Shown: piece after piece, positions 1-64,000 of the stretch | How the letters are laid out: every line of letters begins with the position of its first letter | How positions within the stretch are numbered: position 1 is the first letter of the stretch | Source of the DNA: Candidatus Eiseniibacteriota bacterium | Lineage (GTDB): Bacteria > Eisenbacteria > RBG-16-71-46 > JABDJR01 | Direction of reading: 5' to 3' | Assembly: GCA_963762255.1 (NCBI GenBank) | Contig: CAVXKA010000001.1 | Coordinates: 160,001 to 224,000, forward strand | Length of the DNA stretch: 64,000 nt | The notes under the pieces: model-generated | Told to the model about the DNA's origin: nothing | What the model saw: only the letters and a program-made list of their open reading frames with translations | Database searches by the model: none | Program-made: the position numbers and the translations under genes

Positions 1-942
1 GACGTTGTCGGTGGCGGGACCGGTGACCGCAGTGGTCGCGATCCCGTGCCGCTCTCGCAGGAGTCGCGCGCCTCCCCACGCACCGACCGGATCGTTGGCG
101 GCGAGCACGACCGCGCTGAAACTCGCGCGCAGCGCCTCGTCGTCGAGAATGGCGTCCACCCCGTAGAGCCCTACCAGCCCGTCTCCCATCTCGAGCACGA
201 TCACGTCCGGCGCGTCCGTGGCAAGCTGCGTGACGATGGTGCGCGCGATGCGCGGAGCACTCTCGGCGGTGGTGGTCACGACCCCGAGATCGGTGAAGAT
301 GAGCGTGCGAGACGCGCCCGCGTCCTCCATGGCCAGGATGTCGCGACGCAACGAGACGCCTGTGGTCTTGCCGGCGGCCACCTTGAGCCCCTGATGCGCG
401 AACGCCTCGATCAGCGCGCACGCGGCCGCCGTCTTGCCCGAGTTCATGCAGGTGCCCACGATCGCGACGACCGGCACGCCCGCGGTCACGATCGCATCGG
501 ACAGCGGCAGCGCACCCTGTGCGATGTGTGCGGGATGGCCGACGCGCTCCCCGAGAATCGGAAAGTGCAGCACCTGACCCAGCACCTCGCCCACGAAGGG
601 CTCGCCGAAATCGGGGTTCACGCCGTCGCAGAGACCGATGACGCCGCCCATGTTCAAGATATGCAGGCGATCGCCTACTTCCACCCGCGACGGCACCACG
701 CCCGAGTATCCGAAGAGCGCCTTGCGATGGCCGAGCGCACCCGCCACCACGTTTCCCGGGCGGATCTTGGAGAAGCGCCCGGAGGGAAGTTCGATCTGGT
801 CGTACGTCGTCTTGGTCGAGAGCACGCGTACGGCGATGACGCCGCCTTCCACGGCGGGGATGTCCGCACCGAGGCGCACCTCACGCGAGAGCCGGCAGTT
901 GAGCGTGACCGATCCGATCTTGTCGAGGAGGACCTTCTTCAT
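1..942 (-). CDS. DUF1611-like P-loop domain protein (partial, runs off window start)
   Basis: Not in the ORF track. Manual translation from ATG 942 (ATGA overlap with the argG stop) gives MKKVLLDKIGSVTLNCRLSREVRLG...GALGHRKALFGYSG...VAIVGTCMNSGKTAAAC...GKTTGVSLRRD...FTDLG...DVIVLEMGDG...VTGPATDNV, open to the edge. The GT-x-MNSGKT and GKxTG motifs fit DUF1611-like proteins. Confidence 0.75.
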   Translation of the reverse strand, partial: MKKVLLDKIGSVTLNCRLSREVRLGADIPAVEGGVIAVRVLSTKTTYDQIELPSGRFSKIRPGNVVAGALGHRKALFGYSGVVPSRVEVGDRLHILNMGGVIGLCDGVNPDFGEPFVGEVLGQVLHFPILGERVGHPAHIAQGALPLSDAIVTAGVPVVAIVGTCMNSGKTAAACALIEAFAHQGLKVAAGKTTGVSLRRDILAMEDAGASRTLIFTDLGVVTTTAESAPRIARTIVTQLATDAPDVIVLEMGDGLVGLYGVDAILDDEALRASFSAVVLAANDPVGAWGGARLLRERHGIATTAVTGPATDNV

Positions 943-2207
943 CGCGCGCCCTCACTCGCGACGACCGCGATCGCCGGCGACGGCGCCGCCGCGCCGGACT
1001 TTGCCCCCGCGCGCTCGTGCAGCATTCCCGGCAGCGCGAGCATGCGCGAGAAGCCCCGCGCATCGGCCGCCGTCCACTCGCCGGCGGCCTCGCCGTAGAC
1101 CGCGCGCGACGCCGCGCGCAGCGAGTGCGGCGAAGAGACCCCCTCCACGAACGCGAAGCCCGGCCGGAACAGCATCGTGACCTCGCCGGTCACCCGCTCC
1201 TGCGAGCGCACGAAGAGCGCCTCGATGTCACGGCACGCCGGCTCCAGGAACTGTCCCTCGTGCACGAGATCGCCGTAGATGACCGCGAGACCGTCCTTCA
1301 CCCGCTGCTGGCGCGCGGTCAGCGTGAGCTTCTCCAGCTCGCGATGCGCGGCGATGAGGGTGACCGCGGCCGGCGCCTCGAAGGCCACGCGACCCTTGAG
1401 ACCGAAGATCGTGTCGCCGAGATGGATGCCGCGGCCGATGCCGAACGCGCCCGCCATCGCGTTCAAGCGTTCGATGAGATCGACCGGCGCCATCGTCACG
1501 CCGTCCACCGCGACAGGAAGACCGAGCTCGAAGCGCACCGAGTGGCGCTCGGGCTCGCGAGGACGGTCGAACGCGCCCGCGGTCAGCACCCACGCGGACT
1601 CGGGGAGCGGCTCCACCGTGTCCGTCGTCTCCTTGCCGCCGATCGTCACGCCCCAGAGGCCGGCGTTCACGGAGTACGCCGCGCGCTCCGACGGCCACGC
1701 GATGCTCCGCTCGACCAGCCACGCCACCTCGTCCGCGCGCGAGAAGCCTTCGTCGCGAATGGGGGCGAGGATCTCGAGCGAGGGATCGAGCGTGCGCAGG
1801 GCGACCTCGAACCGCACTTGATCGTTGCCGGCGGCGGTGCAGCCATGGGCCACGGCATGCGCGCCCAGCTCGCGAGCCGTCTCGGCCACCACGCGAGCCT
1901 GCAGGCTGCGCTCCGCGCCCACGCAGAGCGGGTAGAGATGACCGCGCAGCACGTTTCCCATGATGAGAAAGGAGAGCGTCTCGTTGAAGAAGTCCTCGCG
2001 TGCGTCCACCAGGATGTGGCGCGACGCACCAAGTTCGCGCGCGCGCAGGCGCAACCGCTCACGGGCCGCGTCGTCGAGCCCGCCCGTGTCCACGGTGACC
2101 GTCACGATCTCCGCGTTGTGCCGCTCGCCCAGCCACGGCACGCAGAAGGAGGTATCGAGCCCCCCGCTGAACGCGAGAACGATGGGACCGTCCTTCAACT
2201 CACTCAC
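939..2207 (-). CDS. argG: argininosuccinate synthase
   Basis: LAFSGGLDTS PP-loop, HGCTAAGNDQVRF, KGRVAFEAP. Likely GTG start at 2207, overlapping the argR end. Confidence 0.95.
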   Translation of the reverse strand: MSELKDGPIVLAFSGGLDTSFCVPWLGERHNAEIVTVTVDTGGLDDAARERLRLRARELGASRHILVDAREDFFNETLSFLIMGNVLRGHLYPLCVGAERSLQARVVAETARELGAHAVAHGCTAAGNDQVRFEVALRTLDPSLEILAPIRDEGFSRADEVAWLVERSIAWPSERAAYSVNAGLWGVTIGGKETTDTVEPLPESAWVLTAGAFDRPREPERHSVRFELGLPVAVDGVTMAPVDLIERLNAMAGAFGIGRGIHLGDTIFGLKGRVAFEAPAAVTLIAAHRELEKLTLTARQQRVKDGLAVIYGDLVHEGQFLEPACRDIEALFVRSQERVTGEVTMLFRPGFAFVEGVSSPHSLRAASRAVYGEAAGEWTAADARGFSRMLALPGMLHERAGAKSGAAAPSPAIAVVASEGAR

Positions 2208-2673
2208 TCTTCGACTCCTTCGCCAGCGCGGCGATCCGCGCGTGCACACGCAACTGATGAGCTCGGCCGGTCGTGGCGATGAAGAGCGTGTCGTCGCCCG
2301 CCACCGTGCCCGCCACCTCCGGCCAGCCCGCGCCGTCGACGGCCAGCGCCACCGACGAAGCCATCCCCGTCGTGGTCCTCACCACCAACAGATGCGGCCC
2401 GGCAGCGGTGACCTTTGCAATGAACAGCGCGACCTCGGCCAGCCGCGTCGCCGGGCGATCCCCGGCCGAGAGCGTCTTCGCCAGCACGTAGCGCCCTCCC
2501 ACCTTGGCCACCCCCATCTCTTGAAGATCGCGGGAGACGCTCGGTTGGGTGACCCGGAAACCGAGCTTCTTGAGCCGCTGAAGGAGCTCCGTCTGGTTCC
2601 GCACGGCTTCCTTGTCGACGATCTTCTCGATCGCCGCCCAGCGCTCCTGCCACTCCTCGTTGCGATGCGACAT
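2200..2673 (-). CDS. argR: arginine repressor
   Basis: Q-x-EL...VTQPSVSRDL wHTH and GTVAGDDT arginine-binding motif. GGAGGT RBS before ATG 2673. Confidence 0.95.
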   Translation of the reverse strand: MSHRNEEWQERWAAIEKIVDKEAVRNQTELLQRLKKLGFRVTQPSVSRDLQEMGVAKVGGRYVLAKTLSAGDRPATRLAEVALFIAKVTAAGPHLLVVRTTTGMASSVALAVDGAGWPEVAGTVAGDDTLFIATTGRAHQLRVHARIAALAKESKSE

Positions 2674-2763
2674 CCCGACCTCCGCTCGTAACTTGTTAAT
2701 CCGCAATGAGTTTCGACTTGTCTCGGCAAGCCCGCGCCCGCGCCCGAAAAGAACATGCGCAAG

Positions 2764-2792
2764 ATACTATTTGTATGCGCATGAAAATGCAA
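2764..2792 (-). promoter_or_regulatory. sigma70-type promoter of argR-argG with overlapping ARG-box-like site
   Basis: Minus strand TTGCAT-N17-TAGTAT. TGCATTTTCATGCG (2778-2791) resembles the ARG box TGMAT-N4-ATKCA and overlaps the -35. Confidence 0.6.
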
Positions 2793-2943
2793 CAAGAAAA
2801 TGCGGGGGATCGTGCAGCCGGCTCGCACCGAGGGGCAGCGGACGAAGGCGGGGGTGGCGCGTCGAGGACCTGAACGGAGCGCGGCGACGGAGACCGGGGT
2901 ATGATCCCGCCTCGGCTCGAGTCACCCGCTCCGGAGGCACCGT

Positions 2944-3630
2944 ATGGCCATCCCGCTTCGCGACATTCAATCGCGCAGGACGTTTCCCGTTGTCACCATC
3001 GCGCTCGTCGCTCTCAACGCGGCCGCGTTCCTCTATGAGCTGTCACTCGGAGCACGGCTGGACGGTTTCCTGCAGCAGATGGCGTTCAACCCTGCTTCCT
3101 ACAACGAACCGGGGCGCATCCTCGGAGACGGTCGCTCGATCCTCGTCTCCATGTTTCTGCACGGAGGCTGGGCGCACCTTCTAGGCAACATGCTCTATCT
3201 CTGGATCTTCGGGGACAACGTCGAGGACCGCCTGGGGCACTTGAAGTACCTGGCCTTCTACCTCGGCTGCGGCTGGGTCGCCACCCTCGCTCACGCCTGG
3301 GCCAACCCGCACTCGGCAATGCCGGCCATCGGCGCAAGCGGCGCGATCGCCGGGGTGCTCGGCGCCTACCTGGTGATGTTCCCTCGCGCACGGGTGGTGA
3401 CGCTGATCCCGCTCGGCTTCTTCCTGCGCCTCACCGAACTCCCCGCCGTCCTCGTGCTCGGGTTCTGGTTCGTGCTCCAGCTCTTCAGCGGCGTGGCTTC
3501 GCTCGGAGCACGCACCGCCGATAGCGGCGGGGTCGCGTTCTGGGCGCACATCGGCGGGTTCGCCGCGGGGCTGGCGGTGGGGTTCGCCGCGCGGGCGCTG
3601 CGCCTCGGCGAGGGGCCTCGCACCCGCTAG
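2944..3630 (+). CDS. rhomboid family intramembrane serine protease
   Basis: SMFLHGGWAHLLGNMLYLWIFG, GASG (catalytic Ser), WAHIGGF (catalytic His). GGAGG RBS. Confidence 0.93.
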   Translation: MAIPLRDIQSRRTFPVVTIALVALNAAAFLYELSLGARLDGFLQQMAFNPASYNEPGRILGDGRSILVSMFLHGGWAHLLGNMLYLWIFGDNVEDRLGHLKYLAFYLGCGWVATLAHAWANPHSAMPAIGASGAIAGVLGAYLVMFPRARVVTLIPLGFFLRLTELPAVLVLGFWFVLQLFSGVASLGARTADSGGVAFWAHIGGFAAGLAVGFAARALRLGEGPRTR

Positions 3631-3631
3631 T

Positions 3632-4756
3632 TCACGCCCGGCGGCCCTCGGTGTAGATCCGATAGCAGGCGAGGAACAGAGCGAGCGCTCCGGGGCCGAG
3701 CAGCAATCCCAGGAACCCGAACGCGCGCAGCCCCCCGAGGATCGCCAGGAAAAGCCACAGCACCGGGAGCTTCACGTCGCGCCCGATCAGGTACGGTCGG
3801 AGGAAGTTGTCCACGAGGCTCACGACCAGCGCTCCCCAGATCATGAGACCCACCCCCGCGCCCACGCGGCCGACGATGATGAGCCCGATCGCGGTGGGGA
3901 GCCACACCGCGACCGGCCCCACGAACGGTAGGAGCGCGGCGATGAAAGTGATGGCGCTCAAGAGCACCGGCGCCGGCACCCCCACGAACCAGAACGCGGC
4001 GCCGGCAAGAACGGCCTGCACGCTCGCCGTTACCAGCACGCCGCGAAAGACCGCGTTCACGGTGTCGCCGGCGATCTTGAGAAGCGTCTTGGCGTATGTG
4101 GGCTCCAAGGGCAGACCGGCTTCGATCTGGCGCAGCCACCCCGGTCCGTGGCGCAAGAAGAAGAAGTAGGTGATCAGAGTCACCCCGATGCCGATCGCGG
4201 TTCCTGGCGCGTTGCGGCCGATGACGTGGAGCTGGGTCTGGGCCAGTTCCCCGAGCCCCGACACCGCTTGGCGGAGCGCGGCCTCGATCCCATCGGCCCC
4301 CAGTTGCGCCTGATCGGGGAAGACCCAATCGGCGAGTGGGCGCAGCCGTGACCCGTCCAGCCACGCGGCCACACGCTGGAACGTGTCCGGGCCCAGGTAG
4401 TCCCTCACCGACGGCCAGAGGTTGCTCACCTCGCCGATGGAGGTCTTCACCAGAAGCGCCGCGGGCAGCGCGAAGATCGCCAGGGTGAGGATCGTGGAGA
4501 GAAGCGCGGCAAGGGTGGCGCGCCCTCGCACCCATCCGAGGATCGTCCGGTGCACGGGAAAGAAGAGCGTGGCCAGCGCCGCCGCCCACAAGATGGGGCG
4601 AATGACCGGCGCATAGATGACGATCAGAAGCGCGAAGAGCGCGAGCGCGATGACGCCGAAGCCGAGCGCAAGCGCATGGCGCCGGAGTTCTCCGACTCCG
4701 GAGACGAGAGGCTCGGAGCCCGGCTCATGCTGTTCCGGCAGGACGGGATCGCTCAT
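3632..4756 (-). CDS. AI-2E family transporter (YdiK/PerM-like)
   Basis: Multi-TM protein with LLPFVG, DNFLRPYLIG and GGLRAFGFLGLLLGP motifs. Start chosen at MSDP. Confidence 0.88.
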   Translation of the reverse strand: MSDPVLPEQHEPGSEPLVSGVGELRRHALALGFGVIALALFALLIVIYAPVIRPILWAAALATLFFPVHRTILGWVRGRATLAALLSTILTLAIFALPAALLVKTSIGEVSNLWPSVRDYLGPDTFQRVAAWLDGSRLRPLADWVFPDQAQLGADGIEAALRQAVSGLGELAQTQLHVIGRNAPGTAIGIGVTLITYFFFLRHGPGWLRQIEAGLPLEPTYAKTLLKIAGDTVNAVFRGVLVTASVQAVLAGAAFWFVGVPAPVLLSAITFIAALLPFVGPVAVWLPTAIGLIIVGRVGAGVGLMIWGALVVSLVDNFLRPYLIGRDVKLPVLWLFLAILGGLRAFGFLGLLLGPGALALFLACYRIYTEGRRA

Positions 4757-4947
4757 ACCGGGGCAGTATACGTCTTCAGCGGGCGGGAATCGAAGAGGCC
4801 TCGGAAACACCCTGGCGACGAACGGACGCTGCCGCGGCAAAAACGAATTTCGGATCGTCCCGTCAGGCTTCCCCCGTGCCCTTCGGAATCCCCCTCCTCC
4901 GTTCGACCGGTAGCGTCCGCCGCCGCCAGGATTCTCGCGTGCTCAGC

Positions 4948-5325
4948 TCAATGCGCTTCCAACTCCGATGCCTCTTCGATCATCCGGACGAGCGCGGCCA
5001 GCGAGTTCGACTTGAAATGGATCCGACCGACTCCCAGATTCCGAAGGCGCTCACGAGCGCCCTCGGTCAGGGATCGCGTCACTACCACCACCCGAAGACG
5101 CTCCTCGAAGGTGAGCCTCTCCAGAACCTCGATACCCTCCTCCTCGTCCAGCATGGCGAGATGCCTGGGCATGTTGAGGTCCAAGAGCACGACTTCGTGA
5201 ATCGCCTCACGGATCGTCTCCAGCGCCCGCTGCGTGTCCGGCAACCACGCCATGCCGCTGCTTTCCGGCAGCGCCGCACCCAAGTCGTGCGCGAACATCG
5301 GATCGTCGTCGATCAGCAGAACCAT
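4948..5325 (-). CDS. stand-alone response regulator receiver protein
   Basis: VLLIDDD, LLDLNMP (phospho-Asp), VVVVT, HFK. GGGAG RBS before ATG 5325 (alternative start 5352). Confidence 0.8.
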   Translation of the reverse strand: MVLLIDDDPMFAHDLGAALPESSGMAWLPDTQRALETIREAIHEVVLLDLNMPRHLAMLDEEEGIEVLERLTFEERLRVVVVTRSLTEGARERLRNLGVGRIHFKSNSLAALVRMIEEASELEAH

Positions 5326-5374
5326 GGAATGCTCCCGGGTCCAAGTTGCCATCGGATTCACTGTGGAATCGCAA

Positions 5375-5390
5375 TGCATGGTTGGTGCCA
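5375..5390 (-). promoter_or_regulatory. sigma54 (-24/-12) promoter
   Basis: Minus strand TGGCACCAACCATGCA = GG-N10-GC with TGGCAC, directly upstream of the receiver gene and downstream of a sigma54 activator gene. Confidence 0.65.
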
Positions 5391-5437
5391 CCGGGAAAGG
5401 GCCGCGGGACGCTCCCCGCGGTCCGGCGCGGTCGGTT

Positions 5438-5475
5438 GGAAACAACGGGTGTTTCCGCGGGAAACGGGGGGTTCC
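5438..5475. promoter_or_regulatory. tandem palindromic sites, putative enhancer (UAS) for the sigma54 activator
   Basis: GGAAACA-ACGGG-TGTTTCC (5438-5456) followed by GGAAAC-GGGGG-GTTCC (5460-5475), about 50-85 bp upstream of the -24 element. Confidence 0.45.
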
Positions 5476-5533
5476 GCAGGCGCGCGCGGGAGCCGGATGA
5501 CGGCAGGCGCGCCGGTTGCGAGCGGCTGGGGAG

Positions 5534-6889
5534 TTAGCTCCCGGCTTCCCGGAGGATTCGGTTCAGCCCTTGCGGTGTGATGCCGAGGCTCGCCGCGGCC
5601 GCGCGCTTGTCCCCATCTTCGTCGGCAAGCGCTCGCCGCACGACGGCCAGTCTCGTCCTATCCAGGATCTCCTGCAACGTGCCCTGAGGGGCGCTGTTCG
5701 TGTCCGCTCCGTCCGAACCACTTCCCCGCACGTCGGCCGCTCCGGTCGCCGGCAAGTGCTCAGGGCTCGGCGCGCCCCCACCGCTCACCGCCACCGCATA
5801 GGCGACCGCGTTGCGCAGATGCCGCACGCTCTTCCATGCCCGCTTGCCTACCTCTTGTAGGAATTCCTCGGTGACGGAGCGCTCGCGGACGGAGTTCTCC
5901 CGCGCCGCCTCGGCGGCGAACCGCCGCACCAAGCCGGGAACATCAGCAGCGCGCTCGCTCAGATCGGGCACCCGCACCGGAGAAGCACCGCGCAGTCGGT
6001 CCAGAAGATCCGGCAACAACAGCCCCTTCGCGACCAGAGCATCCAGATTCTTGTTGCTGGTAGCGATCACGCGACAGCGTGTCGCGATCTCGCGGGTTCC
6101 CCCCAGGCGCCGGATCACCTTGCGCTCCAGCGGTTCGAGGAGTTTCGCCTGTTTCTCCGGGGGAAGGCAGTCGATATCGTCCAGGACGAGGGTTCCGTCC
6201 TCCGCGCGTTCGAATCCCCCGAGCGATCGGGCGGTCGCGCCGGTAAAGGCTCCCGGTTCGTGACCGAAGAGTTGATCGTCCACCACCGAGGTGTCGAGCG
6301 TGCCGCAGTGGAGCACCTCGAACGGCCTACCGAGCCGGCTCTGCTCGTGAATGAAGCGCGCGACCGCGTACTTCCCCGCGCCGACCCCCCCCGTGATGAG
6401 AACCGGCAAGGTATGGAGCGCGGCGCGGCGGGCCTCCTCCAGTGTGGCCTTCATGGAGGCCGATTCGGCGATGAGCACCGCGTCCCGCGCGCCCGTTCCC
6501 TCGGCGCGTTCCACGCGGTGTCGCACGCGTCGCAGCACGAGCGCCTGGCGGATGGCGCGCCGAAGCGCCTCCGAGCCCGCCGACTTGCGGAGGTAGTCCT
6601 CGACTCCCAGCTCGCCTGCGCGCTCGAGCGCCTCCTCGGTTTCGTCGCCGGTCACCACGAGGATGGCGGTGCGCGGGTCGATGCGGCGCAACTCCCGGAT
6701 CACGTCGAACCCGCTCCCCGCTCCAAGGTGCAGGTCCACCAGCGCGGCAGCGATCTCGCCCTGAGTGGCCGCGGCCACGGCTTCGTCCACGGTGCGCGCG
6801 ATCCGGCAGTCGAAGTCAGCGGCGAGAAACCGCTTCAGATCCTCCGCGGTTTCGCGCTCGTCCTCGACGATGAGTATCGTTGCCGACAT
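5534..6889 (-). CDS. sigma54-dependent NtrC-type response regulator (REC-AAA+-Fis HTH)
   Basis: MSATILIVEDE receiver, GGVGAGK Walker A, LFGHEPGAFTGA, LVLDDI Walker B variant, C-terminal AAASLGI HTH. Confidence 0.9.
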   Translation of the reverse strand: MSATILIVEDERETAEDLKRFLAADFDCRIARTVDEAVAAATQGEIAAALVDLHLGAGSGFDVIRELRRIDPRTAILVVTGDETEEALERAGELGVEDYLRKSAGSEALRRAIRQALVLRRVRHRVERAEGTGARDAVLIAESASMKATLEEARRAALHTLPVLITGGVGAGKYAVARFIHEQSRLGRPFEVLHCGTLDTSVVDDQLFGHEPGAFTGATARSLGGFERAEDGTLVLDDIDCLPPEKQAKLLEPLERKVIRRLGGTREIATRCRVIATSNKNLDALVAKGLLLPDLLDRLRGASPVRVPDLSERAADVPGLVRRFAAEAARENSVRERSVTEEFLQEVGKRAWKSVRHLRNAVAYAVAVSGGGAPSPEHLPATGAADVRGSGSDGADTNSAPQGTLQEILDRTRLAVVRRALADEDGDKRAAAASLGITPQGLNRILREAGS

Positions 6890-6905
6890 GGAAATACCTC
6901 GCTCG

Positions 6906-9323
6906 CTACGCCGTGGAGCGGTGCAGCTCGATCTCGAACACCGTACGCTCCCATGGCGTGCTTTCGCGGACATAGATTCGGCCTGAATACGCTTCGATCG
7001 CGCGGCGGGCCGCCGACAGGCCGAGTCCCCCCGCGGGAGCTTTCGTCGAGTGCCCGTGGAACACCCGGTCAAAGTCCTCCGACCGCAACCCTCGGCCGTT
7101 GTCCTCGATCGCGATCAGGATCTTGCGCTCTCCGAAGATGATGCGCACGCTCACCGAGGGATTCGCGCTTCCCTCGCACGCCTCGATCGCGTTCACGAGC
7201 ATATCGCGAAGCGTCCGGCGTAGTGACGAAGCGGTCATGAACGCACGGCCCCCCACTTGTCCTCTCACCTGGATCTCGTGCAGGGCCACGCCGGCTGCCT
7301 CGAAGCGTTCGCGGAGACTGGCTGCGGCGTCGGTCGCCTTCCGGTACGGATCGGCAGATGGCGCGCGCAGCGCGGAGCGGTTGAGCCGGCGCAGCGACTC
7401 CTCGAACCGTTCCACCGCACGCGATGCTTTCCGGCAGGCATGGACGGCCGATTCTCCGGGAGTCGGAACCGCCACCGCGCTCATGGCGCGTCCGACCGTT
7501 CTGCGCAGCACCCACCCGCGCGCCACGAGCCGGAATGCGGCCGGCCCCTGGCCAAGGCAGAGTGCTGGGCCGATCAGGGGTGGGATCATGCCGAGGAGCC
7601 GCATCGGTGCCTGCGGCGTCCAGTACTGCCGCGCCCAATCCTCGAGGATCGCACGCCCCATGGGAATGTCCTCCAACCGAGTGCAGGTGCGCAGTGCGGC
7701 GAGAAGGCGCGTGAGCGGTTCCTGACTACGGCCATCCTTCGTGCGCTCGCCGTGGCGCACGAGCGCGAGGTCTGCGACCAACGTGCGCGCGGGCCATGTG
7801 AACCCGAGCGGCTCACCGAGACGGCGCAATCCCCAGGTTGCCGCCGCCAGACCGGCCGCGATGCCGAGCACCCACAGAGTCGACCGGAACGGAGCGAGCG
7901 GGTCGGAGATAGGACGGTACATGTACAGTGCGCCGCCGTTCGTGCCGAGAAGCAGGATCTTCTCGTGGGGCGCGACTCTCATGGCCCCCAGCTGCATCAC
8001 CGTCCCGGCGGGCGGGCGAAGGTGCGCAACCGGGCGCAATCTGCCATCCAGCACCTCGAGCGAAGACTCTCCGACCGCGCCGGAATAGATCTCGAAATCC
8101 CCGTCCGAATCCAGATCGTCGACCAGGAACGGCGAATCACCGCCGGCTTCGAGCTCCGTGGCGTGGCGCGAGACGACCGGGTCGAGGTTCGCGTCCAGGA
8201 TCGACAGCGTCTTGTCGCGCGTGAGAAGCGCGATGTGCTTGCCCTGCCGACCCGCTGGTGTCGCGGTGGCCAGACCGCTCGGACCGTTTGGGATGCGCCT
8301 CTCGCGGCGCACCGAACCGGTCTTCAGGTCGAGGACGCGAAGCCACGCGGGCGAACCGGCGGCGGCGCTCTTCTCCTCGCTGGCGACGATCACCTCGCGC
8401 GTGCCGTCGCCGTCCAGGTCGTCCACCACCATGCGTGGCGCGATACCCGCTCCCCCGACCCGCGTCACCCACGCGAGGCTTCCGGTCCCGTCCACCGCGG
8501 CCACCACCGAGATCGAGTCGCAGAACCCGGAAGCGCAGGCGCCGTTGCCATAGCCGGCGGCGCCGAACACGACCCGGGTCTCTTCAGGGCGTTTTCCCCA
8601 GCTCACGACGATCGGTTCCACCACGCAGGGGCCGATGAAGCGCTGCCAGAGCGCCTCGCTGGCAGGGCCGAAGGCGGCGATGCCCCGAGGTTGGAGCGAG
8701 AAGCCGGCGGAGAATGCGACGAGGCAAGGGGGCGATGCATCGCCCCAGGGCGCCGTCCCGAGCCACCAGGCAGCCGCGTCCCATGGGTAAGGCCCGCGCT
8801 GCGTGAGCATCCCGCCCACGTCTTCGCGCGCCACCGCGATCGTGCGGTGGGGCGCGAGGCGGTGATCTTGAGCCGGTCTGAACGCCTTGAGCTTCAGCGA
8901 ATCGGGATGGAGCAGGGTGATCACGACGAGCGAGCCGGACGAATCGCCGCCGTCGACGCAGCCGACTCCCGCAATGACCCAACCCCGATCCTGGGTCAGT
9001 TGCTCGCGGAGGAGCAGGTGATGGCGATCCCAACTCCTGACGTAGACAATCTGCCCGACCGCCAGAATCAGCTCATCGATTCCGTCGTCTTGGAGATCGC
9101 CAACCCGGAAGTGAACCGGGCCATAGGGATGGGAGCTTTCCAGGCGGAAGGACTTCTCCCTGGGAGCGCTACATCCCCAAGCTGCGAGGAACAGCACCGC
9201 GCAGCATGCTGTCCCCGCAAGCGCGCGGCCAGGCGGGCCCACGAATCCTCCCCGAGGCGCAAACGCCTCCAAGTGTTCGGACTCACCGGCACGCGGAACC
9301 AGGGGGAAGCGGCTCGCGGCCAT
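6906..9323 (-). CDS. membrane sensor histidine kinase-like protein with FG-GAP/VCBS-repeat extracytoplasmic domain
   Basis: Repeats GDLQDDGIDE, DDLDGDGTRE, DDLDSDGDFE; one TM (LWVLGIAAGLAAATWGL); HATPase N/G1/G2 boxes (LVNAIEA, IEDNGRG, GGLGL). Start uncertain; the N-terminal 224 aa of the track ORF are largely antisense to aqpZ. Confidence 0.75.
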   Translation of the reverse strand: MAASRFPLVPRAGESEHLEAFAPRGGFVGPPGRALAGTACCAVLFLAAWGCSAPREKSFRLESSHPYGPVHFRVGDLQDDGIDELILAVGQIVYVRSWDRHHLLLREQLTQDRGWVIAGVGCVDGGDSSGSLVVITLLHPDSLKLKAFRPAQDHRLAPHRTIAVAREDVGGMLTQRGPYPWDAAAWWLGTAPWGDASPPCLVAFSAGFSLQPRGIAAFGPASEALWQRFIGPCVVEPIVVSWGKRPEETRVVFGAAGYGNGACASGFCDSISVVAAVDGTGSLAWVTRVGGAGIAPRMVVDDLDGDGTREVIVASEEKSAAAGSPAWLRVLDLKTGSVRRERRIPNGPSGLATATPAGRQGKHIALLTRDKTLSILDANLDPVVSRHATELEAGGDSPFLVDDLDSDGDFEIYSGAVGESSLEVLDGRLRPVAHLRPPAGTVMQLGAMRVAPHEKILLLGTNGGALYMYRPISDPLAPFRSTLWVLGIAAGLAAATWGLRRLGEPLGFTWPARTLVADLALVRHGERTKDGRSQEPLTRLLAALRTCTRLEDIPMGRAILEDWARQYWTPQAPMRLLGMIPPLIGPALCLGQGPAAFRLVARGWVLRRTVGRAMSAVAVPTPGESAVHACRKASRAVERFEESLRRLNRSALRAPSADPYRKATDAAASLRERFEAAGVALHEIQVRGQVGGRAFMTASSLRRTLRDMLVNAIEACEGSANPSVSVRIIFGERKILIAIEDNGRGLRSEDFDRVFHGHSTKAPAGGLGLSAARRAIEAYSGRIYVRESTPWERTVFEIELHRSTA

Positions 9324-9458
9324 ACTGAGTATGGACGGTGCAATTTCGACTGCCTCGTAGTATGAATTACCCCGTATCCGGTGGCAAGCAGCACCTTGCG
9401 GTGCGCACCGATCTGTGGGCTGACCGGTCCGCGGATCGACGCAGAAGGAGGGCATTCC

Positions 9459-10172
9459 ATGTCCAAGGTTCCCATGTCCGGCCGTCTCACCGCCGAGTTC
9501 GTCGGCACGTTCTGGCTCGTCCTCGGGGGCTGCGGCAGCGCCGTGCTCGCCGCCAAGTTTCCGAACCTGGGGATCGGATTCGCCGGCGTCGCGCTCGCCT
9601 TCGGTCTCACTGTCCTCACCATGGCCTTTGCGATCGGCCACATCTCCGGGTGCCACTTGAACCCGGCGGTTTCCTTCGGCCTGTGGGCGGGCAAGCGGTT
9701 CCCGTCCTCCGATCTCGTCCCGTACATCGTCGCGCAGGTGCTGGGCGCGATCGCCGCGGCGGCGGTGCTCTACGTGATCGCGTCCGGCCAGGCAAACTTC
9801 GACGCCGCGGCCTCCGGCTTCGCCGCCAACGGCTACGGCGAGCACTCCCCGGGCAAGTACACGCTCCTCGCCGCGCTGGTGTGCGAGGTCGTGATGACGT
9901 TCATGTTCCTGTTCGTCATCCTCGGCGCCACCGATTCGCGCGCGCCGGCGGGCTTCGCGCCGATCGCCATCGGACTTTGCCTGACTCTCATCCACCTGAT
10001 CAGCATTCCGGTCACCAATACGTCCGTGAATCCGGCACGGAGCACCGGCCCCGCGCTCTTCGCCGGTGGCTGGGCGCTCGGTCAGCTCTGGCTTTTCTGG
10101 GTGGCGCCGATCCTCGGTGCGGTCCTCGCCGGGATTTTTTATCGCTCGACGATGGAGGCGAAGGGGAAGTAA
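9459..10172 (+). CDS. aqpZ: aquaporin Z
   Basis: [50 protein letters not shown]. Confidence 0.95.
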
Positions 10173-10306
10173 TCGGCCTTGGGTGAGCTATAATTGGACG
10201 CAGACATCACGGACTCGTGACCGTGGACATTGTGCCGCGGGCCCCGCCCACCCCGGGGCTCGCGGGCGTTCATCATCGTGTTGCACAACTTTGGGGGGAA
10301 TCACCC

Positions 10307-10729
10307 ATGCGATCCGCACCTGTGCTGTTCACGGCCGCTCTCATCGTTGCCTCGCTCGTACCCGCCGCGGCCTCGGCGGGGAACCCCAATGCCTCATCGC
10401 GCACCAAGGCCACGTACGCGCGGGAGTTGCCGCTCTCCCAGGCCGGCACCTGGACGGTGAATCCGCTGCTCTCGCGACGCCTGGTCGAGGTCTCCCCCGA
10501 CGTCTTCGCGGCGGTCAAGGGGAAGCACGAGCGACGGCACGTACGCATCGCGCGCTGGATCGAGGGGCTCCGCGGCGAACCGCGGACGGTCTTCGCGCGT
10601 GAAGGCATGCCGGTCTACCGCTACCGCGAACTCGTGGACAGCCATCTCTTCGAGATCTGGACCTACCCGGAGCGGCATCTCTCCTACGTGTTCGAGGGTG
10701 ACCGGCTGGTGGGCACCGAGCCCTTCTAG
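10307..10729 (+). CDS. hypothetical exported protein
   Basis: Signal peptide (MRSAPVLFTAALIVASLVPAAASA), GC3-biased codons, C-terminal EIWTY...YVFEGDRLV. Confidence 0.6.
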   Translation: MRSAPVLFTAALIVASLVPAAASAGNPNASSRTKATYARELPLSQAGTWTVNPLLSRRLVEVSPDVFAAVKGKHERRHVRIARWIEGLRGEPRTVFAREGMPVYRYRELVDSHLFEIWTYPERHLSYVFEGDRLVGTEPF

Positions 10730-10795
10730 CCCGACCTGCCGGCCCCATCTCGAACACATAGTTAGCCGCGAAGTTCGACCCCCTGGAAAAACCGC

Positions 10796-10837
10796 TTGAT
10801 CCCCCCTTGCGTCAGGTGTATAAGTGTACTAAGACAC
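10796..10837 (+). promoter_or_regulatory. promoter plus YtrA-type operator
   Basis: TTGATC-N17-TATAAG. Imperfect palindrome GTGTATAAGTGTACTAAGACAC (10816-10837) resembles YtrA-subfamily GntR boxes and overlaps the -10. Confidence 0.6.
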
Positions 10838-10854
10838 TGTACCAGGGAGCGCGG

Positions 10855-11283
10855 ATGCTGATTGTTCTGGATCCCCATAGCGGCGTGCCGGTCTACCGGC
10901 AGCTCATGGACCAGATCAAGTTCCACATCGCGAGCGGGCTCTTGAGGCCGGGGGATCCGCTGCCGTCCACGCGCGCCCTCTCCTCGGAGTTGGGCTTGAA
11001 CCCCATGACGGTGAGCAAGGCGTACAGCTATCTCGAGCTGGAGGAGGTGGTGGAGCGCCGACCCGGTCTCCCTCTGGTGGTGCGCCCGGTGGAGCCCGCC
11101 GAGGTTCTCGCGCGCAAGCTGGATCAGCTTCGCCAGAGCCTGGCCGGTTCGGCCACGGTGGCGCGCCAGTTGGGGATCGACCCCGCCGAGGCGATGCACG
11201 TCTTCGGCGACATGCTGAACGGAGCCGGGGCGAGTGCGACCGGCGAGGGCCCGGACGAACCGGGCCGGGAGCAGGGGCAATGA
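10855..11283 (+). CDS. GntR family regulator, YtrA subfamily
   Basis: SGVPVYRQL...LRPGDPLPSTRALSSELGLNPMTVSKAY, short C-terminus, first gene of an ABC operon. Confidence 0.92.
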   Translation: MLIVLDPHSGVPVYRQLMDQIKFHIASGLLRPGDPLPSTRALSSELGLNPMTVSKAYSYLELEEVVERRPGLPLVVRPVEPAEVLARKLDQLRQSLAGSATVARQLGIDPAEAMHVFGDMLNGAGASATGEGPDEPGREQGQ

Positions 11284-12212
11284 ATCCGACCGAACCTGAC
11301 TCGCTGACACGGGGGACGGGGCACAAGGCGCGCGCGATCTGCGAAGTACGCGATCTCACCAAGCGCTTCGGCAGCGTCACCGCGCTGGAGCGCGTCACCC
11401 TCGACATCCCCGCTGGATCGGTGGTGGGGCTCATCGGGCGCAACGGGAGCGGGAAGACCACGCTGCTTCGCAACTTGATCGGGCTCCAGCTTCCCACCTC
11501 GGGGAGCTGCACCACGCTGGGCCGCGCCTGCGACAAGCTCGGCGCGGATGAGCTCGCGCGCATCGGGGTCGTGCACCAGGAGAACCGGTTCGTCGAGTGG
11601 ATGTCGGTGGAGCAGCACCTCGCCTATGTGGGTTCCTTCTACCCGCTCTGGGACAAGGAGCGTGAGGCGCGGCTCCTGCGCGAATTGGAGCTCGACCGCA
11701 AGGCGCAGGTGGGAAACCTCTCCCCCGGCAACGCTCAGAAGCTCGGGATCCTCCTGGCCGTGTGCCATCACCCGGAGCTTCTCTTCCTGGATGAGCCGGT
11801 GAGCGCGCTCGATCCGATCGCCCGCGAGATGATGCTCAAGTTTCTCTTCGAGCTGCTGGAGGATTCCGGGCGCACGATCGTCATCTCCTCGCACGTGTTG
11901 CGCGACGTGGAGAAGATCGTGGATCACGTGATCTGTCTCGATCGCGGACGGGTGCGCCACGCCGCGCCGTTGGATGAACTGCAGGAGCGGTTCTGCGAGT
12001 GGCTGGTCATCTCGAAGAGCGGGAAGCTCCCCGTGTACTTCTCCGAACGCTACGTCCTATCCCACGAGGGAACGAGCTTCGAGGCCCGACTCTTCGTGCG
12101 CGACGCCAACGGCGCCCTCCCCGAGTTCTGCGCGGCCTACGACGCCGAGGTCACGCCGCGCCCGCTCAACCTCGAACGGCTCTTCCCGCTTCTCCTGGAG
12201 GAGAAGGTCTGA
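11280..12212 (+). CDS. ABC transporter ATP-binding protein (YtrB-like)
   Basis: GRNGSGKT, LSPGN signature variant, FLDEP, SSH. Confidence 0.92.
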   Translation: MNPTEPDSLTRGTGHKARAICEVRDLTKRFGSVTALERVTLDIPAGSVVGLIGRNGSGKTTLLRNLIGLQLPTSGSCTTLGRACDKLGADELARIGVVHQENRFVEWMSVEQHLAYVGSFYPLWDKEREARLLRELELDRKAQVGNLSPGNAQKLGILLAVCHHPELLFLDEPVSALDPIAREMMLKFLFELLEDSGRTIVISSHVLRDVEKIVDHVICLDRGRVRHAAPLDELQERFCEWLVISKSGKLPVYFSERYVLSHEGTSFEARLFVRDANGALPEFCAAYDAEVTPRPLNLERLFPLLLEEKV

Positions 12213-13732
12213 TGCGCGCGCGGGCGCTGGGGCGGATACTGGCCCGGCCGGCCATGCTCTTCTGGTTCTTCACGCTCGTTTCCAGCGTCCTGCTGCTGGT
12301 GGAGCTGGCGGGAGTGGTGCGCGGCGTGCCGTTCCCGATGGACGCTTTGCTCTCGGTGGGGCGATCCCCCGCCTCCGAGGACGCGGTCCATCTCCTCCAC
12401 TTCACGCTGATCGTCATGACCGCCATGCTGGGGTTCCTGGTGGGACAGGCCGCGAGAGAAGTGCAACACGCTTACTTCGCCTGGGCGGTGCCCGGGCTGC
12501 GCCGCGATCTGGGTCACGGGGTCGCGGCGGTCGGGGCCCTGTGCGCGATCGGGGTCGCCGCCGGCTACGCGCCTCTCGACGGGCCGCTGTCGCCGCCGGT
12601 CGCCGGCGCTCTGGCTCTGACCGCGTTTGCGCTCGGCTCCGCCATCGAGGGGCTCACGTTGTTCATGGCGTTTCGTCCGCGCGCGCTCCTGCCCGCACTC
12701 GCCCTGGGCGCGCTCGCGTTCGGGATCGATGGACCCGCGCGATGGGCCGCCGCCTGGCCCGTACCGTTCGTCGTTGCCGCGGTCGCCTTCGCCGCCCTCA
12801 TCCTCTATCGCGTGAATGCCGACGACGCGGTCAGGGCGCGGATCTTCACTCCGACCTACTCTCTCCTCAATTCGTTCTCCGCCGGCGCCAAGCGCTGCTT
12901 CGCCCAGGAGATGGCCTCGGCGCGCGCCGGTCGGGGCGGGGCTTGGCGCTCAGAGCCGCTGCGGGACGACACCGCGGCGTGGGTGCGCGCGGCGGCGTAC
13001 GAACGATACGGCACGAGATCGTGGCGGTATCTCGCCGATGCGGCGGCGCTGGCCGCGGTCTCGGTGGGTATGGTGGCGGTCTTCAGTTTCCAGGAGGGAC
13101 TGGCCGGCCGCGGTTCGCGGGATGACGGGTGGTTGTTCGTGGTCCGGTCGATCTTCGCGACGCGCGGAGCGGGACATGCCGGCATGCCCCCGCTCTGCTG
13201 GCTCACCGCCTGGGTCATCGCCGCGTTCGCCTGGGGCCGCTCCGCGAGCTGGCTCCTCTTTCCTCGCTGGGGGCGGTTCTATCCGATCTCCAGGGCCTCG
13301 CTGGCTCGCGTGGCGTTCTGGTCGAGCCTTCAGCAGAACGCGGGGCACTGCGTGGTCACCGGCCTCGTCTTCGCCGCCGGCGGATTGGCTGCCGCCGCGC
13401 TCTCGGGGGAATCCATCTCACTCGACGGAATCCCGGTCTTCCTGCGTGCCCTGGGTCTCGTGTTCGCGCTGCTGCCGCTCCAGCAGTGGTTGCGCCTGCG
13501 CCACGCCCGCCGGGCCGAGATGGGACGCGGGAGCAGCTTTGCGTTCCTCACCGTCGCGCTCTCGTTCGCGTTCTGCACCGTGGTGACGCTGTGGACGATC
13601 GGCTACCCCCATGCGCTCCGCGGGCTGCCCCCGCTTGCGGAGGCTGCGATTCTCGTTTTCCTGGCCCTCGGTCTCCAGCTCTTCTACCAAGGCCGGCTGC
13701 GCGCGCACTTCGCGCGCGCTGACCTGGCGTAG
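12212..13732 (+). CDS. polytopic membrane protein, probable ABC-2-type permease
   Basis: About 12 hydrophobic segments; TGATG coupling to the upstream ATPase. Confidence 0.7.
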   Translation: MRARALGRILARPAMLFWFFTLVSSVLLLVELAGVVRGVPFPMDALLSVGRSPASEDAVHLLHFTLIVMTAMLGFLVGQAAREVQHAYFAWAVPGLRRDLGHGVAAVGALCAIGVAAGYAPLDGPLSPPVAGALALTAFALGSAIEGLTLFMAFRPRALLPALALGALAFGIDGPARWAAAWPVPFVVAAVAFAALILYRVNADDAVRARIFTPTYSLLNSFSAGAKRCFAQEMASARAGRGGAWRSEPLRDDTAAWVRAAAYERYGTRSWRYLADAAALAAVSVGMVAVFSFQEGLAGRGSRDDGWLFVVRSIFATRGAGHAGMPPLCWLTAWVIAAFAWGRSASWLLFPRWGRFYPISRASLARVAFWSSLQQNAGHCVVTGLVFAAGGLAAAALSGESISLDGIPVFLRALGLVFALLPLQQWLRLRHARRAEMGRGSSFAFLTVALSFAFCTVVTLWTIGYPHALRGLPPLAEAAILVFLALGLQLFYQGRLRAHFARADLA

Positions 13733-13746
13733 TCCGGAGGATCCTC

Positions 13747-14649
13747 ATGTCGCTCAACCTGGAACTTCGAGGGGTCCGCAAAGCCTTCGACCAGTTCGTC
13801 GCCGTCGACGGCGTCTCGCTCCGCGTGCCGGAGGGGACGGTGTTCGGACTCCTCGGCCCCAACGGTGCGGGCAAGACCACGACCATCCGCATGATCATGA
13901 ACATCATCGCCCCGGATTCCGGGGAGGTGCTCTTCTTCGAGCGCCCGCGCAAGGAAGCCGACATGCATCGGATCGGCTACCTCCCCGAGGAGCGCGGGCT
14001 CTACCGCAAGATGACCGTCGCGGAGCATCTGCTCTACTTCGGCGAGCTGCACGGGCTCAAGCGCGCGGAGCTGCGGCCCCGCATCACGCGGTGGTTGGAG
14101 CGGCTCGAGCTCGCGCAGTGGACGAACCGCAAAGTGGAGGAACTCTCGAAGGGGATGCAGCAGAAGATCCAGCTGGCGGGGACCCTCATCCATGACCCGC
14201 AGATCGTGATCCTCGACGAGCCGTTCTCCGGCCTCGATCCGATCAACCAGCAGCTCTTCAAGGACCTGCTCGCCGAGTACAAGGCGGCGGGCAAGAGCAT
14301 CCTCTTCTCGACCCACGTCATGGAGCAGGCGGAGAAGCTCTGCGACCACGTCTGCCTCATCTTTCGGGGCAGGGCCATCCTGGACGGCGAACTGAAGACG
14401 ATCAAGCAGCAGTGGGGCGGCAACTCGTACAAGCTCGTGGCGGAGGGCGATACGGAGCGGTTGAAGCGGACGCCAGGCGTGCTGAGCGTTGTCGAACGGG
14501 ACGGCTCGATGAAGATGCTGCTGGGACCGGGAATCCAGGGTCCGGACGTGCTGAAAGAAGTCGTGCAGTTCATGAGAGTGCAGGAGTTCCGCTCGGAAGA
14601 GCCGGAGCTGGAAGAGATCTTCATCAAGGCGGTGCAGGATGCGCGTTGA
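13747..14649 (+). CDS. ABC transporter ATP-binding protein (YhaQ/NatA-like)
   Basis: GPNGAGKTT, IGYLPEERGLY, LSKGMQQK, ILDEPFSGLDP. Confidence 0.93.
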   Translation: MSLNLELRGVRKAFDQFVAVDGVSLRVPEGTVFGLLGPNGAGKTTTIRMIMNIIAPDSGEVLFFERPRKEADMHRIGYLPEERGLYRKMTVAEHLLYFGELHGLKRAELRPRITRWLERLELAQWTNRKVEELSKGMQQKIQLAGTLIHDPQIVILDEPFSGLDPINQQLFKDLLAEYKAAGKSILFSTHVMEQAEKLCDHVCLIFRGRAILDGELKTIKQQWGGNSYKLVAEGDTERLKRTPGVLSVVERDGSMKMLLGPGIQGPDVLKEVVQFMRVQEFRSEEPELEEIFIKAVQDAR

Positions 14650-15919
14650 CATGATCAAGGTGATCGCTCGGCGGGAGTACGTCACCCACGTCAAGACAAA
14701 GGGGTTCTGGATCGGCACGGTGGCGCTGCCGGTGTTCATCCTCGCGATGGCCGTGCTGCCGGCTCTGGTCATGACCAAGGCCAAGACGGTCCATCGCATG
14801 GTGGTCGTGGACCAGACGGGGGCGCTCGGCGGCGATCTCGTCGGCCGGCTCAACGAACAGCCGGCAGGGGGGCGTAAGCCGGTCGGATTCGAGGCCACGC
14901 TCCAGTCGGCCGACGGCGACATCGAGGCCAGGAAGGCGGAACTCGACCGTGAGGTCATGGCGGGAACGATCGACTCCTGGGCCTGGATCGCGCCGGAGGA
15001 CCTCGACGACGGCCGCGTGGAGTATCACGCCGAGAACGTCTCGAACTTCGCCACCCAGGAGGTTCTCGAGAACGCGCTCTCCAACGTCGTGCGCCGTTAC
15101 CGCCTCCAGCAGGCTGGCTACGATCCCGACCAGATTCATGGTCTGGAAGGCTCGATGAAGCTGACCACCGTTCGGGTGAGCGAGGGAGGCAGCCGCGAAG
15201 AGGGCGCGGCGTCGAGCTTCATACTCGCCTATGTGCTCTTCCTACTCCTCTACATGGTGCTCATCATCTACGGCCAGCAGGTCATGCAAGGGGTCATCGA
15301 AGAGAAGACCTCCCGGGTCGTGGAGCTCGTGGTCTCCTCGGCGAAGCCCTTCGAGCTGATGATGGGCAAGCTTGTCGGGATCTGCCTGACCGCGCTCACT
15401 CAACTTTCGGTTTGGCTGGGAACCCTGGCCGTGATCACGCTGCCGGCGATGGCGGCCTCGTTCGCCTGGCTTCCCCCCGATCTCAAGATCCCCACGCTCT
15501 CCGTCGTCGTCGTAGGGCACTTCTTCATCCTGTTCTTCCTCGGGTTCTTCCTGTTCGCGAGCTTCTACGCCGCGATCGGGGCGGCGTTCAACAACGTGCA
15601 GGAGGCGTCGCAGCTCTCCACCTTCGCCATCATGTTCCTGGTGGCGCCGTTCCTGTTCATGATGCCGGTCATCAACGACCCGGACTCCACGCTGGCCGTC
15701 GTGCTCTCGATGATCCCCACGTTCACCCCCCTGCTCATGATGCTCCGGATCACGGTGAAGATGCCGCCCTGGTGGCAGATCGTGATCGCCTACGCCCTCA
15801 CCGGCGCGTTCACGGTGTTCATGATCTGGGTAGCGGGGCGGATCTACCGTATCGGGATCCTCATGTACGGGAAGAAACCCACTTTCACCGAGATCCTGCG
15901 CTGGGCGAGGGTTTCCTAG
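14639..15919 (+). CDS. ABC-2 family permease (YhaP/NatB-like)
   Basis: IARREY, IEEKTSRVVE, ELMMGK, RIYRIGILMYGKKP. Confidence 0.9.
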   Translation: MRVDMIKVIARREYVTHVKTKGFWIGTVALPVFILAMAVLPALVMTKAKTVHRMVVVDQTGALGGDLVGRLNEQPAGGRKPVGFEATLQSADGDIEARKAELDREVMAGTIDSWAWIAPEDLDDGRVEYHAENVSNFATQEVLENALSNVVRRYRLQQAGYDPDQIHGLEGSMKLTTVRVSEGGSREEGAASSFILAYVLFLLLYMVLIIYGQQVMQGVIEEKTSRVVELVVSSAKPFELMMGKLVGICLTALTQLSVWLGTLAVITLPAMAASFAWLPPDLKIPTLSVVVVGHFFILFFLGFFLFASFYAAIGAAFNNVQEASQLSTFAIMFLVAPFLFMMPVINDPDSTLAVVLSMIPTFTPLLMMLRITVKMPPWWQIVIAYALTGAFTVFMIWVAGRIYRIGILMYGKKPTFTEILRWARVS

Positions 15920-15968
15920 CGGTTCTGGCATACTCTCCGGTTCGGTTCTCATTCCGGGAGGTGTCAGG

Positions 15969-17333
15969 GTGTCCGCGGCCGTTCACGAATTCCGCGCGCT
16001 GAGCCGGCTCGCGGTGCCGGTGGTCATCACCCAGGTAGCCACCATGCTGCCCGGGGTGGTGGACATCGTCATGGTGGGACGGGTCAGCGTCGATGCGATC
16101 AACGCGGTCGCGCTGGGGCGGCTCTGGCTTTTCGGCACCCTCCTCTTCGGCATGGGAGTCGTCTTCGGGATCGATCCCCTCATCGCCCAGGCGCATGGCC
16201 GCCGCGACGAGCGGACGATGGGGCTCGCCTTGCAGCGCGGAGCGGTGCTGGCCGCGTTGATCTCGATCCCTCTCACCGGGCTGTGGCTTCTCACCGCCCC
16301 GGTCCTTCGGCTCTTCGGACAGGATCCCGCCTTCGCCCGCCTCGCCCAGGACTACGTCTGGGTGCAGATACCGGGCCTGCTCCCATTTCTTCTCTACATC
16401 GTGCTCCGTCAGTACCTCCAGGACCGGACGATCGTGCGGCCGGTGATGTGGACGGTGGTCGGCGCCACCGCTCTCAACGTGCTCCTCGACTGGATGCTGA
16501 TCTTCGGCCGCCTGGGCGCCCCCGCGATGGGAGTGGCGGGAGCGGGCGTGGCCGCCACGATCACGCGTTATGTGATGTTCGCCTCCCTCACCGGCATCAC
16601 CTTCGGGTTCAAGCTCCACAGAGGCGGGTGGATTCCCCTCACCCGCGAAGCGCTGCGGCTCTCGGGTCTGCGCGAGATCTTCCGCTTCGGCCTGCCGGTG
16701 GGACTGCAGCTCAGCCTCGAGATCTGGGCGTTCGAGATTGCCACGCTTCTTGCCGGGCGGCTTGGAGGCGTGGAGCTTGCCGCGCACACGATCGCGATCA
16801 ATCTCGCCTCGCTCAGCTTCATGGTGCCGCTCGGGGTGTCGCTGGCGGCGGTGACCCGCGTGGGGAACCTCATCGGGGAGCGCCGGCAGCAAGAGGCGCA
16901 GACCGCCGCATGGGTGGCGTTCGGCATGGGCGCGGGGGTGATGGCCGTGTCCGGGGCGCTCTTCGTGACCCTTCGTTACGCACTACCGCGGCTCTACACA
17001 CCCGATCTGGCCGTGATCGCGGCGACCGCCGCGGTGTTGCCCATCGCGGCCATGTTCCAGATCTTCGACGGCACTCAGGTGGTGGGCGGCGGCATCCTGC
17101 GCGGGATGGGGCGCACGCGACCGGCCGCGGTGTTCAACGTGGTCGGGTACTACTGTCTCGCGTTGCCGCTCGCGATGTGGCTTGCGTTTGCGCGCGGCAT
17201 GGGCTTGCCGGGGATCTGGTGGGGGATGGCCCTTGGGCTTGCGTCGGTGGCGTGCATGCTGGTGGTGTTCGTGTGGCGACACGGGCCGCGGCACGCGGTG
17301 CCGGTGGAGACGAAGAGCACCGCGGACGCCTAG
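15969..17333 (+). CDS. MATE family efflux transporter (NorM-like)
   Basis: VDIVMVGR, LAAHTIAIN, FMVPLG, RVGNLIG, FQIFDGTQ; 12 TM. Confidence 0.92.
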   Translation: MSAAVHEFRALSRLAVPVVITQVATMLPGVVDIVMVGRVSVDAINAVALGRLWLFGTLLFGMGVVFGIDPLIAQAHGRRDERTMGLALQRGAVLAALISIPLTGLWLLTAPVLRLFGQDPAFARLAQDYVWVQIPGLLPFLLYIVLRQYLQDRTIVRPVMWTVVGATALNVLLDWMLIFGRLGAPAMGVAGAGVAATITRYVMFASLTGITFGFKLHRGGWIPLTREALRLSGLREIFRFGLPVGLQLSLEIWAFEIATLLAGRLGGVELAAHTIAINLASLSFMVPLGVSLAAVTRVGNLIGERRQQEAQTAAWVAFGMGAGVMAVSGALFVTLRYALPRLYTPDLAVIAATAAVLPIAAMFQIFDGTQVVGGGILRGMGRTRPAAVFNVVGYYCLALPLAMWLAFARGMGLPGIWWGMALGLASVACMLVVFVWRHGPRHAVPVETKSTADA

Positions 17334-19732
17334 CCGTGGACCAGCACCTTGCTCACTAACTTCGCCAGGTCGCCCATCAGGACCGGCTTCATGACGAACT
17401 CGTCGATCCCGAGCGCCTTGGCTGCTTCCGGGGTGATGCGCTCGCTGTAGCCCGTGCACATGATCACGGGTAGGTCGGGCCGCAGGATCTTGAGTCGCTG
17501 CGTCAGAACGTCCCCCGTGATCCCCGGCATGGTCAGGTCGGTGATGACGAGATCGACCGCGCCCGGAGCCGCCTCAATGGCGGCCAGCGCGTCCATCCCG
17601 TTCGTGCGCGTCCTGACCTCATAGCCGACCGACTGCAGCATCTCCGCCACGGCACCCGCCACCAGCGGCTCGTCGTCAACGACGAGGATGCGTCCGGTGC
17701 CTCGCTGGAGCGGTTCCGCGGCGGCTTTCCGTGCAGGCGTCTCTCGCTTCACCGCGGGGAAGTACAAGTCGAACGTCGATCCTTTCCCCGCCTCGCTGGT
17801 GACCGTGATGGCGCCGCGGCAGCTTGTCACCACGCCATGGACCACCGCGAGCCCCATGCCCGTGCCCTGTCCCTTCTCCCGCGTCGTGTAGAACGGCTCG
17901 AAGATGCGCGCCATGACCTCCGGGGACATGCCGCAACCGGTGTCGCTCACCGTGAGTCGAACGAATCGGCCGGGCTGCACGCCTGCGTGCCGGGCGGCGA
18001 AGTCCTCATCCAGGTCGACGTCCTCCAGGGTGATCTCCAGGACGCCTCCCCGGTCCTGCATGGCGAGGGCGGCGTTCGTGCAGAGATTGACCACTGCGCG
18101 ATGGATCTCGGTGGGGTCCGTGAGGACCACGCCGTCCGAATGGCAGTGAGTCCGAATCTCGACCGTAGTCGGGATGGAGGCGCGAAGCAGCTTCGCCGCT
18201 TCCTTCACGATGAGACCCACCTGGACCGGCCCTGCTTCCTGCTTCCCCTGCCGGCTGAACAGGAGGATCTGCTTCACGAGGTCGGCCGCGCGGCGAGAGC
18301 TCTGCAAGACGGCTTGCAGGTCATGCTGGAGCTTGGCGTTGTCGCCGCATTTCATCTGAGCCATCTGCGTGTAGCCGATGATCGCGCTCAGGATGTTGTT
18401 GAAGTCGTGGGCGATGCCGCCGGCCAGAGTGCCCATGGCCTGGAGCTTGTAGGCCTGGGCGTTGTGCTCTTCCATCTCGACCTGGCGGGTGACGTCGCGA
18501 CGCTCCGAGACCTGTCCCACGATGCGTCCGGCGGCGTCCCGAATCGGCGTGATGCTCGCGTCCTGCAGGATCAGTCGCCCATCCTTCCTGCGGTTGGTGA
18601 AGCGCCCCTGCCAGGTCCGGCCCGCGGCGATGGCGGCGTCGACCTCCTGGTAAAACTCCGGGGGGTGTTTGCCGCTGTCAAGGAACCTCGGCGAGAGGCC
18701 CATCACTTCCTCGCGCGAATATCCGGTCGTCCGCTCGAAGGCGGCATTCACGTACCGGATCTTGGCCTCGGCGTCGAGCAACAGGATGTCGTCGGCGGCT
18801 TGCTCGACGGCGGCGGCCAGGCTCAGCAGCCACTCTTCGGACTGCTTGCGTTCGGTGATGTCGATCCCGACCGAGATCGTGCCGATCGTCTCGTTGCCCT
18901 CCATCACGCGGCTGTTCCGCCACACGATGTACCGTTCCTCGCCCGACTTGGTCAGAATCGGGTTCTCGAACTCGACAGGGAGCCCGCCGTTGGTCAACCG
19001 TTCGAACTCGTCCCATACCCGGGGGTAGTGATCCCTCGGAACGACCACCTCGAACCAGTTCCGGCCCTCCAGATCCTCGCGTGAGTAGCCGGTGATCGAG
19101 CGCGCGGCCTCGTTGAAGACCTGCACACTTCCTTGCGCATCCAGCCCGATCACCATCGCGTTGGTGGTCGCCATGAAGCTCTCGACGTAGCCCCTGGCGG
19201 ACTGCGGCGCCGGCCCCGATCGCGCCCATTCCTTGGTGTCGCGGTAGATCACCCACGCACCGGTCAGGCATCCGCGATCCACGATTCCGGCGGCGCCGAG
19301 GTGGATTCCGCGAGTCTGACCGGTCTCGTCACGATGTTCGGTCGGAAGTCCCGTCAACGCAAAGCCGGAGTGGATGAAGAGCCGGATGAGCGCGAGTTGC
19401 TCCTCGCGGGATCCTGGCAGCACTTCGGCCAGGCCGCTCCCGCACAGATCCTCGGCGCGCTCGCCCCCGAAACGGCGGGCAAAAGCCGCGTTGCACTCCG
19501 CCACGCTGCCGCGTTCAAGGATCGCGGTCGCCATGTCCCTCTCGGGGAGACCCAGCGCGAGCGGAGGCGTGAACGTGACGCGCATGACGCCGTCGGGGAT
19601 CAGGTCCAGCGGCAGGGGATGCCTGCCGGCAGGATCGATCGGCAACGCATCGAAGTCCCCGTTGGAGACGGCTCCGGGATCCTCCCGCGCCACCGGCGCA
19701 GGTCTCCCCCGGGCAGACGAATCAAGTCCCAC
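17330..19732 (-). CDS. hybrid PAS-domain sensor histidine kinase/response regulator
   Basis: PAS/PAC repeats, GGIAHDFNN H-box, NLCTNA, DTGCG, FEPFYTT, GTGMGL, C-terminal receiver (LVVDDE, ITDLTMP). Confidence 0.93.
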   Translation of the reverse strand: MGLDSSARGRPAPVAREDPGAVSNGDFDALPIDPAGRHPLPLDLIPDGVMRVTFTPPLALGLPERDMATAILERGSVAECNAAFARRFGGERAEDLCGSGLAEVLPGSREEQLALIRLFIHSGFALTGLPTEHRDETGQTRGIHLGAAGIVDRGCLTGAWVIYRDTKEWARSGPAPQSARGYVESFMATTNAMVIGLDAQGSVQVFNEAARSITGYSREDLEGRNWFEVVVPRDHYPRVWDEFERLTNGGLPVEFENPILTKSGEERYIVWRNSRVMEGNETIGTISVGIDITERKQSEEWLLSLAAAVEQAADDILLLDAEAKIRYVNAAFERTTGYSREEVMGLSPRFLDSGKHPPEFYQEVDAAIAAGRTWQGRFTNRRKDGRLILQDASITPIRDAAGRIVGQVSERRDVTRQVEMEEHNAQAYKLQAMGTLAGGIAHDFNNILSAIIGYTQMAQMKCGDNAKLQHDLQAVLQSSRRAADLVKQILLFSRQGKQEAGPVQVGLIVKEAAKLLRASIPTTVEIRTHCHSDGVVLTDPTEIHRAVVNLCTNAALAMQDRGGVLEITLEDVDLDEDFAARHAGVQPGRFVRLTVSDTGCGMSPEVMARIFEPFYTTREKGQGTGMGLAVVHGVVTSCRGAITVTSEAGKGSTFDLYFPAVKRETPARKAAAEPLQRGTGRILVVDDEPLVAGAVAEMLQSVGYEVRTRTNGMDALAAIEAAPGAVDLVITDLTMPGITGDVLTQRLKILRPDLPVIMCTGYSERITPEAAKALGIDEFVMKPVLMGDLAKLVSKVLVHG

Positions 19733-19826
19733 GAACTCTCCTTCTGAGGTTGGTCGACCTTCGCTCTATCTTCGGTTCTTCTTGAGGGTTACTTGAGCGG
19801 GGGGGGCGGCCGGACTGGGGTTCGGT

Positions 19827-20741
19827 TCAGATCGGCTCGCCGGGCAGGCGCAGCGGCGCCGGAGTCGGTGCAATGACCCGAAGTTCCTGCGATTCAATAG
19901 GATGTCCCACCCGGATTTCCGCCGCATGGAGCAAATAGCCCGGATCCCCCGGGAGCGCGGTGGCGTCGCGGCCCGGCATGCCCCCGACGGTGTAGAGCGG
20001 GTCTCCCACGAGCGGGTGGCCGGCGGCGGCGAGGTGGATGCGGATCTGGTGCGGCCTCCCGGTGGCGATCACCACATCGGCAAGAAACTCAGGGCCGCGG
20101 CGCTCCAGCACCCGGACTTCGGATCGCGCGGGGCGGCCGGCGGGCGACGCCGCGTGGATCGTCCCGAGGATCGCGTGGGGAACGGGGCCGATCGGGACGT
20201 CGATGGCGAAGTTCTCGCACGCGGGGTCGCCCGCCGCAAGCGCGCGATACCGTTTCCACATCGCTCCGGTGCGCAGCGCCTCGGAGAGGTGCGCGCGTGC
20301 GCGCGCCGTGAGCGCGAAGAGCACGACACCCGAAGTCCAGCGCCCGAGGCGGTGCACCGGCGTCGCGAGCGGATCGGTGCGTCGCACCAGCGACAGAAGC
20401 GTGTTCTCGAGGTACCCCCCGCCGGGCAGGGTTGGCAGCCCGGCCGGCTTGGCTACAGCGAGAACGTGTTCGTCACGATGGAGCACGGTGTACGAGGTCG
20501 GCGCCGAGGGCTCGATCCAGGGCGGCCGCGCCCATTCCAGGACCATTCCCTCGGTGAGAAGCGCGTCGGGCCGCGCGGGCTCGCCGTCCAGAAGCACCTC
20601 GCCCGCCTCGATGCGTTCCAGCCATACGTGCTCCCTGGAGTGCGTGTAGCGCTCGCACAGATGGGCGAGCACACGCGTTCCCGGCGTAAGACGTCGCAGG
20701 CGCTCGCGATAGATGAAGCCTCGGTTCAGCGTTTCCGTCAT
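19827..20741 (-). CDS. RluA-family pseudouridine synthase-like protein (HRLG variant)
   Basis: S4-like N-terminus, KPAGLP, HRLGRWTSG, TGRPHQIRIH, GHPLVGDPLY, YLLHA. Confidence 0.88.
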   Translation of the reverse strand: MTETLNRGFIYRERLRRLTPGTRVLAHLCERYTHSREHVWLERIEAGEVLLDGEPARPDALLTEGMVLEWARPPWIEPSAPTSYTVLHRDEHVLAVAKPAGLPTLPGGGYLENTLLSLVRRTDPLATPVHRLGRWTSGVVLFALTARARAHLSEALRTGAMWKRYRALAAGDPACENFAIDVPIGPVPHAILGTIHAASPAGRPARSEVRVLERRGPEFLADVVIATGRPHQIRIHLAAAGHPLVGDPLYTVGGMPGRDATALPGDPGYLLHAAEIRVGHPIESQELRVIAPTPAPLRLPGEPI

Positions 20742-20798
20742 GCCATCATCCTGAACCACTGCGGGCCTTGAGAAAAGTCTCGCCATATCCCCCGCATC

Positions 20799-20946
20799 TG
20801 TTATGCTGCCCCCTTCGCGCACTTCGGTCTGCGCCGCGCAGGCGGTCGTAACTAGTACGTCTGGCCTCCAAACTCTTAGTCATTATCCCGCCTAGACCGT
20901 CCCATGGCTCATCGCTCTGGGTAGGCTCGCACCCAGGAGCGTTTCC
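20799..20946 (+). promoter_or_regulatory. extended -10 promoter and structured 5' leader of rhlE
   Basis: TG-T-TATGCT at 20799-20807. The leader has GGTCT/AGACC and AGGCGG/CCGCCT pairings and a hairpin (20913-20941) covering the AGGAG RBS. Confidence 0.45.
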
Positions 20947-22533
20947 ATGTCGTTTCGTACTCTCGGCCTTCGGGCCGAGCTACTCCGTGCCGTTTCCGAT
21001 GAGGGCTATGACCGGCCCACCCCCGTGCAAACCCGGGCCATTCCCGTGGTCCTTGCGGGACGCGATCTCATGGCCGAGGCCCAGACCGGGACCGGCAAGA
21101 CCGCGGCTTTCGTCCTTCCCATGCTGCAACTCTTGAGCGCGCCACCGGCGAGTCCGGCGACCGCGAAGGGCGCGGGCGAGCGGCGAGGCCGTTCCCCCGT
21201 TGCCCCCGTGCGCGCCCTCATCCTCACCCCCACGCGAGAGCTGGCCGCGCAGGTCGAGGAAAGCGTGAAAACCTACGGCAGGCACCTGCCCCAGCGATCC
21301 GCCGTGATCTTCGGCGGCGTGAGCGCGGTGCCTCAGCTTGCCGCGCTCCGCAAGGGCGTCGATATCGTGGTGGCCACGCCGGGACGTCTTCTCGACCACA
21401 TCACGCAGAAGAACATCGATCTGTCCCGGATCGAGATCCTCGTGCTGGACGAAGCGGATCGCATGCTCGACATGGGCTTCATCCGGGACATTCGCAAGAT
21501 CCTCGCCGTGCTGCCCCGCGATCGCCAGAACCTGCTCTTCTCCGCGACGTTCTCGGACGAGATCAAGAAGCTGGCGGGCGACATCCTGCGCTCTCCGGAG
21601 ACGGTGCAGGTGGATCGACGCAACGCGCCGCCCGAGCTGGTGGCGCAGGTGATCCATCCCGTCGACCGGCATCGCAAGCGCGAGCTGCTCTCGCACCTGA
21701 TCAGCGCCGGAAAGTGGAAGCAGGTGCTGGTCTTCACGCGCACGAAGCACGGAGCCAACCGGCTTGCGCAGCAGCTCGAGCTGGACGGCATCACGGCCAT
21801 GGCCATTCACGGCAACAAGAGCCAGGGCGCGCGCACCCAGGCGCTCGGAAGCTTCAAGCGCGGCACGCTGCGGGTGCTGGTAGCGACCGACATCGCCTCG
21901 CGGGGGCTCGACATCGATCAGCTCCCGCACGTGGTGAACTACGAGTTGCCGCATGTTCCGGAGGACTACGTGCACAGGATCGGGCGCACCGGTCGCGCGG
22001 GAACCGAGGGGGCCGCGGTCTCGCTGGTCTGCGTGGACGAGCACAAACTGCTCGCCGACATCGAGCGCCTGCTCAAGCGGGATCTGCCGCGGACGACCTT
22101 GCGCGGATTCGAGCCGGATCCTTCGATCGCGGCCGAGCCGATCGTGAAGGGACGCGCGCCGGCGGGCGGCGGCAAGCCGAGGGCTTCGCGGCCGGGGGCG
22201 AGTTCGCACCGGAACCCGCGGGCGGCGTCGGACTCGCGGCCGGGGGCCGGTGCACGACGCACGTCACAGCCGGCGGGGAAATCACCGAGGGCGGGGGCGT
22301 CGCACCCGCAGCGTCCTCAGGCCGCGGCAACCAGACCACAGCGCGCGCATGCGCCGGCGGCGAGTTCGGCGCGTTCCGGTGCCCCCGCAATGAAGCCACA
22401 CCGCGCCGCCGCACCGGCAGCGAAGGCGTCGTCCGACGCTTCGCCTGCGATGGGCCGAGCGCCGAGGAGCTATCCCTCGTCGTCGAGAGGGCGCCGGTCG
22501 CGACCCGCGCCGCGCCGCACGTCCTCCGTCTAG
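20947..22533 (+). CDS. rhlE: DEAD-box ATP-dependent RNA helicase RhlE-like
   Basis: [34 protein letters not shown]; long basic low-complexity tail. Confidence 0.92.
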
Positions 22534-22657
22534 TCGCACGTCCGCCGTCTGGCCGCACCGAATCCGGACACGCCGCAGCGACCGATCTCGCGCTTTCGCG
22601 CGGGTGTAGAATCCGGTCGGGCTCGGGGTCACCCCCAGACCGGGCCGGGAGGCGACC

Positions 22658-23941
22658 ATGCGAAGAGAGGCACTCGCTACCGTCGCGCTCGTTGCGGCGA
22701 TCCTCCTCGGATGCGGCGACAGTACCAAGCCAGACGGAGACGGTCGCATTCTCTGGAGTTTCCAGGCGGACGCACCCATCTATTACGGCTCCCCGGCGCT
22801 GAGCGCGGACGATTCGACCGTCTACCTGGGCACGTCCACGTGGTACTACGGGGCGGCGGATAGCGACCACGCCTTTTACGCACTCACCGTCGCCACCGGG
22901 AAGGTGAAATGGAGATACCCGCTGGGCGAGGCGATGGTGCGCTCCTCCGCGGCGGTGGCCCCCGACGGATCGGTCTACTTCGTCACCACGGGTCCCGATG
23001 AGATCGACGGCACCATCAACGATCACCTCGTTCGTCTTGATGCACGGGGGCGCTACCTCTGGAGCTACGACATCAATCCCCAGGTGAAGGGTTCACCGGT
23101 CGGCCACTCTTCGCCCGCGGTGGGTCCGGACGGCACCGTCTATGTGGCCGGCGACGTGCTGTACGCGATCAACCCCGACGGGAGCCGCAAGTGGAAGACG
23201 CTCGACAACCTCGGCGAGGACATGCGGAACTCGCCGGTGATCGGCGCCGACGGCACCGTGTATTTCGTCTATCACAACGTCCCGCTGACCGCGTTCGATC
23301 CCGAGAATGGCAGCGTGCGCTGGTCCACCCCGCTCGGGGTGAATGACCACTGCTTCGCCTCGCCGTCGATCGGCGCGGACGGCACGATCTACGTAGCCAC
23401 GAACCCCGGGGTGCTCTACGCGGTCAGCGCGTCCGGGCAGATTCTGTGGACGTTCGACACCCGGACGGTCGGCTACACCGGCACCATGCGATCCTCGCCG
23501 GCGGTGGATGCGGACGGCACGATCTATTTCGGCACCAACGAGGGGAACCCGACCCCGGCGTTCTTCGCGCTTCACCCGAACGGGACGGTGGCGTGGCGGT
23601 TCGACCCCTCGGATCTCCCCTCCGACACCCCGCCCGACCACTTCGACATCTACTCGTCACCGGCGATCGGGTCGGACGGCACGATCTACTTCGGGCAGGA
23701 GTTCGGGCGCGTGTACGCGTTGGACCCGGCGGACGGTTCCATGCGCTGGATGGAGCCCACGCACGACGGCATCACCTGGTGCTCGCCCGCGCTGACCGCG
23801 GACGGCGTGCTCGTGATCGCCGATCTCTCGGGGCGCGTCTTCGCCATGCAGACCGACAGCCGCGGGCTCAAGACCTCGGCGCCCTGGCCGAAGTTCCGCC
23901 GCGACGCGCGGAACAGCGCGTGCCGGATGGGGGGCGGGTAG
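22658..23941 (+). CDS. PQQ-like beta-propeller repeat lipoprotein
   Basis: Lipobox LLGC; about 8 repeats of S(S)PAxxxDGTxY...LYAxxxDGxxxW. Confidence 0.85.
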   Translation: MRREALATVALVAAILLGCGDSTKPDGDGRILWSFQADAPIYYGSPALSADDSTVYLGTSTWYYGAADSDHAFYALTVATGKVKWRYPLGEAMVRSSAAVAPDGSVYFVTTGPDEIDGTINDHLVRLDARGRYLWSYDINPQVKGSPVGHSSPAVGPDGTVYVAGDVLYAINPDGSRKWKTLDNLGEDMRNSPVIGADGTVYFVYHNVPLTAFDPENGSVRWSTPLGVNDHCFASPSIGADGTIYVATNPGVLYAVSASGQILWTFDTRTVGYTGTMRSSPAVDADGTIYFGTNEGNPTPAFFALHPNGTVAWRFDPSDLPSDTPPDHFDIYSSPAIGSDGTIYFGQEFGRVYALDPADGSMRWMEPTHDGITWCSPALTADGVLVIADLSGRVFAMQTDSRGLKTSAPWPKFRRDARNSACRMGGG

Positions 23942-23984
23942 GCGTTCAGCAGGCCGGCGCGTCGGACTTGCGAGAGCAAACCGG

Positions 23985-25358
23985 CTAGCCCACAAGCGCA
24001 ACGCGCAGGTCCATGACGTTGGTGCGCGTCGGGCCGGTGCGCACGAGCCCTCCCGTTCGCGCGAAGAACGGATAGGCGTCGTGGCGGTCGAGGAAGTCGC
24101 GTGGGTCGAGTGTGAGGATGCGCGCGGCGCGGGCCACGCTGGCGTCGGCGAGAGCGCCGGCGGCGTCGGTCGGCCCGTCCTCGCCGTCCGTGCCTCCGCT
24201 CAAGACGATCGCCCCGCGCAACCCCGCTTCGCCGAGGTGTGCGAGCGCGGAGAGCGCCAGCTCCTGGTTGCGCCCGCCCTTGCCGTGCTCCCCGCCTAGC
24301 GTGACCGTGGTCTCGCCGCCGCTCAGTATGCACGCGGGTGTCGCGATCGGGCGCCCCTCTTCACGCACGGAGCGAACCAGCCCGGCCAGCACGATGCCAA
24401 CCTCCCGCGATTCGCCCTCGATGCGCGCGCCAAGATCCAGAACACGGTAGCCGCGCGCGCGCGCCAGACGCCCCGCCGCGCGCATCGCGATCACGTTGTT
24501 GCCGATCACCATGTTTCGCACGCGCGAAGGCAACCGCTTGGCGGTCTCGGGAAGCTCGCCCGCGGCGCCGCGCCGCAGGTGCCGCAGCACTCGCGTCGGC
24601 GTCTTCGCCTCGAGCGCGTACTTCGCCAGCACGGCCAGCGCCTCCGCGTAGGTGGTGGGATCGGGCGCGGTCGGACCCGAGGCGATCACGTCGAGCGGAT
24701 CGCCCACCACGTCGGAGACGACGAGGCTCACCACGCGCGCGCGGCCAGCAGCTTCGGCGAGTCGGCCCCCCTTCACGCGGGAGAGATGCTTGCGAACCGC
24801 GTTCATCTCGTTGATGGTGGCCCCGCAGGAGTGAAGCAAGCGGGTCGTCCGCAGCTTGTCATCGAGGGTCACGTCTCCCGCCGGTGCGGGGAGGAGCGCC
24901 GAGCCCCCGCCGGAGATAAGGCAGAGCACGAGATCGCGCGCGCCAAGTCCGCTCAGGAGATCCAGCATGCGCGCGGCGCCGGCGACACCGGCCTCGGTGG
25001 GATTGTTGTCGTATCCCGCGCGGGCGCCGTGGAGCTCGACACGCCGCAATGGATGTACCTGCGCGTCGGGCACGTTGACGCAACCGCGCACGTCGTGCGC
25101 TTCGAGCAGACGATCCCCCAGCGCTTCCTCCAGCGCCTCGGCCATGGCCCCGCCCGCCTTGCCCGCCCCCGCCACGACGACACGGCGCACGCGATCGAGA
25201 GGGACCCGCACGTCCCCTCCGATCGTCAGCGCGTTCCCGCGCACACGCACCGAGCGGCGCACCAGGAATCCTGCGTCGACCGCGCGCACGCCCGCGCCCC
25301 AGATCGCGAGCGCGTCCTCGCGCAGTGTCTTGACCGATCTGCGTCGCGTGGCGCTCAT
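23985..25358 (-). CDS. glycerate 2-kinase (TtuD/GckA, MOFRL family)
   Basis: GAGKA, LISGGGSAL, RKHLSRVKGG, IASGPT, GGETTV, GGRNQE, GTDGEDG, TNVMD. Confidence 0.93.
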   Translation of the reverse strand: MSATRRRSVKTLREDALAIWGAGVRAVDAGFLVRRSVRVRGNALTIGGDVRVPLDRVRRVVVAGAGKAGGAMAEALEEALGDRLLEAHDVRGCVNVPDAQVHPLRRVELHGARAGYDNNPTEAGVAGAARMLDLLSGLGARDLVLCLISGGGSALLPAPAGDVTLDDKLRTTRLLHSCGATINEMNAVRKHLSRVKGGRLAEAAGRARVVSLVVSDVVGDPLDVIASGPTAPDPTTYAEALAVLAKYALEAKTPTRVLRHLRRGAAGELPETAKRLPSRVRNMVIGNNVIAMRAAGRLARARGYRVLDLGARIEGESREVGIVLAGLVRSVREEGRPIATPACILSGGETTVTLGGEHGKGGRNQELALSALAHLGEAGLRGAIVLSGGTDGEDGPTDAAGALADASVARAARILTLDPRDFLDRHDAYPFFARTGGLVRTGPTRTNVMDLRVALVG

Positions 25359-25445
25359 GCCTCTCCTCGTGCAAACGTTGACCGTCCCCGGGGCGCTTCC
25401 TACAATGTCGCGACAGGCCTCCGACCGCCCACCCGAGGATCATCC

Positions 25446-26438
25446 ATGTCCAAGCCCAGAGTGTTCGTGACCCGAGTCATCCCCGCCGGGGGCTTGGACC
25501 GAGTCCGGGCCGCCTGTCGCGCGGAGGTCTGGCCCGAACCGCTCCCCCCGTCGCACGAGATTCTGCGAGAAAAGGCGGCGGAGTGCGAGGGGCTTCTCAC
25601 GATGCTCACCGATCGAGTGGACTGGCGATTGATGGACGACTGCCCGCGTCTCAAGGTGGTGAGCAACTACGCGGTGGGCTACAACAATATCGACGTGCAC
25701 TCGGCGACCGAGCGCGGGATCGCGGTGGGCAACACCCCCGAGGTGCTCACCGATGCGACCGCCGACATGGCGTTCTGCCTGATGATCGCGGCGGCGCGAA
25801 GATTGGTGGAAGCCAACCGCGATCTCCTCTCCGGGCGCTGGAAGACCTGGGAGCCTCTGGGGCACGTCGGCCAGGATCTCACCGGTCGCACGCTCGGCAT
25901 CGTCGGCATGGGGCGGATCGGGACGGCGCTCTCCCGCCGATGCCACGGCGGATGGGGCATGCGCATCCTCTATGCGGACGTGAAGCGGCGCGAGCGCGCG
26001 GAAGAGGAACTGGGCGCAGAGCGCGTGGACTTCGACGAGATGCTCCGTCAGAGCGACTTCGTGAGCGTCCACACCACGCTCAACAACGGAACGCGCGGCA
26101 TGTTCAACGCCGCCGTCTTCCGAAAGATGAAGCGCACCGCGGTGTTCGTGAACACCGCGCGGGGCCCCATCCACGTGCACGAGGACCTCTACCGAGCGCT
26201 GCGGGACCGAGTGATCTTCGCCGCAGGGCTCGACGTGACCGATCCTGAGCCGCTTCCGATCGACGATCCGCTCCTCGCGCTCCCCAATATCGTGATCGCG
26301 CCGCACATCGCGAGCGCCACCGTGACGAGCCGGAACGCGATGGCGGAGATCGCGGCCGAGAACCTCCTTGCGGGACTGGACGGGCGGCCGCTGCGGGCGT
26401 GGGTGAACCCCGAGGTCGAGGGACACCGGCGCGTCTAG
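25446..26438 (+). CDS. D-glycerate dehydrogenase / glyoxylate reductase (D-2-hydroxyacid dehydrogenase)
   Basis: AVGYNNID, NTPEVLT, GMGRIG, NTARG, AGLDVTDPEP, PHIASA. Divergent from the glycerate kinase gene. Confidence 0.92.
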   Translation: MSKPRVFVTRVIPAGGLDRVRAACRAEVWPEPLPPSHEILREKAAECEGLLTMLTDRVDWRLMDDCPRLKVVSNYAVGYNNIDVHSATERGIAVGNTPEVLTDATADMAFCLMIAAARRLVEANRDLLSGRWKTWEPLGHVGQDLTGRTLGIVGMGRIGTALSRRCHGGWGMRILYADVKRRERAEEELGAERVDFDEMLRQSDFVSVHTTLNNGTRGMFNAAVFRKMKRTAVFVNTARGPIHVHEDLYRALRDRVIFAAGLDVTDPEPLPIDDPLLALPNIVIAPHIASATVTSRNAMAEIAAENLLAGLDGRPLRAWVNPEVEGHRRV

Positions 26439-26479
26439 TGGCGTAGTATGGTGAGGTTTCTGAGGATCGAAACCGAGCC

Positions 26480-28999
26480 ATGATCGATCGCCTGGAAATC
26501 CTGATCAGCCGCCTGCGGCGCCTCGTGAGCCGGACTCGGTGGAGTTCGCGGCTCCTCGGCCATCCCGCACCCCCCGCGCACACCGACGCGCCCGGCCTCG
26601 TGCTCATTCAAGTCGACGGCCTCGGCGAGAAGATCCTCAAACAGGCGCTCCAGGACGGCGACATGCCGTTCCTCAAAAGGCTGGTCGAACAGGAGCGGCA
26701 CGAGATCCGGTCGGTCTACACCGGGCTTCCCAGCAACACCCCCGGTTTCCACGCCGAGCTCTTCTACGGCGTGCCGTCCGCGGTCCCCTCGTTCCGCTAC
26801 CGCGACCCCGAGACCGGGCAGGTGGTGCTTCTCAACGACAGGGAGACCGTGGTTGCGCTCGAGTCCCGTCTCGCCGAGCAGGGACCGGGGTTGTTGGAGG
26901 GCGGTTCGGCGTGGGCCGGCATCTATAGCGGCGGCGCCACCGAGTCGCACCTCTGCGTGGCCACGCCGGGGCTGCGCCGGGTTCCGCGTCTGTTGCGCCG
27001 GCTCCGACTGGCCGGAGTTCTCGCCGCGCACACGTGGAACATGCTGCGAGTGATCGGCGCGCTCTTCCTCCTGACCGGCGCCGCGCTGCGCAACTGGACG
27101 CGCGGGCGGATCGATCGGCACGATCTGGTCGAGGAGATTCGCGTCATCCCCTTCCGCGTGCTGGTGAGCGCGGCGCTGCGGGAAATCGTGGCCGCAGGCG
27201 CTTCCATCGACACCGAACGCGGACTGCCGATCATCCATCTCAACTTCCCGGGCTATGACGACAACGCGCACCGTCGAGGGCCCGACTCGCGGGTGGCGCG
27301 ATGGTCGCTGCGCGGGATCGATCGATCGATCCAGCGCGTGTGGCTCGCCGCGCACCGCGCCACGGCGCGCGACTATCAGGTCTGGATCTACTCGGACCAC
27401 GGCCAGGAGTCCGTGGTCTCGTTCGAACGACGCACGGGCGAGGCGCTTCCCCAGGCCGTCGATCGCGTCTACGCGTGGGTGCGCGACATCGTCGGGAAGG
27501 AGGGCACGCCGCCTCCCGCCTTCGCCTTCCTGCCGGCGCGCGGAGAGACGCGCGCGCGGACCCTGGCCGCGGGCCTTCCCGATTGGATGGCGGGAGGAGA
27601 GGCGCGGCGCGGCTCTGCGGGCGACGTGCGGGCGAACGAGCGGCGGAGCACGCCTGCGGAGAGCGATGCCGATGAAGGAGCCCTGGAGGTGGTCTATCAG
27701 GGACCGCTGGCATCGGTGCACCTGCCCGCACGGCATGATCGCGCGTTTCTGGCGTGGTTCGCCGAGGTGCTGGCGGCCGAGGGGAGCGTGCCCTGGGTGC
27801 TCGTGCGCGAGAGCGAGACCTCGGCGCTCGCCTTCCACACGGACGGGCGATTCCATCGGCTGCCCGAGGATGCCGCGGTCCTCCTGGGCGACGATCATCC
27901 CTTCCGCGATCTCGCCGCACGAGACCTGGTGCGGCTGGTGAACCATCCGAGCGGAGGCGATCTGCTCCTGCTCGGATGGGATTCGCGCGGTCCCCTATCG
28001 TTCGAGGAAGAACGCGGAAGTCACGGCGGGCCGGGCCCCGCCGAGACCTCCGCGTTCGTGGTGCTCCCCCCCGAGTCCGCGCTGGCTTGCCGCAAGGTGA
28101 CCGGCGTGCGGCCGCTCGATCTGCGCAGTCTGGCCTTCGCCATGCTCGATCGCGCCCTGGAGACGGGTCCCGAGCGAGGCCCCCGGATGGAGGTGCTGGG
28201 CACGCGCGAGCACGTTCTCGCGGAGGATGCAGCCGAGGTCCACCTGCGCCTCATGACCTACAACGTGCACGGATGCCGCGGCATGGACGGCAAGTACGCG
28301 CCGCACCGCATCGCGCGCGTGATCGCACGCGAACGCCCCGACGTGGTCTGTCTCCAGGAATTGGATCAGGAGCGCACGCGATCGGGCGGGATCGACCAGG
28401 TGGCGGTGATCGCGCGGCAACTGCGCGCCGACTATCGATTCCACGCAGCGGCGGAGGTGGACGACGGGCGATTCGGCAACGCGGTGCTCTCGGCGTTTCC
28501 GATCCGCTTCGTGGCGGCCGGCCCGCTTCCCTCCGCCGAACGGGCGAAGGACATGTTCAATCTCGAAGACCGCGGCACTTTGTGGGTGGAACTGGCGCTG
28601 AACGGCGCGTCGATCCAGATTCTCAACACCCACCTGAGCATTCTCCAGCACGAGCGGCGCCTTCAGGTGGAGGCGCTCCTGGGAGCCCAGTGGCTCGGTC
28701 ACCCGGACTGTCGTGAACCGGTCATCCTGGCCGGCGACTTCAACGCCTCGCCCGATTCGTGGTCGGTGCGTCGGGTGGAGAGCCGGCTTCGTAACGTCGT
28801 GCCACCCGACCGCGACGATCGCGACCTGCGCACGTGGAGCGGACGCATGCCGCTGCGGCGGATCGACCACATCTTCGTCGGCGAGGGCGTGCGGGTGGAG
28901 GGCGTGCACGTGCCCCGCAACCGGCTATCCCGCGTGGCATCGGATCACCTACCGATGGTGGTGGACCTGATCTGTCGCGTTCCGGTGAGGATCGAGTAG
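26480..28999 (+). CDS. fusion of alkaline-phosphatase-superfamily (phosphodiesterase) domain and endonuclease/exonuclease/phosphatase domain
   Basis: N-terminal QVDG, LPSNTP, YDDNAH, SDHGQ, SHGG; C-terminal TYNVH, LQE, GNAVLS, NTHL, GDFN, IDHIF, SDHLP. Confidence 0.85.
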   Translation: MIDRLEILISRLRRLVSRTRWSSRLLGHPAPPAHTDAPGLVLIQVDGLGEKILKQALQDGDMPFLKRLVEQERHEIRSVYTGLPSNTPGFHAELFYGVPSAVPSFRYRDPETGQVVLLNDRETVVALESRLAEQGPGLLEGGSAWAGIYSGGATESHLCVATPGLRRVPRLLRRLRLAGVLAAHTWNMLRVIGALFLLTGAALRNWTRGRIDRHDLVEEIRVIPFRVLVSAALREIVAAGASIDTERGLPIIHLNFPGYDDNAHRRGPDSRVARWSLRGIDRSIQRVWLAAHRATARDYQVWIYSDHGQESVVSFERRTGEALPQAVDRVYAWVRDIVGKEGTPPPAFAFLPARGETRARTLAAGLPDWMAGGEARRGSAGDVRANERRSTPAESDADEGALEVVYQGPLASVHLPARHDRAFLAWFAEVLAAEGSVPWVLVRESETSALAFHTDGRFHRLPEDAAVLLGDDHPFRDLAARDLVRLVNHPSGGDLLLLGWDSRGPLSFEEERGSHGGPGPAETSAFVVLPPESALACRKVTGVRPLDLRSLAFAMLDRALETGPERGPRMEVLGTREHVLAEDAAEVHLRLMTYNVHGCRGMDGKYAPHRIARVIARERPDVVCLQELDQERTRSGGIDQVAVIARQLRADYRFHAAAEVDDGRFGNAVLSAFPIRFVAAGPLPSAERAKDMFNLEDRGTLWVELALNGASIQILNTHLSILQHERRLQVEALLGAQWLGHPDCREPVILAGDFNASPDSWSVRRVESRLRNVVPPDRDDRDLRTWSGRMPLRRIDHIFVGEGVRVEGVHVPRNRLSRVASDHLPMVVDLICRVPVRIE

Positions 29000-29032
29000 A
29001 CTACCGCCGTCCCCGGACCCAAGGAGGAACGT

Positions 29033-29479
29033 ATGTTCAAGGAGTTCAAGGAATTCGCCATGCGCGGCAATGTCGTGGACATGGCGGTCGGTATCATCAT
29101 CGGCGTCGCGTTCGGAGGGATCATCAGCTCCCTGGTGAACGACATCATCATGCCGCCAATCGGGCTCGCCCTCGGGCGTGTGGACTTCGGCAACCTGTTC
29201 CTCGTCATGAAGGAAGGCGCGACAGCGGGTCCCTACGCGAGCGTGGCCGCGGCCAAGGCGGCGGGAGCGACGACCCTCAACTACGGCATGTTCATCAACA
29301 CGATCATCAACTTCCTGATCGTGGCGTTCGCGGTGTTCATTCTCGTGAAGCAGATGAACCGGCTGAAGAAGGACGCGCCGGCGCCAGCGCCCACTACGAA
29401 GGCGTGCCCCTTCTGCGCCACCGACATCCCGATCCCGGCCAAGCGCTGCCCGCACTGCACGTCGGAGATCAAGGCGTAG
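29033..29479 (+). CDS. mscL: large-conductance mechanosensitive channel
   Basis: [33 protein letters not shown]; C-terminal CPFC...CPHC. Confidence 0.96.
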
Positions 29480-29487
29480 CCGGACGA

Positions 29488-32400
29488 TCAGCGTAAGTAC
29501 ACTAGTCGCTCGGTCCGCGTCTCCCCGCCGGAACGCAGGCGAAGGGTGTAGACGCCGTTGCCCGCATGTACGCCGCGATCGTCGCGGCCGTCCCAGAAGA
29601 GCTGGTACGGTCCCCGCGAGAGCGTCGCTCCGTCGTGGAAGGTGCGGATGCAGCGGCCGGTCACGTCGAAGATCGCGAGGTCTGCGGGGCCGTCCTGCGG
29701 CACCGCGAAGAGGATCTCGGTCCCGGAGCGGAAGGGGTTGGGACGCACCGGCAGCAGCAGCATCGTGGGAGGGTGAAGCGGGAGCCCGCCGACGCCGGTG
29801 ACCTCGAGCACGACGATGCACACCGTGTCGGCGCCGGCGTCGGTGACGATGAGCACTTCGCAGGTGTCCGGCCCCACGTCGCTCTCGGTGACACACGCCG
29901 AGAAACTCGTGCTGTCGCCGGGAAAGAGTTCGGCGGCAAGCCCCGCCAGGTCGAGCCGGCAGGCGGGGTCCGCGCCGGTGATCGACTGGATGTGCAGGAA
30001 CCCATCTCCCGTGTTCTTCACCGAGATCGTCGTGCAGGCCTCCACACCTACCCGCAGCTCGGGAAACACAATGCCGGTGGGCGAAACCGCGAGTATCGGC
30101 TGTGCGGTGCACGCGCCGCATCCAAGCGTGAGCGCACGCACCCGCACGTCGTCGACGTAGATCCCGGTGCCGCCCACGCTGGCGTCGGCGCCCGCCTCGT
30201 AGACCAACCGCACGGAACGCCCGGCAAGGCCCGGATATTGGATGCGAATCGGCTCGAAATCGGGAAGCGTGCTACCGCACCATGCCGCAAGATCCTGCAG
30301 AGGGTTGGCGGAATCGCCGCTCGATCGCACGATCTGTGTGCGGTACTGCCCTTCGAAGAGCGTAGAGAACGCGCCGGCAAGCACGTCGGCGCCATCCACC
30401 TGAATCTTGAGCAGCGCGCCGTCGTACCCCTGGCGTCCGTCCCCCACCGCTTCCATGTCGTAGGTCACCGCGAACGAGACCTCGAGGAGATCCGCGTCCG
30501 GCGGCACCGCGAACGACGGTGAATCGAGACGGCTCCAGTTGGTGTCGGCGTAGTCGGCGCAGTACACGGAACGAGTGCCGGCGGAAGCGAGGTCGGCGGA
30601 GACTTCCCATGGATTGGCGACGCCCTTGCGCTGAAGATGGGACCACCCGGCGGGGAGCCCGGTGGCGACCGACTCGAATCCCTCGGCCAGGAGCAGCGTG
30701 TCCTTCACCACCATGCCCGTCGGCACGGTGAAGGTGAAGCCGAACACGCCGGAGTTCGACGTGCCTTCCAGCCGCAACCGGATCGGATCGCCGCAGGGGT
30801 AAGCGTCATCGAGGCGAATGCGGAACGGCGTCGCGCTTGCGCCGCTTGTGCCGGGTGCGAGATCCGGGAAGGCGGCGTCGGCCTGCAAGACGGAGACCTC
30901 CGCACTGAGGGCCGCGAGCGTGCCGCTGATGCCGCTCACCGTGCCGGTGCATGCGTTGCGCAGGGTGACGGTGAGATCGCCGATCTCCCCGGCCACGAGC
31001 GTCTCATCCGCGGTGCAGCCGATATCGGCCATGGTCACTCCGTCCGGAGTCAGCGAAACCGCCGCCGTGGCCGGGTCCAGCATACCCACATAGGTGTCGG
31101 GCGCAGTGGTGAGATAGTCGGCGGCATCGGTGCGCGCATACGATGCGAACATTCGCCGCACGCCCGCCCTCACCCGCGACGCGCACTGGTTGTAGTCGCC
31201 GATGTTGGGCTGGCCGGTGTCCTGCCCGTACTCGGCATGGAACGGCTCCGTCAGGAGCGAGATCGGGCAGCTCCAGGTGAGCCCGCCGTCCTCGCTATGG
31301 GTGGCGAGAACATCGGTGAGGTCGCTCCCGTCGATACCGGCGCGCTGGTCGTACCAGATCGCGTCGAGGCCGCCGTCGGCGCCCGCGCTGATCCATGGAA
31401 AGAACTGAGCGCGGTCGAGGCCAGGCGCGCTGTTGAGCGTGACCGGCACGCTCCAGTTCAGGCCCCGGTCGGTGGAGCGCGCGTAGTAGACATCGCTGAA
31501 GTCGGCGGTCTGAAGGTTGGCGTAGACGATGTGCAGGCTGCCGTCGGCGGGGCTCACCGCCAGCGCGGGAAAGTCGTTGATGCGATCGCTGCCATAGGGA
31601 GGCAACGGCTCCGAGCCGCCGAGCGCAATGTCCTGCGGCGCCGACCACGTCACACCGTTGTCGAGCGAGCGCACCAGCGACACCGTGCTTACCGCGCCGT
31701 AGGCTCGCCAGACGATGTACGCCCGATTGCCCGAGGGATCGAAGCGCGGGCAGCTCCCTTGCCCGTCTTCGTCGCGTGCGGAGAAGACCGTGACCGGGGA
31801 CCAGGTGAGCCCGAAGTTGTCGCTGCGGATGCAGCTCATCTCCAGCGCGGCGCCGAAGCTCGTCCAGCTCAGGAGAACGCGCCCCGTCTCGGGGTCGACG
31901 TCGTTGAAGACCTTGTCGGCGAAGGCCGAGGCGCTTGTGATCGGTGTCGTCACGCGCGGCGCGCTCCATGTCACGCCGCCGTTGGTGGAGACGTGAATGC
32001 AGAGGCTCGACTCGCCGGCAGGCGTGCGATAGAGCGAGCTGTAGACAAAGGTCGCCGCGCCCGTCGAGGGGTTTACCCAGACGCTGACGCCGGGATCGCC
32101 GCGGACCTGATCCCCGCCGCCGACCACCGGCAACTGTCCGCCGTAGGCGAAGGTCGCGCCGCCGTCGTGCGAGTACGCGAAGCCGGAGACGCTGACGCCG
32201 CTCGGGTTGGAGAAGCCGTTCGCGTCGTTGAACCCGACGACGATCGTGTCCCCCTTCACGGCGATCGTGGTCTCGCTCTGGAAGCGAGGAGCGCCGGGCG
32301 TGAGGTTGAGGTCGCCGCCGAAGATCGCGGGAGCGCCCCAGGGTGCGGGCGCATGGGCCATCGCCGTCGCGCGAAGTGCGGCAAGCCGTTCGGGGTGCGC

Positions 32401-32544
32401 GTCGAGGTCGCGAAACAACTCTCCCATCGCGGAGAGGCGCGGTCCTTGTTCGGGTCGCTTGGCTGGGTCGCTCGCCATCGCTTGAGTACACGCGAGCAGA
32501 CAGGCTGCGAGAGACGCGGCGAGAAGAGCTGGGCGGCGAGTCAT
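29488..32544 (-). CDS. secreted BNR/Asp-box (sialidase-like) propeller protein with beta-sandwich/Ig domains and FlgD/T9SS-like C-terminal domain
   Basis: Six SxDxGxTW-type boxes; C-terminal PNPF...IFDVTGR...WDGRDDRG...GVY. AAGGAG RBS before MTRRP. Confidence 0.8.
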   Translation of the reverse strand: MTRRPALLAASLAACLLACTQAMASDPAKRPEQGPRLSAMGELFRDLDAHPERLAALRATAMAHAPAPWGAPAIFGGDLNLTPGAPRFQSETTIAVKGDTIVVGFNDANGFSNPSGVSVSGFAYSHDGGATFAYGGQLPVVGGGDQVRGDPGVSVWVNPSTGAATFVYSSLYRTPAGESSLCIHVSTNGGVTWSAPRVTTPITSASAFADKVFNDVDPETGRVLLSWTSFGAALEMSCIRSDNFGLTWSPVTVFSARDEDGQGSCPRFDPSGNRAYIVWRAYGAVSTVSLVRSLDNGVTWSAPQDIALGGSEPLPPYGSDRINDFPALAVSPADGSLHIVYANLQTADFSDVYYARSTDRGLNWSVPVTLNSAPGLDRAQFFPWISAGADGGLDAIWYDQRAGIDGSDLTDVLATHSEDGGLTWSCPISLLTEPFHAEYGQDTGQPNIGDYNQCASRVRAGVRRMFASYARTDAADYLTTAPDTYVGMLDPATAAVSLTPDGVTMADIGCTADETLVAGEIGDLTVTLRNACTGTVSGISGTLAALSAEVSVLQADAAFPDLAPGTSGASATPFRIRLDDAYPCGDPIRLRLEGTSNSGVFGFTFTVPTGMVVKDTLLLAEGFESVATGLPAGWSHLQRKGVANPWEVSADLASAGTRSVYCADYADTNWSRLDSPSFAVPPDADLLEVSFAVTYDMEAVGDGRQGYDGALLKIQVDGADVLAGAFSTLFEGQYRTQIVRSSGDSANPLQDLAAWCGSTLPDFEPIRIQYPGLAGRSVRLVYEAGADASVGGTGIYVDDVRVRALTLGCGACTAQPILAVSPTGIVFPELRVGVEACTTISVKNTGDGFLHIQSITGADPACRLDLAGLAAELFPGDSTSFSACVTESDVGPDTCEVLIVTDAGADTVCIVVLEVTGVGGLPLHPPTMLLLPVRPNPFRSGTEILFAVPQDGPADLAIFDVTGRCIRTFHDGATLSRGPYQLFWDGRDDRGVHAGNGVYTLRLRSGGETRTERLVYLR

Positions 32545-32732
32545 GAGTCCGGGACTCCTTCGCAGGGGAATGAGGCGCATGGTCGCGGGGCGCGTGTTGT
32601 TGGGCGGGAGTATAGCCCCGGGAGGGTCACCGTGCGCGCCGCTGCGCGTGCGCCCGTCGCCCTCGCCGAAGGGGCCCCCGCTTCGCGGCCCTTCGGACTG
32701 CGGCCGACGGGCGACCCGCTTCGCAGCGCGCA

Positions 32733-32759
32733 GGGGCACCACGCGGCGCTATGTGCGCC
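32733..32759 (+). repeat. direct repeat copy 1 (GGGGCACCACGCGGCGC-N4-TGCGCC)
   Basis: 17 bp identical to 35394-35410, then 4 mismatches and TGCGCC. Confidence 0.6.
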
Positions 32760-32768
32760 CACCAGGGT

Positions 32769-35072
32769 TCAGCGCTTGGACCACCTGATCCGATCCCAGG
32801 TGGTCGGCGAGGTCCTCGCCGGGCATCCGGGGTCCGGGTAGCAGCCAAAGGTCATCGAGTCGGTCAGCGCGGGCGAGTTGCTCGCGACTTGGTAGTTTTC
32901 GTTCGCGGGGTCGCAGAACAGCGGGTCCGCGAACAGCAGCACATCGGCCCATCCACTCGGGCACTGCCCGGACCCAATCCCGAGATCTCCTCCACCATTC
33001 CCCCACAGCAGGTTGGGGCCCATCGTCGCTGTCGTGCCCTCCCACCAGCAGCTGATCCCGCACTCTTCGTTGTATGCGATGAGGTTGCCGTAGACTGCAA
33101 GGTCCACTCCGGTTAGGTAGAGGAGAAGTCCTCCGCCGCCGTCGTGCGTGAGGTGCTGACCATCGTTCCAGACCAAGGTGTTGTACCGGATGACCCCCTT
33201 CATCAAGAGCGCGGCGATGGCACCTCCAGACCCGGTATCGCCAAAGAACCCTGTGCCGACGGTTCGATTCCGCACAAAGAGGTTGCCCTCAATCGAGTAC
33301 TGGCCCGCTCCGGAACCTCCAGCTGAGTAGATCCCCCCTCCGTGGTCCCCGGCTACGTTGTCCCAGAACTCATTACCCTCAAGAGCCGCCTGCCCCTGCA
33401 CCATCCACACCCAGGCACCTCCACCGTCGGCCCAGCACTGATTCCCGCGGAACACGTTGCCCCTAATCTCGTAGTTGCCGTTGAAACAAGCGAGTCCGCC
33501 TCCGTTATGACCAGACTCATTGTTCTCGATGATGTTCCCTTCGATCAGTGCTCCGGAGGGTGGATCGACGTAGCGGGCTCCTGCGCAAATGCCACCGCCA
33601 TCCCCACGGGACCCGCAGCTATTGCCCACGATCTTGTTCCCCCGGATCGTCGGCGAGCTTTCTTCGCAGCAGATGCCTCCCCCGTCCTGAGCCTTTCCCC
33701 AGATGGTGGACCCGCGCCCCCCCGTGATCGTGAATCCCTCCAAGACTGCTGCCCGGGTCTCCCCCCGGCGGATCACCACCACCGAGCTGTCCCGCAGGCT
33801 CCCATCCAGGATCGTCGCCTTCGGTCCTTCGGCGCTGCGCAGGACCAGATCCTTCCCCCGGTAATCCAGGTTTTCGTAGTACCTCCCCGGATGCACCAGC
33901 ACCGTGTCCCCCGTGCGCGAACTGTCAATCCCCGCCTGCACCGTCGGGGCGTCCCCGCTGCCATCTACCCGAATCGTCCATGTCTTCGGTGTCCGGCGCA
34001 CGTACCATTTCGTCGCCTTCGAGACCGCCCCTTGGTTGCCCTTCTCGTCCATCGCCCGCACGCAGAACCACAGCGTCGTGTCCCCTGGCAGATCCGTCAG
34101 GGTCAACTCCTCATGCTGTCCGGCCGCCTTCGGGATCAACGTCACCATCACCGGAGTGGCCGCGCTCCAGGTCGCCTCCGTGATCGCCAGCGTTGCGTAG
34201 CGGACGGCATAGCTCGCCGCCCTTCCTTCGTCTCCGTTGTCCCCCGACGCCGTCCAGGTCAGGGTCAACGTATACGGCTCGGTCCCGCCTGCCACCAAGT
34301 CCCGGATCGCCGACGGGGGGACCGTGTCGGCCGGCAGGGTCGCCACTACGTCATTGGACACCGGACTCTCGTGGCCCCCGTCATCTCGCGCCCGCAGCCC
34401 AAAGTGCAGCGTCGCCTCCCCCGTCAGACCCGCCACCCGTATCGTCTCCATCGTCCCGGCTGGGTGCGGTGTCTGTACGACTGCGAACACGATGGACCCT
34501 TCCCATGTCTCCTCCGTCACCGCGTCCGGTCCATACCGGACCTCGTACGCGGTGGCCGTCCCCTCGTAGCCGTCATCTCCCGGCGCGGTGAACTGCAGGG
34601 TGACCGCCTCCATCTCCACGGATGTGACCCGAAGGTCGGTGACCTGCGCCGGAGGAGTCGGGTCGGCGGTTTGCGCCTGCACCATGTTGGAGAGATCCGA
34701 TTCGTTCGCGGCGTCGTCCAGGGTGCGCAGTGCCAGATTGTAGATGCGGTCGCGGGTGAGACCGCTCACGGTGACGGTCTCGGGGACGCCGGCCTGCCGG
34801 GGGATTGGCAGCTCCTCGACCACCGTCGCGCTGTCCCATCCGGCAGGAAGTGCGCTCAGCGAGTAGCGAAGATCGTAGGAGGCGGCTTGCCCCTTGTCGC
34901 CGTCATCGCCGGGGCCGGTCCATGTGACCGTGGCACTGGTCTCGGTCGTGCGGAGGAGCGCGAGGTCGGTCACCGCAGCAGGGGGGGTCACATCAGGGCC
35001 GGGGGACTTGTCGTCACCGCAGCCAGCGACGAATGTGGCGGCGAGGAACCCCGTCAGCAGAACGACAGACAT
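32769..35072 (-). CDS. lipoprotein with tandem fibronectin type III domains and right-handed parallel beta-helix domain
   Basis: Lipobox VAGC; three DxTPPAAVTDL...WTxPGDDG...YxxRY repeats; GDAPTVQAGID...HPGRYYE and GGGI/GNxI repeats; DPLFCDP...NSPA tail. Start uncertain. Confidence 0.82.
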   Translation of the reverse strand: MSVVLLTGFLAATFVAGCGDDKSPGPDVTPPAAVTDLALLRTTETSATVTWTGPGDDGDKGQAASYDLRYSLSALPAGWDSATVVEELPIPRQAGVPETVTVSGLTRDRIYNLALRTLDDAANESDLSNMVQAQTADPTPPAQVTDLRVTSVEMEAVTLQFTAPGDDGYEGTATAYEVRYGPDAVTEETWEGSIVFAVVQTPHPAGTMETIRVAGLTGEATLHFGLRARDDGGHESPVSNDVVATLPADTVPPSAIRDLVAGGTEPYTLTLTWTASGDNGDEGRAASYAVRYATLAITEATWSAATPVMVTLIPKAAGQHEELTLTDLPGDTTLWFCVRAMDEKGNQGAVSKATKWYVRRTPKTWTIRVDGSGDAPTVQAGIDSSRTGDTVLVHPGRYYENLDYRGKDLVLRSAEGPKATILDGSLRDSSVVVIRRGETRAAVLEGFTITGGRGSTIWGKAQDGGGICCEESSPTIRGNKIVGNSCGSRGDGGGICAGARYVDPPSGALIEGNIIENNESGHNGGGLACFNGNYEIRGNVFRGNQCWADGGGAWVWMVQGQAALEGNEFWDNVAGDHGGGIYSAGGSGAGQYSIEGNLFVRNRTVGTGFFGDTGSGGAIAALLMKGVIRYNTLVWNDGQHLTHDGGGGLLLYLTGVDLAVYGNLIAYNEECGISCWWEGTTATMGPNLLWGNGGGDLGIGSGQCPSGWADVLLFADPLFCDPANENYQVASNSPALTDSMTFGCYPDPGCPARTSPTTWDRIRWSKR

Positions 35073-35393
35073 TGCTTGAACGAACCGTCGCACAGCGACC
35101 CCCGCGTCACTCAGCCCACGAACACCATAGCACCGAAGATGCATGGACGGGAGCGCACGAAGCAGCGAGTCCAGCCGGCTGGACTCGCGCACCGTGCTCA
35201 CCCGGGTGAGCATTGGGCGCGCCGGCAGCGGGTCGCGGGTCGGCAAGCGGCGCGTTCGCCGTGCGCGCGCAGCGGACGGGCGCTCTAGCGGGACCCGTTC
35301 GCGAGCACGCACGGCGACGCGAAGCGAAGCCGCGCCGCGACATGCGAAGCGGCGCGCAGGGAAACCCCGAGGCGAGACGCGAGGCGGCGCGCC

Positions 35394-35420
35394 GGGGCAC
35401 CACGCGGCGCGAACTGCGCC
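35394..35420 (+). repeat. direct repeat copy 2
   Basis: GGGGCACCACGCGGCGCGAACTGCGCC, matches 32733-32759. Confidence 0.6.
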
Positions 35421-35449
35421 GCGCCGCCTCGGTGTGGTAGCCTGATCCT

Positions 35450-35851
35450 ATGAGCGACGAACGCAGCCCCGCAGAGATCCTCGATGCCCAGCGCGCCAAG
35501 GCGGGCAAGGTCGGGCTTCCCGTCACCCGCCGCCATATCTTCCTCTGCTGCGACCAGACCAAGCCGCAGTGCAGCGAACGCGAGCGCGCCAACGAAGCGT
35601 GGGACTACCTCAAGCGGCGCCTCCTCGAACTTGGGCTCTCCGAGCACGGCGGCGTGAACCGCACCAAGGCCAACTGCCTGCGCATCTGCCAGGGCGGCCC
35701 AATCGCGGTGGTCTACCCCGAAGGCGCCTGGTACGCGGGCTGCGATCCGCCGGTATTGGAACGCATCATCCAGGAGCACCTGATCGGCGGCCGCATCGTG
35801 CGCGAATACCTCATCCTCGAGCATCCTCTCGTCGTGGAGCCCGCCGAGTGA
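35450..35851 (+). CDS. thioredoxin-like [2Fe-2S] ferredoxin
   Basis: HIFLCC...C...[24 protein letters not shown]...IIQEHL. A -10-like TAGCCT just upstream of the ATG and no SD suggest a leaderless mRNA. Confidence 0.9.
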
Positions 35852-37875
35852 CCGTCGCCGACGCCGCCCGTCTCAAACCCGGCGTCACCGTCGACGATCT
35901 CCCCGAGCCGGAAGACGCGGCCGTCGGCGCTGCAGCGCTCGTTCGCGGCACCGCTCTCATCTTCTGGGATCCGGAACAGCCGGGCCGCAAGCTCGACGCC
36001 ATCGACACCGACCAGATCACCCCGGCCAAGGACTGCGTCTCGGAGAGCCTCGACGAACTCGACCGGCATTGGAAAGAAGGCGCATTCCGTCATCTCATGC
36101 CCGACTTCCGCGCCCGCGTGCATCGCGGCGAGACGTTTCTCGTGGCCGGCGACCGGTTCGCCATCGGGTCCTCGCGCGAGATGAGCCCGGCGGGATTGAA
36201 GGCCATCGCGGAAGAGGCCGGCCTCGACATGGTCATCGTATGCGGCGGCAACATGGGCGACATCTTCCGGCGCAACGCATTCAACCTGGGCCTTCACGTG
36301 GTGCAGTGTTCGGATGCCGTCGAGGACGCTCGCGATGGCGACCGCATGAGCTTCGACCCCGACACGCGCGCGATCGTCAACGAGACGCAGGGCAAGACCT
36401 ACGCGCCGCTTCCGCTCACGGAGAAGGAAGACGAGATCCGTCGCTCGGGCGGCATCTTCTCGGTGGGTCGCCGCGAGCTTCGCGAGTCCGTGACCCGCGC
36501 GCCCTCGATCGTCTGGCCGGACCCCGCGACCGCGAGCCGCCTCACCACCACCGAGCAGATCGTCTGGGCGCATCGCGTGAACAAGCAGGCGGAGGCGAGG
36601 CCGGGCGCGACTTTGCGCGTCTACGCCGACCTCCTGCCCGCCTCCGACGGGACCGCTCCCTTCGCCATCCACACCTTCAACCGCATCACCGGCGGCAGCG
36701 CGATCTATCCGCGTCAAGCGGCCATCGCCAGCGATCACTTCGTCTTCACCGGCGAGGCGGCCGACGAGAAGCAAACCGAGATCGGTCGCGCGTTCGCCGC
36801 TCGGCACGGCCTTGCCAAGCCGTTCTTCGCGGACCCCGGCGACGGCATCTTCCACTTCTATTTTCCCGAGCAAGGGCTCGTGATCCCGGGCGCGTTCATC
36901 CCCGGCGCGGACTCGCACAGCCGCGCGTACGGCGCGTACGGAGCGATGGGCTTCGGCGTGGGCTCGACCACGCTCGGCTTCGGTTGGTCGACCGGCTACG
37001 TCTACTTCACGCCGGCCAAGGCGCGACGCGTCGTCTTCACCGGGGCCTTGCAGCCGTGGGTGAGCGGCAAGGACATCGTGTTGCGGCTCCTGGCCGGCTG
37101 GGGCGCCGCGCAGGCGCAAGGGATGTCGGTGGAGTTGGTCGACCGCGACCGGCAGCTCCCCATTGCCTTCCGCAACACGATCGCCAACATGATGGCGGAG
37201 GCGGAGGCGCAGAACGGGATCTTCGCTCCCGACGAGATCACGCTTCGCTGGTATCGCGACAAGGGACTCGCCGAGTTGCCCTACCCCGCGATCGCGCCCG
37301 GCGAAGACGCGCACTACGAGATCGACGAGACGCTCGACTTGGCCGACGTCGTCCCCATGATCGCCAAGCCGTTCAGCCCCGCCAACGCGTTCCCGGCGGA
37401 AGAGGTGGCGCGCGAGCGCATCACGTTCGATCGCGCCTATATCGGCTCCTGCACGAACGGGAGCTACGACGATCTGCTCACCGCCGCGCTCGTCATACGC
37501 GCCGCGCGCGAGGCGGGCGCCGGGCGGACCGCGCGCGATCTCCTCATCTTTCCCGGCTCTGGAGGCGTGCGCCGCCGCATCGAGTCCCCCGAACCGCGCC
37601 TGGGCGGCGACCCGATCGCCGATGTCTTGCGCGCCGCGGGAGCGCAAATCCGCGACTCCTGGTGCGGCCCCTGCTTCGGGCAAGGACCGGATGCCCTGGC
37701 CCCCGGACAGCGCGCCATCACGACCTTCAACCGCAACTGGCACAACAGGATGGGCCTTGGAGGCGAGGGCTATCTGGCCAGCCCGGCGGTCGTCGCTGCC
37801 TCGGCGCTCCTGGGGTACATGGCCCCGCCATCGGAGCTGGGCCTGGCCTGGGATCCGGCGCGCTACGAGCCCTGA
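35848..37875 (+). CDS. aconitase-family dehydratase, LeuD-like swivel domain fused N-terminal to LeuC-like large domain
   Basis: GTGA overlap with the ferredoxin stop; [22 protein letters not shown] (small subunit), then DH, DSHS, GSCTNG, CGPCFG, NRNW-NRMG, YLASP (large subunit, three Cys). Confidence 0.88.
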
Positions 37876-37994
37876 CGGCCCCACAAGAACCCGCACACTT
37901 CGAAGACAGCGCAACACGCGCTCATGTTGGTCCGTTTATAATCGTGCGCCTCACCCCCCGGTCCTCAAAGTCCACCATCCCACTGAGGACTGAT

Positions 37995-40683
37995 ATGTCC
38001 ATGAGCCACTTCTGCCGCCGATACGCGAGACGAGACGGATCCGGCCCCGCGCCGGTATCGCGACGCATCGCCGGCGTTCTCCCGCTCGCGTTCTTCGCGG
38101 TGACTCTCGCGACGACACGCCCCGCAGCCGCGGCGTTCCACACGTTCGAGCCGACCGGCGACGATGCGCAGTACCCGCCGACCGCGAACGGCCGCCTCAT
38201 CGGCACGCCGACGGTTCGCACCTACTCGCTTTCGCGCGGCGAGAGCATCACGGTCGACGGCAAGCTGGACGACCCTGTCTGGCTCAAGGCGGAAGGGGCG
38301 ACGGGATTCACGGTGTGGGAGCCTGATCGCGGCAAGACGCCCTCCGAGGAGACCGTCTTCAAGGTCGCTCACGACCAGGATGCGATCTACTTCGCGGTCG
38401 CCTGTCCGGAGAAGGACGCGGCGAAGATCAGCAAGAAGCTCTCCCGGCGCGACAAGTTCAGCAACTCGGATCTGGTGAGCGTCTACATCGACCCGTATCA
38501 CGACCGCAGCACCGGCTACAACTTCCGGGTGAACCCGCTGGGCGTGCAGACCGACGCCTATATGTATAACGACGGCGAGCGCGACGACGACTGGGATGCG
38601 GTGTGGGAGGGCGAGGTGACCGAGGACGCGGGCGGCTGGTACGCGGAGATCCGCATCCCGTTCTCGGCCATCCGGTACCGCCCCGGCCTCGATACCTGGG
38701 GGCTGCAGGTCTACCGCTATATGCATGGCCGCGGCGAGGACACGGCGTGGGTGACGTGGAACCGCGAGCAGAGCGGGTTCGTGAGCCGGTTCGGCACCCT
38801 CATGGGCCTGGAGGACGTCCCCCCTCCGCGCCAACTCGAGATCCTCCCCTACGCGGTGGGGCGCGCTTCCGACCCGGTCGCTCCGCGCAGCGAGGACGGC
38901 ATCGACGGACTCGGAAACTTCGGAGCGGACCTCAAGTACGGCGTCACCTCCGACCTCACCCTGAACGGTACCTTGCAGCCCGACTTCGGCCAAGTGGAGG
39001 CCGACCCGGCCGAGCTCAACCTCTCCCCCTTCGAGACCTTCTTCGAGGAGAAGCGCCCGTTCTTTATCGAAGGGAGCCGGTTCTTCCAGCAACCGGTCTT
39101 CACGATGTTCTATTCGCGGCGGATCGGGACCGGCGACGCCAACTCCCGCATCCGTTACGCGACCAAACTCACCGGCAAGACGAAGTCCGACGTTTCGGTG
39201 GCCGCGCTCGCCGCATCCACCGACGTGACCGGAGAGGGCCAGGCCCACAACTTCCTCAAGAGCGGAGATCAGACTGCGCGCTACTTCGTCACGCGCCTCG
39301 GCAAGGAGTTCGCCCAGGGGCGATATCGTTTCAACGTCATGCAAACCGCGGCGCTCAGGAGCGCCGACCGCACGACCTACGGCGACTTCGCCTCGCGCGA
39401 TGCCTATACCACCGGCCTCGATTTCGATCTCAAGTTCAAGGATCGCAAGTACCGCATGGTGGGAAACTTCGCCGGCTCGGTGGTGGATCCCCGGGCTCTC
39501 CCCGACGATCCGCGGAGCGGCTTGTCCAGATACGGCACGGGCGGCCATCTCGAGGCCCAGCGCACGGCAGGAAAGGTGCTCGTATCGGCCTGGGGGCACT
39601 GGGAGACCGACCGGCTCGATCTCAACGATCTCGGGTACCTGCAGGCCCCCGACGAGATCAACCTCGGCGGCTGGATGCAGTACCGGTACAACCCCGAAGG
39701 CAAGAACAAGCATGTCAATCAGGCCCAGCTGACCCTGAACCTGTGGAGGATCATGACTGTACGGTGCCCGCACCGGCTACGACCTCCATACCCGGGAGCC
39801 GATCTGGTCCTACGGGCGGGGGTTCTTCCAGAGTCACGGCGCCACCCTCGAGCCCTGGATCCAATTTCGAGACTACCGGGAGCTATGGGCGGGGCTCGAA
39901 TACGGCTCCGAGAACAATCAGCGTTACGAGACTCGGAGCACGGTGATGCTCCTGCCCGACGCCCACGGAAACGTCGTGGAAGCGCCCATTCCCGGAGGCG
40001 GGCCGCTCATGAAGGATCCCTTCTCGTATGGCGGCTGGGTGGGAGGCAGCAGCGATACCCGCCGGGACTTCGTGGCGCAGGCCACCGGGATCTACTTCGA
40101 GGATACGGCCAAGAACACGGTCAGCGAGCTGGAGACCTCGGTGCGCTGGAACCAGTCGAGCGCGGTGAACCACGAGCTGATCCTCAACTACGAGTACCGG
40201 CGCGACGACACGCAGCACCTGGGGAACTACGAGAACACCAACGGCGGGATCGGGGGCGTGAGCTACGTCTTCGGCGTGTTCCGCCAGCGCACCGTGGATC
40301 TGACCCTGCGCACGAGCCTCCTGTTCGACCGGGATCGGTCGCTCGAGATCTACGCTCAGCCGTTCATCACGGTGGGGAACTACACCCAGGCCAAGGAGCT
40401 GGCCGCGCCGTTCACCTACGACTTCATCCCTTACACCCGCGACGGGTTCAAGGCCTCCGACCACGACTTCAGCTACACGTCGGTCAACGTGAACGCGGTG
40501 TACCGGTGGGAGTACCGGCCGGGGAGCACGTTCTACCTGGTGTGGGCGCACAACCGATCCGACTACTCGGAGCGCGCGGCGGGGCCGCAGCACTTCAACA
40601 ACCGCCTGCGGACGGGGGCGTTCTTCGATACCGAACCGGGAAACACGATCTTGGTCAAGATCAGCTATTGGATTCCGGTCTAG
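37995..40683 (+). pseudogene. CBM9-like sugar-binding + DUF5916 outer-membrane protein, interrupted by one +1 frameshift near 39756
   Basis: ITVDGKLDD...W, FRVNPLG, W-AEIRIPFS, PDFGQVEAD...NLSPFE-FF-EKRPFF-EG, FYSRRIG. The coding frame switches +1 after NLWRIM and ends in RWEYRPGSTFYLVW...KISYWIPV. Confidence 0.8.
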
Positions 40684-40803
40684 GCGCGGGCTGCGGGGCG
40701 CCGTGGGCCGTGCAGTCTCGATGACACCGTGTGCTAGACTGCCGCGAGTCCGTTCTCGTGGAACCCCTCGATCCGACACCCTCATCCCGTGAGGAACTCC
40801 ACC

Positions 40804-42000
40804 ATGCCGAAGATCCGCGCGCTTCTCGCCGCCGGCCTTCTCGCGGCCATGGCGGCCTCGGCGGGGCCAGCGGCCGCGCAATCGCTGGCCGCCTACGACC
40901 AGGCCCTCGCCGACGCCAAGGCCCAGAACAAGACCGTCCTCCTCGATTTCTACACCGATTGGTGAAGCTCTTGCAAAGCATTCGCCCGTGCGGCGGACTC
41001 CGATAGCGACCTCCAGCAGAGCCTCGGCAAGTTCGTGTTCCTCACCGTCAACGCCGAGAAGGAAGACGGTCCCGAACTCTCCAAGCGGTTCTCGATCGTC
41101 GGCTACCCCACCTACGTCGTTCTCAACGGCGACGGCGCCACCCTCGACCGATGGATCGGCTACGAAAAGAAGACGTGGCTGGCCTCGGCGCAGGCGGTGC
41201 TGGCCGATCCCGTCACCTTGGACCATCGCAAGCAACGGTTCGCCAAGAGCCCCTCGGCGCCCGATGCCGCCCGCCTCGCCATGGTCTGCGATTCGCGCGG
41301 AGAGTACGGCGAATCGATCGTCCTGTACCGCGAAGCCCAGCGGTTGAACCAGGATCCGGAGAAGGACTACCTCATGAACGTCTTCGTGGCGAGCTTCTAT
41401 GCAGCTCGCAAGAAGAAGGCCGCTCAAGAGGACGTCGCCGCAGCCGCCGATGCGGTCCTCGCCTCGCCCAAGGCGAAGCCGGGGGAACTGGCGGACGTGG
41501 CCTATCTCATGGTCGTGACCGCGCGCGGCATGGAGCAGCCGGAGAAAGCGATCCCCTACCTCAAGGCCGCTGTCGAGCGCACGGAGGGAACGACCGACCC
41601 CGAAGTGCAGCGCTCGCGGGCGGACATCCTCGCCGACTACGCGCTCCTCGTGCTCAAGGACAACGACAAGGCGACCGCGTACAAGAAGGCGACCCTGCCC
41701 GAAGGGTGGATGACCGATCCCGGCAGTTTGAACGGCTACGCGTGGTGGTGCTTCGAGAACGGGATCCATCTCGACGAAGCTCAGGCGCTGGCGGAGAAGG
41801 GAGCCGAGCTGGCCAAGCCGGGGAAGGAACGCGCCATGATCCTCGACACCCTGGCCGAGATCTGCAACGCGCGCGGCAACCCCACCGAGGCGCTGAGCGC
41901 CGCCCAACGCGCGCTCGCCGAAGCCCCGGACGGCAAGCAGTATCAGGAGCAGGTTGAGCGGTTCGGCAAGCTCGCCGGCGAGAAGGGCAAAGGAAAGTAG
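40804..42000 (+). CDS. exported thioredoxin-fold + TPR protein, predicted selenoprotein (UxxC)
   Basis: ATG 40804 with GAGGA RBS and signal peptide; KTVLLDFYTDW-TGA-SSCKAF in frame with the track ORF 41035..42000 (GYPT cis-Pro loop, TPR-like LNGYAW...DTLAE). Confidence 0.85.
40981..40997 (+). promoter_or_regulatory. putative bacterial SECIS hairpin
   Basis: TTCGCC-CGTGC-GGCGGA stem-loop starting 15 nt after the UGA, with GU near the 5' side of the loop. Confidence 0.55.
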
Positions 42001-42026
42001 AACCGCCCGAAGCACGATGTCCCGCG

Positions 42027-42057
42027 GAGGCGGCTCTCAGATCCTGGGGGCCGCCTC
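42027..42057. terminator. hairpin between convergent genes, probable terminator
   Basis: GAGGCGGCTCTCAG-ATC-CTGGGGGCCGCCTC followed by TTCATTC. Confidence 0.55.
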
Positions 42058-42062
42058 TTCAT

Positions 42063-44249
42063 TCAATCGCTCTCGTTTCGGAAGCGCTGCCGCACTTCGG
42101 GCTCGACGCGTCGCAGCACGATCGGAGCGGCGGTGACCTGCCGCCCCGACTCCAGCACGATCTCGCGGATGGCGGAATCGCCCAACTGCACGCCCTGGGG
42201 CAGGCTCCACTCCGCGATCTCCAACGTGGCCGGGCCCGCGTCGAGGCCGGTCAGCGCGAACTTCCCATCGCCGTCGGTGAACACGTCGTGGTGGCTTCCG
42301 CGCAGGCGGATGAGGATGTCGGGCACGCCGACGAAAGACCCGCTCGCGTCCCTCGCGACGACACGTCCCTCCACCCCGGCCGCGCGACGGATCGCGAAGT
42401 CGGCGACCGCGTCCTCTCCCGGACGCAGACGGAGCGGAATCCGGTCGCGGGCCGGCGCGAGGTACCGAGTGGCCAGGCGCGCCGGATCGAAGAGTACGAA
42501 GTCGAGCCCGGGCTCGGCATGCTCCAGGCGGTATGAACCGTCTCGCGCGGTGATCATCTCCTCGCCGCTCCCAAGCCGAACCGTGAGGCCGGGTATGCCC
42601 GGTTCTCCGGCGTCGCGATTGCCGTTCGCGTTGAGGTCCTCGAAGACCACACCGCGCACCGAGCCGAACTCCGGCAGACCTTCAATCGTTTCCAGGCGAC
42701 CGCCCCCGAACGAGAAGCTGCGGCTCAACCGCAGGTTCACGCGGGCTGCATCGGGGTCGCGCGCGCCCGCGCGGACGTAGGCGAAGCCCTCGATTCCGAC
42801 GGTCAGATCTCCGAAGATGCCCTGCCGCCATCCCCCGCCGATTTGCCATTGATCGCGCGCAAACTCCTCGTCGTCCGCATCCTGCCGCTCGCGGGCGAGA
42901 CTCAACCAGAGACTTCTCTCGTCGCCGGGATCCCACGCGATGCGGGACTCCAGTCGACGCTCGCGACTCGTCCAGCGGCCGTTCGGGAGCCGGCGCTCCA
43001 CGCTCGCGCCCAGGAGTTCCAGGTTCAGCGTCTCACCCAACCGCTCCGACAGGCGGGCGGTCACGCGATCCTCGTGCCAGTCGCCGGCCTCCTGCGCGGG
43101 ATCGCGGAAGAGGCCGCGCGAGTAGCCGAGGCTGCCGCCGTGGACCCGCGTGCGCCATCCGATCTCCCCTCCGCCGTTGAGGACGCCTTGATCGACCAGA
43201 AGGCTGTCCGGATCCACGGTCGAGCGCGCGCGGTACGCGGCGGTGGTTTGAACGTAGAGCGGACGAACGAGGGGCACGGTGGAGAAAGCGCGCAACGACA
43301 CGCGCTCCTCGGGTGGAAGGCCGTCCGCGCGTCGCGTCAGATCGCGCGCCCAGTCGGCCGCCGCACCCAGGTACATGGCTGGCCGCGGACGGAGACCGGT
43401 CTCCAGACGCGCGCCCCACTCGTTCTCGTGCGGGCCGCGCAGGAGTCCGAGATCGCGATACGCAGGGGCGATGCGGCGCGCATGCCCCGAGATCACCGAG
43501 TGCTCGCCGGTGCGAGTGAATCCCGCGACGACGGTCGTGCCGAGGCGCGACGACCCGTCCTCCCTCGACACGCTCAGATCGCCGAGCCACGACCACCCGC
43601 GCGCCGCGTTCGCGGCGACGAGCAGCCGGGAAACCTGAAGGCCGGCGGGGCGCTCAGGCAGTGCTTGCTGGCGGTCCCACGAGAGATCCCAGCGACGGCG
43701 TGACCCCAGACTTCCGCCCAGCCCGAGCCCGAGTACGCCGGAATCGGTGGACGTGCGGCCCAATGCGGCGCCTCCCTGCCTCTCGGTGAGCGCACCTCCC
43801 CGCACTTCGACGCGCAGATCTCCGCGCCTCAATCCCCATCCCGCTCCGCGCAGCCATACCGGGGGGTGGAACTCCGAGGCCAGGTCGCTCCCACGCTCAT
43901 TTCCCACCGCAAAGTCGCCGAGGTGAACCGCCATTCGGCCGACCGTGGTGGGGATGTCCGCGCCGGTCAGGCGGAATTCCCGGCCGCGTTCCGACACGTC
44001 CATCCACAAGGACCACGCTCCGGAGTTGGCCGGAAAGGCGACCCCGTCGAGGTGGTACACCCACTCTTCACGATGCCGTGCAGTACCGTAGGGGCCCCAT
44101 TCCGCGTGCTGCCGCTCGACCCACGCACGAAACTCGCTGCGCGGCCAGGCGGCCGCGCATGCCGAGGGAAGCGCGGCGACGAGCGCAAGTGCGGCGATGA
44201 GGAGGGAGCCCGACGCAAGGATGCGTCCGGTCCGCGGCGCGTCGGACAT
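42063..44249 (-). CDS. usher-like outer-membrane beta-barrel protein with two C-terminal SdrD-B/prealbumin-like domains
   Basis: Signal peptide; LGDF...LRGA usher-like motif; amphipathic Trp/Arg-rich strands; GxVFEDLNANGNRDAGEPG and VEGRV...TDGDGKF domains. Confidence 0.65.
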   Translation of the reverse strand: MSDAPRTGRILASGSLLIAALALVAALPSACAAAWPRSEFRAWVERQHAEWGPYGTARHREEWVYHLDGVAFPANSGAWSLWMDVSERGREFRLTGADIPTTVGRMAVHLGDFAVGNERGSDLASEFHPPVWLRGAGWGLRRGDLRVEVRGGALTERQGGAALGRTSTDSGVLGLGLGGSLGSRRRWDLSWDRQQALPERPAGLQVSRLLVAANAARGWSWLGDLSVSREDGSSRLGTTVVAGFTRTGEHSVISGHARRIAPAYRDLGLLRGPHENEWGARLETGLRPRPAMYLGAAADWARDLTRRADGLPPEERVSLRAFSTVPLVRPLYVQTTAAYRARSTVDPDSLLVDQGVLNGGGEIGWRTRVHGGSLGYSRGLFRDPAQEAGDWHEDRVTARLSERLGETLNLELLGASVERRLPNGRWTSRERRLESRIAWDPGDERSLWLSLARERQDADDEEFARDQWQIGGGWRQGIFGDLTVGIEGFAYVRAGARDPDAARVNLRLSRSFSFGGGRLETIEGLPEFGSVRGVVFEDLNANGNRDAGEPGIPGLTVRLGSGEEMITARDGSYRLEHAEPGLDFVLFDPARLATRYLAPARDRIPLRLRPGEDAVADFAIRRAAGVEGRVVARDASGSFVGVPDILIRLRGSHHDVFTDGDGKFALTGLDAGPATLEIAEWSLPQGVQLGDSAIREIVLESGRQVTAAPIVLRRVEPEVRQRFRNESD

Positions 44250-45055
44250 CAATCCCCCAAGGAGGCCCGCGTCGGCTCCAGGGTGCACTCGCCGATCAAC
44301 CGGCCGAAGTCGGCGAGATCGACGGTCACGCGCGCCAGAGCTTCCGGCACGAGACCGCCTTCCGGAATTTCGATGTCCACCCACCGCGACGACCCGGGCA
44401 GCACCGGAACATCGGGAAGCTTGCCGGGAGCACAAAGAGCGCATTCGCCGACCAGATACGCCACGTCGCCGGCCAAACGGAAGTGCGCGTCGCCGGTATT
44501 GTGAACTCGCATGCGCAGGCAGGGCCGGTCGCCTTTCGTCACCACGGAGAGCGAGGTGATCTCGGCGGAAAGCGCGGGGCGTCCGACCGTGATGTAGAGC
44601 ATGCAGGCCACGCGACCGCGCACGTGCATGAGACGACCCGTCGACTTCGCGCGGTTCAGCGGCACGGATTCCAGCAGGAGCGCGGCCCGGAAGCCGTGAG
44701 CGACCGCCCGCTCGGGCACCAGGACGGTGAACCGGACGACCTGAGTCTGGCCCGGCTCGACCAGAAAATCGCGCGGCGCGAAAGAAATCCATGGCGCCGC
44801 CGAGGCGAGGGTGGTTCCCGCGGGCTCGAAGAGCGGCGTCCCCTCCTGATCGAGATGCCAGTCCTCGACGTAGGCGCGCAGACGCACCGCCTCCGTCCCG
44901 TTGTTCTGCACCTGGACCGCATTCGTGTACTCGGAGCCCGGCTCCGCCTGCAGCTCGAACCGGACGGGAGACACGTCGATCGAGAGATTGGCCCGAGCCA
45001 TCCCTGCGGGAGCCAGGGCGACGACGGCGAGCACGGCGATGATCTGTCTATGCAT
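44249..45055 (-). CDS. PapD-like periplasmic pilus chaperone
   Basis: Signal peptide; VSPVRFEL, VQNNG, WISFAPRDFLVEPGQTQVVRF, second Ig domain with VHNTGDAHFR. Confidence 0.72.
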   Translation of the reverse strand: MHRQIIAVLAVVALAPAGMARANLSIDVSPVRFELQAEPGSEYTNAVQVQNNGTEAVRLRAYVEDWHLDQEGTPLFEPAGTTLASAAPWISFAPRDFLVEPGQTQVVRFTVLVPERAVAHGFRAALLLESVPLNRAKSTGRLMHVRGRVACMLYITVGRPALSAEITSLSVVTKGDRPCLRMRVHNTGDAHFRLAGDVAYLVGECALCAPGKLPDVPVLPGSSRWVDIEIPEGGLVPEALARVTVDLADFGRLIGECTLEPTRASLGD

Positions 45056-45088
45056 GATGACCTCGTGGAGTGGCGCGCACGTTGCCAC

Positions 45089-45529
45089 TCATGGCGATGA
45101 AAGCGTCAGGGTCGCGGTGGCTGTGTAATCTCCCGGCGCAGAGTCCCAGGAGTTCTGGAGGTAGAAGCCGAGAGTCGCGGTCGCCGTGTAGTGACTGACT
45201 CCATTCCCGAGAACCGCCGGCACCACAGTGGACAGCACTCCGCCACGGAAGGGCGGGCTCGGTGACGCGGTCCACGAGACGTTTCCGATCGGGATCACGT
45301 CGGTGCCGGATGTCAGGTCGGAGTTGGCGATCATGGTAAGTATCCAGGGACTGCCGGGGGTCGCCCGAGCATCGACCTTGACACTGAGGTTTCGTGGGCC
45401 GATCACCGGCACGATGTCGGGACTTCGATCCGGGAAGCTCACCGATCCGGTGATCGTGAGCGTGAGCGGGCCGGCGTGAGCGGGTGGTGGCGCGCCGAGA
45501 CAGAGCGACACCACCACGCCGATTAGCAC
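45089..45529 (-). CDS. minor pilin-like subunit (paralog of 45646-46152)
   Basis: FPD..PD, ANSDLTSGTD-I-IGNVSWTAS and NSW...GDYTATATLTLSSP align with the major subunit. Start uncertain (GTG 45529). Confidence 0.68.
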   Translation of the reverse strand: MLIGVVVSLCLGAPPPAHAGPLTLTITGSVSFPDRSPDIVPVIGPRNLSVKVDARATPGSPWILTMIANSDLTSGTDVIPIGNVSWTASPSPPFRGGVLSTVVPAVLGNGVSHYTATATLGFYLQNSWDSAPGDYTATATLTLSSP

Positions 45530-45645
45530 CGCCGTGGACCGAATGCCGCGGCCGCAGCTCCCCGTGACGGAGAGCTGCGCGGCCGTAGCTCGGCATGTGA
45601 ACCGACCTTCGTATCCCAACAGACGATCCCCCCCGGGCGCTGCTG

Positions 45646-46152
45646 TTAGGGTGCAGTCAGGGTGTAGACCACATCCTGCGTGTAGTTGCCCACCGCGTAG
45701 GCCCAGGAGTTGTCCAGAAAGAAATCGAAGGTGCCGGAACGCGAGCCGGAACCCACCCAGCTTCCCGCGGACTGCGCGACGGCCGCGTGCATGGTGCCCG
45801 GGCCGTACCCGGCACCGCTCGCGGTCCAGGTGACATTGTCGATGTCGATCAAGTCCGTTCCGCTGACCAGGTCCCCGTTGGCGAGACAGGTGAGGGTGGC
45901 CACGCCGGCGCCCGTGGTGCGAATCTTCGCTTCCACGGATACCGAGTTCTCGGTGGCCGGGATGGGATCGACGACGTCGGGATCGGCGTCGGGGAAGTTG
46001 ATGGTGGTCGGGGAGATCGTCAACTTGGCCCGAGCGGACACCGTCGCGTTGATGGTGAGCGTCTTCGAGTCGCTTGCCGCGTCGGCCAACAGAGGGGTCA
46101 GGGCCAGGGCCAGCATTGCCAGCCCCAGCACGAGAGAACGGTTCTTGGTCAT
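45646..46152 (-). CDS. major pilin-like subunit
   Basis: AGGAG RBS, signal peptide, N-terminal alternating strand KTLTINATV, C-terminal GNYTQDVVYTL; rich in T/A/S/G. Confidence 0.72.
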   Translation of the reverse strand: MTKNRSLVLGLAMLALALTPLLADAASDSKTLTINATVSARAKLTISPTTINFPDADPDVVDPIPATENSVSVEAKIRTTGAGVATLTCLANGDLVSGTDLIDIDNVTWTASGAGYGPGTMHAAVAQSAGSWVGSGSRSGTFDFFLDNSWAYAVGNYTQDVVYTLTAP

Positions 46153-46392
46153 GGTGAGTAACTCCTACGAAATACGAGTCCTTCGCCTTCAGTCGCATTT
46201 CCTTAGCGACCCGAACCCTGTAGTCGGCAGGAGAGGTGGGCTTCTTCAACAGAATCTCTATTCTGCTTGGATATTTCTGGTGAAATTTCACCGTACCGCA
46301 GTCGCCGGACCGGATCCGGGCGAACGGCGCGGAGGCGGGGGCTCGCGGCAACGGATTGTCTTCCAAGGGATTATGGTGGAGAATTGGCAAGC

Positions 46393-49300
46393 GTGAGCGA
46401 GCAGGACACTCGGGATCCGGCGCGGGCGGGAATCCCAGGCGACGATATCGATCGGGTTTCTCACTCGAGGCGGCGTCTCTGGCGACGCGGCATCGCGTTG
46501 CTGCTATTCGTTCTTCTCGCGCTCGGGACGTGGCATGAATCGCGAACGTCGGATATTCAGTCGCGGATCTTCGCCCGTTACGCCTCGCGGCTTTCCTATC
46601 GTTTCGAACCAGGCCCCACCGATTCGGTCGCCTACCCTACGGGCGGTCCATTCGATCTGCGCCGCGGCTACGCATTCATCCCCCAAGTAGCGGAAACCCT
46701 CGCCGCGCGCGACTACGCCGTGACCGGGCAGGCCCGCATGTCTCCCGATCTGCTCAAACTCACCCGCCACGGCATCTACGCGGTGTACCCCACAGACACG
46801 CGGGCCGGCCTCGAGATCCTCGACCGCGACGGGTTGCCCCTCTACACGCTGCGATTTCCCGAGCGCACCTATGCCCGCTTCGATTCCATACCGCCGATTC
46901 TCGTGAAGACGCTCCTCTTCATCGAGAACCGCGAGTTGCTGGACGAGCGCTTCCCGTATCGCAACCCCGCGGTCGAATGGGATCGGCTCGCCAAGGCGGC
47001 GTTCGACCTCGCGCTCAACAGCATCGGCATCGACCGCCCTCAGCCTGGTGGGAGCACGCTGGCCACGCAGATGGAGAAGTACCGCCACGCGAGCGAGGGA
47101 CGGACGTCCTCCCCCGCCGACAAGCTGAAACAGATGGCGGCGGCGAGCCTGCGCGCGTACGCGGGGGGGCGGAACACCATCGAAGCGCGGCGAAACATCG
47201 TCCGCGATTACGTCAACTCGGTCCCACTGGCCGCCTATCCCGGCTACGGCGAGGTGAAGGGGTTGGGGGACGGACTCTGGGTGTGGTTCGATACGGATTT
47301 CGCACAGGCGACTCGGGTGCTGCGCTCCGCGGAGGGCGGCGCCGAGGCCTACAAGAAGGTGCTCGCGCTCTTCGTCGCCCACCGGCGGCCGACGTACTAC
47401 CTCGTCTCCGATCGCGCAGCCTTGCGCGAAGACACCGACCGCTATCTCCGTTTGCTCGGCGAGGCCGGCGTCATCTCGCCGGAGTTCCGCGACGCCGCCC
47501 TGCGCGCGCCCCTGCGATTCCGCGAGGGTCCGCCGGTGCGCACCCGCCCGTCCTACATCGAGCGCAAGGCGACCAATGCGATCCGGGCACGGCTCCTGAG
47601 GCTCATGGACGTCGATCAGCTCTACACGCTCGACCGCTTCGATCTCACCGTGGAGAGCACGCTCGACGGCCCGACGCAGAAACGCGTCACCCAGATCCTG
47701 GGGCGCTTGAAGGAGCCCGCGTTTGCCGACTCGCTAGGGCTGCGCGAGTTCCGACTCCTCTCGAGCGGAGATCCGGGCGGGGTGATCTACAGCTTCACCC
47801 TCTTCGAGAGTACCCCCGACGGTAACCTGCTCCGCGTGCAGGCGGACAACCTCGACCAGCCGCTCGACATCAACGAGGGGGCGAAGCTCGACCTCGGATC
47901 CACCGCCAAACTCCGCACCCTGGTGAACTACCTGGAGGTCGTGGCCGGGCTGCACGCGGCACATGCGGGCCGGCCGGTCGCGGATCTGCGAAAAGCCGCG
48001 AACCAGGCCAAGGATCCCCTGCGCCGCTGGGCCTTCGCCTATCTCGCTTCCGCCGCGGACACCACCCTTCCCGCCGCGCTCGAAGCGGCGATGAACCGTG
48101 CGTACTCGGCCAGCTCGGACGAGAGATTCTTCACCGGCGGCGGGGTGCACACCTTCGTCAACTTCAAGTCCGAGGACGACGACAAGGTGCTGACCGTACG
48201 CGAGGGGCTGCGCAACTCGGTGAACCTGGTCTTCATCCGCCTCATGCGCGACATCGTTCGCTACTACACGGCGGATACACCGGGCTACGGGGACGGATTG
48301 TTGGAGGATGTGAATCACCCGCTGCGCAGGGGGTACCTGGAGCGTTTCGCCGACAAGGAGGGGCAGACGTTCCTCACCGAGTTCTACAAGCGATACCGCC
48401 ACGAGACCCCGGCGGGTCGCATGGAGAAGTTGATCGGCCGGATCCGGCCCACCCCCAAACGGCTGGCCGTCATCTACCGGTCGGTGCGCCCCGAAGCCGG
48501 TCTCGATTCGCTGGCCGCGTTCCTGCGGGCCCACCCCGCGGGGTATGCGATCACCGACCGCCTTGCGCGCGATCTCTACGACACGTATGCCCCCGGTGCG
48601 TTCAGCCTCGCCGATCGCGGCTACCTGGCCGGAGTCCATCCTCTGGAGCTATGGCTGCTGAATTACTTGGAGAGCCATCCCGACGCCACCTGGCACGACA
48701 CCGCGGCGGCGAGCGTGCAGGAGCGACAGGACGCCTACGCCTGGCTGTTCAAGCCGAGCAAGCGCGAGGGACAGGACAAACGGATCCGCGAGATCCTCGA
48801 AGAGGACGCGTTCAAGGAGATTCACGCAGCCTGGAAACGCCTGGGGTATCCCTTCGACAGCCTCGTCCCCTCCTACGCGACGGCCATCGGCAGCTCGGCG
48901 GATCGCCCCGCCGCGCTCGCCGATCTCATGGGGATCCTCGTGAACGACGGCGTGCGGATGCCGGTCGTTCGGATGACGCGGCTCCACTTCGCGCAGGGGA
49001 TGCCCTACGAGGTGGTCTTCGAAGCGCGAAAGCCGGTTCCCGAGCGCGTCCTTCCCGCCGAGGTGGCGCGCGTCGCGCGCGCGGCGGTGATCGACGTCGT
49101 GGAGAACGGCACCGCGCGCCGAGGGTACCAGGCGTTCAAGCGCGCGGACGGGAGCACCATCCCGCTGGGCGGCAAGACCGGGACCGGCGATCACCGTTAC
49201 GAGACCTATGCACCGGGCGGGCGACTCCTGGAGTCGCGCGTGGTGAATCGCACGGCCACCTTCGTGTTCCTGATCGGCGACCGGTTCTTCGGCACAATCT

Positions 49301-49521
49301 CATGCCACGTACCGGGGCCGGAGGCCGCTCGGTATGTGTTCACCAGCTCGCTCCCGGTGCAGCTCGTGAAGTCTCTGGCGCCGGTGCTGATGCCGCTGGT
49401 GGATCGGCCCCCGGCGGCTGACGGAGCATTGCCGCCCGCGTCAGCCGCCTCTTCGACAGGAACCGAAGCGGTCTACCCTCCGGCCGCCGGCGACAGTACT
49501 TCCGCCAACCCGGGAACGTAG
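46393..49521 (+). CDS. large atypical class A penicillin-binding protein (transglycosylase-transpeptidase)
   Basis: N-terminal TM; IENREL, GGSTLATQMEK (GT51); GSTAK (SxxK), SVN (SxN), KTGT; long insertions. Confidence 0.85.
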   Translation: MSEQDTRDPARAGIPGDDIDRVSHSRRRLWRRGIALLLFVLLALGTWHESRTSDIQSRIFARYASRLSYRFEPGPTDSVAYPTGGPFDLRRGYAFIPQVAETLAARDYAVTGQARMSPDLLKLTRHGIYAVYPTDTRAGLEILDRDGLPLYTLRFPERTYARFDSIPPILVKTLLFIENRELLDERFPYRNPAVEWDRLAKAAFDLALNSIGIDRPQPGGSTLATQMEKYRHASEGRTSSPADKLKQMAAASLRAYAGGRNTIEARRNIVRDYVNSVPLAAYPGYGEVKGLGDGLWVWFDTDFAQATRVLRSAEGGAEAYKKVLALFVAHRRPTYYLVSDRAALREDTDRYLRLLGEAGVISPEFRDAALRAPLRFREGPPVRTRPSYIERKATNAIRARLLRLMDVDQLYTLDRFDLTVESTLDGPTQKRVTQILGRLKEPAFADSLGLREFRLLSSGDPGGVIYSFTLFESTPDGNLLRVQADNLDQPLDINEGAKLDLGSTAKLRTLVNYLEVVAGLHAAHAGRPVADLRKAANQAKDPLRRWAFAYLASAADTTLPAALEAAMNRAYSASSDERFFTGGGVHTFVNFKSEDDDKVLTVREGLRNSVNLVFIRLMRDIVRYYTADTPGYGDGLLEDVNHPLRRGYLERFADKEGQTFLTEFYKRYRHETPAGRMEKLIGRIRPTPKRLAVIYRSVRPEAGLDSLAAFLRAHPAGYAITDRLARDLYDTYAPGAFSLADRGYLAGVHPLELWLLNYLESHPDATWHDTAAASVQERQDAYAWLFKPSKREGQDKRIREILEEDAFKEIHAAWKRLGYPFDSLVPSYATAIGSSADRPAALADLMGILVNDGVRMPVVRMTRLHFAQGMPYEVVFEARKPVPERVLPAEVARVARAAVIDVVENGTARRGYQAFKRADGSTIPLGGKTGTGDHRYETYAPGGRLLESRVVNRTATFVFLIGDRFFGTISCHVPGPEAARYVFTSSLPVQLVKSLAPVLMPLVDRPPAADGALPPASAASSTGTEAVYPPAAGDSTSANPGT

Positions 49522-51524
49522 CTGCCTCCCTTGATCACCTGGATGCTCGAGCCCTTGAAGTCGTCGCCGATCGGCTCGACGCGCCCACCCAGCACTTTCC
49601 CCAGGAAGGCCTCGGTCACCGCGTTGAACGACATGTTGTTCTCCGGCCTCGCGAAGCCGTGCCCCTCGTCGGGGTAGAGGACGTAGGTGACGGGGATGTT
49701 CCGGGCTTCCATCGCGGCCACGATCTGGTCGGCTTCGGCCTGCTTGACCCGGGGGTCATTGGCCCCCTGGCCGATGAGGAGCGGCTTCGTGATCTTGTCC
49801 ACGTAGGTGAGCGGGGAGCGCTCGGTGAGCATCGCCCTCCCCGCTTCGGTCCGTGGATCACCGACCCGGGTGGCGAACATCTCGAGGAGCGGTGCCCAGT
49901 AGGGAGGGATCGATTCGAGCAGGGTAATCAAGTTCGAGGGACCCACGATGTCCACCCCGCAGGCGAACTTGTCCGGCGTCAGGGTGAGCCCGGCCAGCGT
50001 GGCGTAGCCGCCATAGCTGCCGCCTCCGACGCAGACCTTGCCGGCGTCGGCGATGCCGCCGGCGACGGCCCAATCCACCGCGTCGAGCAGGTCGTCGTGC
50101 ATGCGCGTGCCCCAGGTCAGGTTGCCCGCGTTGATGAACTCCTTGCCGAAGCCGCTTGAAGCGCGGAAATTGACGGCGAGGATCGCGTATCCGCGGTTGG
50201 CGAACCACTGGTGGTGGGGATCGAGACCCCAGGCATCGCGGGCCCAGGGCCCGCCGTGGACCCAGAGCACCATGGGAAGCGGCGACGCCGGCTTTCCGTC
50301 CCCGTCCGGATCGGACCAGATCGGCAAGGTGTAGTAGCTGACCATGTCGAGGCCGTCCCGCGAGCGGATCACTACCGGGTGCATCTTGGCCAACGGTAGC
50401 CCCTCAAGATCCTTGCGGTTGGTGAACAGGAACTCGGCCTTCTTCGCGTCCCGGTCGTAGCGGTAGTAGCGCACCGGGCCGTCGTCCACCAGATAGACGA
50501 CGATCCAGTGCCTGTCGTCCAGGGTGCGCGAGGTGATCTCGATATCGCCGTCCGCCACCGTCCGCAGGTACGCGAGATCGGGTTCGATGGTCTTGTCGAG
50601 GACCTGCCATTCCTTGCGCAGGTAGTTGAACGCGGCCGCCTCGATGGTCTTCTCGACCGGATGGGACATCACCGCGTCCAGGTCTGCCTTGGGATCCGAA
50701 GCGACCACGCTCTCCTCGCCGGTCTCCAGGTTGACGGCCACCAGAGCCGAGGTGTTTCGGTTTCGGCTGTCGATCATGTAGAGAATCTTGCCGGACTTGT
50801 CGAATCCCGCCGGGCTGGTGGTCATCATGTCCTCGGCGCCGATCTTCATGAACGGGACCCAGTCGCCGTTCGTCTTCCTGAAGATCTCCGAGCCTCCGTC
50901 GGCGGTGAAGCGGGTGGCCAGGCGGACTTCGAAGTCGTCATCGATGACGTACTCGAGCCATCCCTGGTCGTTCTGCTCGTGCAGGGTGCGCTCGCCCGTC
51001 GAGAGATCGACCCGATAGATGTCGTGCAGTTGGGGGTCGCGGTTGTTGAGGCCGACGAGGATCTCGTTCGGATAGAGGTGGCTGCGGGCCTCGATGCGGG
51101 CCTGGACCCCGTCGAAGGGAGTGAGATCCTTGGATTCGCCGGTGCCCAGGTCTACGGCATAGACGCGCCAGTTCTCGTCGCCTCCCTTGTCCTGGAGAAA
51201 GACGATGTGCTTGCTGTCGAAAGCCCAGAAGTAGCGTCGGATGCCGCGGTCGGCATCATGAGTCACCGGTTGGGCTGAGGCGGGGTTCTCGGCAGGTCCC
51301 ACCCACACGTTGAGGACGCCGTCCACCGGGGCAAGAAACGAGATGTTGCTCCCGTCGGGACTGATCTGGGCACCGGCCTTGTCCGGGTTGCCGAATAGCA
51401 CCTCCCGGCCGATGAGCGGCGTGTTGTCCGCGGTCCATACCGGCTGCTGCTGCTTCCCCGCGCAGCCGGTCAGTGCCGCAAGGGCGAGAAGCGCGACGAG
51501 GAGAACGATTCGAGGGTGTCTCAC
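49473..51524 (-). CDS. S9 family peptidase (acylaminoacyl-peptidase-like lipoprotein)
   Basis: Lipobox LTGC, VHGGPW, GGSYGG, NDPRV, DEGHGF. AGGAGG RBS before GTG 51524. Confidence 0.93.
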   Translation of the reverse strand: MRHPRIVLLVALLALAALTGCAGKQQQPVWTADNTPLIGREVLFGNPDKAGAQISPDGSNISFLAPVDGVLNVWVGPAENPASAQPVTHDADRGIRRYFWAFDSKHIVFLQDKGGDENWRVYAVDLGTGESKDLTPFDGVQARIEARSHLYPNEILVGLNNRDPQLHDIYRVDLSTGERTLHEQNDQGWLEYVIDDDFEVRLATRFTADGGSEIFRKTNGDWVPFMKIGAEDMMTTSPAGFDKSGKILYMIDSRNRNTSALVAVNLETGEESVVASDPKADLDAVMSHPVEKTIEAAAFNYLRKEWQVLDKTIEPDLAYLRTVADGDIEITSRTLDDRHWIVVYLVDDGPVRYYRYDRDAKKAEFLFTNRKDLEGLPLAKMHPVVIRSRDGLDMVSYYTLPIWSDPDGDGKPASPLPMVLWVHGGPWARDAWGLDPHHQWFANRGYAILAVNFRASSGFGKEFINAGNLTWGTRMHDDLLDAVDWAVAGGIADAGKVCVGGGSYGGYATLAGLTLTPDKFACGVDIVGPSNLITLLESIPPYWAPLLEMFATRVGDPRTEAGRAMLTERSPLTYVDKITKPLLIGQGANDPRVKQAEADQIVAAMEARNIPVTYVLYPDEGHGFARPENNMSFNAVTEAFLGKVLGGRVEPIGDDFKGSSIQVIKGGSYVPGLAEVLSPAAGG

Positions 51525-51661
51525 GGTTTCCAGCCTCCTGAGATGAGGTGCGGGCATTCCGGTCTTGCGAAACCCGGAAGGGAACGGTGGGACGAGGGGA
51601 GGGTTCCGGCAGACTAGACCCGGAGGGGAGATTGCGCAACCGTCGGGGCGCGCCGGCCACG

Positions 51662-51697
51662 GAAGAGGGGGAGATCCCGCGGGATCTCCCCCTCTTC
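51662..51697. repeat. perfect 36-bp palindrome
   Basis: GAAGAGGGGGAGATCCCGCGGGATCTCCCCCTCTTC is its own reverse complement; no U-tract. Confidence 0.85.
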
Positions 51698-51713
51698 ACC
51701 GGCGAATACCGCC

Positions 51714-52094
51714 CTACTGAACCACGCGCACGGTGGCCGAGCCCTCGAAGGCCTCGCCATCCACGGTGACTCCCTTGAGGGTGAGAACGGCCGAGGGCGC
51801 GGAGACGATCGCCTTCACCGCGGCCTCGTCAAACTTGGCCACCAGTTCCCCGCGCGAATCCGCCTTGGTCCACGTGACCGGAATGCCGTTCAGGGTCAGC
51901 GAGGCGCAGTCCACCTTGCTGTAGGCGATCGTCGCATGAACGGTGATCTCACCGCCCTGGAGTTCACCGAGCAGGAGCGTCTTCGGAGCCACGACGACGG
52001 CCACTTCGCCGGCAGTCGCAACCGTCGGCACTGCGGAAACCAGAAGAGCCAGCCCGAATCCTAGAAAGCACACGATCCGCATCATCCTCTGCAT
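51714..52094 (-). CDS. hypothetical small exported beta-rich protein
   Basis: GGGAGGAG RBS, signal peptide, PKTLLL...LVAKFD...LTLKG...FEGSATVRVV. Confidence 0.7.
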   Translation of the reverse strand: MQRMMRIVCFLGFGLALLVSAVPTVATAGEVAVVVAPKTLLLGELQGGEITVHATIAYSKVDCASLTLNGIPVTWTKADSRGELVAKFDEAAVKAIVSAPSAVLTLKGVTVDGEAFEGSATVRVVQ

Positions 52095-52293
52095 CGATTC
52101 TCCTCCCGATAGTCTTGGGTTCCGTGTCTATTCTTCCCCCCCCACGTAGGGTCCGGAGTGTGAGACGGGATGAATGCGGGCCGGTTACGCGCGGGTGGGC
52201 CGGCGCGATGACGAGGGGTTTCCCACCCACCGGCGGAGGCCGCTTCGAACCCCCTTGGGGGCGCCCCCCGCACCGTGTACAATCTATCGCCCT

Positions 52294-53280
52294 ATGATCA
52301 AAGTCTTCAGCGGAATCCAGCCCACAGGCACCTTGCACCTCGGCAACTACCTCGGAGCCATCCGTAACTGGGTCGCGCTCCAGGAGCGCCCCGACTACGA
52401 GTGCATCTACTGCGTCGTGGACTACCACGCGATCACGGTGGAGTACGAGCCGGAGCGACTCCACGAGCGCACGCTGGCGCTGACCCGCGATCTTCTCGCC
52501 TGCGGTCTCGATCCCGAGCGCAGCGCCATCTTCGCGCAGTCGCAGGTGCCCGAGCACACCGAGCTCGCCTGGATCTTCCAGGCCACCTCGACCTCGTACG
52601 GCGAACTGCAGCGTATGACGCAGTTCAAGTCGAAGTCCGACCAGCAGGCCTTCGTCACCGCGGGACTCTTCACCTACCCGGTGCTGCAAGCCGCGGACAT
52701 TCTTCTCTACGACGCCACGCGCGTGCCGGTCGGCGAGGACCAGGTGCAGCACCTGGAGCTCACGCGCGAAATCGCGCGCCGCTTCAACCTGCGCTTCGGC
52801 GAGACCTTCCCCGAGGTGCTCCCGCTCCTGACCGACGCGCCCAAGATCCTCTCCCTGCGCGACCCCGAGCAGAAGATGTCGAAGAGCGCGGGCGAGGGGC
52901 ATTTCCTGGCAATGGACGCGACCGAATCCGAAGCGCGCGACATGATCAAGCGCGCGGTCACCGACGTGGGCCCGCGGCCCGAGGGCGAGATGAGCCCCGG
53001 CGTGGCCAACCTCTTCGTCATCGTCAAGACGCTCGGCGATCCCGCCGTGTACGCCGGGCTGATGAGGGATTACGAGGGGGGCAAGCTCCGGTATGTAGAG
53101 CTCAAAGGGGCCGCCGCCGACTCGGTGTGGGCCACGATGGCCCGCATTCAGGAGCGCAAGGCGCAGTTCCCGGTCGAGAAGGTTCGGGAGATCCTGCGTG
53201 AGGGGGCGGCGAAGGTGAGGCCGCAGGCCCAGGCCAAGATCGCGGACGTCCGCCGGCGGGTCGGGTTGATTACTATATAG
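52294..53280 (+). CDS. trpS: tryptophan--tRNA ligase
   Basis: [42 protein letters not shown] 10 nt before the ATG and no SD. Confidence 0.96.
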
Positions 53281-53304
53281 TTCAATTTTTCCGATGTGGT
53301 CTTG

Positions 53305-53333
53305 TTGCCCGGCCTCCTTGTGGCCGGTACACT
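53305..53333 (+). promoter_or_regulatory. sigma70-type promoter for panD
   Basis: TTGCCC-N17-TACACT. Confidence 0.55.
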
Positions 53334-53340
53334 TTTCGTC

Positions 53341-53382
53341 TTGCCAGCGGCATCCGGGGTCCCCGGAACCCGGTCGCGGCAA
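53341..53382 (+). ncRNA. candidate pan RNA motif (cis-regulatory hairpin) in the panD leader
   Basis: TTGCC-A-GCGGC-A-...-GTCGC-GGCAA stem with two 5' unpaired adenosines, immediately before the GAGGAG RBS of panD. Confidence 0.5.
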
Positions 53383-53393
53383 CGAGGAGACCG

Positions 53394-53783
53394 ATGCAGA
53401 GAAGAATGTTCCTGGCCAAGATCCACAGGGCGACGGTCACCCACGCCGACCTCGACTACGAGGGGAGCGTATCGATCGACCGTGACCTGATGGACGCCGC
53501 CGGGATCCTCGACCATGAGGAAGTTCACGTCTGGAACGTGACGAGGGGCACGCGCCTCGTCACCTACGCCATCCCCAGCCCGAGCGGGTCCGGGGTCATC
53601 TCCATCAACGGCGCCGCCGCCCATCACAACAAGCCCGGCGACATCGTGATCCTCGCCACCTTCGGGGAACTCACCGACGAGGAAGCGCGCCGTCACACGC
53701 CCAGAGTGATTCGGGTCGATGCCAAGAATCGGATCGTGAGCGCCGAGCCCGAGATCGCAGGTCCGGGGCGTCCTCGCGTCTAG
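53394..53783 (+). CDS. panD: aspartate 1-decarboxylase
   Basis: [12 protein letters not shown] self-cleavage site, G-RL-TY-I, INGAAA, GDIVI. Confidence 0.97.
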
Positions 53784-53813
53784 TCCGTTCCTCGTCTGCT
53801 CCGCCCAATTCTC

Positions 53814-53841
53814 TGCAACTTGAGCCCGCCCGGTTGCGTCT
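53814..53841 (+). promoter_or_regulatory. possible ECF-sigma promoter upstream of the RND operon
   Basis: TGCAAC-N17-CGTCT (AAC...CGT pattern). Confidence 0.3.
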
Positions 53842-53931
53842 TACCCGATGTCGCGCGCGAACGAACGCCCGGTGGCGTCTTCCCGTCGCCCCCGCTGCGC
53901 GTGCCGCGACGCCCTCACGGGTGGACGGACC

Positions 53932-54210
53932 ATGCGCAAGTCGAACCCCTTTGTCCGCTTGCTGATCGCGATACTGATCGCCACCGCGCTCACCGGGATT
54001 CCGACCCTGGCAGGGGCGCGCACCACTCCACCCGGACCTCCGGTCTTCTGTCCGCCGCCGGTCGACCATAGCCCGGAGGCGAACGCGATCGAGAAGGCGG
54101 GCGCCCGCGGGCCTTCGAAGCCCTCATCGAACGCGCATGCTGCGCGGCCCGCCGCGCCTCCATCCGGTTCTTCACCTCCGGCTGCAACTTCACGCCGGAA
54201 CCAATCGTAG
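53932..54210 (+). CDS. small hypothetical exported, Pro/Ser/Ala-rich protein
   Basis: Signal-like MRKSNPFVRLLIAILIATALTGIPTLA, then low-complexity sequence. Confidence 0.35.
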   Translation: MRKSNPFVRLLIAILIATALTGIPTLAGARTTPPGPPVFCPPPVDHSPEANAIEKAGARGPSKPSSNAHAARPAAPPSGSSPPAATSRRNQS

Positions 54211-54315
54211 TTCGCGACATTGGGGGGCTCCTCAGATGGCCGCCGGCGTGCGATGCGCGCCGGCGGCGCGCTCCCTCCGCCATGCGCCCATCGCTCGAAA
54301 GAAGGATCGCGCGCC

Positions 54316-55527
54316 ATGAGAATCAAGAGCCGTCGATTCGGAATCCTCCTCCTCGTGATCGTCGTGGTACTCGCCGTGTCGGGAACGATCCTCGTCCGGC
54401 AGATCTCGGGGCGCGCGGACACCGCGGTCGCCTCGGCATCCGACTCGACGGATGCCGGTAAGGCATCGGGCAAGAAGAAGAAGGGCGACAAGGACAATGC
54501 GCCCAAGCCGGTTCCGGTCGAGACCGCGCTCGCGGTGGCGCGTGACATCCCCGCGTTCTTCAGCGCCACCGGATCCCTCGACGCGCGGCGTCGCATTCAG
54601 CTCGTCTCCAAGGCGCAAGGCCAGGTCGTAAGGCTCCTCGTCGAAGAGGGCGCCCGCGTTCGCGCGGGGCAGGTTCTGCTGGAGCTGGATCATCGTGAGG
54701 AAGAGCTGCTTCTCAAGGAGGCGACCGCCCGCGCGGAGACTGCCGCTAGCGGGCTCGAGCGCATTCGCGGCCTGCTCGACCGCGGCCTCGGTTCCGATCG
54801 CGATTTCGAGCAGGCCAGAACCGAGGCCGAGGTCTCGGCGGCGCAACGCGACCTGGCGCAGGTGCGTCTCGACGACAAGATCGTGCGCGCCCCGTTCAGC
54901 GGCCTCGTGACCGATCGCCTGGTCGAGCTGGGGCAGACCACCAATCTCGGGCAGCCGCTGGTGGGCCTCGCCGAGGCCCCGCCGATGGAGATCAAGCTCT
55001 TCCTTCCCGAGCAGGTCGTGAAGGATCTGCATGCCGACCAGCCGGTCGAGATCCGCCCCGACGTGGATGCCGGCGTCGCGCTGACCGGCATCGTGGAGCG
55101 CATCGCGCCCACGGTCGATCCCTCCACCTCCACCGTGAAGGTCACGCTGCGCGTGGACGACATCTCCGCCGTCGCGCGGGTGGGGAGCTTCGTGCGGGCG
55201 CGCATCACCACCGACACGCGGCAGGGAGCGGTGGCGGTGCCCAAGCGTGCGCTGGTCCCCGAAGCGGGAGCGACCTACTTGTATCTGGCCGAGGCCGACT
55301 CGGTGCGCAAGATCGCGGTCACCACCGGCTACGCGGACGACGACTTCGTGGAAGTGGTCACGGGCCTCATGCTGGGCTCCCGCATCGTGACGGTGGGACA
55401 GGGCGGACTGCGCAACGGCAGCAAGATTCGCGATCTCACGTTGGAGAACGCGGCCAAGTCCGAGCCGAAATCCGGCGGGACCGAGCCCGCGGCGCCTGAA
55501 GTCGCAGCGGCCGCCGAGAACGACTGA
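54316..55527 (+). CDS. RND efflux periplasmic adaptor (MFP)
   Basis: N-terminal TM, lipoyl halves (VEEGARVRAGQVL, VRAPFSG), IAPTVD-ST-T, VPKRAL. Confidence 0.92.
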   Translation: MRIKSRRFGILLLVIVVVLAVSGTILVRQISGRADTAVASASDSTDAGKASGKKKKGDKDNAPKPVPVETALAVARDIPAFFSATGSLDARRRIQLVSKAQGQVVRLLVEEGARVRAGQVLLELDHREEELLLKEATARAETAASGLERIRGLLDRGLGSDRDFEQARTEAEVSAAQRDLAQVRLDDKIVRAPFSGLVTDRLVELGQTTNLGQPLVGLAEAPPMEIKLFLPEQVVKDLHADQPVEIRPDVDAGVALTGIVERIAPTVDPSTSTVKVTLRVDDISAVARVGSFVRARITTDTRQGAVAVPKRALVPEAGATYLYLAEADSVRKIAVTTGYADDDFVEVVTGLMLGSRIVTVGQGGLRNGSKIRDLTLENAAKSEPKSGGTEPAAPEVAAAAEND

Positions 55528-55528
55528 G

Positions 55529-58500
55529 ATGCGCGCCCTCATCCGCTACGCCGTCGAGCACCGCGTGACCATGCTCATGCTCACGGCGGCCGCAGTCGTG
55601 TTCGGCGTGGTCTCGCTGGGGCGGCTGCCGCTGCAGCTTCTGCCCGATCTCAGCTACCCGACGCTCACCCTGCAAACCGAATACGCGGACTCGGCGCCCA
55701 ACGAGGTGGAGAGCCTCATCACGAGACCGTTGGAAGAGGCGGTGGGAGTCGTGCCGGGGCTGCGGCGCCTGAGTTCGACGAGCGAGGCGGGCGTGAGCAC
55801 TATCCGCCTTGAGTTCGGCTGGGACACCGACATGGACTTCGCCGCCCTCGACGTGAGGGAGAAGGTCGATCTGATCACGCTCCCCGACGACGCGAAGGCC
55901 CCCGTGCTTCTTCGCTACGACCCCGCCCAGGATCCGGTCATCCGGCTCGGCGTGTCGGGCGGCGCCAATGCCGTGCAGCTCCGTTACCTCGCCGATCAGG
56001 TGGTCAAGAAGGAGCTCGAGGCGATGCAAGGCATTGCCGCCGCCAAGGTCGTGGGCGGGCTCACGGAAGAAGTGCACGTCGACATCGACGAGCAGCGGCT
56101 GGCCGCCCTCGGGGTTCCCATCACCGGCATCACCCAGGTGGTGGGTGAAGAGAACGTGAACGCGGCGGGCGGGCGCCTGCGCGACCGCGACGCCGAGTAC
56201 CTCGTGCGTACGCTGAACCAGTTCGAGGGTCCGGTCGATGTCGGCGAGACCATCGTCCAGCGGGACGGCGACCGCGTCGTCAAGCTCGCCGACGTCGCTT
56301 CGGTGACGCGCGCGCACAAGGAGCGCGAGATCGTCAGCCGCATCGACGGCGAGCAGGCGGTGGAGGTGGGCGTCTACAAGGAGGGGGACGCCAACATCGT
56401 CGACGTGGCGCGCCGCGTGCGGGCCCGGGTACCGGCCTTGCAGAAGATGCTCCCGGAGGGAGTGAAGCTCCAGGTGCTCTCGGACCAGTCCACGTTCATC
56501 CAGAGCGCCGTCAATCAGGTGCGCTCGAACGCGCTCATGGGCGGGCTCCTGGCCGTGCTCGTTCTCTTCGTATTCCTGCGCGACGTGCGCGCCACCGCGA
56601 TCATCGCGCTCGCCATCCCCGCCTCCATCGTCACCACCTTCGTGCTCATGTTCCGCCAGGGGATCACGCTGAACGTGATGAGCCTCGGCGGGCTCGCGCT
56701 CGGCGTGGGGATGCTGGTCGACAACTCGATCGTTGTCCTCGAGAGCATCGTGCGACACCGTCGGGGTTCCGGCCTCTCGCTGGCCGACGCGGTGGTGAAC
56801 GGCACCGAGGAGGTCGGGACCGCGATCACCGCCTCGACATTGACCACGATCGCGGTGTTTCTTCCCATCCTGTTCGTGGAGGGGGTGGCACGGCAGATCT
56901 TCAGGGACCAGGCGCTCACCGTGACCTACTCGCTCATGGTGAGCCTCGTCGTGGCCCTCACGCTCACGCCGATGCTGGCGGCGCTGGGGTCGCGACAGCG
57001 CAAAGCGGACGTGCCGGCGAGGGATAGCGCGCGCGGCTTCGAGGATGAGGGGCGGATCATGGAGTCGGTGCGCCGCCGCTACGCGCGCTTGCTCTCCGGG
57101 GCGCTCGGCCATCGCGCGTGGGTGATGGGCGCGTTTCTCGCGCTCTTTGTCGGGTCGTTTATCGGCGCCCGGTTCATCGGCACCGATCTCATTCCGTCCT
57201 TCGCCCAGGGGGAGCTGCGCTTCGATCTCGAACTGCCCGAGGGAACGCCGATCGAGCACACCGATCGCGTCATCCACGATCTCGAGCGCGAACTCCTCGA
57301 CCTGCCGGGTGTGAGCGCGGTCTTCAGCAACGTCGGCGTCGCCGCGGAGGGCGGCGGCAATGTGCGCAGCAAGAAGGAGAACCACGCCGAGCTGAACGTG
57401 CGGTTGGCAGCGGGGTCGGGGCGCGCAGAGGAGGCGGAGGTCCTGGAGGGCATCCGCCGAAGCCTCGCCGAGGTCCCGCGCCTGACCGGCACGCTTCAGA
57501 ACCAGCTCGCCTTTACGTTCAAGACGCCGGTCGAGGTGGAGATCTACGGCTACGATCTACGGGAGCTGAGCGACGTTTCCGACCACGTGGTGGAGACCCT
57601 GCGCGGCGTGTCCGGCCTCGAGGACGTCACCGCGAGCCTGGAGCCGGGAAGCCCGGAGGTGGAGATTCGCTTCGACCGCGACAAGCTCAAGCTCGCCGGG
57701 TTGGGACTTCGCGAGGCCAGCGAATCGCTCCGCACCAAGATCCTGGGAAAGGTGGCGACCGACTACAAGGACCGCGACCGGCAGATCGACGTACTGGTGC
57801 GCAGCGCCGACGCGCAGGAACTCTCCTTTGCCGACCTCAACACCATGGTCGTCGGCTATCGGGCGGCGATGCCGATCCAGCTTGCCTCGGTGGCCGACGT
57901 GGCGGTGGCGCGCGGCCCGGCCCGCATCCAGCGCATCGCCCAGTCACGCGCGGCGGTGGTGAGCGCGAATCTCGTGGGCCGCGATCTCGGCAGCGCATCG
58001 CGCGACATCGAGGCCGCCCTCGCCCACGTGTCACTGCCGCCCGATGTAACCCTTCAGATCGCGGGACAGAACGAGGAGATGCGTTCGAGCATGCGGAGCC
58101 TCGTCTTCGCCGCCGTGCTGGCGATCTTCCTGGTCTATCTCGTCATGGCGAGCCAGTTCGAGTCGATCAAGAACCCCTTCCTCATCCTCTTCACCATGCC
58201 GATGGGATTGATCGGCGTGGTGGCCGCGCTCGTCCTGACCCGCACCCCCGTGAGCGTGGTCGTGATGATCGGGGCGATCATGCTGGCCGGGATCGTGGTC
58301 AACAACGGCATCGTGCTCATCGACCTGGTCGGCCGGCTTCGCCGCCAGGGGGCGACGGTGCACGAGTCGATTGTGGAAGCGGCGCAGGTCCGGCTTCGTC
58401 CCATCCTCATGACGACCACGACCACGGTGCTGGGTCTCCTCCCGCTTGCGATGGGTCGCGGCGAGGGCGCGGAGATCATGACCCCGCTCGCGATCACCGT

Positions 58501-58600
58501 CATCGGCGGCCTCACCGTCTCGACGGTGCTGACCCTGATCGTGCTGCCCGTGCTCTACAGCCTCGTCAACCGCGATCCTCGCCCGGCGCGAGCGGTATAG
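55529..58600 (+). CDS. RND efflux permease (AcrB/AcrD/AcrF family) 1
   Basis: ITRPLEEAV, GMLVDNSIVVLE, GIVVNNGI, RLRPILMT. Confidence 0.95.
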   Translation: MRALIRYAVEHRVTMLMLTAAAVVFGVVSLGRLPLQLLPDLSYPTLTLQTEYADSAPNEVESLITRPLEEAVGVVPGLRRLSSTSEAGVSTIRLEFGWDTDMDFAALDVREKVDLITLPDDAKAPVLLRYDPAQDPVIRLGVSGGANAVQLRYLADQVVKKELEAMQGIAAAKVVGGLTEEVHVDIDEQRLAALGVPITGITQVVGEENVNAAGGRLRDRDAEYLVRTLNQFEGPVDVGETIVQRDGDRVVKLADVASVTRAHKEREIVSRIDGEQAVEVGVYKEGDANIVDVARRVRARVPALQKMLPEGVKLQVLSDQSTFIQSAVNQVRSNALMGGLLAVLVLFVFLRDVRATAIIALAIPASIVTTFVLMFRQGITLNVMSLGGLALGVGMLVDNSIVVLESIVRHRRGSGLSLADAVVNGTEEVGTAITASTLTTIAVFLPILFVEGVARQIFRDQALTVTYSLMVSLVVALTLTPMLAALGSRQRKADVPARDSARGFEDEGRIMESVRRRYARLLSGALGHRAWVMGAFLALFVGSFIGARFIGTDLIPSFAQGELRFDLELPEGTPIEHTDRVIHDLERELLDLPGVSAVFSNVGVAAEGGGNVRSKKENHAELNVRLAAGSGRAEEAEVLEGIRRSLAEVPRLTGTLQNQLAFTFKTPVEVEIYGYDLRELSDVSDHVVETLRGVSGLEDVTASLEPGSPEVEIRFDRDKLKLAGLGLREASESLRTKILGKVATDYKDRDRQIDVLVRSADAQELSFADLNTMVVGYRAAMPIQLASVADVAVARGPARIQRIAQSRAAVVSANLVGRDLGSASRDIEAALAHVSLPPDVTLQIAGQNEEMRSSMRSLVFAAVLAIFLVYLVMASQFESIKNPFLILFTMPMGLIGVVAALVLTRTPVSVVVMIGAIMLAGIVVNNGIVLIDLVGRLRRQGATVHESIVEAAQVRLRPILMTTTTTVLGLLPLAMGRGEGAEIMTPLAITVIGGLTVSTVLTLIVLPVLYSLVNRDPRPARAV

Positions 58601-58612
58601 GAACCGGCGGTC

Positions 58613-61600
58613 ATGTGGATCACCCGGCTCGCCGTCCGCCGCCCGGTGTCGGTCATCGTGGTGCTGGTCTCGCTGCTCGTCCTCGGCGCGATCAGCGCAT
58701 TCAAGCTCCCCCTCAACTTCCTTCCCAACGAGGAAATGCCCTTCATCGGGGTGTTCGTCCCCTACCCGAACGGCGTCCCCGGGCAGGTGGAGCGCGAGAT
58801 CGCGCGCCCGATCGAAGAGGTCTTGAGCACGCTCGGCGGGGTCAAGCAGATCTTCAGCCAGAGCGATCCAGCTCAGTGCTTCGTAGGGGTCGAGTTCGAC
58901 TGGGGTCGCGACGTCAACGTGCTGCGGCTGGAGGTGAAGGAGAAGCTCGACCAGATCCGCCCGGAGCTTCCCGCCGACGTTCGCGACATCCTTCTCTTCA
59001 CGTTCAATACCAACGACATTCCGATCGTGGAAGGACGCATCAGCGCCCATGACCGCGATCTCTCCGGGAGCTACGATCTCATCGAGCACCGCGTCATCAA
59101 CCGTCTCCAGCGCGTGCCGGGCGTGGGGCGCGTTCAGGTGGAAGGGGTGGAGCCCGCCAACGTCTCGGTGTACTTGAAGCTCGACAAGATCAAGGAACAT
59201 CGGGTCGACGTGGGGCGCCTTTTCAGCGAGCTCTCCTCCAGCAACTTCAACCTCACCGTAGGCCAGGTCACGCGCGAGGGGCTGCGCTACAACCTGCGCT
59301 CGGTGGGGTCACTGGCGTCCGTGGCGGAGATCGAGAACCTGCCCCTGGACGATCGCGGTCTCCGGCTCAAGGACGTGGCCGACGTCGTGGTCGCGGAGCC
59401 CGAACTCACCTACGGGCGACTCCTCAACCGCGAGCCGGCGGTGGCGTTCTGGGTGCAGAAGGCCAGCGGCGCCAACACCGTCGAGGTCGTGAAATCGATC
59501 AAGACCGAGCTCGCGCGCATCAACAGCGATCCGGCGCTCAAGGGCATCGAAGTCTTGCTGTTCTTCGATCAGGGCGAGCAGATCACCAACAGCCTCAATG
59601 GGCTTCTCTCGTCGGGAGCGATCGGCGCGGGGCTGGCGGTGGCGGTCTTGTACTTCTTCCTCCTGCGCATAGGCACCACCCTCATCGTCTCGCTGGCCAT
59701 CCCGATCTCCATCGTCGGCACCGCCTGCTATCTCTACGTGACCCATCGCAGCCTCAACATCCTCTCCATGATGGGGCTGATGCTCGGGGTCGGGATGCTG
59801 ATCGACAACGCGGTGGTGGTGCTGGAGTCGATCTACCGGCGCTTGGGCTTGGGCGAGGACCCCGAGACGGCAACCCTGAAGGGCACCGAAGAGGTCGGCC
59901 GCGCCGTCGTGTCGGCCACGCTGACTTCCGTGATCGTCTTCGCGCCGATTCTCTTCGGCGGGAAGAGCGAGATCACGACCTGGCTCAAGGAGGTCGGGAT
60001 CACGATCACGGTGACGTTGCTGCTTTCGCTCCTGGTGAGCCTCACCCTGATCCCGCTGCTGACGTTCTCGCATCCTCAAGGGCGGTCGGAGGTCGGTCGC
60101 CCTCAACCCTCTGGTGGAACGCTGGGGGAATTCCTACGAACGGGTACTGCGCTGGACAGCCGTCCGCCACCCATGGATCACCGGCGTACCCATCGCGCTC
60201 GGCGTGGTGCTCCTCACCGTGGGCCTGGCGGCGGTGACCAAGTTCAAGCCGGACATCCTCGGCGACGAAGGGGTTCGCCAGGACTATCTGCAGGTCACCT
60301 ACGACTTCCAGGACAACGTCGACTATCGGCGCGCGCACGAGTACGTGAACGACCTCGAAGCCGCGATCTGGGCGAGGCGCGACTCGCTCGACATCAAGCA
60401 CCTGTATTCCTTCTACCAGGACAACTTCGCGATGACCCGCGTGTTCTACCAGGACGCCGCCTTCAAGGGGAGCGACCTGGCGGAGCTTCGCAAGAAGCTG
60501 CGAGACGGGCTTCCCACCCTGGCCGGTGTGGAGTTGCGCTTCGGCGACGACGAGGGGCAGCAGAGCGGAGCCAAGCAGTTCAGCGTGACCTTGTCGGGGG
60601 AGGATAGCGAGGAGCTGGCGGTGATGTCCGCCGAGGTCAAGCGCCGGCTGGTGCTCCTGCCGAGCGTGGCCGACGTGAGCACCGACCTCGAGCGCGGGGC
60701 CGAGGAAATTCAGGTGCGAGTGGATCCGGAGAAGGCGAGGCGGCTCGGTGTGTCGCCCGGCGAGGTGGCCGACATCATGGCGGTGACCTTCCGAGGCGTG
60801 CAGCTACCGAGAGTCCACGCCGACAACCGCGAGATCGATCTCTGGGTGTCGCTGCGACCGGAGGATCGCCAGACGCTCGAGAGCCTCAAGTCCCTCACCG
60901 TGGGGCTGCACAACGGCCGCGAGATCACGCTCGACCAGGTCGCCGAGACCGTGATGGGGAGGGGCGCCAACCGCATCACCCGCCAGGACCAGAAGACGGC
61001 GGTGACGGTGCGCGGGAGCCTCGAAGGAGAGGACTCCGACCAGGCGCTCAAGGACGTGCGCGGGGTGATGGAGTCCGTGCAATTCCCGCCTGGGTACGGG
61101 TGGAATTTCGGCACGGAGATCCAGCAGGCGCAGGAGCAGCAGACCGAGATGCTGGTGAACGTGCTCCTCGCGCTCTTGTGCGTGTACATGGTGATGGCGA
61201 GCCTCTTCGAGTCGCTCATTCACCCGGCGGTGGTGATGTTCTGCATCCCGTTCGCCGGGCTCGGCGTGATCTGGCTCATGGTCGCCACCGGCGCGCCGTT
61301 CAACCTCATGGCCATGATCGGCATGGTCATCCTGGTCGGGGTGGTGGTGAACAACGGCATTGTGCTGGTCGCGCACATCAACCAGCGCCGCAAGGAAGGG
61401 TTGTCGCTGGACGAGGCGATCGTGGCCGGTGGCCGCGAGCGGTTCCGCCCGATCATGATGACGGCGACCACCACGATCCTGGGACTGATCCCGCTCGCGC
61501 TGGGCAACGGCCACGTGGGCGATCTCAAGCTCTATCCGATGGCGCTGGCGCTGATCGGCGGCATGACGAGCTCGACCGCGCTGACGTTGATCTTGCTGCC

Positions 61601-61766
61601 GGTCTACTACCAACTCACCGAGCGCCTGCGAGTGCGGTGGGCATGGGTCTTCGCGTGGTTGGGACGGTCGCTGCGGCGGTTCGGCCGGTGGATGGCGTCG
61701 CGCCTGCCGTTCGGGCGGCGGCGTAGGAGCTCCACCGGACCGACGGTCGCGGAGCCCGCCGCATGA
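58613..61766 (+). pseudogene. RND efflux permease 2, split by one +1 frameshift at about 60065
   Basis: The N half (GMLIDNAVVVLE) continues as ...PLLT|SRILKGG...VERWG into ORF 60114..61766 (GVVVNNGI, RFRPIMMT) if one T of ACGTTCTCG is removed. Confidence 0.85.
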
Positions 61767-61869
61767 CCGTGACGCGGCGTAGCGTGCCGCCCGGGTGAGC
61801 ACCGAGAATCGATCGCGACGATACATATACGTAGATTAAACAGTGACGATGTCTACAAAAACATTCTGA

Positions 61870-61922
61870 GATGATCACCCGGGTGATCATCGGGCGCCAG
61901 TCCTGCGATCGCGATCACAGGA
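61870..61922. repeat. two adjacent 22-bp palindromes
   Basis: GATGATCACCCGGGTGATCATC (perfect, 61870-61891) and TCCTGCGATCGCGATCACAGGA (one mismatched pair, 61901-61922). Confidence 0.7.
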
Positions 61923-62079
61923 TCGGCCGAACCTCCAAGGACGCACCGCCCATTCCTGCATGGTTCATCCGCTCCGGAGGTGCTACCCTCCCTCTCGCTG
62001 GGTTCCTCAGACCTTGCTCCACACACGAGACCATCCCTCGCGTCGCTCGAACGACACCCCTCGAAGAGGAGTCTCCCGC

Positions 62080-64000
62080 ATGGCCTTCCGCAGACCGCTC
62101 GCCTGCCTTGCCATCGCTGTCCTCGTAGCGCTCACCACGTCCACAGACCCGGCAGCAGCCGAAGACCTCACCTACCAGCTCCCGCCCCAGGTGCTCGTCG
62201 ATTTCGTGGACGCGCCCCTCACACCGGGAGTGAGCATCTCTCCCACCAAGGAGTGGATGCTGCTCATGGCCCGCCCGAGCCTGCCGCCGATCAGCGAGCT
62301 GGCCGAGCCGGAACTGCGGCTGGCGGGGCTGCGCTTGAAGCCGCGCACCAACGGTCCCAGCCGTGGCGGCTACGTGACCGGGCTCACGCTCAAGCGGGTG
62401 GACGACCTATCGGAGCGCCCCATCACCGGTCTTCCCGCGGATGCCCGCATCAGCGGCGTGCGATGGTCGCCTGACGGCAGCCGCATCGCCTTCGTGCTCA
62501 CCGGCCAAACAGACATCACGCTCTGGACCGCAGCGGTCGCGGATGGCAAGGCGAAGCAGCTCACCAAGCGCCCGCTCAACACCGCGTTCGGGTTCACCTC
62601 GGCGTGGCTCCCCGACAGCCGCACGCTCGTCTGCCTCGCTGTCCCCGTGAACCGCGGCCCCGAGCCCGCCGCCGACCTCACCCCCAAGGGGCCGGTCGTC
62701 GATGAGAACCTCGGCAAGACGGCTCCCGCGCGCACCTATCAGGATCTTCTCAAGGATCCGCGCGACGAGGCGCTCTTCGAGCACTACGTCGCCGCGCAGC
62801 CGTTGCGTGTCACCGTGGACGGCAAGACCCAGGAGATCGGCGCCCCCGCGCTCATCACCGGCATCGAGCCCTCCCCCGACGGTCGCTTCCTTCTCGTGAC
62901 CAGCGTGCACCGGCCGTTCTCGTACCGCGTACCGTTCTATTACTTCCCGGAGCGCAGCGAGGTATGGGATCTCGACGGCAAACTCGTGAAGCTCGTCGCC
63001 GACACCCCGCTTCAGGAAGGCGTGCCGATCACCTACGACAGCGTCCCGATCGGCCCGCGCAGCATGACGTGGCGCGACGACATGCCCGCCACGTTGATCT
63101 GGGCCGAAGCGCAGGACGGCGGCGATGCCGCGGTGGAAGCCGCGGTGCGCGATCACGTGCTGACCCTGGCCGCGCCGTTCCAGGGCGAACCCCAACTCCT
63201 CTTTCCCCTCGGTTACCGCTACGCCGGCGCGGACTGGACCACGGACGGTCGCGCACTGATCAGCGAGCGCTGGTGGAAGACGCGTCGTCTTCGCACATGG
63301 CTCGTCAACGGCAACGCGCCGGAGGATCCCGCACAACTGACGCCGGTCTGGGACCGCTCCTCCGAGGACCGCTACGCCGATCCCGGCGATCCCATGCTCG
63401 CCCCCGACGCGCGCGGCCGCATGCTGATCGTGGCCACGCCCGACGGGCGCTCGGTCTTCCTCTCCGGGCAAGGCGCATCGGAGGAAGGCAATCGCCCGTT
63501 CCTGGACCGCTTCAGCCTCGACACCCGCGAAGCGCAGCGGCTGTGGCGCTCGGAAGCTCCATACTACGAAAGCGTGATCGGCCTCCTGGACGACAGCGGA
63601 CAACGCGTCCTCACCTCGCGCGAGTCGCGCGAAGCGCCCGCCAACTTCTTCATTCGCGATCTCGCCGACGGCTCGCTCAAGCAGCTCACCGCGTTCCCCC
63701 ATCCCACGCCGCAGCTCCTCGGCATGACCAAGGAACTCATCCACTACACGCGCGCCGACGGGGTCAAGCTCACCGCCAACCTCTACCTGCCCCCGGGCTA
63801 CAAGAAAGAGCAGGGGCCGCTGCCGGTGTTGATGTGGGCCTATCCGCAGGAGTTCAAGAGCGCGGATGCGGCGGGACAGGTGACCGATTCGCCGTATCGC
63901 TTCGACCGCGTGAGCGGGATGTCGTCGTTGGTCTGGCTCACCCGCGGCTACGCGGTGCTCGACGATCCCTCGATGCCGATCGTCGGCGAAGGCGACAAGG
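62080..64000 (+). CDS. S9 family peptidase (glutamyl-endopeptidase-like), partial
   Basis: Not in the ORF track because no stop falls in the window. ATG 62080 with GAGGAG RBS; signal peptide; YQLPP...DAP-TP-VSISP, ELRLAGLR, WSPDG, RTYQDLL, LYLPPGY...LP-LMWAYP-EFKS. Confidence 0.88.
   Translation, partial: MAFRRPLACLAIAVLVALTTSTDPAAAEDLTYQLPPQVLVDFVDAPLTPGVSISPTKEWMLLMARPSLPPISELAEPELRLAGLRLKPRTNGPSRGGYVTGLTLKRVDDLSERPITGLPADARISGVRWSPDGSRIAFVLTGQTDITLWTAAVADGKAKQLTKRPLNTAFGFTSAWLPDSRTLVCLAVPVNRGPEPAADLTPKGPVVDENLGKTAPARTYQDLLKDPRDEALFEHYVAAQPLRVTVDGKTQEIGAPALITGIEPSPDGRFLLVTSVHRPFSYRVPFYYFPERSEVWDLDGKLVKLVADTPLQEGVPITYDSVPIGPRSMTWRDDMPATLIWAEAQDGGDAAVEAAVRDHVLTLAAPFQGEPQLLFPLGYRYAGADWTTDGRALISERWWKTRRLRTWLVNGNAPEDPAQLTPVWDRSSEDRYADPGDPMLAPDARGRMLIVATPDGRSVFLSGQGASEEGNRPFLDRFSLDTREAQRLWRSEAPYYESVIGLLDDSGQRVLTSRESREAPANFFIRDLADGSLKQLTAFPHPTPQLLGMTKELIHYTRADGVKLTANLYLPPGYKKEQGPLPVLMWAYPQEFKSADAAGQVTDSPYRFDRVSGMSSLVWLTRGYAVLDDPSMPIVGEGDK

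Follow-up and report, generated by a model that had tools for sequence, protein, structure and literature searches.

Selenoproteins in which selenocysteine (Sec, U) takes the attacking position of a thioredoxin-fold U-x-x-C motif form a broad class. A 2026 list of 119 prokaryotic selenoprotein families (PMC13188914) names in its Table 1, among the parts of the source available to us, the UxxC types thioredoxin (PF00085), thiol:disulfide interchange protein (PF13098), thiol-disulfide isomerase-like (cd02966), redoxin, DsbA-like and DsbG-like. In the same accessible portion, the PF13098 entry is defined by domain and motif only, no TPR form appears in the list, and the words "TPR" and "tetratricopeptide" do not occur. 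TPR is likewise unmentioned in the available portions of the deep-Sep (PMC12013277), SelCysML (PMC13745706) and BSepDB (PMC13326102) papers and of the SAO preprint (10.1101/2022.07.06.499078), and a search for bacterial thioredoxin-TPR or exported selenoproteins, and for Sec use in the phyla considered below, returned nothing relevant (including PMC8318568) from a literature that left most subscription papers outside its reach. The closest described design is that of CnoX/YbbN (PDB 3qou, 3qdn), in which an N-terminal thioredoxin is joined to a C-terminal TPR part and which exists in redox-active and SxxC variants; CnoX is cytoplasmic, works with GroEL/ES and DnaK, and carries SxxC in E. coli (PMC8129009). 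Two further comparisons are the Trx7/PDZ (seleno)protein NF041199, a model of ~390 positions with an N-terminal Trx7-type domain and Sec, and, for the catalytic domain, DsbD gamma, TsoB (NF045694) and the Bacteroides 2kuc-type isomerases, which are its closest sequence relatives.

The gene described here lies in a stretch of 64,000 nt (the window) from Candidatus Eiseniibacteriota bacterium (GCA_963762255.1, contig CAVXKA010000001.1, positions 160,001-224,000, forward strand). The frame that opens with ATG at 40804 has one internal stop, the TGA at 40963-40965 (codon 54); 53 codons ending in VLLDFYTDW precede it, SSCK follows directly, and 344 codons then remain open up to TAG at 41998-42000. 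The original prediction of a 398-codon frame with a TGA at the first Cys of a CxxC motif was confirmed by reading the window. The features of the locus, in order, are:

40791..40795, + strand: Shine-Dalgarno-like GAGGA, seen in the sequence, with the ATG 8 nt further on
40804..42000, + strand: whole gene, 398 aa with TGA 54 read as Sec; homologs span residues 1-398
40804..40878, + strand: Sec-pathway type signal peptide, residues ~1-25, with a basic start, a hydrophobic core and an AAA cleavage-like end
40882..41208, + strand: thioredoxin-fold domain, residues 27-135; Pfam PF13899, PF00085 and PF13098 above cut-off
40963..40965, + strand: predicted selenocysteine of a U-S-S-C active site, codon 54; TGA in 55/83 copies
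40972..40974, + strand: resolving Cys57; Cys in 99% of 95 aligned database proteins and in 56/56 TGA genes
40981..40997, + strand: predicted bacterial SECIS hairpin, 6-bp stem 40981-40986 / 40992-40997, loop CGUGC at 40987-40991
41107..41109, + strand: Pro102 of the G-Y-P-T loop, at the cis-Pro position; Pro in 187/189 aligned proteins
41218..41991, + strand: TPR-like alpha-solenoid of 14 helices, residues 139-396, from Pfam, AlphaFold, Foldseek and conservation
42026..42058, + strand: probable terminator between convergent genes, a 15-bp hairpin 3′ of the stop; -28.7 kcal/mol, z -4.4, 0/200 shuffles

The last hairpin, which has no long T run, was missed by a promoter/terminator scan that found nothing.

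A scan of genome contigs gave 136 loci with relatives, the best 80 of which were taken and yielded 79 loci with 83 homologous copies scoring >100 bits; because only the best 80 of 136 were kept, the counts below lean towards close relatives of the query. The codon-54 column reads TGA in 55 of these copies, TGC in 17, TGT in 5, AGC in 3 and TCG in 1, with 2 unaligned, so that 22 copies encode Cys and 4 encode Ser at the site. The comparison of homologs for Cys or TGA at this position, proposed earlier as a check, therefore returned both in number (55/83 and 22/83). TAA and TAG are absent from the column in all 83 copies, and no copy with TGA has a further internal stop. One unaligned copy is cut by a contig end; the other (L030:10139) has the TGA and the hairpin intact and a frameshift ~48 codons 3′ of the TGA. 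The TGA copies span eight NCBI phylum labels, which were assigned by the depositors and are possibly not always correct: Krumholzibacteriota 10, Eiseniibacteriota 9, Zixiibacteriota 5, Acidobacteriota 5, Ignavibacteriota 4, Fibrobacterota 3, Calditrichota 2, Gemmatimonadota 1 and unlabelled 16.

These comparisons bear on the simplest alternative, namely that the TGA is a nonsense mutation or a sequencing error, or that the whole genome reads TGA as Trp or Gly. Two genes of the window are indeed frameshifted (near 39750 and between ~59960 and 60590), which makes an error in a single genome a fair worry; this worry is removed by the further 55 copies that share the TGA at the same codon across eight phylum labels, and which refute a nonsense mutation as well. 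Reassignment is refuted by codon usage. Of the 56 TGA genes, counting that of the window, 24 end in TGA, 20 in TAG and 11 in TAA, and one runs into a contig end, so that TGA is a true terminator in the same genes, and their 270 Trp codons downstream of the site are all TGG. We regard the probability of this alternative as negligible.

The protein databases contain the same family partly in divided form. Two protein searches gave 201 family proteins, not one of them with U in its sequence: the site is covered by 95 (the query among them), lies ahead of the start in 105 and could not be aligned in 1. The truncation at 41035 that had been foreseen for standard gene callers exists exactly, as a 321-aa database entry (P0002), and front pieces are present from four close relatives, each 53 aa long and ending in ...DW. 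The starts of the 105 shortened proteins are scattered over query positions 59-172, and some of these proteins may be plain fragments; all ten that start at positions 59-60 show the peptide encoded by the hairpin. Cys occupies the site in 91 of the 94 database proteins that span it.

The hairpin begins 15 nt after the TGA, corresponding to a bSECIS spacing of 21 nt after the UGA. The bSECIS model in the available part of PMC13188914 allows a loop of 3-9 nt, a stem of 4-16 bp, a G at loop position 1-2, a spacing of 16-37 nt and an MFE <= -7.5 kcal/mol, and the window element falls within it (loop 5, stem 6, G at position 2, spacing 21, -10.8 kcal/mol for 40963-41010). The energy of the 26-nt hairpin core is -7.4 kcal/mol. 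Stability was not above that of shuffled sequences (z +0.55 for 40963-41010 and -0.75 for the 26-nt core), and the minimum-energy folds of three longer windows do not contain the hairpin; the argument for its reality comes from the comparison of homologs, not from energy. The stem is complete, with six pairs, in 55 of the 56 TGA genes and has five pairs in the other, while the inner four pairs and a G at loop position 2 are present in 56/56, the loop following the pattern nG(U/G)Gn. The inner stem is found in only 1/22 Cys and 0/4 Ser copies, giving a co-occurrence with TGA of 56/56 vs 1/26 non-TGA copies.

Further support comes from the way in which the stem varies. Over 54 distinct rows, 99.7% of cells pair, vs 35-58% in slid controls, and RNAalifold recovered the same helix with one extra pair. 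Two-sided changes occur in 20 cells vs 5.2 in shuffles (0/500), the structure having been read from the same sequences, and the number of pairs with a two-sided change, 3/6, is no better than in shuffles (68/500). The hairpin also dictates five amino acids of the active-site helix, F-A-R-A/E-A/V; if these peptides were recoded synonymously, the observed pairing would be expected in ~7/56 genes. Of 55 TGA genes, 47 use CGT and 8 use CGG for the Arg of the loop, and none uses CGC; elsewhere in the TGA genes CGT accounts for 75 of 928 Arg codons and CGC dominates. The hairpin with a GU-containing loop that had been described 15 nt downstream is thus a 6-bp stem with loop CGUGC which co-occurs with the TGA and covaries. 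Once relatedness is taken into account the support becomes weaker: on well-supported branches, the independent TGA/non-TGA pairs number four, of which three go in the same direction, none in the opposite one and one is equal (p 0.25), a test of low power. A relaxed-pattern scan of the 31,745 TGA triplets in all frames of the window and loci passed 90, consisting of 55 known sites, that of L030 and 34 chance-like cases. In one locus the gene has Cys (TGC) together with a fully paired remnant hairpin (L017:2717), and its sister L019:857, 92% identical over 231 nt, has TGA; three database proteins (P0007, P0139, P0180) similarly combine Cys with a FARAV or FAREV peptide.

Taken on this comparative sequence evidence, UGA54 is almost certainly recoded as Sec, and delivery of Sec-tRNA to it by SelB bound at the hairpin is strongly supported. 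A very improbable alternative is that the UGA is recoded in a SECIS-dependent manner to Cys or another residue, or that read-through is rare and translation yields mainly a peptide of 53 aa and a cytoplasmic TPR protein made by re-initiation. In some bacteria, SelB-type tRNAs have been reported to carry Cys, and the databases do hold both pieces of the gene. The scatter of the 105 starts, however, indicates that there is no conserved re-initiation site, and Cys57 and the thioredoxin core are conserved on both sides of the TGA.

The Sec machinery was sought around these genes. None of the 49 ORFs of the window is a sel gene, and the window contains no tRNA and no Rfam match. No selA, selB, selC or selD was found in the window or in the flanks of the 79 loci; tRNA-Sec is absent from the window and from the 10-kb flanks, the 79 loci holding three ordinary tRNAs only. 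A SelA-like motif match in L059 looks like chance. When 9,428 TGAs were scanned for flanks that look coding, two peroxiredoxins were the only convincing additions. They lie on the + strand (L004:3951 and L005:6664), a few kb upstream of the family gene, in two loci that belong to the window gene's own clade. In each, the codon of the peroxidatic Cys is an in-frame TGA (TxxU), accompanied by a hairpin of 8 bp carrying the loop GGC. Their best NCBIfam matches are PrxU and AhpC, both below cut-off, and the window itself has no TxxU peroxiredoxin gene. TxxU peroxiredoxins are experimentally verified selenoproteins according to the part of PMC13188914 available. The apparent occurrence of a second, known selenoprotein type in these two loci lends indirect support to Sec recoding.

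The translated protein has three parts. The signal peptide of the original prediction was assessed by eye and with a crude measure of hydrophobicity. All 80 copies with enough upstream sequence have a hydrophobic N-region (lipobox in 5, Tat motif in 0, by the same crude kind of test); the protein is, on this sequence evidence, very probably exported. The thioredoxin domain matches Thioredoxin_7 (PF13899) at residues 29-108 with E 1e-15 and PF13098 with 41.6 bits vs a cut-off of 27. Pfam TPR matches cover residues 157-184 and 323-376, and GYPT occupies residues 100-103, as expected from the earlier description of a GYPT motif and a TPR-like region. An AlphaFold model built on a 43-sequence alignment (pLDDT 93; <50 for residues 1-26, which are unstructured) shows a thioredoxin fold to ~135 and 14 helices from 139 to 396. 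Over 104 residues the thioredoxin domain superposes on thioredoxin h (3d21) with a VIA-align Z of 14.9 and an rmsd of 1.8 A. As in the thioredoxin fold, helix 2 begins with C/U-x-x-C and the loop opposite contains a Pro; from that fold, the geometry of Pro102 would be cis. The domain that follows aligns to TPR solenoids in structure comparison. In the solenoid, N310, W314, W315, C316, E318, D348, T349 and E352 are 87-98% conserved among 200 proteins; in the last repeats, the counts of 200 are 180 for N310, 195 for W315, 191 for C316 and 194 for T349. Cys316 (41749-41751) lies in a WWCFE motif of the TPR part and recurs in 191/200 proteins, and Cys354 tends to co-occur with a Cys at 360 (both in 78, 354 only in 36, 360 only in 2). 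A distant relative of 632 aa (P0203, 25% identity over 376 residues) has three thioredoxin domains N-terminal to the TPR part.

When these features are set against the described systems, the window gene is a member of the UxxC thioredoxin-fold class, sharing with the selenoproteins of PMC13188914, in the available text, the thioredoxin fold, Sec at the attacking position, a 3′-adjacent SECIS and Cys homologs; the 260-aa TPR solenoid is the addition of the window family. Since the thiol:disulfide interchange entry asks for a PF13098 domain and UxxC, both of which the protein has, some members may already be catalogued under the generic PF13098 or PF00085 names. The top two Foldseek matches are YbbN/CnoX (E 4-6e-6). 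In contrast to CnoX, the family has signal peptides and Sec and is ~110 aa longer, and the whole chain matches YbbN poorly (TM 0.19-0.21, rmsd 21 A, 17% identity), although domain angles can differ between model and crystal. Identity with CnoX was set aside on the export signal, the greater length and the apparently poor whole-chain match, and the analogy leads us to infer only a CnoX-like design, not CnoX itself.

Other candidates were rejected by score. NF041199, whose motif is CxxU and which carries a PDZ domain, whereas the window gene has UxxC, a TPR part and no PDZ match, gave 14.8 bits vs a cut-off of 300. The likeness to DsbD, TsoB and 2kuc (E 1e-21 for the last) is limited to the 110-aa catalytic domain, and the window protein lacks the transmembrane DsbD part and a rhodanese domain; DsbD NF001419 gave 63.9 bits vs 330, TsoB NF045694 42.3 vs 805, TrxA TIGR01068 42.7 vs 96.8 and DsbH NF043050 21.1 vs 190. 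No NCBIfam 20.0 model exceeded its cut-off for the window protein, nor for five single-Trx homologs and two tandem paralogs. The chemistry, a UxxC thioredoxin with a standard SECIS, is of a well-known kind; what is new is a broad and systematically mis-annotated family, whose domain layout is absent from NCBIfam 20.0 and from the 2026 family list in its accessible part.

For the function, the reading that we consider somewhat better than even is an envelope disulfide reductase or isomerase with a holdase TPR arm. The signal peptide would direct the protein through the Sec translocon into the envelope, where the U54 selenolate would attack a disulfide or an oxidised Cys of a client protein and Cys57 would resolve the mixed intermediate, leaving an intramolecular Se-S bond. 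By thioredoxin chemistry, a membrane electron carrier of the DsbD/CcdA type would re-reduce this bond, and the TPR solenoid, with its conserved Asn/Trp/Asp/Glu surface in the last repeats, would hold client proteins that are unfolded or only partly folded. Two observations favour a reducing or isomerising role: CGPC, the motif of reducing thioredoxins, is the one most often seen in the Cys homologs (46/94), and the model lacks the DsbA insert. In the Sec forms the x-x dipeptide is mostly GS, GA or PS and is G-P in 1/56 TGA genes, so that their redox potential cannot be read from the CGPC homologs. Some of the 83 copies have lost motif cysteines while the full architecture is kept (neither Cys in 3, SxxC in 1, CxxT in 2, CxxS in 1), as would be expected of a scaffold that itself binds or holds clients, in the manner of E. 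coli CnoX with its SxxC.

Activity as a thiol oxidase of the DsbA/PDI kind, inserting disulfides into exported proteins, seems unlikely for the same selenoprotein. It would suit the exported location, the weak NCBIfam and PDB sequence matches to PDI domains and the G-Y/F-P-T loop, which resembles that of PDI. The absence of the DsbA helical insert from the model and the prevalence of CGPC speak against it, as do the best NCBIfam domain match, DsbD-gamma (far below cut-off), and the generally more reducing nature of Se-S compared with S-S bonds.

Genomic context bears on a further alternative, that the same selenoprotein is a dedicated pathway enzyme whose TPR groove binds one partner or peptide, for example apocytochrome c or a specific envelope enzyme, its U-x-x-C reducing the cysteines of that partner. 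With apocytochrome c, by analogy with the Ccm system, it would fill a fused CcmG/CcmH-CcmI-like role. The strongly conserved patch of the last repeats suggests a defined ligand. L013 has a gene for a multihaem cytochrome immediately upstream, and L045 has a cytochrome c peroxidase downstream. These cytochrome neighbours are single cases, however, with no ccm gene among the 140 neighbours scanned, and factors of this kind usually adjoin the genes of their pathway, whereas this family has no shared neighbourhood. No neighbouring gene is shared by more than 9/79 loci and no operon is conserved; the 140 ORFs scanned, of 162 non-redundant nearest neighbours, include no DsbD, CcdA, Ccm or Sel protein, so that the neighbourhood points to neither clients nor electron donor. 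A search for fusions to a redox partner gave no match in proteins of 714-2035 aa, which is weak evidence. Standing alone and followed by a terminator-like hairpin of its own, the gene looks more like that of a general factor than like part of a pathway, and we consider the dedicated enzyme a minority possibility, rather improbable, beside the general reductase or isomerase.

A quick tree was built from 82 copies, with the codon-54 site and the hairpin-coded helix excluded, L030 and L052 left out and no secure root. TGA status changes nine times on it, five of these changes being forced by well-supported branches; a simpler tree model gave ten, and a single TGA clade was rejected (p-AU 1e-39), the Sec and Cys forms being interleaved. 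The window gene groups with those of Ca. Eisenbacteria in L002, L004 and L005 (support 97), with which gene order is shared. L017 sits in a TGA-rich clade and, judged by its sequence, is a putative Sec-to-Cys change with a remnant SECIS, as described for FdhA and HesB-like genes in the accessible part of PMC1794560.

Interleaving could also have arisen by convergence or gene transfer. The TGA genes share one hairpin at one position in all 56 cases and the peroxiredoxin uses another, which makes a single origin with repeated losses the simpler reading. We tentatively extend this to a possible, though doubtful, scenario in which the family is a so far uncatalogued "seleno-chaperedoxin" of the envelope, the periplasmic equivalent of CnoX, whose Sec and single SECIS arose once and early, spread, and were lost to Cys or Ser at least five times; a single early origin is suggested by the identical hairpin, the different SECIS of the peroxiredoxins and the L017/L019 pair. 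Its spread over Eisenbacteria, Krumholzibacteria, Zixibacteria and neighbouring phyla is proposed with the same reserve. Repeated Sec loss, if true, would run counter to the reported bacterial trend, in which Sec-to-Cys change is rare outside FdhA and SelD.

Four full-length copies have Ser at the site (L029:10079, L074:5585, L076:10166 and L072:10073), three of them without both motif cysteines. A TGA copy occurs together with a Cys or Ser copy in several genomes, some in tandem; second copies beside a TGA gene have CxxT (L016:11410, L018:11373), CxxS (L038:11481) or CxxC (L037:8914). The family thus offers a natural Sec/Cys/Ser series of one exported enzyme, sometimes with two forms per genome, which bears on what Sec gives to an oxidoreductase, here in an oxidising compartment. 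It is common in little-studied bacterial phyla, where gene callers routinely split the gene in two, and the 105 of 201 database entries whose start lies beyond the active site have either the name "TPR repeat protein" or none. The SECIS is exceptionally clean and can still be seen as a scar once the site has reverted, which makes it a good marker for Sec use and for the direction of Sec/Cys change in uncultured phyla.

The surroundings of the gene in the window are as follows. Just upstream lies a CBM9/DUF5916 gene (38100-40683, + strand) that is split by a frameshift near 39745-39757; in L002 and L004 the same gene is uninterrupted over ~915 codons, and the frameshift is likely an assembly indel. 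A second AcrB-family gene (58613-61766, + strand) has a frameshift between ~59960 and 60590. Downstream, at 42063-46164 on the - strand, is a convergent cluster of exported-looking ORFs, comprising one of 909 aa with SdrD_B/CarboxypepD_reg matches and others of 279, 182 and 168 aa without a Pfam match, which by eye we take to be reminiscent of a pilin/chaperone/usher set.

Follow-up and report, generated by a model that had tools for sequence, protein, structure and literature searches.

Organization of the four-gene unit

The window (the whole 64,000-nucleotide stretch of DNA that was analyzed) contains a unit of four co-oriented genes on the minus strand, and the open reading frame calls agree with the coordinates stated in the first-pass annotation. 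In order, the unit consists of pilin-like 1 (45646-46152, 168 aa, signal peptide approximately residues 1-25, mature protein of approximately 143 aa), pilin-like 2 (45089-45619, an open reading frame with a ribosome-binding site, 176 aa, mature from approximately G50), a soluble two-domain chaperone-like protein (44249-45055, 268 aa, signal peptide approximately residues 1-22) and a large predicted outer-membrane protein (42063-44249, 728 aa). The TTG start of pilin-like 2, located 7 nt after GGGGGA, is uncertain. The chaperone stop codon and the ATG of the 728-aa gene overlap by one base (TGATG), and on its two sides the unit adjoins a transglycosylase/transpeptidase gene, which is divergent, and a TPR gene, which is convergent. 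No two-domain tip adhesin is encoded within the four-gene unit, as the annotation had noted.

The same gene order was found elsewhere, an outcome in favour of the annotation, which had named a lack of co-occurrence as a refutation. Among 12 metagenome loci that carry the large gene, all seven with at least 2 kb of upstream sequence (L014, L015, L016, L017, L018, L020, and L022) display the full order pilin 1, pilin 2, chaperone, and large protein; these represent six distinct loci because the L015 and L016 hits are identical. On the short contigs L019 and L001 the chaperone gene is located directly upstream of the large gene, which follows the chaperone in every locus with enough sequence. Each gene has tens to hundreds of homologues and, together with the co-occurrence of the four genes in the same order, this shows that the unit is not a chance arrangement. 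The named homologues belong to metagenome-assembled genomes labelled Candidatus Eisenbacteria and to one labelled Dongiaceae, and it is plausible that the system lies outside the Proteobacteria. The genome contains seven matches to Omp85-family genes and, judged from its sequence, the host has an outer membrane.

The pilin-like subunits

Pilin-like 1 is the candidate major polymerizing subunit and has 387 homologues (E ≤ 0.01). Its AF2 monomer model (pLDDT 88.4) adopts the fold of strand-swapping fibre subunits, and the best structural matches are two fibril proteins, TLP-1a and TLP-1b (Z 8.5, 139 aligned residues, rmsd 3.2-3.3), followed by the CfaE pilin domain (Z 8.1) and CsuA/B (Z 7.0), with CfaB found by Foldseek (E 2.7e-4). 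The likeness to CfaB and Csu pilins proposed from the sequence is thus borne out among the best matches; FimG, PapE, Caf1, PapA, cannulae, and TasA rank lower, and the match lists consist mostly of donor-strand fibre subunits. These are modest values (Z 6-8.5, Foldseek E 1e-4 to 1e-2, TM approximately 0.4), in a range that is common for Ig-like sandwiches.

The N-terminal extension of pilin 1 (46033..46077, minus strand, residues 26-40, ASDSKTLTINATVSA) is amphipathic and represents a candidate donor strand. It is located outside the fold in the monomer model, where strands begin at residue 41, in agreement with the proposal of an incomplete subunit fold. The conserved residues 32, 34, 36, and 38 are hydrophobic and alternate along the tail: among 48 sequences of the pilin-1 family L32 and A36 are each found in 46 and V38 in 47, and position 34 is I in 37 and V in nine. 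The KTLTINATV strand and the C-terminal G-x-Y strand described in the annotation are both present and conserved, the latter (45649..45690, minus strand, residues 155-168, GNYTQDVVYTLTAP) with G155, Y157, T164, L165, and P168 invariant in the 48 sequences. Another pilin family from this phylum also carries the C-terminal motif (hhalign 86%, E 4.6e-6, over the last 35 columns only). As a lead only, the Pfam-named protein-language-model cluster nearest to the pilin is WxL (0.94, 179 features).

Pilin-like 2 is a paralogue of pilin-like 1, as proposed, with 32% sequence identity. It lacks the N-terminal extension; in all seven aligned sequences the mature protein starts 2-5 residues before the first core strand. 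Mature pilin 1 contains one cysteine and mature pilin 2 none, and the disulfide that the annotation had found missing is therefore impossible. Pilin 2 is a candidate tip or initiator subunit.

The chaperone and its predicted complex with pilin 1

The chaperone consists of two domains, as the annotation had stated, and has no C-terminal membrane helix. The annotation had also considered it PapD-like, and 18 of 82 chaperone homologues carry the JGI name “P pilus assembly chaperone PapD”; in UniRef one chaperone homologue is named “Pili assembly cha...” and one pilin homologue “Spore coat protei...”. Such names would fit an extremely diverged archaic or alternative chaperone–usher system in which the chaperone is a diverged PapD relative and the usher has lost its N-terminal domain and plug. 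The sequence comparisons argue against this reading and rule out membership of the PapD family. The chaperone profile (62 relatives) matches the Enterococcus WxL-interacting protein EfmWxLIP1 (9i25_C and 9i1y_A, E 3e-5) over both domains. At E ≤ 10 it retrieves no PDB chaperone of the classical, archaic or alternative type, and PF00345 gave no match to the chaperone. Membrane-anchored proteins that bear PF06030 match it at E 3e-13 to 4e-6, although the chaperone itself scores below the PF06030 cut-off (14.9-15.2 bits against 27.3) and below that of PF11797. The sequence thus makes the chaperone distant kin of the DUF916/DUF3324 WxL-interacting proteins, a relationship that the annotation had not considered.

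The chaperone–pilin modelling suggested in the annotation gave an ipSAE of 0.87 for chaperone and pilin 1, compared with 0.00 for the best of three controls. Of 157 solved complexes, 116 reach the pass mark, whereas among 215 mismatched pairs 2 do so; this calibration is only rough, as own alignments were used and the model's memory of solved chaperone–subunit complexes may contribute. Contacts agreed between runs by at least 96%, with a partner pLDDT of at least 88. In the predicted complex a chaperone strand completes the pilin fold: chaperone residues 144-149 pair with residues 160-165 in the last strand of pilin 1 (contacts span 159-165), and the index pairs 144-160, 146-162, 148-164, and 149-165 show that the pairing is parallel. 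As modelled, a parallel chaperone strand against the last pilin strand is the classic geometry of donor-strand complementation. In addition, the N-terminal chaperone strand 25-28 pairs antiparallel with pilin residues 45-42.

The candidate donor strand of the chaperone (44594..44635, minus strand, residues 141-154, RLMHVRGRVACMLY) is conserved among the 62 relatives at G147 (55/62), R148 (58/62), A150 (57/62), and Y154 (58/62), and aligns with the NRIAYNLAV stretch of EfmWxLIP1. R148 and R32 (61/62) are located in the two chaperone strands that contact the pilin.

The 728-aa outer-membrane protein

As proposed, the large protein is modelled as a beta-barrel (AF2, pLDDT 82.9, pTM 0.61). The barrel region (42708..44141, minus strand, residues 37-514, from the DSSP strand list of the model) consists of 26 strands with no plug insertion and, as the annotation had suggested, no N-terminal periplasmic domain; a conserved R-R-F-S-F forms the end of the last strand. 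Long loops follow the odd strands and short turns the even strands, which places both barrel termini in the periplasm of the modelled protein. An unplugged barrel of 26 strands would require a gate, and no candidate for one was identified. The LGD...LRG motif is real to the extent that G111-D112 and R134-G135 are invariant in 17 sequences, but its description as usher-like is unsupported as no Usher Pfam match was obtained.

Two beta-sandwich domains follow the barrel, in line with the SdrD-B/prealbumin-like domains noted previously, and on the model both would be periplasmic. The first (42390..42665, minus strand, residues approximately 529-620) matches Pfam SdrD_B (534-587, E 5.1e-9) and contains the predicted DxNxNG loop (D538-x-N-x-N-G-x-x-D-x-x-E549, 42603-42638, minus strand), in which D538, N540, and E549 do not vary among 17 sequences and the other loop residues are invariant or nearly so. 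The second (42108..42380, minus strand, residues approximately 624-714) matches CarboxypepD_reg (626-679, E 3.6e-7).

The usher barrel has 24 strands and a plug. The top 11 Foldseek matches of the 728-aa protein are full-length FimD and PapC ushers (E 3.6e-17 to 8e-13), the FimD pore (Z 16.8) gives the smallest rmsd (4.6) of the top-ranked rigid alignments, the PapC pore scores Z 14.6, and the PapC entry 7lhg_C aligns over 441 residues including the first C-terminal domain. These matches, and the CfaB, CfaE, and Csu matches of the pilin, favour a diverged chaperone–usher system. However, the model has 26 strands instead of 24 and no plug, the 26-strand MtrB ranks above the ushers (Z 20.2, 428 aligned residues), and PF00577, PF00345, and PF05229 gave no match in the proteins or the genome. 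A barrel-only profile retrieved 17 hits among 1.84 billion representatives, all from its own family, with no match to ushers or other secretion families. A diverged chaperone–usher system is therefore considered unlikely.

TonB-dependent receptors and porins score nearly as high as ushers in the rigid alignment. As the barrel is no nearer to ushers than to TonB-dependent receptors by this measure, it is gene linkage and architecture that connect it with the fibre. Together with the lack of a sequence link to any secretion family, this would allow an unrelated porin or transporter that adjoins a chaperone–pilin pair, the fibre being built without a dedicated pore. Such an arrangement is very improbable: in all informative loci the large gene comes directly after the chaperone gene, whose stop codon it overlaps, in eight out of eight more distant loci of this phylum a larger protein with the same C-terminal two-domain module (hhalign 99.8%) comes after a chaperone homologue, and a wide pore is required if folded subunits are to pass an outer membrane. 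The 728-aa protein is proposed to be the secretion pore and assembly platform, a role that the Foldseek matches to ushers also favour.

The MtrB match also bears on polymerization. The small proteins might remain monomers or short oligomers at the surface or in the envelope (a coat, matrix or adhesin layer), folded by the chaperone and held or exported by the barrel in the way MtrB sheathes MtrA. WxL clusters were long seen as static platforms, according to the available text of Hassan et al. (2023, PMC10599100), the operon has no obvious anchor or terminator subunit, and polymer formation is something we infer. On the other hand, the free pilin 1 tail with its conserved alternating hydrophobic residues is difficult to account for unless it donates a strand, the combination of a tailed pilin 1 and a tail-less pilin 2 fits an ordered fibre, and filament subunits make up nearly all of the closest structures, making unpolymerized proteins an improbable outcome.

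A proposed model for fibre assembly

The operon probably encodes a chaperone-assisted donor-strand-exchange surface fibre of an uncultured, soil-type bacterium that bears an outer membrane. The subunit fold, the chaperone–subunit geometry, the barrel, the gene linkage, and the homology to WxL-interacting proteins are supported by models and comparisons; from these we infer polymerization, passage through the barrel, and the roles of the C-terminal domains and of pilin 2. Both subunits would be exported by Sec, and the soluble two-domain chaperone would complete the partial Ig-like fold of each in the periplasm by inserting its strand 141-154 parallel to the C-terminal subunit strand. The complexes would be brought to the 26-strand barrel, where the two C-terminal beta-sandwich domains may dock them and/or gate the pore, like the C-terminal domains and plug of ushers. 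The amphipathic N-terminal tail of an incoming pilin 1 would displace the chaperone strand from the previous subunit. Growth would take place at the base of the fibre, which would be fed outward through the barrel. Pilin 2, being tail-less and only a strand acceptor, would be incorporated first and be located at the tip. What is retained from the original interpretation is a minimal, apparently undescribed fibre system that works by donor-strand exchange and has a non-canonical component in the outer membrane, whereas the usher motif and the PapD kinship are not retained.

Comparison with known systems

The alternative (CFA/I, class 5) and archaic (Csu, CupE) chaperone–usher pili share Sec export of subunits that carry an N-terminal extension, a two-domain chaperone that is soluble in the periplasm and whose strand is here predicted to run parallel to the last subunit strand, and a large outer-membrane barrel with two periplasmic beta-sandwich domains after it (predicted here), as well as the structural matches to CfaB, CfaE, CsuA/B, and the ushers. 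They differ in that no protein of the present unit belongs by sequence to the Usher, PapD_N or SCPU families, the predicted barrel has 26 strands without plug or N-terminal domain, and the unit has neither a two-domain tip adhesin nor a subunit disulfide.

MtrB of MtrCAB (PDB 6R2Q) is the closest barrel by rigid alignment, which fits a wide-lumen barrel of 26 strands with a folded protein inside. The two are unrelated in sequence (9% identity), MtrB lacks the C-terminal beta-sandwich domains, and cytochrome genes are absent from the operon. The environmental fibrils TLP-1a and TLP-1b (PDB 9IKJ/9IKK; CryoSeek), the best structural match of pilin 1, insert an N-terminal strand into another protomer and have no assigned producer or assembly machinery in the available text of the report (PMC11494351). 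With 236-237 residues their protomer exceeds pilin 1 in size, and it assembles into an 8-nm tubule (PMC11494351), and no sequence match to TLP-1 was found with the pilin-1 profile.

The WxL (Elr-type) pili of the Bacillota have a sequence-related chaperone (ElrE/WxLIP). According to the available text of Sleutel et al. (bioRxiv 10.64898/2026.10.17.759780), recent work has demonstrated that WxL-interacting proteins are donor-strand-exchange chaperones, 96.7% of WxL chaperones carry a membrane helix, and WxL pili are confined to the Bacillota. Two small subunit genes and one chaperone, as found here, also form the commonest WxL cluster layout in the accessible part of an earlier study (Hassan et al. 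2023, PMC10599100). In contrast to WxL pili, the present system combines an outer membrane with a dedicated outer-membrane barrel, its chaperone lacks the membrane helix and scores below the WxL family cut-offs, its subunits do not match PF13731, and an LPxTG subunit is absent. In our reading, the system is kin to WxL pili, with a non-usher pore that does the job of the usher.

Organization and conservation of the operon

The unit consists of four genes on the - strand, encoding a pilin-like protein (pilin 1, 45646–46152, 168 aa), a second pilin-like protein (pilin 2, 45089–45619, 176 aa when counted from a TTG located 7 nt after GGGGGA, so that its start is uncertain), a chaperone-like protein (44249–45055, 268 aa) and a large protein (42063–44249, 728 aa). 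The stop codon of the chaperone gene and the ATG of the large gene overlap by one base (TGATG), and the unit lies between a divergent transglycosylase/transpeptidase gene on its upstream side and a convergent TPR gene on its downstream side. A signal-peptide-like segment stands at the start of all four products, which confirms the observation of the first-pass annotation that 42063–46152 contains four co-oriented exported genes; the sequence details that it gave for the four proteins are likewise present. A consensus promoter scan returned 0 sites, and the two terminator-like sites found (1.6 expected) both lie within genes.

Two side observations concern the DNA next to the operon. The two convergent stop codons are separated by 62 nt (42001–42062), which contain a G+C-rich inverted repeat (GAGGCGGC ... 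GCCGCCTC) that has no T-run and was not called by the terminator scan. A CBM9 and DUF5916 gene at 37899–40683 (+) is seemingly divided over two reading frames, with DUF5916 profile positions 1–300 in one frame, which ends near 39770, and positions 357–563 in the ORF 39943–40683; a frameshift or a mistake in the assembly may be the cause. The sequencing runs listed are DNA runs with word shares of at most 0.16, with no RNA run among them.

The arrangement of the genes was compared between loci by tblastn, using all four proteins as queries. Pilin 1, pilin 2, the chaperone, and the large protein follow one another in this order in all seven loci with at least 2 kb of upstream sequence (L014, L015, L016, L017, L018, L020, and L022; L015 and L016 are the same in their hits, leaving six distinct loci). 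The chaperone gene is located directly upstream of the large gene in two short contigs (L019 and L001), and two further loci (L003 and L021) begin within the large gene. One contig, L023, was left out of the synteny count as truncated or chimeric: in L023:1–1784 the large gene is present only from residue 236 on, and the 1.3 kb of upstream DNA resembles no other part of the operon, so that the contig represents either a truncated copy or a chimeric assembly. Locus L014 carries a third gene of the pilin-1 type with an N-terminal tail (10085–10597, +) directly after the large outer-membrane gene, a gene that the window operon lacks.

Scans of contig collections yielded one genome locus and ten metagenome loci; the genome locus, a short one from a motif-limited scan of species-representative genomes, lies inside a genome of the same genus (G001). 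A total of 387 pilin homologs (E ≤ 0.01) and 82 chaperone relatives were found, and a word-indexed search among 5.8 billion proteins returned seven relatives of the large protein that are 40–47% identical to it. In the same class, 61 genomes were compared, and the large protein is matched at full length only in the genome of the window and in one genome of the same genus, where the gene is divided over two contigs; in the other 41 matching genomes the match is to its C-terminal domains only, a tally that is the sole place where an unpublished genome (G054) enters. The named homologs come from MAGs labeled Candidatus Eisenbacteria (two chaperones and one pilin) and from one labeled Dongiaceae, and the language-model neighbor clusters of pilin and chaperone carry sparse Acidobacteriota, Thermodesulfobacteriota, and Pseudomonadota labels.

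Pilin-like subunits

Neither Pfam nor NCBIfam contains a family that matches pilin 1 or pilin 2. The WxL domain (PF13731) has no match in 15 pilins at E ≤ 10 and none in the genome, SCPU (PF05229) matches neither the pilins nor the genome, and searches against PDB sequences returned no match by phmmer and nothing relevant with the pilin-1 profile. The only hint of WxL kinship is the language-model neighbor cluster of the pilin (WxL, 0.94). A weak match to Metal_CEHH in 1 of the 15 pilins was regarded as chance. The signal peptides end in A-x-A, and the mature part is not preceded by a lipobox Cys.

The AF2 model of pilin 1 (75 sequences, pLDDT 88.4) leaves residues 26–40 (ASDSKTLTINATVSA) outside the fold, the strands of which begin at residue 41. 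This free tail is an alternating strand: among 48 sequences, L32 is conserved in 46, position 34 is I in 37 and V in 9, A36 is conserved in 46 and V38 in 47, with T33 and N35 interposed. A Foldseek search of the PDB with the model placed CfaB at the top (E 2.7e-4), followed by CS17, FimG, the PapG pilin domain, Caf1, PapE, CsuA/B, FimA, and PapA. An aligner independent of Foldseek gave the fibril subunits TLP-1a/b as the best match (Z 8.5, 139 aligned, rmsd 3.2–3.3) and then the CfaE pilin domain (Z 8.1 and 7.6), CsuA/B (7.0), archaeal cannulae and threads, PapA, EcpA, and TasA. The scores are modest, and the lists consist nearly entirely of strand-donating polymerizing subunits. As modeled, pilin 1 is an incomplete Ig-like fold with an N-terminal extension, like the subunits of chaperone-usher pili, and its conserved amphipathic tail points to donor-strand exchange between subunits that would give rise to a fiber.

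Pilin 2 lacks the tail of about 15 residues, its mature N-terminus lying 2–5 residues before the first core strand (both paralogs aligned across seven loci). In chaperone-usher pili, a subunit that is able to accept but not to donate a strand forms the distal tip. By analogy, pilin 2 may be the tip subunit.

Kinship of the chaperone

The chaperone matches Pfam families only below threshold. WxLIP_PGBD (DUF916) is found weakly in seven out of eight close members (best E 0.0056), the PF06030 score is 14.9–15.2 bits against a cut-off of 27.3, and PF11797 (DUF3324) does not match. Furthermore, PapD_N has no match at E ≤ 10 in the eight close family members and none in the genome. Proteins that bear PF06030 are matched by a profile built from the close family (E 3e-13 to 4e-6), and three of these relatives pass the Pfam cut-off. 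When a profile of 62 sequences was compared with all PDB sequences, it matched the Enterococcus WxL-interacting protein EfmWxLIP1 (9i25_C, 9i1y_A) with E 3e-5 over profile positions 33–242, which comprise both domains, and at E ≤ 10 it matched no chaperone of the PapD, FimC, Caf1M, CsuC, CfaA, or EcpB type; phmmer with the chaperone itself found no match in the PDB sequences. Homology to the WxL-interacting proteins is thereby supported at the sequence level, despite the sub-threshold PF06030 score and the unmatched PF11797. The first-pass annotation had described the protein as a PapD-like two-domain chaperone, of which the two-domain character stands and the PapD kinship does not.

Of the 82 chaperone relatives, 18 are named 'P pilus assembly chaperone PapD' by JGI, and the language-model neighbor clusters include PapD_N (0.93) and WxLIP_HBD (0.92), values that serve as leads only. 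Distant PF06030-bearing relatives (P0088, P0089, P0091, and P0092) contain a C-terminal membrane helix; a tblastn search of plasmids with a membrane-anchored DUF916 relative returned no match. The chaperone of the window ends in ...EPTRASLGD without a hydrophobic segment and should therefore be soluble in the periplasm.

Predicted chaperone–pilin complex

A complex was modeled from the mature chaperone (residues 23–268) and mature pilin 1 (residues 26–168), each with its own alignment. The pair scored 0.87 compared with 0.00 for the best of three controls, on a scale where the pass mark is reached by 116 out of 157 solved complexes and by 2 out of 215 mismatched pairs, and where a pass may partly reflect likeness to solved complexes because solved chaperone–subunit complexes exist. 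At least 96% of contacts are common to the runs, with a pLDDT of at least 88 for the partner. The best-defined contacts (chaperone–pilin 144–160, 146–162, 148–164, and 149–165) run parallel to the last strand of the pilin, chaperone residues 25–28 pair in antiparallel orientation with pilin residues 45–42, and a conserved LPDVP stretch in chaperone domain 2 (212–217) is also in contact with the pilin. Two residues of the interface strands, R32 (61/62) and R148 (58/62), are conserved, and the stretch around R148 is aligned with NRIAYNLAV of EfmWxLIP1. The predicted geometry is that of donor-strand complementation, the same as that reported for ElrE and ElrD in a preprint on WxL pili (Sleutel et al., bioRxiv 10.64898/2026.10.17.759780).

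The large outer-membrane protein

The AF2 model of the 728-aa protein (17 sequences, pLDDT 82.9, pTM 0.61) contains 26 strands between residues 37 and 514 according to DSSP. Odd strands are, from strand 5 on, followed by loops of 5–16 residues; even strands are followed by turns of 2–6 residues, and the model thus predicts the usual outer-membrane topology with both ends of the barrel in the periplasm. The barrel begins right behind the signal peptide, with no inserted domain, plug, or N-terminal domain in the model, and a conserved R-R-F-S-F closes the last of its strands. The barrel is followed by an SdrD_B-like beta-sandwich with a conserved Ca-type loop (residues 529–620) and a CarboxypepD_reg-like beta-sandwich (residues 624–714), both of which would be periplasmic given the barrel topology.

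The 11 best Foldseek matches are FimD and PapC structures of full length (E 3.6e-17 to 8e-13, TM 0.28–0.37), and barrel-only usher structures score about the same as TonB-dependent receptors (about 1e-7). Rigid alignment places the 26-strand MtrB at the top (Z 20.2, 428 aligned), followed by TonB-dependent receptors (about 17), the FimD pore (Z 16.8, rmsd 4.6), and the PapC pore (Z 14.6). Since the ushers fall outside the 50 best rows in a second-look alignment of the Foldseek matches and reach only these two Z values in the wide search, the barrel is indistinguishable from other large barrels. What the rankings support in common with ushers is therefore the layout, a wide barrel and two periplasmic sandwiches, and not a demonstrable homology.

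The usher family PF00577 has no match in the large protein and none in the genome at E ≤ 0.1, and PF00345 has no match in the genome. A barrel-only profile (residues 1–522, eight sequences) searched against 1.84 billion representatives found 17 proteins, all from its own family (E ≤ 3.6e-14; eight near full length and nine fragments), and no usher among them. The motif in the barrel that had been read as usher-like is corrected on these grounds. The genome, which is 93.6% complete, contains seven Omp85-family matches and no match to LptD.

A second locus type in the phylum

In the phylum, 206 genomes were searched with the chaperone profile and 39 of them have a match at E ≤ 1e-5; within these 206 genomes the close chaperone family is confined to the genus of the window. 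Eight more distant loci (L036–L043, from genomes G015, G034, G043, G039, G055, G152, G147, and G062) were examined. Each contains a chaperone homolog followed on the same strand by a protein of 778–1129 aa with an SdrD_B and CarboxypepD_reg C-terminal module, and one or two ORFs just upstream, the last 180–190 residues of which are pilin-like. These loci represent a second type, which has a wider distribution in the phylum.

The C-terminal modules of the window and the distant loci match closely (hhalign 99.8%, E 1e-28), and the barrel-only profile has no significant match to the large proteins of the distant loci (hhalign probability 1%). The module is the only part demonstrably common to both groups of large proteins and accounts for the 99.8% obtained at full length. 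The N-terminal part of the distant proteins differs from that of the window; additional Ig-like domains (NPCBM_assoc, FixG_C) are present in the long forms, and a C-terminal DUF2914 in one. The pilin ORFs of the distant loci comprise 179–253 aa, with one longer and the starts not fixed, belong to no Pfam family, and end in ...W-x-x-D-x-P-G-x-Y-x-I-T-L-T-Y-T... (also rendered ...LLDWT..PG.Y.ITLTYT...). Their profile matches the window pilin family over the last 35 columns only (86%, E 4.6e-6). In two loci (L041 and L042) the second pilin lacks 14 N-terminal residues that are present in the first.

Proposed mechanism and significance

The core of the first-pass annotation, a minimal fimbrial class of the donor-strand-exchange kind, is supported, with revisions in the usher-like motif and in the kinship of the chaperone. 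The mechanism that we consider most likely, and indeed probable, is chaperone-assisted donor-strand exchange with a pore that is not an usher. By sequence the locus fails the tests for chaperone-usher membership and, in its subunits, those for WxL membership and, as far as models tell, works like both. A more tentative reading is that it may be the outer-membrane-bearing counterpart of the WxL pathway, combining a soluble periplasmic chaperone of the DUF916/DUF3324 type with an independently evolved 26-strand pore. If so, WxL-type chaperone-guided strand exchange would not be confined to the Bacillota, and the usher function would have arisen at least twice.

Chaperone-assisted donor-strand exchange is known so far in two settings, the Gram-negative chaperone-usher pili and, from the October 2026 preprint onward, the WxL pili of Bacillota. 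The operon combines features of the two, with a chaperone that is Gram-positive-related but soluble and periplasmic, and an outer-membrane barrel of usher-like layout without detectable relation to ushers. If confirmed, it would be an evolutionary bridge between them, a second and simpler way, free of plug and N-terminal domain, to thread a folded fiber through the outer membrane, and candidate machinery for uncharacterized fibers of bacteria from soil and sediment. Because the organisms are uncultured environmental bacteria, the locus is of interest for mechanism and evolution.

Comparison with known fiber systems

In Enterococcus faecalis, the DUF916/DUF3324 chaperone ElrE, which is membrane-anchored, guides the donor-strand exchange through which WxL subunits polymerize; the same preprint describes the system as confined to Bacillota, its chaperones as a family disjoint from the classical ones, and a membrane helix in 96.7% of them (bioRxiv 10.64898/2026.10.17.759780). 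The commonest WxL cluster is reported to consist of one WxLIP and two WxL genes (Hassan et al. 2023, PMC10599100). What the present locus has in common with WxL pili is the layout with two subunits and, by sequence homology, the lineage of the chaperone. The differences are a host with an outer membrane (Omp85-family genes), a soluble chaperone without a C-terminal transmembrane helix, a dedicated barrel, and subunits without PF13731; furthermore, none of the four proteins contains an LPxTG motif, whereas anchoring of the WxL fiber relies on an LPxTG subunit and a sortase. The literature searches listed no account of a comparable system in bacteria with an outer membrane; non-Bacillota matches may be present in the preprint supplements.

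With chaperone-usher pili the locus shares the overall layout of a barrel with two C-terminal sandwiches, a soluble two-domain chaperone, and a chaperone strand predicted to pair in parallel with the subunit's C-terminal strand. In contrast, the PF00577 usher has a 24-strand barrel into which a plug is inserted, together with one N-terminal and two C-terminal domains, whereas the present barrel has 26 predicted strands and neither plug nor N-terminal domain, and the chaperone falls outside the PapD family (PF00345/PF02753) by sequence. Type V pili (FimA/Mfa of Bacteroidia) differ in that their subunits are lipoproteins with a lipobox Cys, matured by proteolysis.

TLP-1 fibrils from pond water are strand-swapped, and their producer and assembly machinery are described as not known (CryoSeek, PMC11494351). 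TLP-1a/b is the best structural match of pilin 1, with a modest Z of 8.5 over 139 aligned residues, and differs from it in subunit size and in the lack of a match between the pilin-1 profile and PDB sequences. The predicted structural likeness is a lead; if it holds, the broader family could provide the machinery by which TLP-1 and other strand-swapped fibrils from the environment are assembled.
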